Below the pieces are notes generated by a model that was not told the origin of the DNA, did not search any database, and worked only from the letters and a program-made list of their open reading frames with translations. From Podarcis erhardii (taxonomy: Eukaryota): DNA of 64,000 bases. The stretch lies in assembly GCA_964252035.1 (NCBI GenBank), contig OZ176200.1. The stretch is one strand, 5' to 3'. How positions within the stretch are numbered: the stretch's first letter is position 1; the number at the start of each line of letters is the position of its first letter. This document shows, piece by piece, positions 1 through 64,000 of this stretch. The translations under genes were made by a program, and so were the position numbers.

Positions 1-948
1 CCAATAACACCATGTCCCGCTGCCTGAAGTCTTCAAGTGTGTTTCCTTTCCAATCTGCTTCAGTTCTCACATTTCCAACCGATGGAGGAATGCTTAATTG
101 AGGTAACCAGAAGAAGCCCTAAGCTCTGCCTTAGATTTTCTCCTAGCAGCGGTGATATCTTGTTGGGTCAGCTCTGGGTTTCCTGGCTTGTTTCTTGTTG
201 GTTTCCTCTTTCTCTCTGAAAACTGGGCACTGGGAAATGAAACTAATGATGTTTTTGTGACCTTGGAAATCCTCTTAGATTACAAGAAACATGTACCACA
301 TTGTGATGTTGAAAAGAAGATTGATGTCCAAAGGTCTCAATTTCCCATGCTCATGTTTGTCTGATAATAAAATATGAGGAGCACTGAAGTTAATGCCCCC
401 AGGCAAGTAATTTACGTCTCACTCAACAAGTCCCTCACAAACAAGTTCTGAGACAGACCCCCAAAGAGTGTTGGCTCACATCTTTTCAGAGGATATCATT
501 TCATTCCTTGAATTCCCTGGGAATCACGAGAAATGAATTTCAGAGGTTAATGGCCAGTACCCTAGATGTCAAGCACAAATACCGGGACTGAATAGTTGTT
601 GTTTTTTATGCTGATCAGTTTGGCAATGTATACATATAGCAGCACACACAATCAAACCCACACATAAATGAAGGAAACATATATTTTTTTAGGTATTTCT
701 CCTCTGGAAACTGATTGGGCCTTTGTAAATGAGAACATGTTTTGCATTTTTAAAATATTCTCATAAGCATAGCTTTGGGATTTATTTATTTTTAATAAAT
801 AAATAAAGAGAATCCTGAGCGAAACAGGAGGAATTTTGCCATCATAGATAATCAAAATGCTTTCCTGCACATAGATGTTGGTCAAAAAAGTGGTTGTTAA
901 TGGCTGGGTGGGTTGAGGGTGATTTGCAATGTCCTCTTTGTTGGTGGA

Positions 949-1046
949 CATCTTCCAGGCAGTGGAAGATAGGAGTGCCTGGCATGCTCTGGTGCATGGG
1001 GTCACGAAGAGTCGGACACGACTAAACGACTAAACAACAACAACAA
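949..1046 (+). mobile_element. BovB (RTE clade LINE) 3' end, 5'-truncated to 98 bp
   Basis: GGGGTCACGAAGAGTCGGACACGACTAAACGACTAAAC(AAC)n tail; perfect 13-bp TSD CTTTGTTGGTGGA at 936-948 and 1047-1059. Confidence 0.92.
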
Positions 1047-2939
1047 CTTTGTTGGTGGAAAGAAGCAGGAGGTGTGGTGGTTGGGCTCTATTATAGGAAT
1101 GGGTGCAGAAATGCCTCCAAATGGGGTATTTGAGGAAGGTGCGCTGTAGCCTTGGGGTCCTTTGGATTCTAAGCCCCAATGATTCCCATAAAGGTCAAAT
1201 TTTTGACCCTTTTTTGTTATGCCAGTCTTGATCTGGTGAAGCAACCTTCTACCGTACTCTGGATAATAAGAGCCAGCAGGACTTTGGATCCAAAACTTCA
1301 AGTCTCCCTGGTCTCTCAACAGGATTTCTCTGTTAGTCATGTTTAGATCATCTGAAATCAATGAGACTAACAGCATCTCAACTTAAAAGGCTTGTTGAAG
1401 AGGAAGGTATTCAGTCGGTGTCAAATATACAACAGGGGTGGGAATTTACCATGTGATCCTGTGCTTGTTTACTTGGAAGTCCAATTGAGATGAATGTTCC
1501 TCTCAAGTAGGCACACATAGCATTGCAGGTTTAGACTGTGGTAGTTCTCAACTTGTTCACATGGGTGACACTGAGATATTGCAGCATAAACAAAAGGTTT
1601 GCGGTCTGCACAGCCAAATTTTCACCACTGATGTGGAGATATGATATCCCAGAATAAGGAGGTGCTTCCAATCTTGAGTCACAACAATGAATCAAACATG
1701 AGAACCATTCCCCCAAAGACATGTCCAATGTCTACTGTTACCAGGAAGGGAATAAAGAGCTCTCGGCGTCACTAGCTGATTAAAGACTGGGGAAAAACTT
1801 CATAACTCTTAATAGCTTCAGCTGCAGCTATTATTGGCCAACCAGTACAACCCTATGTGTGCATTTTAATACCTCAGAACAATAAAGTTTGAAAGGTGCC
1901 TTGTTAGTAAACTTTGGAGGATTATGGGTTGCTAACTGTGAGCCCATGTTGCTGAAATCATGTCATACACCAGGGTGGCCAATATAGTGCTAAACTACAG
2001 TTCCCATCATCTCTGACTACGGGCTATGCTAGCTGGCTGAGACTGGTGAGAATTAAAGTCATTGGGGCGCTATATTCACTTTGCTGCCATACACTTTCTG
2101 TCAACAATATTTCACATCACCTACCATGCTTTGGGTGTCCTTATGATTTGAACTGTGGTGGGAGGAAGAGGTCACCTGGAACAGTCCATTCAGCAGAAGC
2201 ACTAAGACTTTTCATTTCTCACTTCTGTCCATTCCTTGCTGGCCTTATGAACAGCAAATCAAGGGAGATGCATTTCAGAGACCTTCTGAGTCTCTGTATA
2301 GCTCATGCCTCTTCTGCTGATGCAGATTTTGCTGCTAAGCTGTTGTGGTGTGTTCTTTTTGTGTGTCCGTTCATTCTGTGTGTTTACATTGGTTATTTTT
2401 GCCGTCTTCAACGTAGAATAACATTTTGACATAAAACCGAACAGTCTAACCAGTGCCGGATTCCAGGTATTTCTCTCCACTCTTGAACCACTTAACTCAT
2501 CCACATGCCTTGGATCACAACTGATTGGAAAGCAGGACTCTAGCAGGCAGGGAGCCAGCTGAGCCAAATTCAGTAGCAAGTGCTAAGCTCTAACACATTA
2601 CTCTTGAAAAAGCACGGAGACGCGAATAAAACCCCAATTAGTCTGCCGCTGCCGAATGCTTTGGGGGAGCTAATTATGACAAGTGTCTCAGAAGTGCAGG
2701 ATTATCTCTGTTCCAGCCCACTGCTTTTAAATGGTAGGTTCTACAATTTATACTACTGTATTTCCTTCTGAGGGCCCAGCAGAATAAGGTCACTTTATGC
2801 CAAGAGAGTAAATGTCATGGATCAGGGAAAAGCAGGCATGATATTTACACAGGAATTCACTGTTCAGAATCTGACTGGCACATGCCTACCCTATTTTATG
2901 TGCTCTTGCAGTAGCAACAGCAACCCTGATCATATATCA

Positions 2940-3150
2940 AACCAGTACAATGTAGTGAATAAAGTGTTGAACTAGGACCTGGCAGACCAGGGTTCAAATC
3001 CCCATTCAGTCATGAAGGTGACTGGGTAACTAGGGACCACTCTCAGCCTAACCTACCTCACTGGGTTGTTTGTCAGGATGAAATAGAAGAGGGGGGCAAT
3101 GCCACCTTGAGCACCCTGGGAGAAATATGGGATATAAAAGTAGTAAAATA
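2940..3150 (+). mobile_element. tRNA-derived MIR/Squam3-like SINE, diverged
   Basis: A-box-like TGTAGTG and B-box-like GGTTCAAATCCC head, CTCTCAGCCTAACCTACCTCAC core, A-rich end; same family as 33102-33333; boundaries approximate. Confidence 0.6.
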
Positions 3151-3310
3151 AATGAATAAATGCTACCCACCTTACTGTTTCAGAGGAATAAATAGCTGTC
3201 CTGACTTTCCTTATTGTGTTGTTGCTGTTACATTTTATTATTTTATGCATTTTAAAAAAACAGCAACACCTTACATACCATCCTTCTAAAAATGAAGTGG
3301 TGAATGGAGC

Positions 3311-3314
<4 letters not shown>

Positions 3315-3348
<34 letters not shown>

Positions 3349-3364
3349 CACACACACACACACA
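3315..3364. repeat. (GA)n-(CA)n compound microsatellite
   Basis: Directly visible. Confidence 0.95.
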
Positions 3365-5029
3365 GTTTTAAAGAATAGCAGAAAAAAATATCATAGACAT
3401 AACCACAGCAGAAAGTTGACACCAGAAAGTAAAGTCAAATTCCTTAAACACACATTCACACTAAAATTCCTGATCTGAAAAGAGCAAGCTGCCTAAAATT
3501 AGATGTTGTTGTTGTCCAGAAAGCTTTTCAGCTGGGTGAATTCCACAACCTAAATGCGAGAGAGAGCAAAGCAGTTGTCTGCTTTCAATCTCCTAAAACA
3601 CTCATAACAATTGAAGAGATTCCTGCTGGATTCATAAAAAAATATATTAAAAAATCGCTTGATAATATTTTAATGTTGATTTCATTATTTATTATTATTG
3701 GCTGTTAATTTTTTTTTTAATAAGTCAGTCACACACATACACAAGAGGGGGGAATGCTCATCCCCCCCAATCTATACTGTTATGGACAGAGGGCTCTGCC
3801 ATCCACCAGCACAGGCACACACTCTTTCCTCTTGCTGTTTGCTATAAACACTTCAAAGTTCAGCCTAGACAGCAGATTAAGGCAAAGTGTGCAGTAAAAT
3901 TCAAATCAGCACACTTTCAAATGACTTGAATGGGGTTCTGCTTAGCTCCCTTCGAAGAAAATCCCTCACATTTTGAAGGGAAATCTTTAATACTTTGAAA
4001 ACATTTTGTCCCTTAAGGGAGCATGCTCGTTTTTATATAGCTGTTTCATCTACAGCCAAACAATACCTGATAATATACTTTTCAAGAGATAATTCTCCCT
4101 TGAGTCACTTAATCAGACTCTACTCCCCAAAGAGAAATATCCATCTCTAGCTTTAAAAACAAATATACCTGAGCTTGTTTGAGCTGATGTGTTCTGATGC
4201 GTACATGTAAAATTACCAGGGGCTTTAATTATGACAGCTGTGTTTTAAAGGCTGTAGATCCATTTCCCTTCTTTTGTTAGGCACTTCTTCATGAAAACTT
4301 GGCCAGTTTATTGAAGAGTGGGCAAGCTGCGTCTGTCTGTGGTCACTTTTCATTACTGAGCTGTCCTGCAGAGTCACCCTGAGCACAGGCATCTTTACAT
4401 TATAAAGAACTCCAAAAAGGGATGGACTGCCTATGATGCAGAGAATCCAAATGATCACACGTTGAGAAAGATCAAAGGCAATGTCTTAATACTAACTAAA
4501 AAAATCTGACTCATCAAAGCTTTGTTTCATCTTAATGCTTACAAAACATCAGCTCATTTATTTTTTACTGGTCAAAGAAAGCTTACTATTTTTCCCCCCT
4601 CCCAACAGCACAGCAGCAGGATAACAAGACATCTTGTTTTTTATTATTCTTTTTTATTCAAGGGACCTGCACATTCCCAGCGGTGATCCTATTGGCTAAT
4701 GAACCTGGGATCATTAACTCCTAACACGGGAGACTTTAATGGTATTATCCATTCTATTTAGGGGTATAGATTCATGAATTTAACCTTAAGACACTAACCT
4801 GCACTTTTTGACCTTAAAGAACTTCTGGGTTAATGGCAAACAGCAAGCATTGCCAAACTGAACAGAATGAAAAGTCTATGAGCAAAAAGGGCAACCTGGA
4901 ATCTGAGAGTTCACCACAAAGGAAAAGGAAAGAACACAGAAAGGCAGACATTTTTGTTGCAGCTTGGTAGGATAATCAAATTATCAGTCTGTCACTCTAT
5001 GACGGCATTCACACCATGCATTCGAAAAA

Positions 5030-5285
5030 GGACTCTGATACCACTTTAAAAAACCATGGCGTCCCTCAAAGAATTCTTGGAGTTGTAGTTTGTAAAGGGT
5101 GCTGAGAGTTGTTAGGAGACCCATATTATCCCCTCCCAGAGTAGCATATCCTAGGGTGGTTTAATTATTAATCACTCTTCACAAAGATTTGTGGGAATTA
5201 TTGCTCTGTGATGGGAATAAGGGTCTCCTAACAACTCTCAGGACCCTTTACAAACTACAACTCCCAGGAGTCTGTAGGGTGTGAA
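5030..5285. mobile_element. Palindromic non-autonomous DNA element (MITE-like), degraded
   Basis: Internal inverted arms (GTTGTAGTTTGTAAAGGGT..GAGAGTTGTTAGGAGACCC / GGGTCTCCTAACAACTCTC..ACCCTTTACAAACTACAAC); related copy at 39451-39789. Confidence 0.65.
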
Positions 5286-5286
5286 A

Positions 5287-5432
5287 AAGGTAAAGGTAAA
5301 GGACCCCTGGACAGTTAAGTCCAATCAAAGGCAATTATGGGGTTGCGGCGCTCATCTCACTTTCAGGCCGAGGGAGCTGGCATTTGTCCACAGACAGTTT
5401 TCCAGGTCATGTGGTCAGGATGACTAAACCAC
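5287..5432 (-). mobile_element. Sauria SINE, 3' portion
   Basis: GGTAAAGGTAAAGG tail repeat; body aligns by eye with the copy at 26977-27344. Confidence 0.85.
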
Positions 5433-5624
5433 TCAGTCTAGCAGTTTAGCTCACCACAGAAAAAAAGCTGTTAGCAGCATTGTCTTTACTAGATCAGCAC
5501 CAACGTGCACTGTGTACAGATGTTACAAGTAGTCTTTTTCTCTGAACCCGGAGAGGGTTCTCTGCTTCAAAGCCCTTGCTGTGTTAAAGTCCACAGCCAA
5601 GTCTCAAGTTCAGTTGCTTGCAAA

Positions 5625-5730
5625 GCCCTCATGAGGCTTGTTTTCCAGACCCTTGATAATCTTGGTTACTCTCCTCTGCAAACGTTCCAGGTCATCAATA
5701 CCCTTCTTAAATTGTGGAACTTCCCTGTTT
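5625..5730 (-). mobile_element. CR1 LINE ORF2 C-terminal fragment
   Basis: Minus strand reads KKGIDDLERLQRRVTKIIKGLENKPHE, matching the CR1 'LERVQRRATKMIKGLE' motif. Confidence 0.8.
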
Positions 5731-6279
5731 GTTTTAGTTTTTTAACTGATTTCAATGGGAGACCAGTCCAGTCTTCTGATGCCTGCAGCTTCCGTATTTT
5801 CCATCCAAATGGCATGACATTTGCAGGGCTTCTGTCCCACCTTGATCAAACCTGCTAAATTTTAAAGACCCCGTTTTATATCTATTAATTCAATGCTTTG
5901 CCTCCCTGTACCCTTTCTGTAGCCTGTAGTTAATTGGCATATAAGATATGCATTGCATCCTCCCCAATAAAAGCCTTGTATAGATTTGCCTTAAGTGTTC
6001 TCATTGCCACTTAGATGTACCATTATAAAAATGAAACCCAAAGCACAGAAAACATGTTGCTGGGTGCCTGATTTTTCTGACCTACATAAGATTCACAGTC
6101 TGAAAGCCAAGATTAATTGCCGCTCTCCTAAGCCACCTGGCTTTTCCACACCTAATCAATGGGAGCTCAATTAGAGCATCATTCCCTGTTTCCTCACATT
6201 GAATGAATATGGATCAGTTCATTACATCAACACAATGTCTGCTGTGAGGCCAGTCTAAGTGCAAAAGTGGGTTTCTTAG

Positions 6280-6490
6280 CTCAGCAAAATGGCAGGGGAA
6301 GATATCAGGAAACTCTGTCAAGTACTTTTCGGAGGGCAAGGAAGGGCACACATGAGGCCAGCAAGAATCCTGTTTGTAAGTCTCTGGTTCTGTTCTTGGC
6401 ATGGGATGCAAAAAGGTGCCATCCTGAATGACTGTCAACACTGTTTTAAGTTATGTTTCATCAGGTTCAAAAGTGCAAGATGGAGCATGA
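6280..6490 (+). other. Candidate exon pair (6280-6375 and 6465 to stop at 6490), product unidentified
   Basis: tttcttag acceptor, 96-nt phase-1 symmetric exon (QQNGRGRYQETLSSTFRRARKGTHEASKNPV), gtaagt donor, 89-nt intron ending tttcatcag, in-frame CSKVQDGA-stop; no homolog recognised, could be chance. Confidence 0.2.
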
Positions 6491-6521
6491 TCTTCTGAGG
6501 GTTGGAATTGTGTTTACTCAC

Positions 6522-6586
6522 AGACTTCACATAAACATACGAGGAAAATTTCAGGTCCGATGGAATGTCTCTTTGTACCATGTCAC
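6522..6586 (-). other. Candidate 65-nt coding exon (GDMVQRDIPSDLKFSSYVYVKS), product unidentified
   Basis: Pyrimidine-rich acceptor ..gttttgcaag, consensus donor gtgagt, only one open frame; no homolog recognised. Confidence 0.25.
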
Positions 6587-8053
6587 CTTGCAAAACAACA
6601 GCAGCAAGACAACCTCATGGGATATGTGTGGGCATAAATAATTATTCAAATATGCATGGATAGAGGCACTACTTGTGTAAAAAAATGTGGTGTTATGTAT
6701 GATCAATGGACATACAAACAGACTATAAATTTGTACTTTCGGCTCGAGAATTCCAACATTTGCATTTCTTAAATGTCCATGACGATCATATGTGGTTGTT
6801 GACATGACTTCCATCATAAAAAAAGAAAGAATTGCATTTCAGTAATGAAACAACAAGACTGCAAGCCTAGATAGGTCTATTCAGAAGTAAACGCTAATGA
6901 GTTCAATGGGACTTACTTCCAGGTAAATGAGTATAGGATTACAGCCTAAACAAAGTTATTGTAGAGCCAGTGTAGCTAAACTGTGGCCCTCAAAGGTTCT
7001 CAGATGCCAACCATTGGGCATGCTGGCTGGCGATGACAAAAGGGGAGCCACTCCTGTTATAGAGGACCAACAGAGGTATCCATGCTCAGTTGCAAAGCAT
7101 TCCATTTTACCTTTTTTATATAGGTGTTTACATTTCTGTTTGCAGTTTCAGTAGGGCTTTGATCTCACAGACATTTTATTTAGATGACCTGATGTGTGTC
7201 TAGTCATATATCCATGCAGACAACTGGAAATAATTATCACTATTTCTATTTCCAGGGAAAATTTAGTGTTGTGACAAATCTTTTAGAAAGGCCCAAGTTT
7301 TAACCTGCCGCTGCTTCACCACATTTCTCTCCCTCTTTTCTAGAAAGCATTTCTCCCCTTCCTAGCTGATCTGCTATCCCAAAATGAGCATAAAATGCCA
7401 AGACACTAAGGAGCCAATCAGTTGTGACTATATGATAATATTGCTAAAAGCAAATTAAACTGATTTAGAGAGAGAATAATGTTTCCTGGACTAATCACAT
7501 GGGTGATCACAGCCCCTCAGGGATCACATAATGAATGTGACAGTGACACTGAGAGCCAACAAAGTCCATCTTTTTAGGCATCACTGATGATTTTCACCCG
7601 CTTTTAAGCAATTCTAAAAAGAAATACTGAAAGGAGACAGTGCCTTTTGATGATAAAGAGTTTATAAGAAGCACATCCCTTTGTGGGGTGAGGGTAGCCT
7701 AATACACATATTAATATCACAGTCGTTTATGTAGCATTAGCTAATTCCACAAAATGTGTGGAAATACTGTGAAAAGCCATAAAGGTTAAATCAAGATCTG
7801 CCCTGTCCCTTGCGCATCTTCTAATCTTGTTTTCAGTGGCTTCCAAGTTTATTAGGATGGTGTGAGTTTCCACTTGGCTTCTGCTATCTTCTTTTTCTGC
7901 GCTGTGTCATTATCAGCGATCACACCCACTCTAAGCTCCCTGTCATCCATTCATTCCTTTCAAGTGTTTTATCTTGCCACCATTGTAAAGCAATTCATCT
8001 TTGTGCAGCTTTCAAGGTAGGATTCATATACATAATAATGTGGCACTTAACGG

Positions 8054-8150
8054 ATTATGATGTGATTGTATCTGGACTGGTATGAGGCTGAAATAAACGT
8101 GCCTGGTCATGATACCTTTTTGGGTAATCGGGCTGCTACGGTATTATGAG
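8054..8150 (+). mobile_element. Old CR1/L2-type endonuclease remnant
   Basis: Frameshifted DYDVIV..WYEAEINVPGHDTFLGNR resembles the APE motif region (ETW..INIPGY..FRRDR). Confidence 0.35.
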
Positions 8151-8543
8151 CAACGGAATGGGAAATGTCTCCCATTTGTTTCATGATGACAGAAAGTTAA
8201 TGACACTACCTCCGGTACATATTAGGTAATTACTTGGGAGGAGTACCAGGAAGTGAATCTTGCACCATGTATGGTAGACTCAATGATAAGGTAGACAGAT
8301 GGTAAACATCTTTCTTTAGCCAATGAAACCACTGTCACTGGTGTTGTCAGAGTATGAAAATGCATAGCTTAAATCTTACCTCTGAAGTGGAGCTCATGTT
8401 GTTTGGCCAGGTGACAACCAGTATGACATAGTAGACATAGTGCTGGAGTAAGACTAGTGATACCTGAGTTCAGATTGCCATCTCTCAGCCTAGCCACCAT
8501 CACAGATTTGTTGTGTGAATGGAGCTCAATTGGTGCAATAATA

Positions 8544-8758
8544 CAGTGGTACCTCGGGTTAAGAACTTAATTCGTTCTGGAGGTCCGTTCTTAACCTGAA
8601 AATCTTCTTAACCTGAGGTACCACTTTAGCTAATGGTGCCTCACACTGCCGTCACACAATTTCTGTTCTCATCCTGAAGAAAAGTTATTAACCTGAGGTA
8701 CTATTTCTGGGTTAGCGGAGTCTGTAACCTGAAGCATCTGTAACCCGAGGTACCACTG
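8544..8758. mobile_element. Tc1/mariner (Tigger-like) MITE, family A
   Basis: TIRs CAGTGGTACCTCGGGTTA / TAACCCGAGGTACCACTG, TA on both sides; other copies at 24195-24414 and 31072-31282. Confidence 0.92.
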
Positions 8759-9839
8759 TATAAGCCTCTTCCAAAATATCAATTCAATCCCAGGAAGGAG
8801 TCATTTAACTTCTCTGATTCCTGTAATGTGATTCGGCCCTCAGATCCACCTCTGTTATCATCATGATTTTCTGCCACATAAGTATTTGTAATTTCTGGTT
8901 GAGAGCTTCCGATCATGCAGTTTATTCTTTCTGAATGCTCATCTCTGTTGAGCAAATTATTATGTTAATCACCATCTTTGACTTTCCAAGATAGCACCCA
9001 GCCCAGCTTGTGGAACATGTAAATATCGCAGCCTTGCTTTTCTTTTAAATGCGAGAGGAGGTTTGCCCCACAGAATCATGGAAACCACAAAGGCATAATC
9101 AATGTCATAAAAAAGGTACACATTAACATCCAGCTATGTAATTACCTTACAATTTAGAGGCCCTCATATACATGAAGATAATATGGCTCTGTAATGTGGC
9201 TGAAATGATATTTCTGAAAACAGATGCTTTCTCCAGCCATCTGTGATAAGTCTGTTTGTGCTCTAGCCTTACTCCTTGCCTGCAAGCCAAAATAAATAAA
9301 ACAACAACCTAAAAACGCCTCATGAATGGCACTGGTGAAATAACTTCCATTCATTAATGTTCATATCACGTAATTTTCCTTTTCTCTAGGCATACAGCAC
9401 AGTTCCCTGTATTACACAAGATTTCTCTAGTTAAAGCTGCCCTGGTCATTATTTAACCCCAGTGAAATTAATCAAGGTTAAACTAAAACTGACCCTAGAC
9501 CAGTGGTGTTTGTTGGTGTCCCTTTTCCCTTATAAAAGAAGATGGAGCCACTGTTCCAGATGCTATTAGACCTCAAATAGGCAAGAATTTTATTGTCTGT
9601 GGAATGAATCAAGCGAGAACTCATTTGTCTAAATGTCCAGGGAACATCCAAAACATTGTGATGATAAAAAAGTTTGCTTAAATGCATAGGTTGGCTAACC
9701 TGGATGGAGTAACAGGACAGCTTCTTGCTTGGCTCCAACAGCTCCAGCCAGCATGACCAATGGGTAGCAACATCTGGAAAGCTCAGGTTCCCCATCCCTG
9801 ACTTAGATGGACTCTTGTAATTTGAACGGAATTGTTTTT

Positions 9840-10507
9840 TTTTTTTTTTTTAATTTTTTTTATTGAATTTCATTTGACACACACATACAAAGACAAAAAA
9901 CAAAAAAGAAAAACAAGCAAACAAAGAAAAAACCACAGAACAAAAAAAAACTAATACATTAAACATCTTACTTCCATCCCTGCCGATTTCGGATTTCTTC
10001 TTTTAATGACTGAATTTTAACAGCTGGTGTTAATATGTGGTTTATACCTCGAGAGTTTTATAGCTGACCTGCTATAGTTGGTAAGTTTCGTAAATTTCCT
10101 TCAATATAGACCATAAATTTATTCCAATCGTCCTTTAACTTTGCATTTTTTTGGTTTCTGATTCTTTGGGTCATTCTTGCCAATTCAATAAAATCATATA
10201 ATTTTGTTTGCCACTCCTTCACCGTTGGTATGTTTGTATTTTTCCAATTTTGAGCGACTAATATTCTGGCTGCTGCTGTTGAGTATTGAAATAGAGTTTT
10301 GTCTTCCTTCCTAATTTCCTCTCCGATAATACCTAGTAAAAAGGCTTCTGGTTTTTTTGGGAATGTGTATCTGAATATTTTCTTTAGCTCATTATATATC
10401 TGATTCCAGAATTTTTTCATTTCCCCACATCCCCACCACATATGTATAAAATTACCTTCTTTTATGTATAAGACCGGTAATAAGGCCTGTTGGAAATGTA
10501 AAATAAA
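9840..10507 (-). mobile_element. L1-clade LINE, 5'-truncated, with 5' inversion
   Basis: ORF2 C-terminus (KEGNFIHMWWGC..KKPEAFLLG..AARILVAQNWK..), 3' UTR, poly(A) tail; 17-bp TSD TGAACGGAATTGTTTTT at 9823-9839 and 10508-10524; 10464-10507 is inverted. Confidence 0.93.
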
Positions 10508-10854
10508 TGAACGGAATTGTTTTTGAGACCTTGTGACTTGCATAATAGTGTCTTTTGCCCAACCAAAAGTATTATTTTGCCCAACCAAAAGTGTTATTCA
10601 TGCAATTAGTAATTTCATGATGTTATCCCCCCCCCAAGTAAATACCTGCTGTGGGGATCAGGTGATCCCTGGGAGGTGAGTTGATACAGTCCCTAACAGG
10701 AGTTTACCTCTTGATGCAAATAGAAATCCTGGGGCTCCCAATCTGGAATCACAGGGAGGCCAAATGGTTAAACACCCATTTTCCAATATTGTGGGCTGAC
10801 TACAGATCAGGACATGGTTTGTGGCTACTATTATTTACCTAAAAAGAAGGATTA

Positions 10855-11446
10855 CCATATTTTTCTGTGTATTGGGCGCTCCCATGTATAGGATGACCCC
10901 TATTTTTGGGGACTCCAAATTAAGAAAATGGAGGGAGATTGACCTGAATTGTTGATGAAAATCGCTCACCCGCCGGACTAATGTTGACAGCCACACACCT
11001 CTAATAAGCTGCTTATCAGCTGTTCCCTCGCAGGCAGAATCAGAAAATCACTGAGCTTTTTGTGGGAGAGGCTCAGGAGGGGGACAAGGTGCAAGGTTTC
11101 TATGACAGGAAAGACGCAGAGAGGTGGTATTACTTTGATCGCCATGGCCAACTGGAGCTGCAGCAACGCTCACACGTAGCTGATCACAGACTCTGTGCGG
11201 CACAAATGGACCACCTTCAGCCTCCCTTCCAACTGTAGGGCGGGCTGAGTGGGAGGAGCCAAGCAGACTACGGAGGCCCCGTGGCTCGCCACTGCGAGGA
11301 GCTGCAACTGCCAGAGCATGTATGGCGGCAAGTAACATATTTATTTATATATTTAATTGATATATTCCATGTATAAGATGACCCACATTTTTAAACTTGA
11401 AAAAATTGGGGGGGGGGGACCTTGTCTTATACATGGAAAAGTACAG
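10855..11446. mobile_element. pogo/Tigger-type non-autonomous DNA transposon
   Basis: TA-flanked imperfect TIRs CCATATTTTTCTGTGTATT / GTCTTATACATGGAAAAGTACAG, internal GTATA(A/G)GATGACCC repeats. Confidence 0.7.
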
Positions 11447-12024
11447 TAACATGATTTCTAGTAATATGAATGATGTCACATCTCTCATGATGCTGAGTGA
11501 GTGAACTGAGTTGCGCTTGGTATAGACGTCACCAAGGCTTAAAGCAACACTGCATCAGGGTCAAAGGAGCACACATGCATATTCTAACTGCCTCCCTGAG
11601 CTATCTTGGTGGAAGATGTCCTAGAGAACATTCCACTTTGTTTAAGCAACAACAGCATAGTCTATTAATGCTGTGTGAAAGGATTTTGGAAAGCAATACT
11701 GTAGGGAAACAGTGTACGAAACAAATATAGTCAACCTTTCTCTTTTCAAAATCTCTATGGGTTATTCATCAAAATTCTTTGCAATTCCATAATCAAATGT
11801 GCACAAATAGCCCCTGAATTCATCTATTGTTACTAGGGAAGTGTCATTTTAAATATGCCTTTAGCACAGCCCTCCCCAACTTGGTACCCCACCAGATGTT
11901 TTGAACTACAACTTTCATCCCTCCGATTTCCACATAACCAGAAAATTGCTGGATGAGAAAGACCATCCTCCTGGTAGGGATGGGAAAGACTAAAGTTGCT
12001 CATTATATGCAAATTAAGAGCCAT

Positions 12025-12237
12025 TTACAGATAGGTAGCCGTGTTGGTCTGCCATAGTCAAAACAAAATAAAAAAATTCCTTCCAGTAGCACCTTAAAGA
12101 CCAACTAAGTCAGTTCTAGGTATGAGCTTTCGTGTGCATGGTATCTGAAGAAGTGTGCATGCACACGAAAGCTCATACCTAGAACTGACTTAGTGGGTCT
12201 TTAAGGTGCTACTGGAAGGAATTTTTTTATTTTGTTT
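12025..12237. mobile_element. Penelope-like element pseudo-LTR fragment in inverted (head-to-head) arrangement
   Basis: Perfect 14-bp TSD AAATTAAGAGCCAT (12011-12024, 12238-12251); ~80-bp inverted arms with 1 mismatch; carries a hammerhead core typical of Penelope-like elements. Confidence 0.85.
12140..12179 (+). ncRNA. Minimal type I hammerhead ribozyme
   Basis: GGTAT-CTGAAGA-A-GTGTG(CATG)CACAC-GAAA-GCTC^ATACC: stem I GGTAT/ATACC, intact CUGANGA and GAAA core, stem II, palindromic loopless stem III (AGCT), CUC cleavage triplet. Confidence 0.85.
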
Positions 12238-14569
12238 AAATTAAGAGCCATGCAGCTGTGGACTACTCTGGTCTAATTCAAATGCATGGAAAGTGGATTA
12301 ACAGTTAATAATACTAAAATGTGGACAAGCCCTTAGACATGCTTAGAATAAACACATTTTTAGGGGAAAGACTAACTTTGATTGTAATTGTTTTTCATGA
12401 ATTTTCATGGCTTGATATAGATCCAAACACCAATTCTATGCTTGGTATCTTTTCTTTTTACTAATCCCCTTGGCATAATTTTCCAGGTGATTTGCCATGA
12501 ACCAGAGCTAAAGATCCAACACACAAGTTCTTCTTCCTGTGCATAAGTGTTTTCCCCAATAGTTGTAGACAAGGACACAGTATAACACCATCGAACCTAT
12601 ACCATTATTGGCTCACTTTTGTTAACTTGAACTAACTTGAGTTTGCTTGAAATTTATTTCCTGAAATTTACAGTTTAGGTTCTCAGTCAGAAGCCACATT
12701 CAGATGAACCATGATTTGGAAGACTGGGAATGAATCTTGTGTTTCACATTGCCACTTCTCCTGTTCCTTCACATGTGTAGCTGAATTCAGTGTTTCCTAT
12801 TTTGAGCACCAGATGGGGCAAATTATGGCTTGATGGATCAATGCTCTCAGGCAAGCAGACAGCTCTCTTTGTTAAACTGTTAGGATTTCTGGGCCACCTG
12901 ATTCTTTGCTTCCTCACCAGTTGCTGTGTTCGTTATATCAAACTAATCATTAGTTCAGTGTCTTCTAACACGTCCCTTGAAGAGCCACAGACCACACTGT
13001 TACGCTACCAGCGATCTTAATGGCATTGAAATCCATTTTAAGGTTTTCTTTGCTCTGAGGGAGGGAAGTTCCTTGCTGGCACTCTTGTCTGGCTGCTTAG
13101 TGGAGAACAGAAGATGAAGACTCTAAGAATTAGAGACTTCAGCCTTTAGCCTTCCACAAGGCTCATATTTCATTGCAACAAAATGGATTTCATGTAACCT
13201 TAGTTGTGTAAATCCACAGCTTTGTGGTGAGCCTGATATCTCCCCAAAGGGCCTGGAATGTGGTGGCAGCTGTTTTGCTGCTATCCTCTATGTCTTTAAT
13301 AGATCCCACAGTTTTCTCTATTATACCTCCCATGTATTTGATAGCTGCCATCTGCTCAGTTTCTTATCTGGAACTGACTAATACTGAACCAGGGAGCTCA
13401 GTGGTTGAGGCTGTTTAATGTTGGCGACCTTGTCAATAATCAGACCAGTATTTGTTCGTACTTAGCCCGCCAGAGTCATCAGCAGTTGTACTCATTTCAA
13501 ATATTAGCCAACGGAACAATGCCTTCAGAGTATTTGAGGCCTGACAGCAATATTGTACTCATTCAGCATAATAATTTGTCACGATACTTGCCCATCATTC
13601 AATAAATACAAATTCAGGGCACAGAAGTATCTATTCCAAATACCCTTAAAAACTCCATACAACAGTTGCCATTTTTTTTTTCAACTAAAGGAAGCCACAG
13701 CCTCTTTTTTATATTAAACAATATGGATCAAGAGGGAAATATAAATATATAAATAAGAAGCACATACACACATAGAGAGAGAGAGAGAAATAATAATTAT
13801 GCTGACTAACAAAACTATATTAGATGTTTTCAGGACCCACCCTATTCCTGTGATTGTAATCTGTTTTAACTGTTTTTAATTCTGAATTTGTTGTAAGCTT
13901 CTCTGGGACCTGCTGGTGAAGAGCATAAATTGATAATAATAGAACTCCTTCTCTTGGACACAATAAAAAACCCAGCCTGGATAATAAGAAACATGCATAC
14001 TGGGCTTTGAGTAGAAAAATGTAGCATGGGACAGAGGGGTATCAAAGGAGAGAAAACGTGTAGGAGGAATAAAAAAGAACATCTGAAGTATTTGTGGATA
14101 AAATGTATTATAAAATCTACCATAGTGAGATCAAAATTTTCAAAAGTAGAGGCTCCGTGCCTTTGCTAATAAAAAAATAGGGGTTCCATAGTACAGTATT
14201 TAGCTAACTGGGAACCACTGCCATAAACAGTTTAGGATCCCCCCCCCCAAAAAAAAATGCTTCAAGATTGGCAAAAGAAGCTCTTAATTATGTGCTATTC
14301 ATATGAGAGCTCCGTTCAGTACAGCATACAGCATTCTCTGTAGTGGTATCCAGTTTGTGGAATGACCTCTCCTCCTAAGTTTAACAGAAACCAATATTTA
14401 TGATTGGGGAAGAAATTTGATTCATATTTAAAGGTGAGCCTAGTTAATTCACACTTTCTGAACCAATATGTGAACAGATATCCTTTGAAATTTGCACTTC
14501 TCTGATTTTTGCAATACAATTACCTAGTCAAGTAATGTGTTCATAAATTCATATATTATGCTAAAGTAT

Positions 14570-14800
14570 AATATATATGCATATAATGCATGTTTTAATG
14601 AAAATAGCATTATTTTAGGGGAAATTGATTTGCAAAAAAAAAAAAAAAAAAGCTTTGCAAAAAAATGTGTGTGCCATACTAGGCAAAATTGCATTCAAAG
14701 ATATGTATATTAGAATAATTTCACCCTAAAATGCTCCTGAATTTTCATTAGGGCTTCTTTTTTTAAAATGTGGAAATGTGGAGAACTGAACTTAAGACTG
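14570..14800. repeat. AT-rich interspersed repeat, unclassified
   Basis: Shared motifs (GGCAAAATTGCA, TGTATATTAG, TGTGGAGAACTGAA) recur at ~12330-12410, 17420-17670, 45960-46370 and inverted at 47740-47930. Confidence 0.55.
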
Positions 14801-15616
14801 ATTTCTCTCAATTTCTATCAACAGACAGATCCATCCATCCCTATCAACACTGCTATCATTTCACCACCAAGTTAAGACACATTTGTTTGCTTAGGCATTT
14901 TAATTGTCTATAGTGTCTTTATGTGGAGGCTGTTTTTAGCTGCAGCTTGTTTTTAGCTGCCTCTCTTTGGATTTTTAATGAATTTGTTGTTTGTTCCATT
15001 GATTTGGTTATCACTTGTTTTATGTTGTTGTAACCCCCCCCCCCACCGTCAACACCTATGAAGGGCGGGCAATAAATTATTTCTTAAAAAGAATAATAAA
15101 TTGTGCAGATCAGCCGATTGTGCTTCTATGGCAACTCTCCAGACAAAGAAATAAAATGGAAGTATTCTGGTTACCAGTTCCTCTTGTTAACCTTGCTTGT
15201 GTGGAGTATAATAAGGATCAAAGGGGTGATAGGTAATGAGGGAAGACATTTATTTTTATATTCCAAAGCCCCTTTATTTTTCTATTTTGTGCTCTTTCTC
15301 GCATCTGTTATTTGAAGTGAGGACAATGAAAGATGAAAAGTCAAAAACAGGGAAAACCGCTGAGGTCAAGAAGGAGATTGGCTGTAGCCACCCAAACTTG
15401 CAAAACAGCATCAAGCACTTATTTTTTCTGGTCCATCAAGTTGTCTTGGAGGAGCTGTTGAGGCTTTCTCTTCAAGCTTCTTTTCCATTTCTTCTTTCAT
15501 GGCAAGAACGCAACTACTGCCCAAAATTTGTTTGATGGCCAGAAGTGCTGCTGTGTCTCTGACTTCCTTCCCTTAATTATACAGCAAAGAAATTGCTCTA
15601 AAATGAACTCAGATCA

Positions 15617-16184
15617 CAGTCATGACATTATGTTTGCTGACTGGGAACAGTTATGGACCACTGGTGTTAAGTTTACGGCATGTAATGCCTTAAAAGAAAA
15701 TATAATGAAAATGATCTACAGGTGGTACATGACCCCAGTCAAGCTTGCAAAAATTTACCATTTGCCCAATAATAAATGTTGGAAATGTAATGAGAATGAA
15801 GGTACCTTTTATCACCTATGGTGGACCTGCCCGAGGGTGAAAGCATTCTGGGAAATGATCTATAATGAAATTAAGAAAGTCCTTAAATGGACATTTACTA
15901 AGAAACCAGAGGCTTTTCTCCTGGGCATGGTTGGCCAATTGGTGCCAAAGAAGGATAGGACTTTCTTTATGTATGCTACTACTGCAGCAAGAATTCTTCT
16001 GGCAAAGTATTGGAAGATGCAAGAACTACCTACTCTTGAAGAATGGCAGACAAAGGTGATTGACTTCATGGGACTGGCAGAGATGACCAGCAGAATTCGT
16101 GACCAGGGGAAAGAGGCAGTGGAAGAAGACTGGAAGAAATTTAAAATATATCTTAAAAACTGTTGTAAAATTGAGGAGTGTTAA
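15617..16184 (+). pseudogene. L1 ORF2 C-terminal fragment with CCHC zinc knuckle
   Basis: No stops to 16184; CWKC-x8-HLWWTC motif; KKPEAFLLG and AARILLAKYWK shared with the 9840-10507 element. The listed ORF start at 15528 lies in flanking DNA. Confidence 0.9.
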
Positions 16185-16472
16185 GATGTCAAGGGGTAAG
16201 AAGCAGAGAACTGCAGCTGTAAATAACAAATTTGTGGGAATTTAATGAAGGGAACTAAATGGATAAATTGACTAAAGGGTTGCTAAAAAAATTTAAAATA
16301 AGGATGCAGCGAAAGGGAGGTAAGGGGAAGTCGATTGAAAGAAGTTACAAGAAAATAAGATTATGAATTTATTTATGTTTGATTTGTTTATGTTTGTTTG
16401 TATTTTGTGATGTGTTTGTTTTTTAATTATGTGTTTCAAAAATTGAATAAAAATTATTATAAAATAAATAAA
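15617..16472 (+). mobile_element. L1-clade LINE, 5'-truncated, young
   Basis: Perfect 18-bp TSD TAAAATGAACTCAGATCA (15599-15616, 16473-16490); intact ORF2 C-terminus; T/G-rich 3' UTR; AATAAA and (AAAT)n tail. Confidence 0.95.
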
Positions 16473-18189
16473 TAAAATGAACTCAGATCAGATCAAAATA
16501 ACAGCTGGGGAGGATAGACACAGAAGAAAACACTTGATCTTCTCTCAGTGTTGCAAATGCAGATAGTGTCCTCCTAGTGATTCTGAAAATGAACGCAGTA
16601 AAGACTCTCAACAGGCTGGCCACTTTTAAGAATTCCATTAAATGGGAATTATTCTTCCATTGGATCTCACATTATACAAAGCACCGTGCCACTGTTTAAT
16701 CAAACTCAATGCATGGTGTGTGTGTGGGGGGGAATCTCTTTCCTTAGTCTCTTTTCCATGACTTCAGAGATGCCCATACCGTTTTAATTACAGGTTGAAA
16801 GAGATTGCCTGGATAAAGATCAAAATCTTCACACCAAATATTAGCAGTAAACTTGATTGATTGAGTACGAAGGTCCTCCAGACCCATGAAGAGTGAAGGT
16901 GCTATTGACAGAGGTGCATTATAAGCATTCTAAAGTTTGTGTTGGCATGCATTTGTAAGAGTTGGCTTTCCCAGTGTAGAATTAGCTGGTTTATAGAACT
17001 TCAGCTCCTTCCTCTCCCAAATTGGGGTCATGGTAATCTTGGCTGGATGATGTTCAAAAATGGATTGTTCTTAGGTCACAGTTTACTCCAAGATAGCTAT
17101 GTTTTGGTCTGCTGTAGAAATGAAAGCAAAGGGGGAAAACCTATTTTCTAAAACACTGTTGGATATGTTCTTCACATGACGGCCCTATACGATTGCCAAC
17201 AATGTAAAATAAGTTCAACTGAAAAGCATTTTGTTTGGGGAAATATGAAGATACATGGAAGTTCTGTCAATGGTGAGGGAGGAGAAATTTGGTTCAATTC
17301 CTGTTTTGATGTGAACCTACCTATCTAATTTGCACTTCTAGAAGCAACTTGCCAACCAAAAGCACAGCTAACCTTTCAAATTCATACTTCTCTTAATTTT
17401 GTGATCCAGCTCCTCAACTCCCCAAAATGTGTGTATTAGGAGAAAGTTGGCATGAAAATGCTTAGTGAACAAAACATTAAAATGGACTGTGTGAAGGAAA
17501 ACTGCTTGCAAAAATATGCATGATAGGCAAAATGTTGTTTTTTAAAAAATGTGTGTACTAAGAGAAATGAACTTACACAAATGTGCAGTAAAATAGTGAT
17601 GAATTTTCGACAGCAGTTTTTTTAATGCGAATTCATATGAAAATATTGCAAATTTAATTCAAGATTAGAAGAACAGGCAACAAGAGAACCCAAAAGTAAC
17701 AGATGCATTCAATCTTATGCTGGTGCATCTGTGATGGCCAGGCTCAAGCATATATTGATATTGCCATCAACCAGTGAGGAACATATTTGCAGCTCTCTCC
17801 AATAGCTTGAAAAGTGGAGGGGATGGGAACCTCTAGGGCCAGGACTTACATTGACCTCTTATCTAACAGATGGCAGAGGTTCTCTGTCCAACAACCCTCT
17901 GAAACTCATATTTCACTCATCCGCTATTTCTACCTTTGGTGCTCTGGTCCCTGGCAATAATATTATAGGAACAAACATTATGCTCCTCTGGTGTAATTCA
18001 TCCAGCTCTACAAGAAGCATGTGAATAAGATCAGGCAGCTGCCCCACAAGTAGTTGAATAAGGTCAGGCAGGTTAAATTTTCTCAGCTCTAACTCTCAAC
18101 TGGGAAGTACTGGTGTTCCATGCTGGAAGGTAATGCTGCTGAAGCAAAAAGATAGACTTTTCATTACTACCTGTAAAATTAATCATAAA

Positions 18190-18410
18190 ACTGTAGAGTT
18201 GGAAGGGAACCCAATGCAGGAATCTCAGCTAAAGCATCCATGACAGGTAGCCATCCAACCTCTGCTTAAAAACCTCCAAGGAAGGAGAGTCCACAACCTC
18301 CTGAGGGAGTCTGTTCCAGTGTTGAACAGCTCATACTGTCAGAAAGTTTTTCCTGATGTTTTGTCAGTTTCTCCTTTCTTGTAACTTGAAGCCATTGGTT
18401 TGTGTCCTGT
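18190..18410 (-). mobile_element. CR1 LINE 3' end
   Basis: TAGAGTTGGAAGGG..CAACCTCTGCTTAAAAACCTCCAAGGAAGGAGAGTCCAC pattern, same as 45604-45755. Confidence 0.8.
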
Positions 18411-19479
18411 CTTGATAGAGAGGGATGCAAACATATAGGTCTCTGGGGGGATGGCATAAGGTAGAGGGCCTTTCTGATGTTTCCACATCCCCCATATTCC
18501 TACGGACATACCCTTCAGTTGTGTGGCTTTGATGTCTGCACTCAGAGTTGAGAAACAGATGCATATATTTGTTCATTCTTGATGTGTATTTATACTATAA
18601 CCAAATGAGGGTGCACTAAAAGATGAGGAAAGACTTTTAACATCCAAAGACATATAGACAGGTCTTTTTAAAAAACCAAAAAAAACACTGCAGTTAAAAT
18701 AACGAAATTCAGTGAAAAAGAGAGCAGGGCTACAAATCTGTCTGGAGGAAACAAATAAAAAACTAAGCAAATGAAATTTAAGACAGCACCCCCCCACACA
18801 ACTTGCTACCAGAACCAAATTAGGCCATCTCTCTCTCTCTCTCCCCCTCTCTCTCTCTCTCTCTCTCTGCATTTATCTACAAATTTATTCCCCCTTTTAA
18901 GCCTGAATTAATTGGGCGGTCATTCCTTTTAACAAGAGCTATAATTTTCAACATTAGGGTCCAGCTTGCCTCTGTTTTTCTAGAGCTGAGATCATCCTAC
19001 AGTACATACATTGCAGTATGAGTCTTGGCAGAGCCAAGCACGGACAGCATAAAAACGCTTATCCTTTATTTTCATTTCACCCCAATTTTGTAAAAAAAAA
19101 TGTGAGCTTTCACAGAATTTATATTCCAGATGCAACTTGAAAGCCCATCTGGATTAACTTGGCAGCCATAATAAGACAAATTGGGCTAAGTCCACCCAAA
19201 GTAATGCACAGCAACAGTGTTATCCTAATTCTGCAATTGAAAAATAACCGCAGAAGCATCAGAATTAATCCTAATGCTTATAATGAACCAATCAGTTCAT
19301 TTAGCTTAAGGCACCCTTGCTGAATAGCATTTTGCTAAGATGAAGGTATTTAAGAAATTGGCATTTTTTGTATCTTGCATTGTTAGTGTTTAAAAAAACT
19401 CTCTTTTAACAATAATTAATAATTTTAAGGGTCTTTGGGCTTGGTCAAAGAGCTACAAATCCATCTAACAGCTATTCCT

Positions 19480-20540
19480 GCTATTCTCTGCAGGAACACC
19501 ATGGGGCACAATCAAAAGCCTTACTGAAATCAAGATGCACTATGTCCACAGCATTCCCCTTATCAACCAAGCTTGTAATTCTATCAAAAAAGAAGAAGAA
19601 AGATTTGTCTGGCATGACTTGTTTTGGAGAGAACCATGCTGGGTCTTAGTAATCACAGCATTCTTTCTAAGCGTCAGTCATTGGATCTACTTCACCCCCT
19701 TTTAGAAAATGAACAAACTAGGTCTTTCCTTACCACCTCTTTTCCTGTCTTGGGCTGCATCTCCCTCCTTGCATCATTTACGGTATTCTATTATCACCAG
19801 TTTGGGTAGTGCTTTCCTTTTGGTGGACAGAGCCAAAGTAGGTGTTGCGTAGTTCTACCTTCTCTCTGTCACCCAATAGCATTTGTCTGTTTTTTCCACC
19901 CAGAAGACCTACTGCTTGCTGGTTCTTCCTCTTGCTTGGAACATAGCCGAAGAAACCTCTGTTATTATTTTTAACCTCTCTTGCAAGCCTGAGCTCATTC
20001 TGAGCTTCAGCTTGACTGATCTCCCTGTAGCAGTTGGCTACTCGTTTATATTACTCTTTTATAATTTCTCATTTCTTCCATTTCTTACACATACCATTAA
20101 ATCTCAGCTCATCTGTAAGCTCCTTGTGTAGCTCTACCAGGTTCTTTAGATGCTGCCTGTTTTTATTTCTTGTTGGAATTGTCTGCATTTGTGCCTTTAT
20201 TTTGCCTTTCAGAAACTCCCATCCACCTCAGACTCTCTTAGAGTATTTCTGACCATGAGATCTCACCCAGTAGCTCCTTAAGCTTTTCAAATTTGGCCTC
20301 CGTAAAATCCAGAGTGTCTGTCTCCGCTTTCCCTTGCCTCTGTATCATGGAACCCAGGAGGATATGATCGCTTCCTCCCAAGTTTCTGAGGACTTCCACT
20401 TTGTTGATCAGTTCCTCTCTGTTGGTGAGGACCAGGTCCAAGATAGATGATCTCCTTGTTTCTTTTTTCACCTCTGGCAAATGAAATTGTCAGCGAGGAA
20501 ATGGAGGAATTTGTTACCCATTACATTCTTGGCAGAGTTT
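19480..20540 (-). mobile_element. CR1 LINE internal fragment (endonuclease C-terminus to RT start), degraded
   Basis: ILDLVLTNREELINKVEV..LGGSDH endonuclease motif at 20238-20480; KSCQTNL..DIVHLDFSKAF RT motif at ~19505-19630. Confidence 0.88.
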
Positions 20541-21804
20541 GAGTTTGAGTTTGATCTCATGGAGAAAGGAATACTGATAATTGGTTATTCCTTATGATAA
20601 AGAAGTGGGGATGGAGCTTCACATGACTGTATTCCATCTAGGCCCCTCATTCATAAAAGACGAGTATCGATCCTACACACTTAGGAGATGTAAAGGTCTG
20701 GTTGGGAGCTTGTACATTTAGTTTCCACAGTGTATAATTTTGATATTTATAGATTATATTTGAAATTATACCACAAGCTACGACAGTTCTTCTTCCAAGA
20801 AAGTTAATGAGACGACGAGTTACAACGTTGGTTTTATTCACTTGGAACAGTGGTCCTGAAAAATCATTGATGTTATAGCATTACATTAATTTTATTTCAA
20901 CTTGCTTTCTCCCTTGTGGGTGCTTTTCCACATCTCTTAGAATCGGCAAAGAATTAGCAGCATCAGGGCAAGCATTTTTCAACTGAATATATGAAAGGAA
21001 TTGAGATGTTCTAGCTATTTAAAAAATAGCCAAAAGTGTAAGATTTCTATCTCTTCCTCTGATCTGCAAAAGATGAAGAGAGGAGGGGAGAAAGCATGTG
21101 GATCTGATGTCCATGCAGACTTGTTGAAGTTGTGGGCAGCTTCACATCTGATACAACCTTATCACTGACATCAGCGAGTAAAGATCTATACAAAATGAGC
21201 CACCTTATATTGACTGAGTCAGGCCATTGCCTCATCCAGCCTAGTACTGTGAACTCTGATTTGGAGTGGGCCTGCTACATAAACCAAGATCCCTTGTACT
21301 GCATGCTATTCATGGTGGCTGTGCTCCACCTCTACTGTATGAGGAAAGGTATTTCTGAATATTAGTTACTGTGAATCACAAGTGAAGAAAACACGGTTTG
21401 AATCTGGTCCATCTTGTGGGCTTCCCATTGGCAAGTGATTGGTGACTATGAGAAAAAGATGCTGGATTACATAGGATTTGGGCCTGATCCAACAGAGCTC
21501 TTCCTTTGTTCTCAGCAGAAGACTTAGACTACATCTCAGTAAAACCCATATACATGCACATACTCACTTTCCTGGTGAGCTACAGCTCCCAGTGCCATAT
21601 CTGCGCATGCTAACATCTTACCGTTTGCAGCTGTCAAGTAGAGGACAAATTAAATTAATCTATATGGTGGGCATTACCATATTTTTGGTAGAAGATATTG
21701 ATAACATGACGGCGTCGATGGATTTAGCCATGTGAATCAAAGCCCAAGGAGGGCTAAAAAGCAGATACACTAACTAAACATATAGCTCCAGTGTGTACAA
21801 TGTG

Positions 21805-21851
21805 TTTGTGTGTGTGTGCGTGTGCGCGCGTGCGTGCGTGCGTGCATGCAC
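21805..21851. repeat. (GT)/(GC) alternating purine-pyrimidine repeat
   Basis: GTGTGTGTGCGTGTGCGCGCGTGCGTGCGTGCGTGCATGCAC. Confidence 0.85.
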
Positions 21852-24194
21852 TATTCTGAATGCTTTTTAATTATCAGATTAGTTTTGTCGGCTCAAGCAT
21901 GCAGCCATTTTTGACATAGCTGACGTCTCTGGGAATCACTTAAATCTAATTGTCTGTGCTTGAGGTAACTGGCGCCTGCCAACACACAGCATGAGGAAAG
22001 GCAATGACTTTCCCTCATTGTTTCCCAGGGATTGTCATCTTCCTGGAAGTGTGTGAGCTCATGGACTCCTCTAAAGAGACTTTCTTTTTTGAAGTGAAGC
22101 CATAGTTTAAGGACTCAACTGCTCTTTGTGGGGATCATTTGTATGTCGAGAGGCCTGGCTGTGGAGTTTTTGAAAAGGACGATATATATTTTCCTCCGAC
22201 ACAGCAATGACTTCAAAACAAAACAAAACATAATGAAGGCAGGAAGCTGCGGCAATCCCACAGGAGTGAAATCAACCAACTAATGTTTGAGGAAATGCTT
22301 TTTATCTTACTTCTTTAAATAAAGCTGCCATACATCCAGGTTTTCCCGGACATCCCTGGGAATTGGCATCCGGGGGTGGGTGGGGGGATTTGTCCTGGAT
22401 CTTAGGCAAGTCAACTGAAAAAAAGAAAAGTAAAAAGCTCAACAACTTCCAGAGTGTCCTGCTTTTAGCTGGTTGTTATTTTTCCACTTCATCTCAGCAT
22501 CCCAGACCATGTTCTGCCTTCATGGAACAGATGTAAATTCAAGCCAACAATTATGAAATATAAGTGGGGATTGTGTGAACTGATCCTTGTATAGCTGGGA
22601 ACAGTGTCCTGTCTGCTTCTTTAAAACACATACACACAGAGAGAGAGAGTTTTTAAATGTAATTATGAAGGCCGAAGTAAACATAAATAATACAGATTTG
22701 AAAGAGCCAATTTTAAATTGACTCTAGAATTGGAAAGGGCTTGTAACCCCCCTCAGCCAACCGCCTAGCACAAGGCAGGAAATCCAGAGTCAAGGCATCC
22801 CCAGAAGATAGTTTCTAATTTGGAATGAGGGAAAAATTCTATTTCCTTTGCATTTAAAGGAATCTGAAGTGCATTCACACTTTCTGAAACAATATAGGAA
22901 CCAAAACACTGCCATCCTTCAAAATTCACATTTCTAATGTATCTTGCAATACAGCTCTTCAGACAAGTAATGTGTACAATAATTCACTGTTGTTATTCAT
23001 TATGATGCTGATCATCATCATCATTCTCACCCCCCCTTCACTCTAAGGTCCCAATGTGGGTTACAATTTAAAATATTTAAAATACTAGGGTTAAGTGTGC
23101 ATCAGAACGTGTATATTCATAATATCAACATTAAAAATGCACAATATTTGGGGGAATTGTTTTTCAAAATTGTTTTATTATAGGCAAAGGGGTCTCCTGG
23201 AAAGAACTTGGAGAACATCTCTTGGTTTGAAGTCATAGATAAACATGATGCCTTATAAATATATGGTGGCAGCCATGTTTTTCTCTGAGAAATGTCTGTC
23301 ACATGAGGCAGCCTCAGTTTCCCAAGTGCACACTTACAGATGCACTTGCTAGCTGTCCCTTGTTCAGTTTTAGCCAGGTGGTCACCTCATTTGCTATTCT
23401 GGCTTCTGGGATAGCTGTGCAGCCTGCATTCACTCCATAAGACACACACACATTTCCCTTTACTTTTTAGGAGGGAAAAAGTGAATCTTATAGAGCAAAA
23501 AATACGGTATTTTTTTAGAAGACTGACATTGGCAACCCTGTTCTGCCTCATTCTGTACTCCGAAGTGACTTGATCTGCATTCTTTGTGGGGCCTAGAAAA
23601 TTGGTGTGGATTACCTCACAAAGCTGTGTTTATAAAATGCCAAGTGTTCCCAGAGGACAAGAACTGAAGGTGTGTGAACTGAGATGAGAAGGCCTTGTGG
23701 CCACTTGGAAATAAGATGGCAGACGACTGAAAGGGAGAAGGTTCTTTTTTCTCTAAGAGATTTAGCTTCATATTTGCAGCAGTGGTGGAGGAGATATCTG
23801 TGTCCAGGAATGTGATTATTTCAAGGGTAGCCATATGTCACTGTATTTGTTTCCTTACGAGGGTGTCATTGTTTAGCTACTTTATTAATTTCATTGCAGA
23901 TAGCTCCCGTAATCAGTCATGGTTTGAAGGAGTCTCCGGTTTCCAGCTTCACAGTGCAGCTCATATTCACTTCTTCATTTCTTGAAAAAAACTCTTTCCT
24001 AAGCAACATTGTAACTGAGCAGCCTAAACACAACTTTCATGAAGCAAATGGGGACATTTAAGTTTGATTTTTTAAAAAATAAAATAAATGGGCTCAGTTT
24101 TTCTATTTTTTTAAAAAAGTATTTGGTGTCTAGCTTCCTGTGTTTGTAAAGACTTCTTCCTTTTATGACCCACATACTGAAGCAAATACATACA

Positions 24195-24414
24195 CAGTGG
24201 TACCTCGGGTTACATATGCTTCAGGTTACAGACGCTTCAGGTTACAGACTCCGCTAACCCAGAAATAGTACCTCGGGTTAAGAACTTTGCTTCAGGATGA
24301 GAACAGAAATCATGCAGCGGCGGCAGCAGGAGGCCGCATTAGCTAAAGTGGTACCTCAGGTAAAGAACAGTTTCAAGTTAATAATGGTTAAGTTCTTAAC
24401 CCGAGGTACCACTG
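24195..24414. mobile_element. Tigger-like MITE, family A (opposite orientation to 8544)
   Basis: Same TIRs CAGTGGTACCTCGGGTTA; TA intact on the right, CA on the left. Confidence 0.9.
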
Positions 24415-25710
24415 TATCTTTATCATTCTTTCTTTTACTGCAGATTCTAGATCTGTACACCTATTGCCAAATACAACACAGAGTCTTCTGGGCCTCTGGT
24501 AAGGGCAGTGTGATGGTAGGTGGGTGGGGGGCAAGAGACCTTTGACAAAATCCTGACAATTTATCACTAGAACCCAAACATTACATTTAAACATTGTTTA
24601 CGGATGCTAGAGAAAGCAACGGCTAGAAGGAAATGTTCAGAAAGGGTGGAAAGGGTGGAAAAGAACCATATGTCCTCAAAGCCTATGCACAATGGGGACC
24701 CACCTTAATGGGCTTGTCAGGACACCCCATTGTGCCTAGGTAGTGAAAGACATATGGCACATTTCACCCTGAACTATAATGTTCTTTTAATGTTTGCAGA
24801 TAATTACATCAATGCTGAATTCCTAATGCATTTTCCTCTCAGAGGTATGGCAAGCTCTTTCATAAAGGAAATCCATGCTCTGACTAATCACTAATGCTTC
24901 CCTCCTGATTAACTTCTCTTTTCAGCAGGGTGGGGAAAATAAGTGCATATCATTTATTACACAGGTGCACTGACTATGCTAGAGGATGTTGCAATAACTG
25001 ATGTCTTGAGGGGGTTGGCAATCCACCATCCCACTTTTACTGCCCTCCCCTCAAAAAAATCTTGAACACTACTCATACAGAGGTGCTTTCAGCATCAGAA
25101 TTACTCAGCTTTCGTTATACAGGGAAGATGCACCTGTTTTTACCCTGAAAAGTACTTTTTGTGATCCTCCTTAAAGCTGCGTATTAATCTGATGACTAAT
25201 TGTATTGTCTTGTTGACCTTGTGGTGAAAAGTGGGTAAGAAATCTAAAGAACAACAAACAAACAAGTCCAGTTTATTAGGCAATCACGTACAGGTTATAG
25301 TCAAAGAAAGAAGAAATTGAGGAACAACCAAGGAATACAAGGGCTATTTAAGATAATCATAGTCAACCACTACCAACTGGATAAAAGGAACTCTGTTCTG
25401 CTGAGCTATCTGGGGGAAGTCCATATCTATTATCATCACATTTCATTTTATTTATACAAAATGTTTATACACTACCAACTCATATAAAATACCAAAGTTT
25501 AAACAGCTGCATAGTCCTGATGGCATAAAAAGAGGAGCCTGAAGGTCAGGAGTGAGGATGCTTTCCAAATCTCTGCTGAAAGATCAGTCCACAGCATGAA
25601 ACTAGTGACACTAAATGCCCAACTTCTCATTGAAGCCAGTCAAACATCTGTAACATGGGTGAGAGGGCAAGTATATGTAATAACCACTTACCTGTGGTGA
25701 AGGCCACCAG

Positions 25711-25850
25711 CAGTGCTTTTTTTTTTCTTAAAAAAATGTTTAGGGGTACTCTCATTTTCCTACTCATATTGAAATACTGCCCCTCAATGGGGCCAAACTT
25801 AGATTCATAAAATGTTTAGGGGTATGCGTCCCCCCAGAAAAAAAGCACTG
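25711..25850. mobile_element. hAT-type MITE
   Basis: TIRs CAGTGCTTTTTT / AAAAAAGCACTG; perfect 8-bp TSD GCCACCAG. Confidence 0.9.
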
Positions 25851-26976
25851 GCCACCAGTATTTGGCTGGTAAGGCTGGGTAAGACTTGTGAGTCAGATTA
25901 AGTTCTCAGTGGCGACTGTGTTCTGTACTCATAGCCAGACCTGAGATCCCATCAATCAAGGAGCAATACTTCTTAAGTCCACCCTCTCAACATTTTATGG
26001 ACTAAGCATGTCTCTTTAAAAAGTAAGAAAGCTGAGATTCTTAGGATGTTGAATTGCATGCCAGATACCATATTATCTGCCGGACTCACAAAATAATACA
26101 CTTCACCACACTGACTTGACTATAATGCTTACCATTGATACCCTTTGCTCTGAAACATCAGGCCTGAAGCTATTTTTCATGTACGGACAAACTAATAGCT
26201 AGGAAATGGCATCAAAATCCCCTTTTAATTTCCTCTTTCTCTAAAAGGCCAAGTCCCTATCTTTATGGACAGCTTTTGTCACTTGAGGAACCAGCCTATA
26301 TAAGGCACTGTATTTAAGAAAACCATTTAACAGGAAAGCACTTCTGCTAACTGCAATAAGTAAAATAATGGGCTGTGAATGTATTATTTTAATATTCTGC
26401 TATAACCTTACTTTATTCTTGGTGATTCCCCCCCCCCCATAACCACTTAGAAAGTTGAGACCACATCCCCTACACATACATTTAAAAAAGAAAGAGTAGA
26501 AAACTGTTTCATTTTTGACCAGTTGGCAAACGTTATATGGCCAAGAGTCTTCGAAACGTTTAGGAGAAATGCTGATTGATGCAAAACTTTGAGAATAAAA
26601 TTTTATAGACTGTTGTTCCTTTTTACTGCTGCAGCTTTTTGTGTCTTTTTTTTTTTTTTGTCCTGTTATCACTTTCTTTATGAGGATAACAATGTTTTTA
26701 CCCCCTTTTGCCAATGATTCCACAAACTGCAACAGACTTCCTTTATCAGTATGCTGCCAGAATCCAGAATTAACTGAATCTGGACCCACAGTCCAGTACA
26801 ACTTGTATGGAATGCTCCCCTCATCTCTCTACCCAAGACTTCACCAGGCTTAACATGGCTCAGTTTGTTGTTGTTGTTGTTGCTGCTGCTGCTACTACTC
26901 TCAAATAATAGGGGGTATGTCTCTCATTTTTGGTAGAGTGACATTTTTGTTGGGCCTAAATTCTTTTCTCATACAT

Positions 26977-27344
26977 AGGTAAAGGTAAATGACCTTGGAC
27001 AGTTAAGTCCAGTCAAAGGCAACTATGGGGTACTGCACTCATCTTGCTTCAGGCCAAAGGAGCCAGCATTTGTCCACAGACAGCTCTTCAGGTCACGTGG
27101 CCAGAATGACTAAGCCGCTTCTGGCACAACAGAACACCATGACAGAAACCAGAATGTACGGAAACACCACTTACCTTCCTGCTGCAGCGGTACCTATTTA
27201 TCTACTTGCACTGGCATGCTTTCAAACTGTTAGGGTGGCAGGAGCTGGGAAAGAGCAACTCTGTTGCAGAGATTTGAACCATCAACCTTCCAATCGGCAA
27301 GCCCAGGAGGGTCAGTGGTTAGGCCACAGCGCCACCCATGTCCC
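26977..27344 (-). mobile_element. Sauria SINE, near full length
   Basis: Minus strand begins GGGACATGGGTGGCGCTGTGG (tRNA-like head, GGTTCAAATC B box) and ends with (ACCTTT)n. Confidence 0.9.
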
Positions 27345-27578
27345 TCATACATACACATTTCATTTCATTTCCTACCACTCCCTTCACTTTTTCTGCAATG
27401 TCCTTTTCTTTTTCTGTATCTTTCTGATACCTCCTTCTTGCTCTTCCTCTCCCTCCCTCTTGTTCCCCACTCTGCAGACTGTGGGTTGAGAGACAGATCA
27501 CTCCTGCCAGAACTCTGGACTGATTGCCTGCATAGAGTTTTAAAAATTAGGCTGAAGACTGCACAGATTGCCTTAGAT

Positions 27579-27716
27579 CAGGTGCGGGGAACATTTGGGC
27601 CTCCAGGTGTTGCAGAACTGCAGCTCCTATCATCCCTGGCTATTGGCCATGCTTGCCAGGTCTGATGAGATCTGCAATTCAGCAGTATCTGGAGAGCCCA
27701 AGGTTCCTCACACCTG
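27579..27716. mobile_element. hAT (Charlie-type) palindromic MITE
   Basis: TIRs CAGGTGCGGGGAAC / GTTCCTCACACCTG; perfect 8-bp TSD CCTTAGAT. Confidence 0.88.
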
Positions 27717-30700
27717 CCTTAGATATTTGTGCTCTGATCTACACACCTTTGATAAGAACCCCCAAAACATTAGATATAAGGGTTTTGCCTTCCTAAAAGA
27801 AGGCAAAGCTTTTCAGCTTTGACTTCTCTTATGCGCAACAACCTTCGCTGCAAATGCTAATTCTGAAGTCTAAAAGCACCTGTCATGCGTGCAAACATTG
27901 ATTTGAATGGGAATGTGAGAACTTCAATTGCAAAACAAATGCTACAGTAAAAGATTTATGAACACAAGAGAATTTAGGAGGCTCTTGAAGCTCAAGGCAA
28001 CTTCTTCCAAACTTCCTGTTACCAACTAACCGGCAAACCAGAAAACTCAATAGTTGCCTGTGGCGTGGAGATTGAAACAAAAGAATTCATTAAGTGAAAC
28101 CCATTCAGAAATTCAGTTTCATCTGCAAAGATGAAAAAAGGAGCAATTTTGAATAAATAATCAAAAGGGAGTGGTGCCGGTTAGAGGGAAAGGACAAAAA
28201 TGTTTTCCTCTTATTACAGTGCATGCCAAACATTCAGGTGTGCCTGCTGACCATTAGAGAAGGATGTTGTGAATGCTATATGTGGACTGGGCAACCATGG
28301 AGAATAGTGAAAATGGGGCAGGGCTGCTTGACTGATCAGTGAGAGGGGATGATGCATAATGGTCAGAGAATGTACAACGTGTGGTGGAATCCAGCATATT
28401 GCTGAGGTGAACATTCAGTCAGTGCAGGGATTTCTCATTGTGCAATGGAATGTTCTCCCACTGCACGTCCATTAAATCTGTCCTGGGGGTTCCACAGTAC
28501 CCTAGAACAAATTATTGAAAGACAAGGGTCTGCGTAGGAGGAGAAGAGGGGCTGAAGTTTCATTGTGCAAGTGCACTCATGGAACTCATTAGCCCATGGT
28601 AAGTAATGTATGACTTCAACTCCCATCAGCCTCTGTTAGGACACCCAATGGTCAGGGAAGATGGGGAATACAAGCCAACACCTCATGACTCTCTCTTCTC
28701 TACATGCAGTGGAGAATGGCATGTAAATCTGACACACATTCTTATACTATTTGGTTTGTAATACCTATATACTGGTGAAATATATGGAATAAATTATGAA
28801 TGGATGATTTTTCTCCATCATTCTTCTATGGCAAAATTTCCTTGTGAATGTGCCATTCTCATATCAAGTGACAGCCTGAACAATGATAGAAAACTATTTC
28901 TTTCTTGGATATATTTAAACAGACTGTGGTCAATTCTACCCACCCCGTCCCCATGTTAGGATTCAATGACTTGGTGTGTCAGTGTTCTCTAAAAGAGAAA
29001 AAGGATCCTCCATTTAGAAGAGATGCTGAAACCCTGGAGTCCAATTGTGCCATCGTTTAAAAATAATATTCCATTGTGAGGCAATTTCCATGCCCACAAA
29101 GGGTCTTGACCCTAATGTAGAAATAAAGCAGGACCTGAGTTATTTATAAATCAGCAGATACATCTGTTCCCCATCTAAGAAGTTGCTTGACTTAATTCAA
29201 GCACCCACTCAGGTAGTTTAGCAGGGTAATCCTTAAATTACATTATTGTGCTTGGTGATCCTATCAGTCTTACTGAAGAGCATAAATTGGCATTTTTTAG
29301 GATTCATCTGCTGAACGTGCATGCACGCATACACACACACACATACACACACAGAGAATCTTTTGTACCCGTGGAAGCTCCTCACTCAATTTAGAACTAC
29401 AGTTACACAGGATTCTAACATGTTAGGGTTCTAACATGTGGGGATCCTCCATGGATACAAACTTCTCCCCACTTCAACCTGCCACCTTCCATGAGTTCAA
29501 ACAACCTTCTCATCACAAGGAGAAGATCTTCAAGAGAGGTAGCCTCTGTCTCCTGCATAAGCTACAGACAAAAACTGTAAAAGTACCTCACTACTGCTTC
29601 AGCTCAGGTATATTCCACTGGGAACTTCAACATACAAACAATATATATTTGATAACTCAGACACCTATTACTTAAAATAATCTCTCTCTCTCTCATTTTA
29701 AGTAGTATGTGTTTGAGTTATTAAATAAATAAGAAAACAGTAATGGGGTATGTGGAGTTCGTCAGCTTGCCCTCATTGTCCCCTCACTTGATCACAGTCC
29801 TGAAGAAGATTTGGGTGTCTAAAAATTAGACAAATTCAAATATCTTCCATCTGGGCCAGAAGAATGCCTTTAAACTCCAACCTTCAAACTTCAGTTACTA
29901 TTTTTTAAACTCTAAACTCCATGTAAAGTTTATAGTCCATCAGACAAGGGGGAAACAAGGAGCCAGTCTAAATTCATGCTGGATAGCCAACTTAGGTGAT
30001 GACAGAGAATAGCGTTGGCAGATTGGCTCCTAGATGTTATCCTTTCTTGAGTGTCCTACAAAGGACATCAGCTAAGCGAGCTTTCGCTAAGCCTTGGATC
30101 AGACCCCATATACTTGCTGTAAAGAACAGCCATGTCAGTTGGCACATTTCCAAGGAGATTAGCATTCCATGCCCAAAAAAGGTCCAGGAGGACTGAAATA
30201 ACAAAGAGTGTCATGGGTCAGGAATGAAGTACGCTGGCAGACATCGCATAGGCTCATCAAGCCATGTAATTTGGCAGGTATCCTGAAAAGCAAATTTGAT
30301 CGGCTCCTACACAATGCACCAAGTCTGCAGCACAGATAAGCACAGAAATCACTTGAGCCTTGTAATTGTGTCTTTTACGCCAGCATTATCCTGTGGTTTT
30401 CTTCCGTTTAAGCTTTTTTCTTGGAAAAAGAAAACACACATGAAAATAAAAGCACCTCTTTTCAAAATGACCAACATCATCTGACTACTAATTCACAGTT
30501 TTGATTTAGCAGCAGCAACTGTAACAACAGCAGCAGCACCTGCACTTAGCAGAGAGCTGCAAGGTTGGCACCAGAGGCCAGCATCACTGGACACTTTCCA
30601 AGACCCACACTCCAGTAGTCCTTCCCCCCGACACACACACACTGCTGATCCCTGGAGCCCCCTGGCTCTGCTGCTTCTGCTCCCTGTTGCTTCTTTGTCA

Positions 30701-31071
30701 CATGCTCTCTCTGTGTAAGCAAGCAGTGAGAAGAAGGAGAAGAAACATCAACCTCCATATAGCTTGCACTCTGTCTCTCTTAGAGAGGTGATACTAAATG
30801 GACCCAGAGGAAGAGACAAGCAAAGAGAGGGAAGAGGGAGAGGACTATTTCAGGAAGAGGGGTGCCATTGAAACTTTGAGTTACCTAAGGAAGTGTGAAA
30901 TGGGTGTCCCTTTCCCTCCACCTCAGCAACAATACTAAAGCTCACCTTCCTTAATGTTCCACAGCCCTTAATCTTGTTGAGCCTCAATGGTGATCTTTTC
31001 ACCTTATTCCTATAGCTGTGCTATGCTTCGCTTGCACTTCTTCCTATTCTTCTCAAGAGGAAAAAAAAATA

Positions 31072-31282
31072 CAGTAGTACCTCGGGTTAAGTACTTAATT
31101 CGTTCCGGAGGTCCGTTCTTAACCTGAAACTGTTCTTAACCTGAAGTTCTTAACCACTGCCGCACGATTTCTGTTCTCATCCTGAAGCAAAGTTCTTAAC
31201 CCGAGGTAATATTTCTGGGTTAGTGGAGTCTGTAACGTGAAGCATATGTAACCTGAAGCGTATGTAACCCGAGATACCACCG
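31072..31282. mobile_element. Tigger-like MITE, family A
   Basis: TA-CAGTAGTACCTCGGGTTA ... TAACCCGAGATACCACCG-TA. Confidence 0.88.
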
Positions 31283-33101
31283 TAAAGTCTACGATACAAG
31301 AGGATTAGGTTAGTAGGCATTTAAGAAGTTGATTAGCCTCTTAGTAGCTTAACATGGTAGGATGGTTACATAGAGATAGAGTGTGGGGTCTCCTGCAGCC
31401 AAATTATATTGAAGAACACACACCTTCCAATGTGTGGAGGATTTAAAGGACACGCAACCTCTGTGACAAGTGCTGCTGGGTTGAAGAAGTGAACTGAACA
31501 TCTGAATATATGATGAATTGCTTTGATCGTGTGTGTGTTAGACTTCAGGCACATTCAAGTAAGGGGGAAATTAATCAACGGAGAGCAACTAGTTATATGG
31601 GGCAGACCCCACATCGGAACTCCATGTGTTGATCAGCTGTGCATGCACATAACCTATCCATGCACATTATATTCATGTAAGGTACTCCGCAGGGTCCCAG
31701 ATGATGCAGTTTGTGCATATGCGGCATGTACACGCATAAACTCTGTACATGCTGAGCAAATCAGCATGATCAACGTGTAGAGATTGCAGGTAGAGCCCCT
31801 GAGTCAGTCCCCATCCATGCTCCTGATGTTGAGAATATTCATATGCAGAAAGTCTGTATAGGACTATGAGCAAGTATATAGAGAAATAAAATAAAATAAA
31901 AAAGAATAAAATAATAGGGCAAGCTTTCTGGGCGAGTCTCAAACATAATTTCCAAGATTTATCTTTCAATAATGAAAAATTTCTGCATAGTTGGCAGCAG
32001 GTATTGCTTAAGCCTATTTTCCCTTCCAGTGTGAGATCATGCTAAAAGTCCCCAACAGGACGGCTGCTGATATCTATTAACAAAGATTAAAAGCCAAGTT
32101 TGCACATCAGTGAAAGTCTTCTAAGCACATTAAAGTCAGAATAATGCCCCTGAGAAAGCCATTTCAGAATTTTCTATTAGACTTGGGACTCCGTCGTTTG
32201 TAAATAATGCTACAATTATGGTTTAAATGTGGGGGGAAAACTTAATACAGTAGGACAATATGCTTTGATATCTTTCCTTGTCTTTCTAAGATGTTTATGC
32301 TTTTATTTTCGCCCACTATGCAGAGGAGGGAGCAGAAGCTGTTTCGATGGTGGAGAGGGGAGAGGGAGGACTCTCAGAACTTTGAAAAGAGAAAGTTTTA
32401 GCCTTCAAGCGAATCCTGATGAATGATTCAAATAAAGTGCCGATTTGATACCTGAATTTGAATTGCTAATAATAGTGAAGATGCTTCCCATGCTGCTTCA
32501 GCTACTGTTCATTCCTGCTAAGCCAGATGTCTATTATTCATCCTTCTGCACACAAATTAAATTGCTATCTTCCAGAGAGTCTTTTTCCTGTTGTACTACA
32601 TTGATTTCTAACACGAATGGGCCAAATTTATGCTGGACTTAAGTTCCGGAGCATCCCTGGGATTTGGGCTAGGGATGGATTGACTCGAAATGTTCAAGAA
32701 GATCTTATCAGGAAGTGCTTAGGTGTAATCAGCAAAATGTGTCTGTGCATATGCCAGATCTACCCACACTTGGGTATTTAAACCTAATCTCCCAATGACT
32801 TCAGGCTTCAGTTGATTTCACTTTCCAGTTGTGAGCTCCGCAATGAACTTACTCTCAGTTTGACAGATGTAGTCTGGCTGCACAGAAGAACTGCACCTCA
32901 GATCTGGTATTATAATGCTCTGTCTGCCCATTTACATTACATGCACTATATCTATCTTTCTGTGTGCATTTCTCCATCGCTCCTGCCTAGATCATTTTAA
33001 CAGAAGTACAAGCACATACTATAGAAATTAATATTATTTACTGGATTTACCGCATTCATATCCCACCGTTTCCCATTATGGACTTCAGGATGGCATACAA
33101 G

Positions 33102-33333
33102 GAGTTTGGATTTGATATCCCGCTTTATCACTACCCGAAGGAGTCTCAAAGCGGCGAACATTCTCCTTTCCCTTCCTCCCCCACAACAAACACTCTGTGA
33201 GGCGAGTGGGGCTGAGAGACTTCAAAGAAGTGTGACTAGCCCAAGGTCACCTAGCAGCTGCATGTGGAGGAGCGGGGACACGAACCCGGTTCCCCAGATT
33301 ACGAGTCCACCACTCTTAACCAGTACACCACAC
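33102..33333 (-). mobile_element. tRNA-derived Squam3/MIR-like SINE, young (CpG-rich)
   Basis: Minus strand GTGTGGTGTACTGGTTAAGAGTGGTGGACTCGTAATCTGGGGAACCGGGTTCG with A and B boxes. Confidence 0.8.
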
Positions 33334-34239
33334 AAGGGATTTCCATGTTACCATCCATTCAAGCGTTTACCAGGCCCAGGCCTGTTTAGCTACAGCACAG
33401 TCACTTCCATCACTGGGCTCTCTTGAAAATGGAAGTGACCTTTCCAAACAATGGAACAGCTCTTCTTTTCTTATCTCTGTGGCTGCAGTCTCTTGGGTGG
33501 TGCAGATGCCATTAGGCAGTTGAATGTGCATGTGCATTCCATCCATGTCCCTCCCTCCCCACCTTCTGCGCAGCCCCAAGCACTGGCAACCCACCCTATA
33601 CCACCGGGGGGGGGAGAGACATATTTTAACCCAAGGGCCACATTCCCTTCAAGGCAACTTTCTGGGGGCCACAGGACAGTGGCAGAGCAAATTCAGAGGC
33701 AAAAGTGCCAGGAGCAATGAATGTAAATTTTAGCTCTGTACAGTAGGCTAATTTCTATACACATTCACACACTCCTCTCTGGCCTCCACCCAGGCAAGCA
33801 AAAGGCATTAGGAGAGTTCAAGGGCACATTCCAGCCAGGTAAAACATTTGAGAAGGGTGCAAAGCAGAGCCAGCATGGGTGTGTGGCCTGAGGAGAGCCC
33901 AGAGGGTCAGATGGAGAGGCATGGAGGGCAGTATCCAGCTCACAAGTCTGAATTTCTCCATCTCTGCTGTAGTCATGCCCAAGAAGATCTTGAAGCTTCT
34001 AAGGCATATTAGGCACACTAATTAGGCCTTAGAAACCTGGAACTTAGTAGAGCACACTAAGGATTGCTTGCAAAGATACTTTCCCCACTCTTCAGTGTCC
34101 TTATTGGAGAGCAGTGAACAGAATTGCACACAATATTGCAAATGGTAAAACTAAAGGTTTGCTTAACAGAATTATGATATTGACAGTTTTATTTTCATTC
34201 ATTTTCTAATGATCCGTAATGTGGAACTTGCTTAATAAA

Positions 34240-34530
34240 CAACAACAACAATATCCCTCCCATCTGGCTGGGTTTCCCCAACCACTCTGGGAGGGTCATA
34301 ACATATATTGAAACATACTAAAACATCAAACATTAAAAACTTCGCTGCCTTCAGATTTCTTCCAAAAGTTGTGTAGTTCTTTATCTCCTTGACATCTGAA
34401 GGGAGGGCATTCCACAGGGAGGGTGCCACTACTGAGAAGGCCCTCTGCCTGGCGCCCTGTAACTTCACTTCTCACAAGTGAGAGAACCAGCAGAAGACCC
34501 TCGGAGGAGGACCTCAGTGCCTGGGCTGAA
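34240..34530 (-). mobile_element. L2-clade LINE 3' end
   Basis: RAFSVVAPSLWNALPSDVKEIKNYTTF motif, 3' UTR and (GTT)n tail; related plus-strand piece at ~59735-59850. Confidence 0.8.
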
Positions 34531-35118
34531 CGATGGAGATGCAGCTGCTGCTCACTGGGTATAAGTGTTCATTAGGCTGTTCACCATAACCCCAAAACTC
34601 ATTTTCTGGTCAGTCACGGCCACGTCAGACCCTGCTAATTCATATGCAAAGTAAGAGATCTTTTTACCTCAAAGTGCATCACTTTACAATGGCTTATTCC
34701 TGATATCAGAGCATTTGGGGGGCAACTTTGGGGTTTGTCTAAAAAACAACAACTCTTGGTGTGTCCTGGTTTTTTACTTTTTGAAATATGGCAACCCTAG
34801 ATTAGAGGACTGGTTGAACATAGGGGATGAAGAAGCTATATAGGATATTTCTATATTCACTGTAGAATACAAAGAGAGTTCAATATTTGGAACACTTGTA
34901 CAGGTTTGGAGCCTTAGCTTTTTCTACCATGAACCCAAAGATGTCAATATGTCTTTTATAGTTTAATGGCTCTTTGACTACATCAACCATAACAGAACAA
35001 GCCACTGAAAGTTCCATTTTCAAACTGCAGCAAAAAACTATTTCCTGAAGTCTATAGATCTAGCTATATCCTGAAGTCTATAGATCCAGGCTGGAAGTGC
35101 CGAAGGGGTCCCAAAAGT

Positions 35119-35127
<9 letters not shown>

Positions 35128-35168
<41 letters not shown>
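35128..35168. repeat. (TA)n microsatellite
   Basis: Directly visible. Confidence 0.95.
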
Positions 35169-35172
<4 letters not shown>

Positions 35173-36339
35173 CAATTAAAGTAAGTTAAAGGTTAATGCT
35201 ACACACATACCTCTGCCATTATAAATAGATTTGGATGGGGCAGGGGTTATGGTTTGGTTACTTTCCCGTCTGTGCCGGTTGACACTTGGCATCAAAGTTG
35301 ACAGCCCAGATGTGATTTTCTTCTTTTTTTCAGCAACTGACTTACAGTTATTATTAATTTTTTTTTGCTTCAGCTTTTTTACTCACAAAAGTGATCCTTC
35401 CACACAACATCTGGCTTGCAGTGAGGACTTGCTGTCGCTTTAAACCAATTTCCTAGCTTAGCTGATTGAGAGACCGAAAGGTCAAGTGTATTGCCCAAGG
35501 TTTTCTGGAAGCTATCCTCACATGTTTCCTTCTTTCTTTCTTTTTTCACAACGAATCCTTTTGCCTCCAGTTTACACAGTTTCACTTTGCCCCATATGTT
35601 TACAAGTATTACATGTTATGACCATGGCTGTACATAATTGGCTGCATTCACATGTAACATTAAATTGCGGTTTAGCTCTATGTGGATGTACTTCCACAAA
35701 CCCAGGCACCTCCTCCCCTTCTCCCACATGGTCAAGAGAAGATGACTTCTCTGAAGATCAGTTTAGATTTCAACGAATGCCAGCTTGTCACGTACTATGA
35801 TCCAGGAATCCTTCTTTGTAACAGACTTTGTTATGTTTCAAAAGAAGCTAACTTCAAACCACAGGCTGCGAATGTGCCTTGCTTAATGAACTGTTTTCTT
35901 TTAAGCTGGGGTCCTGTTTCATAAGGGACAGCAAGCTGACATTTGCTGAGAGTAAAACTAGCCTTTGCAGAACTCCCCTTCCCATCAGTAATAAAGGTGG
36001 CAGGGAGTAGAATAACTCAATATTTTACTCAGGCTTACTAAGGTGAAGGTAAAGGCTTACTGCAACCTATCCACCCAGTACTAAACCATAGTTTACACAG
36101 GGGAAGGGAATCTCTGGTGTGGGGGAAATATGCATTCCTCCAGGCTCCTTTGTCTGGCCCTCTTCCATGCCACCTCTCCAGGCTGACTTTTCACCCTCCT
36201 TGGGTGTTTTTGCCTGGCTTGAAAGTGTCCTTGAACTATTATAATGTGATTTACTTGCTTGGAAGGAGGCTAGGAAGTGATGCGTTTATGTAAAGCTCAT
36301 CAACCATAAAAAGGTGAAATGTATATTTGTTAGCACCAA

Positions 36340-36445
36340 GGCTGCAGGTTCGATCCCCGTATGGGACAGCCACATATTCTTGCAGTGCAGGGGGTTGGAC
36401 TAGATGATCTTCAGATCCCCTTCCATTTCTATAATTCAGTGATTC
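36340..36445 (+). mobile_element. SINE-like fragment with B box and CR1-derived 3' tail
   Basis: GGTTCGATCCCC followed by GGGTTGGACTAGATGATC..CCCTTCCA CR1-type tail. Confidence 0.65.
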
Positions 36446-37699
36446 AATGCTGCTCTTTATTGCCTGTGGCTCCACTCACTAGTGGAATGTGGCACCTGGG
36501 ATGCAATATAGTCCTCAGTATGATGAAGGTTCTCTGCCATCACTAGGTTATCGTTATGTGTGAACCTACCTATTCTTTCACCAGATCAAACAAACAACCT
36601 TTAAAAACCCCAGACAGCTAGATTCCCATGAACTAGAATCGGAGGAGGAAAACTGCATGTCTATCCTTATTATCACGTTGCAGTTATTGATGTTGCTATT
36701 TTTATCATTATTGCTTTCCACTTTTTAAGCAGAAAGGCCTGAAGACGAATTAGCAATGAAATGGGAGGGGGATGAGTTGTGTATACAATTAAGCATTCAG
36801 ATGGCCGAACCACAGTAATTAGCTGAAGTTTGAGTGAGGGGAACCAACTTCAAATGTGAATGTCTTGATCAAGCCTGTTCTCAGTTCTAGCTTTGCATCC
36901 ATTTCACTTTATTAAATGCAGTGGTGATTGGATGAGGAATCCAGTAACTTGCATGTGACCCCCTCTGACCCAAGTTACTTTAATTATGACATAATTTAAT
37001 TACCTTATATATGGAGCATGCTAAGCTGCATTTAAGTACCAACAGAAGAATAATACAATAGACCCTAGTTTTTCAAAGGTGCTGCCAACGGCAATCCTTG
37101 TTAGATATTTTGATATCATTGCGGCTTTCAATTTGTCTTGGGTGGGGGTCAGCTTTAATCTCTTTTCCTTTATTCTTTGTTTTCACTGAGGGTCAAATTT
37201 ATGTTCTGCCAAAGGAGGAATCCTATGTGCCTTTCAGAGGGCATATGTTGCAATAAAATTAATGGAAGCCTGGGTAGACTTAACTGCCTGTAGAAATGGC
37301 AGTAATTTGATTTTGTTGTGTACCTGCTCTTACTTGCTTTTGTGTTTTGTTTTTTGAGATACAATGGTTATTATTAGTTAAGGAAGAACCCACTTCAGCT
37401 GTGCACACACAGGGTGGGTTTCATTCAGATTTATTTATCATGGACAACTGCAAAAGTTCATAGGGACGACCTACGGTCCTCATCTCATTTGGTTTGGATA
37501 CCTTCTTTTAAAGCTTAACATTATTCCAGCAGCATGGGAGATGCTTCTGAGTTGATTCTTCATCTGGTCTCATAGGTAATGTGAGAAGCTTGACCCAGGT
37601 GCTCATCCCCATACCAGAATTCGACCAGGTTATAAAACAGAGTTGGGGAACTTGTGGTCCTTGAGATGTTGTTGAACCAGCATGGCTAAAGATCAGGGG

Positions 37700-37900
37700 T
37701 GACCATAAGAAGTAGTGGTGACCATTTTTGATGGCTTTAAAGGGGGATTAGTCCAATTCATGGAGGATAAGGCAATCAATGGCAACTACCCACAATGGCT
37801 ATGTTCTAGGTTCTACCACCACTGATGAAGGCAGTATGCCTCTGAATATCAGTTTCTGGGAGACACAAATGGAGGGAGGGCTCTTGTACTCATGTCTTGC
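37700..37900 (+). mobile_element. CR1 3' UTR fragment
   Basis: GATGGCTTTAAAGGGGGATTAG..CATGGAGGATAAGGC pattern; inverted relative at ~57470-57680. Confidence 0.6.
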
Positions 37901-39009
37901 TAGATGGGACATCATGTGGAGGGTCACACCAATTCCCATCCCTGTTCTGAAAGATTAGCAAGGGCTATAATAGGCAGATCCCATGTTGCTGGGATGGCAA
38001 AAGAGTGGTATAGTGAAAGTGAGCTAGAAAGATATTTTGAACACCTGCCTAAATACTAAGTAAATCAACACTGCACAGACAGCCATCTTAATATCATCTT
38101 GAGAACTGCTTTTCTGGATCAAAAATCTATTATGCTATTCTGCCTCCAGCTAGTATCAGCCATATCAATGCTTCTAATAAACTTATGAGTAAGACATGGA
38201 ATCACAGAATCATAGATTTTAGAGTTGGAAGGGTCCTTGAGGGTCATCTAGCCCAACCTTCTGTAACAACAACAACAAATCTATATGCCACCTCACCACT
38301 CACAGGGAAACTGATATTGTAACAAAGCCTGTCTATTTCCTGCTACTCATGGAAACAAGGAACTGAAAAAATAATATTATAGAACTAGGATAGTATAGAG
38401 TTTTCCAGAACCTATTGCATATTCAGCTCTGTAGCTGAGTTCTGTGCAATACAGTATTACTAAGTTTTGCCTAACCACAGAATATTTGTATCCCTTAATG
38501 CAATGTTTGAACAAGCACTACATTAAATGCGGAGTTCACCTTTTAGTTTCTGTGATCCAAAGCAGCCACATTTAATTTTCTACCCTATCTTGATATTATT
38601 TTGTTATTTATTTAACATAAGGTTAAAAACTGCTCATCTTAAAAGTTTTGATTAGGTAATTCCAACTCAATTATCTCTAATTAGGAGAAATTGCTATTAT
38701 TCTCTCTCCCAAATTAATGGCTTTCTGTTTCCATTACCACACACTTAAACAAAATTAATTATCAATCTGCGCTTTTACTCTGAAGCAGAGGTCAGGTGCC
38801 ATCACACACTGTTAATCGGGTTTAGCCTCTCTTTTACATTTTAATTAGTAGCAAGGAAGCTCTAAAAGGTGTAGTCCAAAAGCATGCTTTTTTAAAAAGG
38901 GGGAGGGGGTGTTAGAATTTATTCATTTATTTCCATTTTAAAATCTCTCTCTCTCTCTCTCTCTCTCTCCCCCCCCCCTTAGGCAAAATACAACATGATT
39001 AAAATACAA

Positions 39010-39200
39010 CACATAGGGATATAGGAAGCTACCTCATACTGAGTCAGACGATTGGTCTATCCAGTTCAGTACTGTCTACGCAAACTAACAGTGGTTCTCC
39101 AGGATTTCAGACCAGAGTTCTCTCCCATCCCTACCTGGAGATGCTGGAAATTAAACCTGGGACCTTTTGAATACAAAGCAAATGCTTTACCGCTATAAAC
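39010..39200 (-). mobile_element. tRNA-derived SINE (Squam2-like)
   Basis: Minus strand GGTAAAGCATTTGCTTTG..AAGGTCCCAGGTTTAATT head and GTCTGACTCAGTATGAGGTAGCTTCCTA tail; fragments at ~21215-21270, 41270-41420, 41945-41995. Confidence 0.65.
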
Positions 39201-39450
39201 TGGTTGATAAAATGGTGCCCATTGCAAAAGTTCTAATTCCATACTTGGGTGGGTGGGTGGGGTCAGGTAGTCTTTCTGTGGCATGAGGAAAGACAAGAAA
39301 CACCAGGATGACAATAGTTGGATGATGACGTAGTGTGGATGCCCACATTTTAAAGTGGGTGAACAAATCATGGCAATCCCACACTTAACTCTTAGCAAGG
39401 AAGCACCTCGCTTTTTCAGCCTCACAGACAGTTCCCATATGGAGTCTTTT

Positions 39451-39789
39451 GGCCCTGTCTGCACTATACATTTAAAGCGGTATTGTACCACTTTGAACAG
39501 CCATGCCTCCCCCCCCCAAAGAATCCTGGGAACTGTAGTTTTGTTAAGAGTACTGAGTGTTCATACGGGACCCTTATTCCCTCACAGAGCCACAATTTCC
39601 GGAGTAGTTTAGCAGTGTAATTTTTCTTCCCAGACAATTCTGCAAATGATAGCTCTGGGAGGGGAATAAGGGTCTCCTAAGAGATCTCAGCACCCTTATA
39701 AACTACAGTTCCCAGGACTCTTTGGGGGAAGCCACGGCTGTTTAGCATGGGATAATACTGCTTCAAATATATAATGCAAATGGGGCCTT
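39451..39789. mobile_element. Palindromic MITE-like element, full length
   Basis: GGCCC termini and inverted internal arms (CCTGGGAACTGTAGTTT / AAACTACAGTTCCCAGG); same family as 5030-5285. Confidence 0.7.
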
Positions 39790-40681
39790 TTGACATGTGT
39801 TCCTCTTTAATTTTGACACACCATAACCTGGTTGATCTGAGCTAATCTATTAGGAATGCAGGGATTTTGGGGATCCTGTGTCAGCACTGAGAACTGGACA
39901 AGATCACCTTCACCTCCCTCCCTGCCTCATGCTTGTCTTCCAGCCTCTTTGGCAACAAACCTCAGTTTTGCAATTAATTATCCCTCACATTCTAAGCCCT
40001 TAAGGCTCCTTTGGACCAGAGCTTGCCAATTAGGAAGTTGGGCAACATTCATTTTCCAAAGTGGGCCCATCATGAAGATGAAAACATCAAATTTGTTTTC
40101 CATTATAATGCAGACAGGCTTTGAACTTCGCTCTTTCAGGATGAAAGGAGCGTTCCACTAAGCCTCTGCTCCACCAACCTCCCTACGGTACTACCTAATA
40201 CAGCCCTGAACTAAGCCCTTTCTGATAAATGTCAATGCCAGTCAGCTTGGCAGCTGTAGACACAATTTGGGTCATGGTGTTGGAATTTGACTGTGTGTAT
40301 ATATATTCTGTGCCACCTCTGACACCATTATGTCATGTGCCAAGTGCACAAGTGAGTCAATGGTGATCGTGATTTATACTGATAAAAGAAAGAGAAATGA
40401 CCCAAAGGTAATTCTTTGCACACGAAGGACATGGTATATAATCAGGAACATGTATGAGTTTCAGTGTTTTCCTCCATTTCTTTCTGTATTTTCTCAAGCT
40501 CATACCCTTGACGACCTCTTCTGTAATTGAAAAAATAGCAAGTCTTTGCTGACGTCCATTCAAGAAAGTGAAACTTTGGGAAAAGATCAGCATCCAACAC
40601 AATATGTAATCATAATACGATTTTTTTTGTATTCTACAATTTATTTAAAGACAACGACCAATGAGTAAATTTATTAAGTTC

Positions 40682-41238
40682 TGTTGTTGTTTAGTCGTTT
40701 AGTCGTGTCCGACTCTTCATGATCCCAAGGACCAGAGCATGCCAGGCACTCCTGTCTTCCACTGCCTCCCGCAGTTTGGTCAAACTCATGCTGGTAGCTT
40801 CGAGAATACTATCCAACCATCTCATCCTCTGTTGTCCCCTTCTCCTTGTGCCCTCCATCTTTCCCAACATCAGGGTCTTTTCCAGGGAGTCTTCTCTTCA
40901 CGTGAGGTGGCCAAAGTATTGGAGCCCCAGCTTCACAGTCTGTCCTTCCAGTGAGCACTCAGGGCTGATTTCCTTAAGAATGGATAGGTTTGTTCTTCTT
41001 GCAGTCCATGGGACTCTCAAGAGTCTCCTCCAGCACCATAATTCAAAAGCATCAATTCTTCGGCGATCAGCCTTCTTTATGGTCCAGCTCTCACTTCCAT
41101 ACATCACTACTGGGAAAACCATAGCTTTTACTATATGGACCTTTGTTGGCAAGGTGATGTCTCTACTTTTTAAGATGCTGTCTAGGTTTGTCATTGCTTT
41201 TCTCCCAAGAAGCAGGCGTCTTTTAATTTTGTGGCTGC
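40682..41238 (-). mobile_element. BovB (RTE) LINE 3' fragment
   Basis: KIKRRLLLGRKAMTNLDSILKSRDITLPTKVHIVKAMVFPVVMYGSESWTIKKADRRRIDAFELWCWRR; (AAC)n tail as at 949-1046; no TSD found. Confidence 0.95.
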
Positions 41239-42579
41239 AACTCATCACACAGTCATTGGTTGACTCTAGATGAGAAGGAGTGTAACTCAGCGTTGACAGA
41301 GCGCTTGCTTTGAATGCAGAAAAACCCAGGTTCAATCATTACAATGTTTACTTCCACTGATCAAGTATCAATATATGGAACAATACCTGTCTTGATCCTG
41401 GAAAGCCATTGCCTATTAGGGTTAGGGATTGAGTAAAGAATCCAACAAACTTGGATTCCTAAGCAGACTCATCGAATTCAGTCTGAGTGGATCATAACCT
41501 GGATCAGACCATCAATAGACTCCAGAATTCACAGTCCAGTAGCTTCCTTTACAAAACAGCTGGAGGGCTGTGTCGTTGTCTCCTTCATTTCTGTAAAATG
41601 TGTTTCTATCTTTTTAACTTCTCAAAAAGTGGTAATCCAGCCACACAGAGCCTGGAGTAGGCAACATGTGAGACTTCTTGCCACCACGTGCTTTGAATGC
41701 ATGCAACAGGTCCCTCTGTGAGTGATGGGGTTTGACATTTTGTCACGATCAGGCAGTATTGTATGGGTAAAATTTGGCTGCCTGAGTGGCTTTGAACTGC
41801 TTGAGAAGAACTTTTTAAAAAGTGTTTTTGTGCCAATTTTTAAGGGTTTTGAATTAAAAAACCACATTGAAATGGGGCAGGATGGACTTAGCCCCATCTC
41901 CATGAAGAATTGGAATGGACCACTTATATTTGATCAGAAGAGACAGTACTGAGCTAGACAGAGCAGTGGTCTGACTTGGCATAAAGCAGCATCATATCGT
42001 GAGGGTTCATTTCACCACTAGGTTTGGACTGAAAAGTTTTGGTAGAATTGCTTAGGTGATGGTGCCCTCAGACACCCACCTTGGCACCCACGGAGGCCCT
42101 TGTACCTCCCCATTTTGGCTGTGAGCCCTGGAAGACCTGCTCCCTGCCTTGGAGGTCATTTTCCACCTGGCCTGAGTGACCCAGCTTTGGGATTTCATAT
42201 CCCATATCGGAAGTGTTGAATTTTTTTTGGTGATTATTTGAGAAAGTAACTATAAAAAAAAACCTCCCCCCCCACCAAAAAAAAAAGCGCTCAACAACTT
42301 TTGTGTCTGGATTTTGACTTCTTGAAATATATATTTTGATTTCTTGAAATAGCCCTTGATAGCCATTTTGTGACCAGGCAGGACCCCACCCCACCCAACA
42401 CACACACACACACACACACATCCTTGACAGCCATATTATAGTGGTGACCAGAATTGTTTCTCATATTCCACATGTGCCTCCCAAGTCCAAAAAGGATGGA
42501 AACCATGGGGTAAGACCCTGAAATGAGGGGAACTGTCAGAAGTGGGAGGATACCTAGAAACATTTCTGGAGATGCTTAC

Positions 42580-42597
42580 CTTTGCCCTGTGGCCCTT
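42580..42597 (-). other. Candidate 18-nt microexon AAGGGCCACAGGGCAAAG
   Basis: tttgtttcag acceptor and AAG|gtaagc donor; may be chance. Confidence 0.15.
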
Positions 42598-43134
42598 CTG
42601 AAACAAATTGTTATATATTCCCCTTCTTGGAGAGACAAAGAGAGAGAGGGAGAGGGAGAGAGAGAGATCTGCTAGCTTACAGACACCATTATTTGTCTCC
42701 CAGAAGGTGACAGTGTTGGTGCCACATCTTGATGCAAGGCTTGATGCTAGGGTTACCAATGGTACCGGCCTTCTGGAAGAATAATGGTGGCTGGAATGCA
42801 GCAGCTGGAAGCGAGACAGAGAAAGGATAAACTTGACTTCTAAAATTTGGGTTGACTTTTTCAAAGGATATGAGACAAAAAATATTATTCCATTCCTATG
42901 TCCCTAAATGACATGTAATTTCACATTTACAGAAAGTAGAGTTTCAGCCTAACAAGCAGTTACCACAGAAGTGGGTCTGTTTTCAGACTAGCCACCTTAA
43001 AAATGGCACCATTAATTTGATGGATATACATATGTGTCCATTTTGTCAAGTATATGCAGTTGGAAACAACAATTGCATTTAAATATAGAAAAAACTGAGA
43101 GTTTTGGGGCGTTTTACCAATAGTCTTAAATAGC

Positions 43135-43177
<43 letters not shown>
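43135..43177. repeat. (TAT)n microsatellite
   Basis: Directly visible. Confidence 0.95.
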
Positions 43178-45603
43178 TGATTTACTGTATTTTTTATCTG
43201 CACTGGGTAGTTTGCCTGGTAAAACAATGTATTAATTAATTACACAAAGGGCAATAGCTGCAAAGAAGGCAGAATTTCACGTTGAACAGCTTTCCCATCA
43301 GAGTACTACATATAAGTCAAGAATGAAATATCGTTGGTCCCATCTCCCCAGTTATGATTTCAAGATAAACAGTCTGTCTATAGCAGCTGGCTCTCCTTTT
43401 GTTCCAGGAGGTCTGTATTTAGCCCATGTAAAATGAATTTCGTTTGTCTGAGATCAAACTGGCTGCATTGTCAAAACAATGGCTCGGGCTGGCAACCCCC
43501 TTCGACAGGAAACTTGTGCACACATTCTCTCTCAAACACATACTATTTTGACGTCTGCCACACCACTTGTGGTTGTCCTTCAGCGCGCCGGACAATTAGA
43601 TTAAAAGGTGGTTGAAAAGCCGCTGTGGAAAAAAAAAATATAAGGGAAAAAAGGATCCCAAAGTGTAAATCACTCTGGGCAATGTAACCTCTGAAAGGAA
43701 GGTTTTGAATTCTCTGAAGGGAAGCACATTCCTTTCCCTTTTCACACAAACATTTGCATGCAGTCATGAGCAGGATATTGTCAATAATGCCGGATTAAAG
43801 GTGATTGGGGCCACAGTTGAGATCACTTGAGATTTCAAAGGAAGTTTAATGCTATGAATCTTATTTCTGGCCTGGGTACATTTTGGCCTGCTTCAGGCTT
43901 CTTGTGTGAAACACACATAAGTTGTCTCTTGCTATTTCACAGGCAAATTACTGATCTTCTCAGGCTGGTTGGGTTTCTTTGCAAGCTCAATTTCTTAACG
44001 CTGTGCTGCGTTCTAGAACTCCATAGTTTCTCCTTTTTCTTCAAAGTAAGAGCCAGGACATAGGATCACTTGCTTAACAAATTAAAATTGGAACTGTATC
44101 TGAGGATAGAAACAGATGATGGTGTAAAATTGAATCCAAATGAGGGGTTCTTATTTCGTTCGTTATTTCGTTTCGTTTTTCCTTTAAGCACAGAGCTCAT
44201 GTGCTGGTTTTAATCTAGGAGGCTGGATGCCAGTTTGGAACAGCCAGCAAAGCAGATACAATGCAGGCTTCTCTATCTTGCCCTATTACAACTTATCCCT
44301 GAACTCGGGTGACCTGCTTTGGGGCAAAAGGACAAATCGAGCCAGGGCCTCATATGATGAAAGGCAGAAGATTGTGATCAAGTACATGTGGGATCAGGGG
44401 TAGGGGAGAGGTTGATGTTTTTATGGAATAATGATGATTAGTAAAAGCAGACCTTTTTTTGGGGGGGGGGAGTGGAATCTGTGAACAGCCGTTCAGCTAA
44501 GTCTTGGTGGTATCCGCAGATTTATCATCTATGGACAGATATACAGCAGAGGCTTTCAGCACAAAAATATCTCATTTTGGCAAAGTACTGTCAAAGACCT
44601 GAGAAGCACCAATGCATCAGCAAAAGGTAAAGGAAGAATAGGTTGCTCAGTATGTTTTTCTCCTCATTCATATGTTCCATTTGTGAATAATATCAAGCAC
44701 AAACTATTGTAAATATAACTCTAATGTCATCCAAGGAGGAAGAATGTAGATACTTTCTCTTTTTACAAAGCACAAATGAAAAGCCTAACTATTGATCACA
44801 TAAAGAACTGAGCATTTGGAGAGAGAGAAATCTCTTGGGCTTCTGTATAGAAGCAGCAGGTGCCTTGAGAACCAAGGCCAATGAGATACATCACAACCCC
44901 AATGCAAATGCATCTCCACAAGACATGCAAGGTATGTGAGGGATAACCAGCCTCATAGAACCAACATGCTTAAGTCCAATAAACACATGAGAGAGATAAT
45001 ACCATAGACTAAGCTGTCCTGCCAGGCTTAGCTATGTCACTTCCCCTTACCTTCAGGGAAAATAGTTAAGCAAACTTATTGTTTTCCCCAGTCTACCCGA
45101 CGAGCTCAGCCGCATGGCTCTCTTCAATCATTATTGAGTTCTTATACAAATAATCTAGGAGATTTTACTGCTTTGTAACTAAGCTAAGTTCTACTGCCTG
45201 TGCAACTTCTCTGACTGAAAAACACATGAACCTGACCTTTGGAGAATTTGTAAGTATATCATTTTTAACTAACCAATCTTGTGGGGGTTTTTTCTATGCT
45301 GGGGGAAGAGGGAAATTTGGAAGGAATTTGGAAGGGCATATTTTAAAGGTTTAAGCCTATATTTCCACATTTTACTTTTCTACATCTTTCTGACTTTAAA
45401 TCTCTGCTATGGTTCTCTCATCAAAGAGTACGTGTCCTAAACTTGAATCTCGGCATCCAGAAATTATTTTTATATTTTTGGCACCAGCACAAACAGTAAT
45501 TTACATGTATTGCATGGAATGGAAACCTATGGCCCTCCAGATGTTGTCAGAGTACAGCTCTCATCATCCCTGACCATTAGCTATGCTGGCTGGGGCTCAT
45601 AGA

Positions 45604-45755
45604 AGTTAGAATCATAGAATCATAGAGTTGGAAGAAACCACAAGGGCCATCGAGTCCAACCCCCTGCCAAGCAGGAAACACCATCAGAGCACTCCTGACA
45701 TATGGTTGTCAAGCCTCTGCTTAAAGACCTCCAAAGAAGGAGACTCCACCACAAG
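45604..45755 (-). mobile_element. CR1 LINE 3' end with (ATTCTATG)n tail
   Basis: TAGAATCATAGAATCATAGAGTTGGAAG; shorter copy at ~38199-38270. Confidence 0.85.
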
Positions 45756-46792
45756 TTGGAGTTCAACAATCACTTTAAAATCAGTTGAGTAAAACAATGA
45801 AAAATTTTTATAGCTCTCGAGCTGCAATTCTACATTCACTTACCAGGGAACAAAGACCCATTGAAATCAATGGGGATTACTTCTGATTTCTGAGTAGAGT
45901 TGGGAGCAATGTTCAATTTTGTGTGGATTTTACTGAGAAACTGCCTAATTCACACTTCTCAGAGCAATACTTGAAGTGAAACACAGCTGTACTCTAAAAT
46001 ATTCACTTTTCGGGGGGGGGGGAATTCAATCACTGTTTTACAAGCAGCAATAAAGAGCAAAGAAAAAAAATAAAATAAAATATGCACTTTTCATATTTGG
46101 ATTCAGTTCTCCATCCAGCATCTAGAAAAACGCCCATATTAATGGAAAGTTTTCACTAAAAATCTATACCATCCTGAAAACAACAAATAAAATTGCATTA
46201 GGAAACATTGATTGTAAAAATATGTATATTCCTCAAACTACACGCAACATTGTTAATAGGCGAAAGTTGCACTAAAATGCTGACAAATGTTCATGAGGAT
46301 TAAAATAATAATAATGCAAATTTCTGCAGAAATGTGGAGAACTGAATTTAAGGCTGAAAAAATGAGAAAGTGGGACTGTCTATCGCTACTTCTGCTGAGA
46401 GATCGTAACTGCTGTGTAAAACACAATCAATCCCCTTCTAACCTTCCTTCCATCCTCAGCTGTGCCCAAGAAGTTAGGAAAAGTTGAATGGATAAAGAAA
46501 AACTGGAGGGTGGGGGGAATTGGAGCTAAATCTGCCGCTATGATCTGACTTCAGCTTACTTCACATCTTTGTCCAAGGCGATTTTTAATCAGGAGAAATC
46601 CAGACCAAGAGAATTATGGGATTATTTTTAGTGGCTTTGGAAGACAGTTGCTCATAAAACATGCCAAGAATAAAGCTCTCAGTGGCAACATTTAACACCA
46701 TTGTACTTGATTCCCAGAAAGGCATGTGGGTATTAGGTTTAAACACACCAAGCTTCTGTTTTTGAATCTGTGACAAAATAGGCCACACTCAC

Positions 46793-46815
46793 CTTTGCTC
46801 TTTCTGCAGCTCAGC
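46793..46815 (-). other. Candidate 23-nt microexon GCTGAGCTGCAGAAAGAGCAAAG
   Basis: attctctttag acceptor and consensus AAG|gtgagt donor; may be chance. Confidence 0.2.
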
Positions 46816-49800
46816 CTAAAGAGAATTAATCTAAAGGACTTTCACACGGAGCAGCAAGCAGCCAGACTGACTTGTCAGGCGTTTCGCTCATGCTGACATG
46901 AAGTGTACTGGAGAGCTGCTGGACAACTGGCTTGTTTTACAGCATTTCCTTGAGGCACAACTAGCCTTGCTCCAGTCTGCAAGGAAAAGTATAGTATGTC
47001 TGTTCTATCTATACAACAGAACCCACCATGGGACCTTTGGGTGAAGGTCAAGTAACTGTTGTTGTTGTTGTTGTTGTTAACAATAACACATGTCATGCAA
47101 GCAGAAATACAGTAGCACAAGTCACAAAAAGCTGCCATGTACTGTGTCCATTGGTCATTCCAGCCACTGTGGTGTAATGGCTAGACCAAGCATGGTGTAA
47201 TGGGAGACCAAGGTTTGAATTTCCATTCATCTTGGAAGCTCACTGTTTGACCTACCTCACAAGGTTTTTGCAACAATGAGATAGGGAGGAGGAAAACCAT
47301 GTCCACCACACTGAGCTCCTTGGGAGAAAACGTTTCGTGAATCTAACAGGAGAAGAAACTATTTTTTTTTTTAAAAAAGTTTCTTCTCTAGCATGGTGAT
47401 TGGTCAGTTTCGTTCTTACTACCTCCGATGGTGGCCTCATTTCCTGTCACAGTGTTTCCTGAGTCTCAGACGGAAGCGAGTGTTTAATGTGTGAAGTAGG
47501 AGTTGGAATTTAGCAGAGTGATTGGTCAGTTTCGTTGTTCCCACCTCTGATGGCAGCTTCCTTTCCTTTCCTGGTGATTTTCTTGAGTCAAAATGAGAGT
47601 ACCCCTAAACATTTTTTAAGAAAAAAAGCGCTGAATGTAATAAACACAAACACAGTATTGTATACAGTGTCTGGCAGTGGCTCTAGGGCAGGGACAGCCT
47701 CCCGATGTTTCGAACCCACAACATCTGTGACTATTGGCTATGGATGAGCAAATCTGCCAATTTCAATTTTTCCCAGTTTTCTCAGTTTTCCATTCTTAAA
47801 TTCAGTTCTCCAAATTTCCACATCAGTCTGTCATAGCTTTTTTTTTTTTTTAATGTTCTCTTAACAATTCATCAGCATGTTGCTGCGAATTTATTTTAAT
47901 ACACACATTGTTGTATGCAGTTTCCCTTCAGGTACACATCTTGGGAAGCATGTTTAGGATTGCAATCAGATATTTTCAGGCACTTTATGCTAGGGATGGG
48001 GGAGCCTTTGTTCCTCTGGATGATGTTGGACTACAACTGCCATCACACCCAAATACTGATGATCCTCCAGAGCATGCAGAGGGCCAGAGCATCCCCATCT
48101 CTGCCTTCCTAGCTTTCATGCCTGTGTCCAGGATCTCTTCAGTAGTTCTGCATTTAGTACTGCATGTGTGCTACACTTCGATTGTCACTCATTAATATTC
48201 GGGACCCTAGCTGAAATTTGAGTCTGTCTCTTTTCACGGCTCCAGGCATCCATTTGTTGAAATGAGCATCTTAAAATAATTAACTAGGAGAATCAAACTA
48301 GAATACTAGAGCTCCAGATCCTGTATGGTTACCCCCACTGTTTTCTGTTTTCTTCTCACTTGCCCTAGAAAAAAAGGAAAGCGCCAAGAGGCATTGGATA
48401 TGTTCCCTAACCCTTTGGCCTTCTCCTAACCTTTGGCCAAATCCCAATACATCCAAGAGTCCAGGAAAGCGGGACTAATGCAGAGCTCTTCCATCCACTG
48501 TATGTGACTGAGGTGACCTTTAAAATAGGAGGGATTTAGCATGAAAAATCATCAAAATTGAAACTGGGTAAGGCCAATGGGATTACCACCCATGACCCTT
48601 GAGAAACATCAGAAGCGCAGATTGAATGCCCCACATTTTATCCAACCATTAAAATTGCGAGCTTCATTTTCTACCTCTTAACCTTTCAATAGAAAATGCC
48701 GCAAACAATCCTGGGAAAAACAATTTCCCCACAGATAGCATGGAGAAAATCAATTACATTAATATAACAGGTGCTTTAAAATTTAATGAAAGATGGATTA
48801 GTTAGCAAATGAAAAAAAAAAAGCTTATCTTCACATCAAAAACAGCAATTCTAGTCAAAGCTTCTGTAAGTCATTTCAAGGAAATATATTTGGCGGATTA
48901 CTGCCCGATTCCCATAGTTTTACAATACAATAGCATCCATGCATGTAAGAAGTGACATTATCTTTAGCTTAAAATTTTAAGGCGCCATATCTGGCAATGT
49001 GAGATGCACTTCTCTGAAATAGCATTGCTATTAACCCACTGCTATCACCTCATGACCACAGCTTGCTGTTAACCCACAACCACAGCTTCCTAAGCTTTCT
49101 CAAAACAGGTTGAGGGAATTCACTGTATTATTTTTGAGAACGAACTTTGGACATTTTATCTATGCACTTTTCTTGTCCAGTGATTTTATTTACCTGCACT
49201 GTCTAGGGGAAGGTTGCCTTCTGGCATGAAACAACCGATCAAACATGACCAGAAAGATGTGGTGTTTCAACTTTATTTTTAATTATTATTGTTCATATTT
49301 AATATTGGGTGGTATTCAACTAAGTTTTACTCAGGATAGACAACTGAAATTAATGAATGTGCCTAAGTTCAGTCCCTCTATTTTAATAGATTTATTCTGA
49401 CCTTGTGCAAGGTTTCAGAAATTGTTTGGTCAGGTGAACACCTAAATACAGTTATGGTGACAACCTATGCTGGTTCCATGTTTTTGTTTACAAGTATTAC
49501 CTGTGCTGGGTCATGTGACAGGATCACACCAAACCAGGAGATGCAGCACAAGGAGAAAGTAAGAATCAGGTCCCTCACACTCAGTCATTGAGGCCAAAGC
49601 ATATTTATACACGAGGGAAAAGGTGGACTTTCAGTTTTGTGTGATACCATTTCTTTGGTTCATGAGGACCAGTGTGTAACATAATGGGGCACAGAGACTG
49701 CTACTTAGCTTGGCATTTAGAATAAATCTGTTTTCTGTAAGTGTGGCCTTATAAATTTCAAGCAGAAAAACATCGAAGGTACATTTTATTAAAATGCACT

Positions 49801-50412
49801 TATCCACGCTTGTATCTCTTTTATATCTTTCTTTATCTCTAGAAGCCAACTCTGCTGCCTTAATATTATTCAGAGCAGAGCAACTAAATTCCTGGTCAAA
49901 AAAAGAACTAAAAATGAATATGCTGTGTACATGTGTAATTATCACATAATTTAAGGCGTGAGGATTTTGCTAAAACTTATTATTTATACTTGGTGTATAT
50001 ATTGTCATCTGAGTGGTGGTTCCAAAGATAAAATAAATTGTTCCAAATATGATAAAAAGAATTGCAGCATAAACATTTCCAGCAGAGAGGGACTTGGCAG
50101 CAAAAGCTGACACCCTCTCGTAGAGGGGGCACATGAAGAAAGGCCTCAGAGGATGATCACAGGGTCAGAGATGGTTCCTATGCAGCTCACAGTCACTTCT
50201 CATTGAATGAGATGTACCCAGGAATAGCATAACCTCATGCAACATGCAACCTATCTGGAGGTTCATACAGTAAATGTGATGTTTGCACCCACCTGCACAT
50301 AGATATCAACTGAATTGTGCACCTTCGGCTACCAGACATTCTTCCCAGCCACTTTTCCCCGCTGCAAAATGGGGAAAACTGCATTTGAGAAGAATCTGGT
50401 CTTACATTACCA

Positions 50413-50477
50413 AAAAAAAAAAAAAAAAAAAAAAGAAAAAAAAGAAAAAAAAAGAAAAGAAAAGAAAAAAAAAAAAG
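50413..50477. repeat. A-rich low-complexity tract
   Basis: Poly(A) with (AAAAG)n interruptions; no TSD found. Confidence 0.9.
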
Positions 50478-51737
50478 ACAATTGAAGGGAACCACAAGAA
50501 TAACATAAATTGAGTTACAGCATAAAGGTTGTAATAACACCCCATAGATCATCTGCTTCGCCTGTTATTTCACTCTTCTCTGGACTTTTTTTTTTTTTTT
50601 TTTGGTCAGGTTGTAATTTATGCCTATCTTATGCTCCCGTTCTTACATTAAGAGATCTCTCCCCACTCACTCCAAGTTTATTTTTGATCTGACCTTACGT
50701 CACTGCCATGCATCTGTGCTAAGCCTAACCTGATCTTAATTCTAACTTGATCTATCATGCTTTGTATAAAATGCCATTAGTGGAGTGTTGAGCAAGATAT
50801 CATGAATCATAAAAATGGAGAGTCTGTATTGGACCTGACAGCTGATCTGCCATATGACCATGGCATAAGCTTCTTCTCCTCAGAGAAACATAATAGGTGA
50901 GTGGAGATAATGGATTCAAAGTGCTACACAAATGACAAGTGCCATTTAAAGTCTGTAATTTGGCCAGTGTGCTTTGCAAAACACTTTTAAGAGCCTGGCA
51001 AAATAAGCATCAATGCAGTACATTTTGTCTGGGACACATCTAACATCTCTGACCACTGTACAGTGTTTTTAATGCATTTTATCTTCATAAGGTTCCGGTG
51101 TGACAACTCCCTATATCACTTTTCTGGGGAGGAAAATTGATCGGTGGCTAGAGCTGGAGGAAAATTGATTCCCGGAAACTCAGAGAAAGACATCTTCACA
51201 CGTGCATTGACTGTCTTGCTGGGCAGACTATTCCAGTTATGGGATGATATGGGGCTGTGTGGGGCAGCGTAACAAACCTGTCCCTGGTAACACACCTGCC
51301 ATTGCAGACAAATAGGCTCAGGGGCTTTTCTACTAGAAACTTCTCAATTTGATTGGGAGCAAAGTAAAAGGGATCTACTTTCCTTTTGTTTATATATATT
51401 TATCCCGCCCCTGAGCCACTGTGATTGGCAAATCCCATTGGATCAAAGTGGGACATGCCACTCACGCTCTCTCATTCTCCCTGCCTGCAGCTTTCCCTTA
51501 TGCATTGGAGATTTCGCTTCCGGTGGAATGCTCCGCCTTTCCTTCCCCCTATGCTGGTGTTTACCTTATGGCTAGAGAAGCAGACACAGTTTGCTCTGAT
51601 AAGACGCGATGTTATATGCACTTAATGTAGTCTTCTTTAATGTCCCAAAGTGCCACGTAATGCTCTGTGTTTTCACCGATCCACCTGGTCACAACACGTC
51701 CCACAAAGTGTACCTCCTACCCATATCTACTTCATGC

Positions 51738-52439
51738 CATAGCTGTCAACTTACAGATTTGAAAATAAGGGACCAGCAGCGTCGAAAATAAGGGATCAGC
51801 AGCCAAAATAAGGGATTTTAGTCAACCAGCTCCTTTCCTTTCCCCCATAACAGTCAATCAAAGGAGCCTCCAAAACAAATCCAAAAGCCCCCCCCCCATG
51901 AGATCGCCGCCCGCCATTGTACTCAACCAGCTCCTTTCCTGTCCCCCCACCATGTGCCCCCGCTCCAGACAGACCTTTTCCCTGGCAAGGGTGAGTGGGC
52001 CATCAATGATGTATCCATCCGATTCCAAGCACAGGTATGTTCAACTTCTGAGCCCCTCTGAGCCAAAGGCAGAATGCCCAGCCAGCAGCCAAACGAAGCC
52101 TCAAGCAGTGGTTCCCACAGCACAGCAACCTGGCAAAGGGGATGCAGCAAGGAAAACCACCATCACCTCTCTGCTGGGAAGCGCTGAGCAAAGGCGAGTC
52201 CCCAGGCAACGTGGCCGATTTGATCAGCACAAGGCATGCAAGCTCCAAACTCCAGTCATTCCTATACTCCTTATTGGGTGAGCAACGCAGCCAAGCAACA
52301 CAGTTGGAGCCTCCCTCCTCCCTGGCCGGCAGAGAGGGAGGGAGAGGAGCTGCTTCCTTTGAAACCCGGGAAATTTAAGGGACATCATCAATAAGGGACA
52401 GCAGTGGGAAACAGCGCTGGGATAAGGTTGACAGCTATA
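51738..52439. mobile_element. hAT non-autonomous DNA transposon (702 bp)
   Basis: TIRs CATAGCTGTCAAC / GTTGACAGCTATA; perfect 8-bp TSD CTTCATGC; several subterminal (AA)TAAGGGA repeats at both ends. Confidence 0.9.
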
Positions 52440-53269
52440 CTTCATGCTTCTGAGTTGTTCTACATGCACCTTTAAAATTTAACAATTTTCTTTGTTGTTG
52501 CCATCCATCTATCCCAAGAGACCCTGGAGTGCAACTCCAGGGTTGAAGCCAAACTGCTGCATGAGCAGCACCAAAGTGACCTTCCTTATTAGAGGTTACC
52601 GCCCCCACACTTCCGCTGCGCTTTTCTGCTTGTGTGCTGGCACCTCGGTAAAACCACTTCTTACTGTTTATAGCAGAGTTTTCCCTGGAGGCAGAGGACA
52701 AGCACAGGAGTCATACTCAAATTCTTCAGTCAAGAGCTTATTGCTTGACTGGTTGCACAAGCATTTCTGTTACTATTACATACAAGCTATTTACATTCCA
52801 TCTTTATCTCTCCAGCACGGTATACTCTTAGTCCAGTAATTAACCATCCTGACACAGCAAAACTCACAGTATCAGCAGCACACATTGTCTTACTTCCAAA
52901 CACATGTGGGGGGAGCGCACTGCTCCTGGCAGCGCGATCCTGGTGGGGTGCCATAGCGCCTGACCCCCCATTGCGCTGGGCGCCATGCCCCCAGGACATG
53001 CGCCAGCCCCACCCCCTCCTGCTCTCCCCCCCCCAGCAAGAAGCTCTGTCACTGCTTCCAACCTTGTTGTCAGCATGCATGCTGACAGTGTGTGTGTGTG
53101 TTTTCCTCATGCAGAAATTGCAGCCTGCAACTTCCTCCCTTTATTTGCACCCCCAGCTGACCCCAATCAAGCCTACAGTGCCACTTCTACACACTAAGAA
53201 AAATCCTGGAACCCTCTTTAAAGCTTCCAGGAACTTTTTATCAGTTTCTTAAATATTTTTTTCTTAACA

Positions 53270-54265
53270 TTCCTGAGGTGCAAGCCTTTGCTGTGTGTAT
53301 GGAGGTTCTGGGGTGTCTAGATGATAAGATCCTCCTCTCAGCCTCGCTAATGTTGTCCAAAGGAAAGGAAAGCAAAACGCCTGGCACCAGCTAGGCTGTA
53401 GGAGTTGCCAGAAGGAGGTGTACAAGGTGGCAGCCAACCATTTTAGGGACTCTACTCTGAATTTGTGTAGGGTTTACTCCTTAACCTCTGTTTCTCCTGA
53501 AGATATCCCATGTAATGGTTCTAGGGGTTGCTCGTGCGTAAGTCGTCGCCACACCTGGGTGAACCCTATTCTGTCTGGACAGCCACTCACCCGTGGCTGT
53601 CTCAGTCGCTGGCAGTATCCGTCAGTGGGCATTTCTTGAACTTCTTCCAGCAAAGAAGCTCTTTGACGCCTAGTCTCCGCCTACTCTCCCTGCGCAGAAG
53701 CCTTCTGCGCAGGGAGGGTGTGGGCAGCGGAGGACCCGTGCTCTCCTCGCTGGTCTCCGGCGAGGAGTCATGGAGCCACCTCGCCGATTCCCCCATCTGC
53801 CCCCCTTCTCCACTGGTGCTACGCTGATTTCCTTCCCCAGAAGATGGGCTGCTTCTCTCCCTCCTGGGACGCTCTCCGTAATCCCTCTGGAGCCCTCCCT
53901 CTCCCTCTCCCTCTGGCTCCGATGGCAGTTCCCTGACATCCCACAAGGAAGGGGAGGTTTAGAATTAGAGTTTTCCTTCTCCTGGATGGGCTACCTTCCG
54001 AGGCTGATGAGCCCCATCTTCCCCTCACTTCCTTCTACAGAGCTTGGAGAAACCACCTTCTTGACTGTTGGACCCACTATTGGTCTTGTCCACTCAGTCC
54101 TCCAGAGCCTTAAGGGAAGGTCCCTAACTCACTGAGGATTCAAGACCCATTGGCTGCCCTCACCTGATTTAACTGGACAGCCGAAGCTGTTCCCAGGATG
54201 TGACAGCTGTTGCATGCTGACCACTTCTAGGAGCCACAGCTGTGTACAGGGTGGGGCTCAAAGGT
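53270..54265 (-). mobile_element. RTE-type 5'-UTR-like interspersed repeat, split by the solo LTR
   Basis: Minus strand GTAGCCCATCCAGGAGAAGGAAAACTCT..AAACC resembles RTE 5' UTR motifs (from recall); continuity restored across the TCCCA TSD; boundaries approximate. Confidence 0.5.
53511..53938 (-). mobile_element. Solo LTR (428 bp, probably Gypsy-like), young
   Basis: TG..CA termini, perfect 5-bp TSD TCCCA (53506-53510, 53939-53943), CpG-rich; strand inferred only from the internal ORF. Confidence 0.88.
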
Positions 54266-55310
54266 GGACAAATAGAAGGGGCATCAGAGGTGCTACCCCG
54301 CCCCTAACACCCAAGCTATTTCTAAGCAGGTGGTACTAAGAAGCAGAGCCTTGTTGGTTGTACTGCCTCTCAGTTAAACTTATCTCTCCAGGGAAGCTCA
54401 CCTGTAACCTATTTTGATTTTTATGTATTGTTAGTGCTAGGCAAAGACTTATTTCAATAATAATAATAATAATAGCCAAGGCATTTCAGCATGATTTGAA
54501 TTGCAATAGTATGATTTTCTGGTGTCTTGATTGTTTTTAGATTAATGCTGCTGCTCCTCCATTTGTTTTTTTCATTGTTGATTTTTTAAATTTATTTTTA
54601 GTCATATAGTTCTATCCTTTTAACAACATATCACCCTGGGGGCTTATGCTGAAAGGCAGCGCATAAATGCATCCATACAAATTTACAGACTAGAGACAGT
54701 GAAACAAAGAGGACCAACTCTGTCTTTATTTGTTGACTGCTGCCATCTCATGTTTGGCAACCATTGGTTTGCATTTTTTAAAAAAGACTTTCTCCCCCTT
54801 TTGTAAAAAAAATAAATAAATACGAAATAATTTATTTATCTAAGAATATTAATGAAGTTAAGTGTTCTCTGAGGATCTGCACATACATTACAAAGAGTAA
54901 ATCAAGCTTGCAGTTAGCAGTTTCTTAGGACTGCAGTCCCATACACATTTACCTGAACATAGTGTGGCTCACTTTTGCACAGGGCTGCAAAATATTGAAT
55001 AGAGCTTGATCACATTTGCATCTGCTGTGATTATGAGATTGCTGAGGGTGTTTGATGCTTGTTGTTTGATCCTTATACAGTGATTTATTTATCTTTTCAA
55101 GACACATCAATAGTACTTTGACAAATGGAACGAATAATGACAGATTTGAAGATAAAAGGTGTTAATAAAAGTGTAGAGAAGAAAAAAATATAATAATCCT
55201 GAGTAACATTTGGTTATTAATAATCTCACAGATCATGGCATAATGTGCCACAGCCCTGAGCAGCCTGCAGCAGATAGAAATTACTTTATTAATATGTTAT
55301 CTACGTGCTG

Positions 55311-55370
55311 TCGTGTTGTTATTAAAAATTAAAACAGGGGTCGTGTTGTTATTAAAAATTAAAACAGGGG
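55311..55370. repeat. Perfect 30-bp tandem duplication
   Basis: TCGTGTTGTTATTAAAAATTAAAACAGGGG x2. Confidence 0.95.
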
Positions 55371-55599
55371 TTTATATACCTTGCAAAATATGCATCTAAA
55401 CATAGGCTGTTTAGTCAGCCAAATGTCCCAGACTAAATGAATAACTAACATAGCAAATTGCTGCATAGTTCATTAGATATAACAAAATGCAGCATGTAAA
55501 CCAGAGTAAGCAGCAATCAAACATCAGACTTGAACACTTATTTCTAAGAAGGTACAAATGATTCAGACTTTTGCTATCCTTCTGTAGTCCATCAGTTTG

Positions 55600-55960
55600 T
55601 AACCTGAAAGCTGGATTACTGTAATGCACTGTATTGCCCTTGGGTCTGGATCAGACGCTCTAGATGTCATAGAACAGGGTGACCAAACTACTGATGTGGG
55701 TATCTGGTTGAGAATATGTGGCATCATCTACTACTGAGCCAGTTCAGGGTCCTTGTATTTCCAAAGTCCTGAATAACTTAGGTCCAGGGTACTGCAGGGA
55801 TCGTCTGAAACTTTATGTCCCAGCTCGATCATGAAAATAATCTGTATGAACATCACTGGTTGTTCCCCAAGTTGGTGAGGCTTATTTGACAGCAACAAGA
55901 AACTGAGACTTTAGTGTTGTCAGCCCAGTCCTGCAGAATGCTCTGCTAATAGAGATTCTG
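55600..55960 (+). mobile_element. Old L2-clade ORF2 C-terminal remnant
   Basis: KLDYCNALY motif, later degraded F.V..P.L.NAL. Confidence 0.55.
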
Positions 55961-56374
55961 TTTTAACTCTTAAACTCCTGCTGAGAACCTCACAAGGACA
56001 TCTGTATTTCAGGGCTCTCAATGCAGATAGGACCATCCCTAAAGGAAGTCACGTGACAAGGCATGCAAGAAAGCACACAATTGGCTAGGTGCCCCCTCCC
56101 ATAGATGCAGCCTCCTGATCTTATCAAAAGTAGCTACTCAGTCAACAACCAACCACTCACTTGCACAGTATGGAGGTTCTTCCTATCTTTGCCACCGACT
56201 TCCATTGGTTCCTAATAAGGATGTGAACCTACAAACTCCCCACACACTGACTTTGACTGCCCTATAGCAGTGGCCACAAGGCATAGCCTCGTGTGGGATT
56301 TGAACCTGGGCCATCTTGCACCCCAATTAAATAAATAAATAATAAATAAACCACTGCTCCCAGACGATGGGTGT

Positions 56375-56468
56375 TCATGTGACATCTCCAGAACCAGTCA
56401 CATGATTCTTGAGTCACATGACCAGTCACATAACCCTGCCACCTCCATGTGATAACTGAATCATGTGC
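56375..56468. promoter_or_regulatory. Homotypic cluster of CATGTG E-boxes (MiT/TFE-type)
   Basis: Five perfect CATGTG/CACATG hexamers, three as TCATGTGA/TCACATGA; function is inference. Confidence 0.4.
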
Positions 56469-58014
56469 TATGGCTTGTCACAGAGTTGGCCCTTGGTTGT
56501 GGAGAACAAACAGCTTCCCCGGTTGACAGAGACAGACCTGCACACAGCACACCTCTCCTAGGAGCCAAACTCGATTTGAAATTTGTCACATAGCTTTGCA
56601 CCTGCCTGGTTGGGATTTTGTTTTCATTTTCTTTAACCAACCGCTAGGGCAGTGAAGCGGAGAGTTGCACATGGCGGGGGTGTGTGTGTTAAAATCCAAT
56701 GGTTCCAGTCAAACCCTGCCACTCTGTCATCTAGTCAGAGGCAATCTTCAAGAGGGATCATAGTGGGGGGAACCTTCATAAGAAAGGGGATCTTATTGTG
56801 CAAAACAGTGTCCAGTTTTAGGCCTGGTGGATTTATAACTCCTGTAGTTGAAGACAAAGTCAAATGGAGTTTCTTTGAAAGTGCAGATACAGCCCGTTTA
56901 TGGCTTCAGATATCCTGCTGTCCCAGTCAATCTTAAAAAAACCTTTAGGAACATTTTGCTGGAAAAAAATAACATGAACGCCGGTTCTCTTTTTGGCATA
57001 CAATTTACCAGCTCCTTTCAGAAGCTGACAAATAGAAAAGTAAGTGTATTATATTGTGAGGCACTACATGCTGTGACTCCTTCAGATTAATGTCAAATAT
57101 ATTAGCTTTAAAGGGACCAAAAAGACAGGCCTGAGGAGCAACACCCTTTATCAGCTGTGTAAATGGATTTCTGTATATATATTTATTGTTCCATGTGCCC
57201 CACTTCCAAGTGGATGTCATAACAGCTAAACAGAACCTCCCAGGATGCCTCTGAACACCAGTCACTGGGGAACAAATATCCAGAGAGGGCTGTTGCCTTT
57301 TACGCTCCACTTACAGGAGTCCCAGGAGCATCTGACTGGCCAAAGCTGAAACAAGATGGTTGAAGATGTGCTAGTGCAAACAGTTGTATACAGATTGATT
57401 CCACAGCTGATTCCGGAAATCCTTGAACATAAGCAGTAGAAATAGCTCTTAAAAGCATAAGAAGAGTCTGCTAGATCAGGCCAATGGCTCTTCTACTCCA
57501 GCATCCTGTTTTCACAGTCAGCAACCAGACACCTGTGGGAAAAGCTACAAGCACAAGAGCCCTCTCTCCTCCTCCGGTTCCCAGTAGCTAGTATTCAGAA
57601 TCATTACTGCCTCTGACTGTGGAGGCATAGCATAGCCATCCTGGTTAGCGACTACTGATAGCTTTCTCTTCCATGAATTTGTCATATCCAGTAAATGTTA
57701 CGCCACTGATGGAATCAGTGAATGCCAGTTTCTGGGAATCACAATTGGGGGGAGCTGAAGTTGTGCACAGATCCTGCTTGTGGGCTTCCAAAAGGCCCCC
57801 AAATGTTAGCTACTGTGGGAACAGGATGGGCCACTAGTCTGATCCAGCCATCTCTTCTTAAGTTCTCAGGTGCACAACCAGAGAGATGCACCAGCATTGG
57901 GAACATTGCTGGCTGGCACTGTCCTGCACATAATCAGTGGAAGCTAATGCATGAAATGATCTATAATACGTGTCTATCAGTGTTGCTGTACAGTCTTGTT
58001 TCAGGCTTTTGATA

Positions 58015-58263
58015 CAGTAGTGCCTTGGAAGTCGAACAGAATCCATTCCAGAAGTGCATTCGACTTCCAAAACATTCAGAAACAAAAGCGCAGCTTCTGA
58101 TTGGCTGCAGGAAGCTCCTGCAGCCTATCGGAAGCCACGGGAGCCCAATGGATGTTTGGGTTCCAAAGAATGTTTGCAAACCGGAACACTCACTTCTGGG
58201 TTTGCGGCGTTCGGGAGCCAAAACATTCGACTTGCAAGGTGTTCGGGATCCAAGGTATGACTG
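58015..58263. mobile_element. Tigger-like MITE, family B
   Basis: TA-CAGTAGTGCCTTGG ... CCAAGGTATGACTG-TA; internal inverted CTTCTGATTGGCTGCAGG..CCTGCAGCCTATCGGAAG. Confidence 0.8.
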
Positions 58264-59319
58264 TACTAGAATTGTGGGTATGATTTTACATTGGCCTAGC
58301 CCTACTCTCTCTGTGTATGTGTGTGTGTGCTTCTGTGCACACCTAACCACAGAAGTGATTTGACATTGATGGGATCTTCTGAAAAAACTGTGTGCCAATG
58401 CAGAATATTAAACGGAGTGTTGGACCTGGGAAGCTCAGTGCATCTTGGGTCAGAAACTGCCTTTCATTCTACTCTCCTGTACACATGGTCACTATGCAGA
58501 TAGAATGAAAGGAAAACCCATTTACGGTGTCTTGGCCTCCTTGAGAAAGGTCAGGATACAGAGGAGACAAAGCATTGGAGATTATTTTGGCATGGCTAAA
58601 TGATATCCCGTTTTAAGGAAGGCCAACTGCTCCCATCTGTTGCCTCCTGCTTCTTACATCTGTTGAGATTTATATAGTCACACCTTAAAGGGAAAAAGTT
58701 ATTCCTCACCACCTGTGGTTCAGCAAAATGACATCCCGGTCCTATACATAGTTGGGCACAGCAAAGTTCAGCAGAGTCAAGAGGCTTAAAAATAGATCTA
58801 AACATGCTTAAAGAGTCCTAAAACTGCATTGGTTCTGGCAGCACACAAATGTTAAGTTACACTATTCTTTCCTTCCTTGAAGAGCACAAAAGACTTTAAA
58901 TCCATCTGCCCTGAAAATATGCCCAGACCACAAGAATTTTCAAAAGCAGTGTAACACCTGTAAGTGGAGGGAGAATGAAACGGTGAAAGCCAAGAGACAG
59001 AATATTCCTTATATGGTTCTTTGCTGTGAAGTTTGTCTGGAAGGGGGGTGGGTGGAGGTTTGAGAGATATTATCAAGCTGCTCACTCAACATGAAAAGGA
59101 AAGGCATTCACATATTTGTCTACCGTGCACGCAGGTCTTACTAAATGCACTCCCCATTTCCTTTATGGGTCTATCGACCGGGTCCAGCCTGAAAACAAAT
59201 TATCTGTAAGTGAAACTAGGCTCAACGATTGCAGGATCAATTGAGCTGTAAGCATTTGCCACGATGTAAATGTTGGAATACATGAGCGTTTTGAAACCAG
59301 AATGCTACTAGATAAACAA

Positions 59320-59368
<49 letters not shown>
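59320..59368. repeat. (AAT)n microsatellite
   Basis: Directly visible. Confidence 0.95.
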
Positions 59369-59370
<2 letters not shown>

Positions 59371-60359
59371 CAGTTCTGATACAAAGTGAAGCAATCGATG
59401 GTGGAGAAGGAAGGAGAACAGGCTGTCTTCAAAGTACTAAGGATGGAGGAAAGATGTATAACATTGAAGGTTTCTCCCTCCCCACCCTCACCTGAGGGCC
59501 TTTCCTTGTGGGTGTCTCTTAGGGGGTTAACAGCCTTAAAATACACTTAATGCTATGAGAGGAAGCTGCTGGATCTAGTCCAGCATCCTTTTTTTGCAGT
59601 GCAATAAGTGGATTTAGCAGGTACACAGGAGAGGCAATACCAAGACTTTGGAATCCCTTTTCCTAGGAAGTGGGGTGGAGAGGCAAAATCCCTTCATTTT
59701 TTAATTTGGTTTTTGATCTGTCAGTTGCTTTTAATGGAACACCTTCCCATCAGATGTCAAGGAGATGAGTAACTATATAACCTTTAGAAGACAGTTGAAG
59801 ACTGCCCTGTATAGGGAAGCTTTTAAATGTTTTTTTAAATGTTTTATATATGTTGGAAGATGTGTGCTTTTTAAAAAGGCGTGCTTTTAATCCATTTTAC
59901 CTTGTATCTTGATGAATTTCTTTTCTATTGATATTCGTCACCTTGATCAATGGGATATGCAAGTTCTTAATAAATGCACTATTCAGAATCTGCATGTGCC
60001 ATAATTCTGATGAAAACTAAGACAATTTGCAGGTGCAGTTTTATAGATTTGTAGCACAACCAAGAGCACCTCCAGATAAGCTGTTTATTGAGCGTTCCTT
60101 CTGATTTGCTTGTGGGGAGATTATACAGCTTCTCATCAATCAGTCATTTATCCCACACTTTTAAATGCATTTCCATGCCACATTCCTAACCATAAAATGT
60201 CTGGGTTTTCTTTTTTAAAATAGGTTTCATTACACTGGAGTCCTTTAATCCACTTTAATTTCATAAACCTAAATTTCCAGTATGAGATTGAATATCTCCT
60301 GCAAAAATACTGACAGTCAGGAGGTGACCCTGGAAATTCCTAAACAATTATCACTAGAT

Positions 60360-60495
60360 CAGTCATCCCCAAACTCGGCCCTCCAGCTGTTTTGGGACTA
60401 CAACTCCCATCATCCCTAGCTAACAGGACCAGTGGTCAGGGATGATGGGAACTGTAGTCCCAACACAGCTGGAGGGCCAAGTTTGGGGGTGCCTG
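60360..60495. mobile_element. hAT (Charlie-type) palindromic MITE
   Basis: Near-complete hairpin; TSD CACTAGAT / CACTAGAA (7 of 8). Confidence 0.85.
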
Positions 60496-61746
60496 CACTA
60501 GAAAGTGGCTTGGAGTATTCGATATCTACCTGAACAAATATCAGAACTACTAAAATTAGAAATACAGTGCCTCTTTAAAAGGATTCCCCCCCCCCCACGA
60601 TTCCAGACTGTGCAAAATAATGGATGTCATCACTACTTCAATGAGGAAAACACTGTTTTTACTATCAGTATTTAAATATATATATTTAATGCTTTTATTT
60701 AAATACTCTGATGTCAGCATGCTTAAAGAGGTAAATGTTTACATCCAGCAATGGTGTGTGGTTTGGACTGTTGAAATATTTCTCCACAGAATGTCCTGTC
60801 TTGTTAGCAATGGGACTAGATTGATGAGTTCAAAAATGTGCATAGACCATTTATATTTTTACCTGCTCATCATATATTGCTGGCAGACTTTTCACACCAC
60901 AGAACAAAGCTTTCTTTGAGGGATATGCCTCTGAAAAGAACCTCCACCTTCCAGGTGTGCAGAGCTATGTTCAGTCATATATACAGTAGGACACATTTTG
61001 TGATGGAATTCAGTGCTTCAGGAGTAGCATCCTCGGAGTAGAATAAATGTCCTGGCAATGCACAGGAATGAACATCTTGACAATCTGGGGGGTTTAGTGA
61101 AGAATCACACAAGCACAGAGTAGAAGCTGGCTGCACTACATGTTAGTATATTTAAATGATATAATTTAAATACTCCTTTATTTCAAGGGAAACCTCTTTC
61201 ATATCATGGATTTTTTTAAAAAGCAATTAGATTCCTTGCTGTTAAATCTAGAACTGGCTTTAGCTTTTGTGTTGGCTGAGATTTTCCTGTTATTTCTTGA
61301 AACCAAACCAGGCTTTAGATGTTATAGTTTTACATTCATATTCCACCTTTCATCCCTAGGAATGCAGGCATTTGCTTTCTTAATATATACACAAGAATAG
61401 CAAAAGTGGAGGCAAATGGGCATTCTTACTTTGGACAGAAGGTTCCCAGAAGGTTCAATTAAATCTCATGAAAGCTCACCAGTCTCTCTGATGCCTGCAT
61501 AGTCTCTCAGATGGCCTGCACACTTTGCAGGCCATTGATTTCAAACACCACCCCCGCTAGTAGATTGTTCATTTTATTAATTTATATCCCACCTAAGAAC
61601 CTCAAAGCACCACAAGGGAGTTTATCAGTGTTTCATCGCAGCAGCTCTGTGTGGTAGGCAAAGCTGAGGGATAGTGACTGGCTTAAGGTCACTGAGTGAG
61701 CTTCACGGTGGGTAGGGGATCCTACAATAGGCTGTTTACATGTCCA

Positions 61747-62902
61747 TGTTCAAAGGGATTTACTGTAACCATTGATTGGTGGTCACAGGAAACCCCTTGG
61801 AGGTCTGCTTTCAGCTGTGGTTTCGATCCATGCCACACTGGGGGGGGGGGAGCAGGGCTCACTGACAGCACCCATCAACACCATCAGCAAACCTCACTTA
61901 AAAATGAAACAATGGGAGTTTACCTTAAGCTCCCAATTGCTCCTGTAGAGAGTTACTGCCCTGGTAGGTAGGTGGCCATGGTTTGGAGGAAACAGCCTCA
62001 GGAGCCTAATTCGGCCCACAGGGAAGTGGTTCCGCACTTCTGTCCTACACAAGCTGTTTAATCTGAAGCCACAACACCACACTGGCAATTCCCAGGACTG
62101 CCTTAATCACACCCTTAATCGGGTCCTCCCTTAAAGAGGTCACGTATTGCGGTGAGACCAGGACAACCGACACCCTGTGTTGTGGGTGGGTATGATTGGT
62201 CAGCCACAACACCTGATTGGTAGGTCCCTTGAAGCTGGGTACAATCTGGCCAATGGGACGCAGTCCAGATGGTTCGAGGGACTTATTTATGCCCATGCAC
62301 ATGACCCAGAGCTTCCTCTTTTGGCTCGTGCATCGGTACACCCACCCGCCTCTCCCTACTTTAGGGCTTGTTGCGCTTGACCTTGCTATGCCGTCGTGTG
62401 TCGTCTGTTGTTGGGACAGGGGCACGGCAGGAATTTTCCCCACTTGGCTGATTGGCTGTTGCCATTTGGGTTTCACCTGCTGCATAGCAAATCATCACAA
62501 CTTGTAAGGTTGTGGATAGGCTCTGGTTCAGGTGATAGGGATGGGAGAACGCTCTCACCATCCCTATGTAAAGGGTATTCCGTTAAAGGAATCCGGGGAC
62601 TCGATGGTTTGGTCAGCCCCTGAGAGGGGGTTGTGCCTGTGCCTGAGTCCTGGGGGACATTTGGGTGGTGGAGTTAGCCCGTTCCCAGCTTTCCGCTTAT
62701 CCAGGTGTTCACCCTTGGCTGACCTATGCTGGAACCTTGGGGCAGCGCTACCTGCATGGCAGGGAGCTAGTCGAACCAGAGCCTATGCAACCAATTACTT
62801 TCTGTAATCAATAAAGTTGTGGCCTAAATTCTGCCAAAAAAGCAAACCAAAATTTGAGTCATGTGTGAATTTATTTAGGGGGGAGTTTTCTGGGTCTGAA
62901 CA
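61747..62902 (+). mobile_element. Solo LTR-like element (~1.15 kb)
   Basis: TGTTCA...TGAACA termini, flanks TCCA/TGCA (3 of 4), three CCAAT boxes at ~62195-62255, TATA-like TTATTTAT at ~62283, AATAAA at 62810-62815; left boundary uncertain (alternative 61944). Confidence 0.65.
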
Positions 62903-64000
62903 TGCAAACACTATTTTGTCTAAAGCCAGTCCCGTTTGCCCATATAACAACAACAACAATTATACTGGTCAAACCTACACCAATATAATCCATTCAGCTT
63001 TGAATTTATTCATTTTCTCTGTTGGGCTGTAACTTGTGCCCCCTGAAACTCAAACGCAAAAGAAACCCAGAATATTGACATCTCTCTTTCTGCATAATCC
63101 TCAAGGCAAACTGAGAAAATAAGAGAAAGACGAACACAAAGGCCAACTGTGCCCAACAAAGAAGTCGCTCCCAACGAAATGAGATCATCAACACTGGGTT
63201 GACAATCCCAGATCACCTAAGCAGATTATCTTACAGAGCGCTGTAAGTGCGTGCCAAGTGGAAGGGAGCCTAATGGATTGATCTCATGAAAGAGAAATGA
63301 AGCCACCTGAACCAGGAAATGTACAAAGTTACAAGAAACACAATGATGAAAGCATTTTAAGGAGCTTGGCACTGGATTGCTTTTACCCACGAAGAAAATG
63401 GGGGGGGGGGGCTAACCTTGCCCCTAAAGACTCCTGCAGATTTTTATTAGCTCATTTTTTCCCTTCCTTTTATTCCTACCTGTTCGCTCTTTGCTTTATG
63501 TTATACCCATACCTTACTTAAATTAAGGGCTCCCAAAATGTGATTGCTGAAATATTCCTGGAAACCAAGTAGAAAAGTCACACAAATCAAGCCCAACTCT
63601 CTAGGTGTGAAGGACCTAGTCTTTTCTGATAGGGGAGTAGTCATAGTTGTTCTAGCATCCCCTGGCTTTAACACCAATGGAGTAACCAGAGAAAGTTTTA
63701 TTTATTTATTTGCAGATTTATAATATGCTGCAAAACTGAAAATTACCAAAGCTATGCATGATAAAATAAAATGCAAAGATTAGAATGCAAAATATTACAA
63801 GCTCAATAAACTTAAAACCATGTCTATGACTGAATAATTATTATTCCATAAGAAGACTGGGCCACACTTCAAGGAAAGCCATTTTAAGCACAACTGTCTT
63901 AGCAGCCACCTAAATATCAAGGCATTAGGTGCTTGTCTAATTTCAGCTGTTAACTCGTTCAAAAGGGCTGAAGCTGCAACCTTAAAAACACTCTCTGAAG

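What the first reader, a model, noticed from the sequence alone, without database searches (positions are those of the whole stretch)
9823..10524. Twin-priming 5' inversion in a squamate L1 insertion
Seen: inside a 17-bp TSD, the minus strand encodes (I)KEGNFIHMWWGC.., while 10464-10507 on the PLUS strand encodes MYKTGNKACWKCKIK, the immediately upstream half of the same zinc knuckle (compare [26 protein letters not shown] in the 15617 element). The two pieces overlap by ATAAA and meet at a 2-nt AT microhomology. The TSD end (TGAACGG) partly matches the RNA continuation (AGAAGGT). Established: this geometry is the twin-priming signature described for mammalian L1. To my recollection it is little documented in non-mammalian L1; that is unverified.
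Basis: partly seen in the sequence, partly recalled or inferred. Interest (0 to 1): 0.7.

Follow-up and report, generated by a model that had tools for sequence, protein, structure and literature searches.

The report
Lizard L1 insertion with flipped tip
A young, dead 668-base tail fragment of an L1 jumping gene in a lizard genome carries its first 44 bases back to front inside one 17-base target duplication; this is the "twin priming" pattern well known from human L1, so it is a clean but ordinary example in a less-studied host.

Summary
A perfect 17-bp target-site duplication (9823-9839 and 10508-10524) encloses an L1 3' fragment on the minus strand. It has an A12 tail, an AATAAA signal, a 206-nt 3' UTR and 135 intact ORF2 C-terminal codons. 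Next to the far duplication, 44 bp (10464-10507) lie on the plus strand.

Contigs of other copies of the same L1 family show that these 44 bp are the sequence directly upstream of the body's 5' end. Five bases (ATAAA) are present in both pieces, and AT is shared at the joint.

In three related species, whose flanks are 1.1-1.5% diverged, contigs leave the window at 9734 and resume exactly at 10508. Only about 150 letters lie between, against 773 in the window. So the body and the inverted tip are absent together, and came in as one event. I did not see the letters of the empty site, and about 60 of them are unaccounted for.

Twin priming is the best explanation (about 0.85). Microhomology at the internal priming site is weak: 4 of 7, with the terminal base mismatched.

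No held paper describes this in lizard L1. First-reader notes of this scan list other 5'-inverted L1 copies in the same genome. I class it as a new member of a known kind, of modest interest.

The parts
9823..9839 (.). Target-site duplication, copy next to the poly-A tail (TGAACGGAATTGTTTTT on +)
   Evidence: Identical 17/17 to 10508-10524. One of only two such repeats in the window.
9840..9851 (-). Poly-A tail (A12; up to A17 if the five T of the TSD are counted)
   Evidence: Read directly.
9852..10057 (-). L1 3' UTR, with the AATAAA signal at 9859-9864
   Evidence: A contig at about 8.5 times unique depth matches 9868-10083 with no substitutions, so near-identical sister copies exist (table 8, record 8).
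10058..10465 (-). Direct (non-inverted) L1 piece: the last 135 codons of ORF2 plus the stop at 10058-10060, starting inside the CCHC zinc knuckle (IKEGNFIHMWWGC...)
   Evidence: It matches the human LINE-1 ORF2p C-terminal domain, residues 1138-1252, E 5.7e-6. It is 52% identical to the window's other L1 tail and 53-60% to P0001-P0004.
10464..10465 (.). Inversion joint: AT fits both pieces (2-nt microhomology)
   Evidence: Loose ends of other copies begin 'behind 10465' and 'before 10464' (table 7).
10464..10507 (+). Inverted 5' piece, 44 nt, coding MYKTGNKACWKCKI(K), the upstream half of the zinc knuckle. Its last five bases (ATAAA, 10503-10507) repeat the first five of the direct piece (10465 down to 10461).
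   Evidence: The 30-nt continuation of other family copies aligns 26/30 to it and is followed by ATAAAAGAAGG. Related species' contigs do not contain it, because their alignment starts at 10508 (table 8).
10508..10524 (.). Target-site duplication, copy next to the inverted piece. The first-strand nick site TTTTT/G lies at 10524|10525.
   Evidence: This is the exact point where contigs of three related species resume.

Best explanation
This is one L1 retrotransposition event that was primed from both cut DNA ends (twin priming). The L1 endonuclease nicked the window's plus strand at TTTTT/G (10524|10525 in the empty site). The T-run annealed to the poly-A tail and primed the first cDNA, which ran 626 nt back into ORF2. 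The other strand was cut 17 nt away. Its freed 3' end (...CCGTTCA-3' in L1 orientation) sat down inside the same L1 RNA at ...AUAAA|AGAAGG and primed a second, short cDNA of 44 nt. After RNA removal the two cDNAs were joined at a 2-nt AT microhomology and the gaps were filled. The first cDNA had run 5 nt past the second priming site, which left ATAAA on both sides. The result is a dead-on-arrival insertion. Shown: the anatomy, the contiguity of the two pieces in the family, and the absence of both pieces in related species. Inferred: the order of events, the use of a single RNA molecule, and the enzymes involved.
For: A perfect 17-bp TSD encloses both pieces. The poly-A tail, AATAAA signal and TTTTT/G nick site are L1-type. 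The body is an L1 ORF2 C-terminal domain. Other family copies in four sequencing runs continue past 10465 with the reverse complement of the inverted piece, matching 26/30 and 24/28. Copies that match the inverted piece continue upstream with WYITPEKLSK, which parallels [11 protein letters not shown] in the window's other L1. A contig in X18 joins 10441 to 10501 on opposite strands, as an uninterrupted family copy should when laid on this locus (table 5). Collapsing the 5-nt overlap gives CWKC-KIK-EGNF, the same spacing as [11 protein letters not shown] and CWKC-REV-EGDL in P0001. Single contigs of two related species (X1, 1629 bp; X18, 1149 bp), plus two overlapping contigs of a third (X4), cover 9000-9734 and resume exactly at 10508 with about 150 letters between, against 773 here (table 8). 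Small duplications at the joint and TSDs of 10-20 bp are typical of human 5' inversions (PMC5668948; PMC4245944).
Against: Strict microhomology between the priming DNA end and the RNA is 0 nt. The 4/7 match has a mismatched terminal base and a chance probability of about 0.07. In human and chimpanzee only 4.6% of 5'-inverted L1 lack such microhomology (PMC2912911). I also recall, without checking, that 44 nt is short for the inverted piece of a human L1. The inversion joint is seen only in the assembly; the output does not show a read-derived contig crossing 10464/10465 at this locus. The related species have about 60 more letters between 9734 and the TSD than the 88 expected, and I could not read them.
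Confidence: 0.85

Rival explanations
1. Twin priming in trans: the second DNA end primed on a different RNA molecule of the same L1 family, not on the molecule being copied from its poly-A tail.
For: Notes of this scan report head-to-head L1/7SK and L1/U6 chimeras in the same genome (I did not check them). If they hold, priming on a second RNA does happen in this genome.
Against: The two pieces abut to within 5 nt on an element several kb long. That would be an unlikely coincidence for two separate molecules.
Confidence: 0.05
2. The inversion is not part of the insertion event. It is either a later 44-bp inversion at the element's 5' edge or an assembly error.
For: No read-level view of the joint at this locus was obtained (one search shows only other copies' loose ends there).
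Against: A later inversion would have to break exactly at the TSD boundary and exactly at the truncation point. It would not create the 5-nt ATAAA duplication. The geometry matches a known one-step product.
Confidence: 0.05
3. Snap-back (hairpin) self-priming of the first cDNA, or two independent insertions.
For: An 11/12 near-repeat GGAAATG(A/T)AAAA lies 50 nt apart in the element.
Against: A snap-back would copy the adjacent body and give a palindrome. Here the inverted piece is the upstream sequence, not the reverse complement of its neighbour. A separate 44-bp insertion would need its own tail and TSD. Both pieces share one TSD and are absent together in related species.
Confidence: 0.02

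Closest known systems
[quoted passage not shown]
   Same: One TSD of 10-20 bp. A poly-A tail on the non-inverted 3' piece. The inverted piece is the sequence directly upstream. There is a small duplication and a short microhomology at the inversion joint, and an L1-type nick site.
   Different: The host is a lizard and the L1 family is only distantly related to human L1 (E 5.7e-6 over the ORF2 C-terminal domain). The inverted piece is only 44 nt. There is no strict microhomology at the internal priming site.
Twin-priming chimeras of L1 with snRNAs in mammals (Doucet et al. 2015, PMC4476161)
   Same: A short inverted piece lies head to head with a 5'-truncated L1 inside one TSD.
   Different: There the inverted piece comes from another RNA. 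Here it is the same L1 RNA, contiguous with the body. For the lizard Anolis that paper reports only template-switch U6 chimeras.
De novo LINE inserts in chicken DT40 and human HeLa cells (Yamaguchi et al. 2014, PMC4245944)
   Same: 5' inversions go with TSDs of about 15 bp. This insertion has 17 bp.
   Different: That study saw no 5' inversion of human L1 in the one sauropsid cell line tested. This is a native L1 in a lizard germ line.

Membership tests
L1-clade LINE | ORF2 C-terminal cysteine-rich (CCHC) domain homologous to L1 ORF2p | tested here: met
   phmmer hit to human LINE-1 ORF2p residues 1138-1252, E 5.7e-6, with the H and C of the knuckle aligned. No Pfam family reached its threshold.
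L1-clade LINE | Poly-A tail, long TSD and a TTTT/A-like nick site | tested here: met
   A12 tail, 17-bp TSD and TTTTT/G nick site.
Twin-priming 5' inversion | Two pieces of one element on opposite strands inside a single TSD, with the poly-A on the non-inverted piece | tested here: met
Twin-priming 5' inversion | The inverted piece is the element sequence directly upstream of the non-inverted piece, give or take a small deletion or duplication | tested here: met
   Loose ends of other family copies show it, with a 5-nt duplication.
Twin-priming 5' inversion | Microhomology at the inversion joint | tested here: met
   2 nt (AT at 10464-10465). This is short and weak as evidence on its own.
Twin-priming 5' inversion | Microhomology between the second DNA end and the RNA at the internal priming site | tested here: inconclusive
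   0 nt by the strict criterion. The 4/7 match has a terminal mismatch and a chance probability of about 0.07.
Twin-priming 5' inversion | Single event: the empty site lacks both pieces and holds one TSD copy | tested here: inconclusive
   Both pieces are absent in three related species and the alignment resumes exactly at the TSD. The empty-site letters were not seen, and about 60 letters are unaccounted for.
Twin-priming 5' inversion | Second cDNA actually primed from the second-strand nick | not testable with these tools
   This needs a retrotransposition assay or an in vitro reaction.

The most novel reading that the evidence does not exclude
Native L1 families of lacertid lizards produce 5' inversions as a regular outcome. 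If so, the absence of inversions seen with human L1 in chicken DT40 cells is not a general sauropsid host property. This copy would also show that the second priming can start from a DNA end with a mismatched terminal base and stop after only 44 nt. The insertion may also still be segregating: a contig of the same-species run ends exactly at the TSD end.
Probability: 0.4. Interest if true: 0.4.

Novelty: new member of a known kind. Interest (0 to 1): 0.3.

Why it matters
Twin priming has been characterised almost entirely in human, ape and mouse L1. A cell-culture study proposed that 5' inversions depend on both the host and the LINE species (PMC4245944). A well-resolved natural case in a lizard shows that the pathway operates with a native, distantly related L1 in a sauropsid germ line. 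It comes with family contiguity, a 17-bp TSD and absence in sister species. On its own it is one data point. Its value would come from a genome-wide count of such copies compared with the 18-31% reported for human L1.

Tried and rejected
- **Same-family copies in the window:** blastn of the element against the window found none. The only other L1 tail, at 15617, belongs to a different family.
- **Word-based protein search:** the ORF2 tail found only 53-60% relatives of fragment length.
- **Pfam:** no significant family.
- **Fetching the related species' empty-site contig:** two exact look-ups of flank ORFs and a word search with the 105-aa flank ORF found nothing on record. The empty site therefore rests on the coordinates.
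- **Original paper:** the twin-priming paper (PMC311219) is not held.
- **Literature searches:** two multi-term searches were too broad to be useful.
- **Large representative-protein search:** not run, because the protein's identity was not in doubt.
- **Snap-back origin:** rejected.
- **Microhomology at the priming site:** checked and found not significant.

Full report
**What is in the sequence**

The plus strand holds TGAACGGAATTGTTTTT at 9823-9839 and again at 10508-10524, identical in 17 of 17 bases. The base before each copy differs (T against A), so the repeat is exactly 17 bp. The whole 64-kb window has only two perfect 17-mer direct repeats spaced 200-1500 bp apart. Both flank L1 tails: this one, and the pair at about 15599/16473 around the element at 15617.

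Between the two copies, read on the minus strand from 10465 down, lies an L1 3' fragment:
- 135 uninterrupted codons (IKEGNFIHMWWGCGEMKKFWNQIYNELKK...AGQL);
- a stop at 10058-10060;
- a 206-nt 3' UTR with AATAAA at 9859-9864;
- an A12 tail at 9840-9851 that abuts the TSD.

The coding part matches the C-terminal domain of human LINE-1 ORF2p, residues 1138-1252, with E 5.7e-6. The histidine and last cysteine of the CCHC knuckle are aligned. Pfam gave nothing significant.

The remaining 44 bp, 10464-10507, read MYKTGNKACWKCKI(K) on the plus strand.

**Are the two pieces contiguous in the family?**

The window has no second copy of this family, so I used public sequencing runs.

One search found one species (organism H) that holds 75-81% of the sampled words. 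It is probably the source of the assembly. Several related species hold 14-27%.

laid the contigs of H and of three relatives on 9000-11300 at 85% likeness or more. Contigs from other copies of the L1 family pile up on 9850-10507 and leave the window at the inversion joint.
- 'Behind 10465' they continue, on the plus strand, with TTTGCATTTCCAACAGGCCTTATCTCCAGT (organism A, four contigs, agreement 0.96). Shorter or variant versions appear in H and in organism I.
- Reverse-complemented, that continuation is ACTGGAGATAAGGCCTGTTGGAAATGCAAA followed by ATAAAAGAAGG. It aligns without gaps to positions 10-39 of the 44-nt inverted piece at 26 of 30.
- The last five bases of the inverted piece (ATAAA) are therefore the same family positions as the first five of the direct piece.
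- Contigs that match the inverted piece leave it 'before 10464' with a sequence that reads WYITPEKLSK in frame with MYKTGNK. This parallels [19 protein letters not shown] in the window's other L1.
- One contig of organism I joins 10441 to 10501 on opposite strands. An ordinary uninterrupted copy should look like that when laid on this locus (table 5).

At protein level, collapsing the 5-nt overlap gives CWKC-KIK-EGNFIHMWWGC. The spacing is the same as [18 protein letters not shown] and as CWKC-REV-EGDLYHMWWSC in P0001.

The test that would have refuted the reading came out in its favour.

**Was it one insertion event?**

In organisms A and I a single contig (1629 and 1149 bp) matches 9000-9734 with 8-11 differences and then 10508-10664. 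Between the two matches the contigs hold 150 and 148 letters, where the window has 773. In organism C two overlapping contigs give the same figure (table 8).

The 668-bp insertion cannot fit into 150 letters. In all three species the match resumes at the first base of the TSD and not at 10464. The 44-bp inverted piece is therefore absent together with the body.

This part of the check is incomplete. For a clean empty site I expected 88 letters (9735-9822) before the TSD, not about 150. I could not read the contigs themselves. Pieces shorter than about 100 letters are not listed in that table. The related species also differ from H by about 70 extra letters at 10664/10667. An unrelated indel near 9734, inside a high-copy repeat (about 100 times the unique depth at roughly 9735-9790), is the simplest reading, but it is an inference. 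Attempts to fetch the contigs through flank ORFs failed.

**Mechanism**

In L1 orientation the locus reads: flank, AAAAACAATTCCGTTCA, antisense 44 nt, sense 626 nt ending in poly-A, AAAAACAATTCCGTTCA, flank.

This is the product expected when both ends of the staggered cut prime reverse transcription on one RNA:
1. The T-run at the TTTTT/G nick primes on the poly-A tail.
2. The other end (...CCGTTCA-3') primes internally at AUAAA|AGAAGG.
3. The two cDNAs are joined at AT.

The 5-nt duplication means that the first cDNA ran five bases past the second priming site. Small duplications or deletions at the joint are described as usual for human 5' inversions (PMC5668948). TSDs of 10-20 bp are also typical of them (PMC4245944; PMC2912911).

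One feature does not fit well. By the strict criterion there is no microhomology between the priming end and the RNA. In human and chimpanzee only 4.6% of inverted L1 lack such microhomology.

**Rival explanations**

- A snap-back origin is excluded. The inverted piece is the upstream sequence, not the reverse complement of its neighbour.
- Priming on a second RNA molecule is unlikely, because the pieces abut to within 5 nt.
- A later inversion would not create the ATAAA duplication.
- An assembly error would have to mimic a known one-step product exactly. No read-level view of the joint at this locus was obtained, and I flag that as a limitation.

**Age**

The TSDs are perfect and the 135 codons are intact. 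A contig at about 8.5 times unique depth matches the 3' UTR without substitutions. The insertion is absent from species whose flanks differ by 1.1-1.5%. All of this points to a recent insertion from a recently active family.

In the same-species run, the left-flank contig ends exactly at the last base of the TSD. The right-flank contig carries 12 unmatched letters before 10508. This hints at a second, empty allele in that sample, but I could not test it.

**Comparison with what is known**

Twin priming is textbook for human L1. It accounts for 31% of human- and chimpanzee-specific insertions (PMC2912911) and 18% of polymorphic ones (PMC5668948).

In the held library no paper describes it for lizard L1:
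- The Anolis population study cites the twin-priming paper only for truncation.
- The snRNA-chimera study reports only template-switch chimeras for Anolis.
- Yamaguchi et al. found 5' inversions only with human L1 in human cells, apart from one zebrafish Nimb-2_DR insert in DT40. They found none with human L1 in chicken DT40, and proposed that inversions depend on host and LINE species.

The library lacks most subscription journals, so a blank there is weak evidence.

Notes of this scan call the genome lacertid. They list further first-reader reports of 5'-inverted L1 copies and followed-up L1/7SK and L1/U6 head-to-head chimeras on other pieces of the same genome. I did not check these and treat them only as leads that the pathway is common here.

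**Verdict**

This is a new member of a known kind, useful as a clean non-mammalian example and as a seed for a genome-wide census. It is not surprising to a specialist.

Noticed in passing
window 15599-16490: A second L1 3' fragment lies on the plus strand at 15617-16472, 52% identical in protein to the first. It has a 17-18-bp TSD (about 15599-15616 and 16473-16490) and an A-rich, impure tail. It is a plain 5' truncation without inversion.
   Followed up: partly
window about 9735-9790 and 10880-10960: These short stretches have contig depth 100 to 1000 times the unique level in all four runs, so they are pieces of very high-copy repeats flanking the insertion. One contig joins 9755 to 10897. 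The repeat family was not identified.
   Followed up: no
window 9734/9735 and 10664/10667: Three related species share about 60 and about 70 extra letters at these two points relative to the window. These are indels that separate the window's species from the other three. Their content was not seen.
   Followed up: no
window 9839 and 10496-10508: In the same-species run the left-flank contig ends exactly at the TSD end. The right-flank contig has 12 unmatched letters before 10508. This may be the trace of an empty allele, meaning a heterozygous insertion.
   Followed up: no
window 10058-10588 (minus strand): A 176-aa ORF runs from the unique right flank through the antisense of the inverted piece into the ORF2 tail. 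It appears to be an accidental product of the insertion geometry. No relatives were sought.
   Followed up: no
window 10413-10424 and 10491-10502: An 11/12 near-repeat GGAAATG(A/T)AAAA occurs twice in the L1 sense sequence about 50 nt apart, on either side of the breakpoint. It probably has no meaning.
   Followed up: partly

What the first reader, a model, noticed from the sequence alone, without database searches (positions are those of the whole stretch)
12140..12179. Intact minimal hammerhead ribozyme in a Penelope-like insertion
Seen: all catalytic core positions are present (C3-A9 = CUGAAGA, G12-A15.1 = GAAA, U16.1, C17), with stem I GGUAU/AUACC, stem II GUGUG/CACAC and an extra A between A9 and G10.1. 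Stem III is the loopless palindrome AGCU. Established: Penelope-like elements carry minimal type I hammerheads thought to cleave as dimers, and an extra A at this position is known from a viroid hammerhead. Inference: a plus-strand transcript through this locus could self-cleave after 12174. The first G of stem I comes from the inverted arm, so the junction lengthens stem I to 5 bp.
Basis: partly seen in the sequence, partly recalled or inferred. Interest (0 to 1): 0.82.

Follow-up and report, generated by a model that had tools for sequence, protein, structure and literature searches.

The report
Penelope fold-back insert with hammerhead motif
The hammerhead ribozyme motif is really there, but it is one ordinary copy of a hugely abundant lizard Penelope-like retrotransposon whose minimal hammerheads are already described, and in this copy an 80-bp inverted repeat should lock the RNA in a hairpin that prevents self-cleavage.

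Summary
Observation confirmed. Positions 12140-12179 (+) carry every hammerhead core base, a 5-bp stem I, a 5-7-bp stem II, an extra A after A9 and the loopless palindrome AGCU. It is the only such motif in the window, against 0.007 expected by chance.

It sits in a 213-bp insertion (12025-12237) flanked by a 14-bp target-site duplication. The insertion has the published Penelope-like element (PLE) signature. Two 5'-truncated copies lie in inverted orientation (80-nt arms, 99% alike). A 36-bp tail is present at one end only.

Contigs from three related species pile up on the insert at roughly 10^4-10^5 times the flank depth. They show both classes of 3' end and many other fold-back junctions.

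The extra base after A9 and the palindromic helix III are published hallmarks of PLE minimal hammerheads.

The self-cleavage inference is not supported for this locus. There is no partner ribozyme in cis. Helix III is worth only -2.5 kcal/mol. The ribozyme fold costs +36.6 kcal/mol against the fold-back hairpin.

This scan already holds 128 notes on the same theme in this genome. The kind is known and interest is low.

The parts
12011..12024 (.). Left copy of the 14-bp target-site duplication AAATTAAGAGCCAT
   Evidence: Direct repeat family D1 ends at 12024 and 12251; sequence read.
12025..12060 (-). 36-bp PLE 'tail': an extra 3' extension of the antisense (left) copy, absent from the right copy. 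It contains the AC-rich ACCAACAC on the sense strand.
   Evidence: The left arm runs 36 nt beyond the inverted repeat. Other copies end both at 12025 and at 12060/12061 with AT-rich flanks (loose ends). This matches the 30-40-bp optional tail of PLEs, often present at one end only (PMC8557442, PMC11167929). The predicted stem-loop is weak.
12061..12140 (-). Left arm: a 5'-truncated antisense copy of the element. It holds only the 3' part of the hammerhead (loop II to stem I 3' strand), so there is no ribozyme on the minus strand.
   Evidence: Inverted repeat I1, 80 nt, 99% complementary. The single mismatch is 12103 against 12195. The descriptor scan finds no minus-strand motif.
12140..12179 (+). 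Complete minimal type-I hammerhead motif; predicted cleavage site between 12174 and 12175
12141..12157 (+). 17-nt spacer of the palindrome. It is the extra 5' stretch of the sense copy that supplies stem I 5' strand, CUGAAGA, the extra A and stem II 5' strand.
   Evidence: Other copies continue upstream of 12141 with ...GACTTCTGTTTCAGT.
12158..12237 (+). Right arm: the sense copy from hammerhead loop II to the tail-less 3' end
   Evidence: Loose ends behind 12238 with AT-rich flanks.
12238..12251 (.). Right copy of the target-site duplication

Best explanation
Positions 12025-12237 are a dead, 5'-truncated fold-back insertion of a very abundant squamate Penelope-like element or a non-autonomous derivative of one.

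Inferred mechanism: the element's endonuclease cut both strands of an AT-rich target 14 bp apart. Each 3'-OH then primed reverse transcription of element RNA. The top strand started at the tail end (12025) and the bottom strand at the internal start site (12237). The two antisense cDNAs ran toward each other. One stopped in hammerhead loop II (12140) and the other 4 nt upstream of C3 (12141). They were joined, each probably serving as second-strand template for the other.

The sense arm happens to retain the whole minimal hammerhead that the family carries. In the parent element this ribozyme is thought to process multimeric transcripts as a dimer or with help from the element's protein.

At this locus the motif is a passenger. 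It has no partner in cis. It has lost the outer part of the family's helix I. In any read-through transcript its 3' half would be buried in an 80-bp hairpin, so self-cleavage here is very unlikely.
For: Shown at this locus:
- A 14-bp TSD and an 80-nt, 99% inverted repeat with a 17-nt spacer.
- Whole-insert RNA minimum free energy of -147.9 kcal/mol, z = -21.8, as one hairpin.
- A ribozyme-competent fold that is disfavoured by +36.6 kcal/mol.
- Only one hammerhead motif.

Shown for the family:
- Summed contig depth of 10^5-10^6 over the insert against 30-80 in the flanks, in three related species.
- Loose ends with AT-rich flanks at 12025, 12060/61 and 12238, which means two classes of 3' end.
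- Dozens of joints from variable left-arm positions to 12141, which are other fold-back copies.
- No variant of 10% or more inside 12141-12173. Position 12174 (C17) is U in 11-47% of depth, still an allowed H17.

With the family-typical upstream sequence, the minimum free energy fold is the hammerhead with helix I = 4 bp + 5-nt bulge + 5 bp. This copy lacks the outer 5 bp.

From the literature:
- An inverted 5'-truncated copy and a 30-40-bp tail, often at one end only, are typical of PLEs (PMC8557442).
- The anole PLE protein cleaves and extends both target strands, starts reverse transcription internally at two sites that bound the tail, and prefers AT-rich targets. Its hammerhead cleaves only with protein present, and no RNA-seq ends were found at the cut site (PMC11167929).
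- PLE minimal hammerheads have a base between 9 and 10.1, G10.1-C11.1 and a palindromic 15.2-16.2. They have a long helix II, a short helix I and low in vitro activity (PMC4209133).
Against: No reverse transcriptase or GIY-YIG coding sequence is in the insert. Ten long ORFs of the window gave no Pfam match. The PLE assignment therefore rests on structure and on the ribozyme, not on a protein. The family sequence was not found in the paper library, and it differs from Poseidon_Ac. The double-strand priming model is inferred from in vitro data on another PLE. Thermodynamic folding ignores co-transcriptional kinetics, helicases and the element's protein. Depth from contigs is not a copy number.
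Confidence: 0.85

Rival explanations
1. The motif is an active ribozyme at this locus. A plus-strand transcript cleaves after 12174, either by pairing AGCU with a second hammerhead RNA in trans or with help from PLE protein or helicases that open the hairpin.
For: All core positions are intact and stems I and II form in the isolated 40-mer. The core is invariant across the family within the likeness threshold used. The PAc hammerhead is activated by its protein (PMC11167929).
Against: The ribozyme fold costs +36.6 kcal/mol against the hairpin. Helix III is worth -2.5 kcal/mol. The predicted homodimer of the 40-mer is a stem I/stem II-swapped duplex, not a double hammerhead. There is no cis partner. 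The outer helix I of the family is missing. An RNA library shows no depth in the flanks (X7, a very small run). Published min-HHR activity is low even as dimers (PMC4209133).
Confidence: 0.05
2. If transcribed in either direction, the insert acts as a long hairpin RNA (80 bp, 17-nt loop). It would be a substrate for dsRNA pathways (Dicer-type small RNAs, A-to-I editing) rather than a ribozyme. At the DNA level it is a near-perfect palindrome prone to cruciform formation and deletion.
For: The hairpin has a minimum free energy of -147.9 kcal/mol and z = -21.8. Rfam microRNA-precursor models score 53-59 bits on it purely for hairpin shape.
Against: All those Rfam scores are far below gathering thresholds of 95-113. 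There is no evidence of transcription of this locus. This reading describes a by-product of insertion, not a selected function, and it does not conflict with the best explanation.
Confidence: 0.1
3. The hammerhead-like pattern is a chance match in AT-rich repeat DNA.
For: The minimal descriptor is short. At 0.007 hits per 64 kb, a gigabase-scale genome would hold a few hundred chance hits (extrapolated).
Against: The motif is part of a family present at very high depth in three species with the core unchanged. It shows the non-descriptor hallmarks reported for PLE hammerheads: a base after A9, G10.1-C11.1 and a palindromic 15.2-16.2 (PMC4209133). It lies in an insert with PLE structure.
Confidence: 0.01

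Closest known systems
Minimal hammerhead ribozymes (min-HHR) of metazoan Penelope-like elements (Cervera and De la Pena 2014, PMC4209133; Lunse, Weinberg and Breaker, RNA Biol, cited in PMC6765202)
   Same: Type-I topology and the CUGANGA / GAAA / UH core. One unpaired base between A9 and G10.1, and a G10.1-C11.1 pair. Long helix II (5-7 bp) and short helix I (4-5 bp). No helix III loop, only a palindrome (A-GC-U). Located in PLE terminal repeats, massively repeated, and reported in reptiles.
   Different: Nothing in kind. This particular lizard family sequence was not found in the papers searched. In this copy the fifth stem I pair is created by the fold-back junction, and the family's outer helix I is missing.
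Poseidon_Ac (PAc) of Anolis carolinensis (PMC11167929)
   Same: The hammerhead architecture matches: CUGAGGA, one extra base, stem II, GAAA, the palindrome ACGU and C17 (read from the consensus). Insertion behaviour also matches this locus: both strands primed, two reverse-transcription start sites bounding a 30-40-bp tail, and AT-rich targets.
   Different: No sequence similarity was seen by eye to the PAc consensus around the hammerhead. In PAc the ORF starts at stem II. Here the ATG in loop II (12159) opens only 7 codons before TAG, so this stretch is non-coding.
Non-LTR retrozymes of animals (PMC7229834; bioRxiv 10.64898/2026.07.22.740005)
   Same: Short non-coding units with type-I hammerheads, related to PLE terminal repeats, and present in reptiles.
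   Different: Retrozymes are direct tandem repeats with a hammerhead in each unit, which allows dimer cleavage and circular RNAs. This insert has one hammerhead and inverted, not tandem, copies.
CChMVd (+) viroid hammerhead with an extra A after A9 (De la Pena and Flores 2001, cited in PMC4209133)
   Same: An extra unpaired base between A9 and G10.1.
   Different: It is a type-III viroid ribozyme with a full helix III, and it is unrelated in context. The PLE literature already lists this extra base as its own hallmark.

Membership tests
Hammerhead ribozyme, minimal PLE type I variant | Conserved core: C3 U4 G5 A6 N7 G8 A9, G12 A13 A14, A15.1-U16.1, H17 | tested here: met
   CTGAAGA at 12145-51, GAA at 12167-69, A at 12170, T at 12173, C at 12174.
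Hammerhead ribozyme, minimal PLE type I variant | Helix I open at the ends (type I) and helix II closed by G10.1-C11.1 | tested here: met
   Stem I is 5 bp, of which 4 come from the element and 1 from the junction. Stem II is GUGUG/CACAC, extendable to 7 bp.
Hammerhead ribozyme, minimal PLE type I variant | One unpaired base between 9 and 10.1, a palindromic 15.2-16.2, and no loop 3 (PMC4209133) | tested here: met
   A at 12152; AGCU at 12170-12173.
Hammerhead ribozyme, minimal PLE type I variant | A second hammerhead nearby, so that helix III can form in a dimer | tested here: not met
   It is the only motif in 64 kb on either strand. The left arm lacks CUGANGA. The AGCU/AGCU duplex is worth -2.5 kcal/mol.
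Hammerhead ribozyme, minimal PLE type I variant | Self-cleavage 3' of position 17 | not testable with these tools
   Only contigs were available, so no read ends could be seen (table 6: none). Folding predicts that the active fold is excluded in a read-through transcript.
Rfam hammerhead families (covariance models in Rfam release 15) | A covariance-model score at or above the gathering threshold | tested here: not met
   No hammerhead match at gathering threshold or at E up to 10 on 11900-12400. This may be because the motif lacks the helix III hairpin found in classical hammerheads; that explanation is my inference.
Penelope-like element insertion | Target-site duplication and 5' truncation | tested here: met
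   A 14-bp TSD. Both copies are truncated within or just upstream of the hammerhead.
Penelope-like element insertion | An adjacent inverted 5'-truncated copy forming inverted repeats (PMC8557442) | tested here: met
   80-nt arms, 99% alike. Many other fold-back junctions exist in the family (joints).
Penelope-like element insertion | A 30-40-bp tail, often at one end only (PMC8557442, PMC11167929) | tested here: met
   A 36-bp extension at 12025-12060 on the left arm only. Family copies end at both 12025 and 12060/61.
Penelope-like element insertion | An ORF with a telomerase-like reverse transcriptase and a GIY-YIG endonuclease | tested here: not met
   The insert is 213 bp and non-coding. 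Ten ORFs of 117-218 aa from the window gave no Pfam match. This is expected for a truncated or non-autonomous copy. The autonomous parent was not identified.
Animal non-LTR retrozyme | Direct tandem repeats, each unit with a hammerhead | tested here: not met
   One hammerhead; the copies are inverted.
microRNA precursor (Rfam mir-559, MIR2619, mir-4782) | A score at or above the gathering threshold | tested here: not met
   53-59 bits against thresholds of 95-113. The matches reflect hairpin shape only.

The most novel reading that the evidence does not exclude
Fold-back PLE inserts of this family, with the catalytic 5' half of the hammerhead exposed in the apical loop and the substrate half locked in the stem, could act as conditional ribozymes. 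They would cleave only when a helicase or the PLE protein opens the hairpin. Alternatively they could be a genome-wide source of hairpin-derived small RNAs that silence the family itself.
Probability: 0.04. Interest if true: 0.45.

Novelty: already known. Interest (0 to 1): 0.15.

Why it matters
It matters little as a discovery. Minimal hammerheads in Penelope-like elements have been described since 2014, including in reptiles. The fold-back-plus-tail structure is the textbook PLE insertion signature.

The locus is still a clean natural example of an in vitro result for the anole PLE. Both target strands appear to have been cut and used as primers, with two alternative reverse-transcription start sites. 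In one insert, one arm has the tail and the other lacks it.

It also shows that an intact ribozyme core in such inserts says nothing about local activity. The same insertion process that preserves the motif buries it in a hairpin. This should temper the many similar notes the scan has made in this genome.

Tried and rejected
- Rfam at gathering threshold on the whole window and at E up to 10 around the site gave no hammerhead family. The only matches were sub-threshold microRNA-hairpin models caused by the inverted repeat.
- I searched the window for further copies by pattern and by sensitive blastn. None were found apart from the two arms.
- A Pfam scan of ten long ORFs, meant to find a PLE protein or a host gene, gave nothing. 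Gene context and direction of transcription stay unknown.
- A paper search for a 14-nt piece of the tail sequence gave no hits. The Lunse et al. paper (PMC5785218) is not held and is cited only through a review.
- The bacterial promoter/terminator scan is irrelevant for a vertebrate and was ignored.
- The tail stem-loop is not more stable than shuffles, so I make no claim of a structured reverse-transcription start site.
- All sequencing runs were contigs of unknown kind. RNA end mapping at 12174/12175 was therefore impossible (table 6: none).
- Whether the insert is absent at the orthologous site of the related species could not be settled. The relevant low-depth joint would be hidden among 200 joints that were not shown.

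Full report
**1. The observation**

The + strand at 12140-12179 reads GGTATCTGAAGAAGTGTGCATGCACACGAAAGCTCATACC. In hammerhead numbering this gives:
- stem I: 12140-12144 with 12175-12179
- C3-A9: CUGAAGA (12145-12151)
- an extra A (12152)
- stem II: GUGUG/CACAC with G10.1-C11.1 (12153-12166). Stem and loop together form a 14-nt perfect palindrome, so up to 7 pairs are possible.
- G12 A13 A14 (12167-12169)
- A15.1-G-C-U16.1 (12170-12173)
- C17 (12174)

A descriptor scan of my own finds this as the only hit on either strand of the 64-kb window. Three hundred dinucleotide-preserving shuffles gave 0.007 hits per window with the relaxed descriptor and none with the observed stem lengths. The isolated 40-mer folds into stems I and II at -10.1 kcal/mol.

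**2. What surrounds it**

The motif sits in a 213-bp insertion, 12025-12237, flanked by a perfect 14-bp direct repeat AAATTAAGAGCCAT (12011-12024 and 12238-12251).
- The insert is a fold-back with arms 12061-12140 and 12158-12237, 80 nt each and 99% complementary, separated by 17 nt.
- The single mismatch is 12103 against 12195. At 12195 most family copies read T rather than this copy's G, so the right arm carries a private change.
- The right arm is the sense copy. It extends 17 nt further 5' than the left arm, and those 17 nt (12141-12157) supply the catalytic 5' half of the hammerhead.
- The left arm is the antisense copy. It stops in loop II, so the minus strand has no hammerhead. It extends 36 nt further at its 3' end (12025-12060).

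**3. Evidence from related sequence**

Organism A holds 80-94% of the sampled words. Organisms B and C hold 51%, so they are close relatives. I laid their contigs on 11700-12600. This showed the following.
- Summed contig depth is 10^5-10^6 over the insert against 30-80 in the unique flanks, in all three species. This is not a copy number, but it indicates a family of very many copies.
- Contigs of other copies leave this locus at 12025, at 12060/12061 and at 12238, each time into AT-rich sequence. The family therefore has two alternative 3' ends, 36 nt apart.
- Fifty-nine to 87 contigs per run leave at 12141 into ...GACTTCTGTTTCAGT. That is where this copy is 5'-truncated, and typical copies have T where this locus has G12140.
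- Many joints run from variable left-arm positions (12044-12108) to 12141. These are other fold-back copies with different junctions.
- Within 12141-12173 no variant reaches 10% of depth. Position 12174 (C17) is U in 11-47%, which is still a permitted H17.
- A small library labelled "RNA?" (X7) holds family contigs but none in the flanks.

The scan's own notebook shows 128 notes with the words hammerhead and Penelope, listed as being in at least one genome. The eight shown are all from this genome and include TSD-flanked fold-backs and perfect palindromes. I treated these as leads only.

**4. What it is**

The combination matches the published description of Penelope-like element insertions:
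[quoted passage not shown] - hammerhead motifs in the pseudo-LTRs (PMC8557442)

The hammerhead itself matches the minimal PLE variant of Cervera and De la Pena (PMC4209133). That variant has a long helix II, a helix I of 4-5 bp and an unpaired base at the 5' end of stem II. It also has a conserved G10.1-C11.1 and a palindromic 15.2-16.2 without loop 3.

The consensus of the anole element Poseidon_Ac, read from the supplement of PMC11167929, has the same architecture with a different sequence: CUGAGGA, one extra base, stem II, GAAA, ACGU, C. There the ORF starts in stem II. Here the ATG in loop II opens only seven codons. This stretch is therefore non-coding, and the family may be a different PLE or a non-autonomous derivative. 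No RT or GIY-YIG sequence was found in the window.

**5. How it most likely arose (inferred)**

The purified anole PLE protein behaves as follows (PMC11167929):
- It cleaves and extends both strands of its target.
- It prefers AT-rich DNA.
- It starts reverse transcription at internal sites of the RNA that are not homologous to the target.
- The optional tail corresponds to the stretch between the two start sites.
- Unprocessed RNA is the dominant template.

Applied here, this gives the following steps:
- Staggered cuts fell 14 bp apart.
- The top-strand 3'-OH after 12024 primed a cDNA from the tail end, giving the left arm.
- The bottom-strand 3'-OH primed a second cDNA from the inner start site, giving the right arm.
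- Both templates were uncleaved at the hammerhead site, since both arms run through it.
- The two cDNAs ended at 12140 and 12141 and were joined, each probably serving as template for the other's second strand.

The hammerhead is intact only because the second cDNA happened to stop four bases upstream of C3. The fifth stem I pair is an accident of the junction.

**6. Would it work here?**

Three points argue that it would not.

First, the motif has no helix III of its own and needs a second hammerhead. The window has none, and AGCU/AGCU contributes only -2.5 kcal/mol. The predicted homodimer of the 40-mer is a stem I/stem II-swapped duplex at -37.2 kcal/mol, not a double hammerhead.

Second, with the family's usual upstream sequence the minimum free energy fold is a hammerhead whose helix I is 4 bp + a 5-nt bulge + 5 bp. 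This copy lacks the outer 5 bp.

Third, bases 12158-12179 pair perfectly with 12119-12140 as the top of an 80-bp hairpin. The whole insert folds at -147.9 kcal/mol with z = -21.8. Enforcing stems I and II with an open core costs +36.6 kcal/mol, whether 138, 213 or 413 nt are folded. Only a transcript starting at 12141 would escape this (+3.6 kcal/mol), and nothing suggests such a start.

Published assays add to this. A single min-HHR showed no cleavage, and dimers showed low cleavage (PMC4209133). The PAc hammerhead cleaved only with protein present, and no RNA-seq ends were seen at its cut site (PMC11167929).

The caveats are that equilibrium folding ignores kinetics and proteins, and that no read-level RNA data were available.

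**7. Rfam**

No hammerhead model matched at gathering threshold or at E up to 10. I attribute this to the absence of a helix III hairpin in the motif, but I did not test that. The sub-threshold microRNA-precursor matches are hairpin-shape artefacts.

**8. Age**

The arms differ at 1 of 80 positions. The contig of organism A runs from the left flank into the insert (to 12047). The orthologous contigs of B and C stop matching exactly at 12024 and carry 38-39 further letters (records 1, 9, 17).

**9. Verdict**

The identification as a PLE minimal hammerhead is supported, and the junction detail is supported. The inference of self-cleavage at this locus is not supported. The kind is already described, the family is hyper-abundant in this genome, and the scan has noted it many times. 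Interest is low.

Noticed in passing
window 11886-11947: A moderately repeated stretch: summed contig depth of 395-1455 against 30-80 in neighbouring unique sequence, in all three species. It is probably a fragment of another squamate interspersed repeat lying about 80 bp left of the PLE insert.
   Followed up: no
window 12258-12320: A mildly repeated or polymorphic stretch right of the insert (depth 131-634). Contigs of organisms A and C both break at 12255, and several variants lie at 12285-12309 in organism C.
   Followed up: no
window 12141 upstream, in other copies of the family (loose ends): Typical copies continue upstream with ...GACTTCTGTTTCAGT. This gives a helix I of 4 bp + a 5-nt bulge (CUAGA) + 5 bp (UCAGU/ACUGA). 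The family's hammerhead is therefore less minimal than this truncated copy suggests, and it may keep a stem I bulge like canonical type-I hammerheads.
   Followed up: partly
window 12024/12025 and 12251/12252: Orthologous contigs of the two related species stop matching exactly at the left insertion boundary, while the contig of the closest organism runs into the insert. The insertion may be lineage-specific or polymorphic.
   Followed up: partly
window 12153-12166: Stem II plus loop II is a perfect 14-nt palindrome (GTGTGCATGCACAC). Annealing of two converging cDNAs at this palindrome would give spacer-less, perfectly palindromic inserts, such as those the scan noted elsewhere in this genome. 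This is inference only.
   Followed up: no
window 11406-11419: A run of about eleven G after an A-run (aaaaaattggggggggggg) upstream of the region. This is low-complexity sequence of unknown origin.
   Followed up: no
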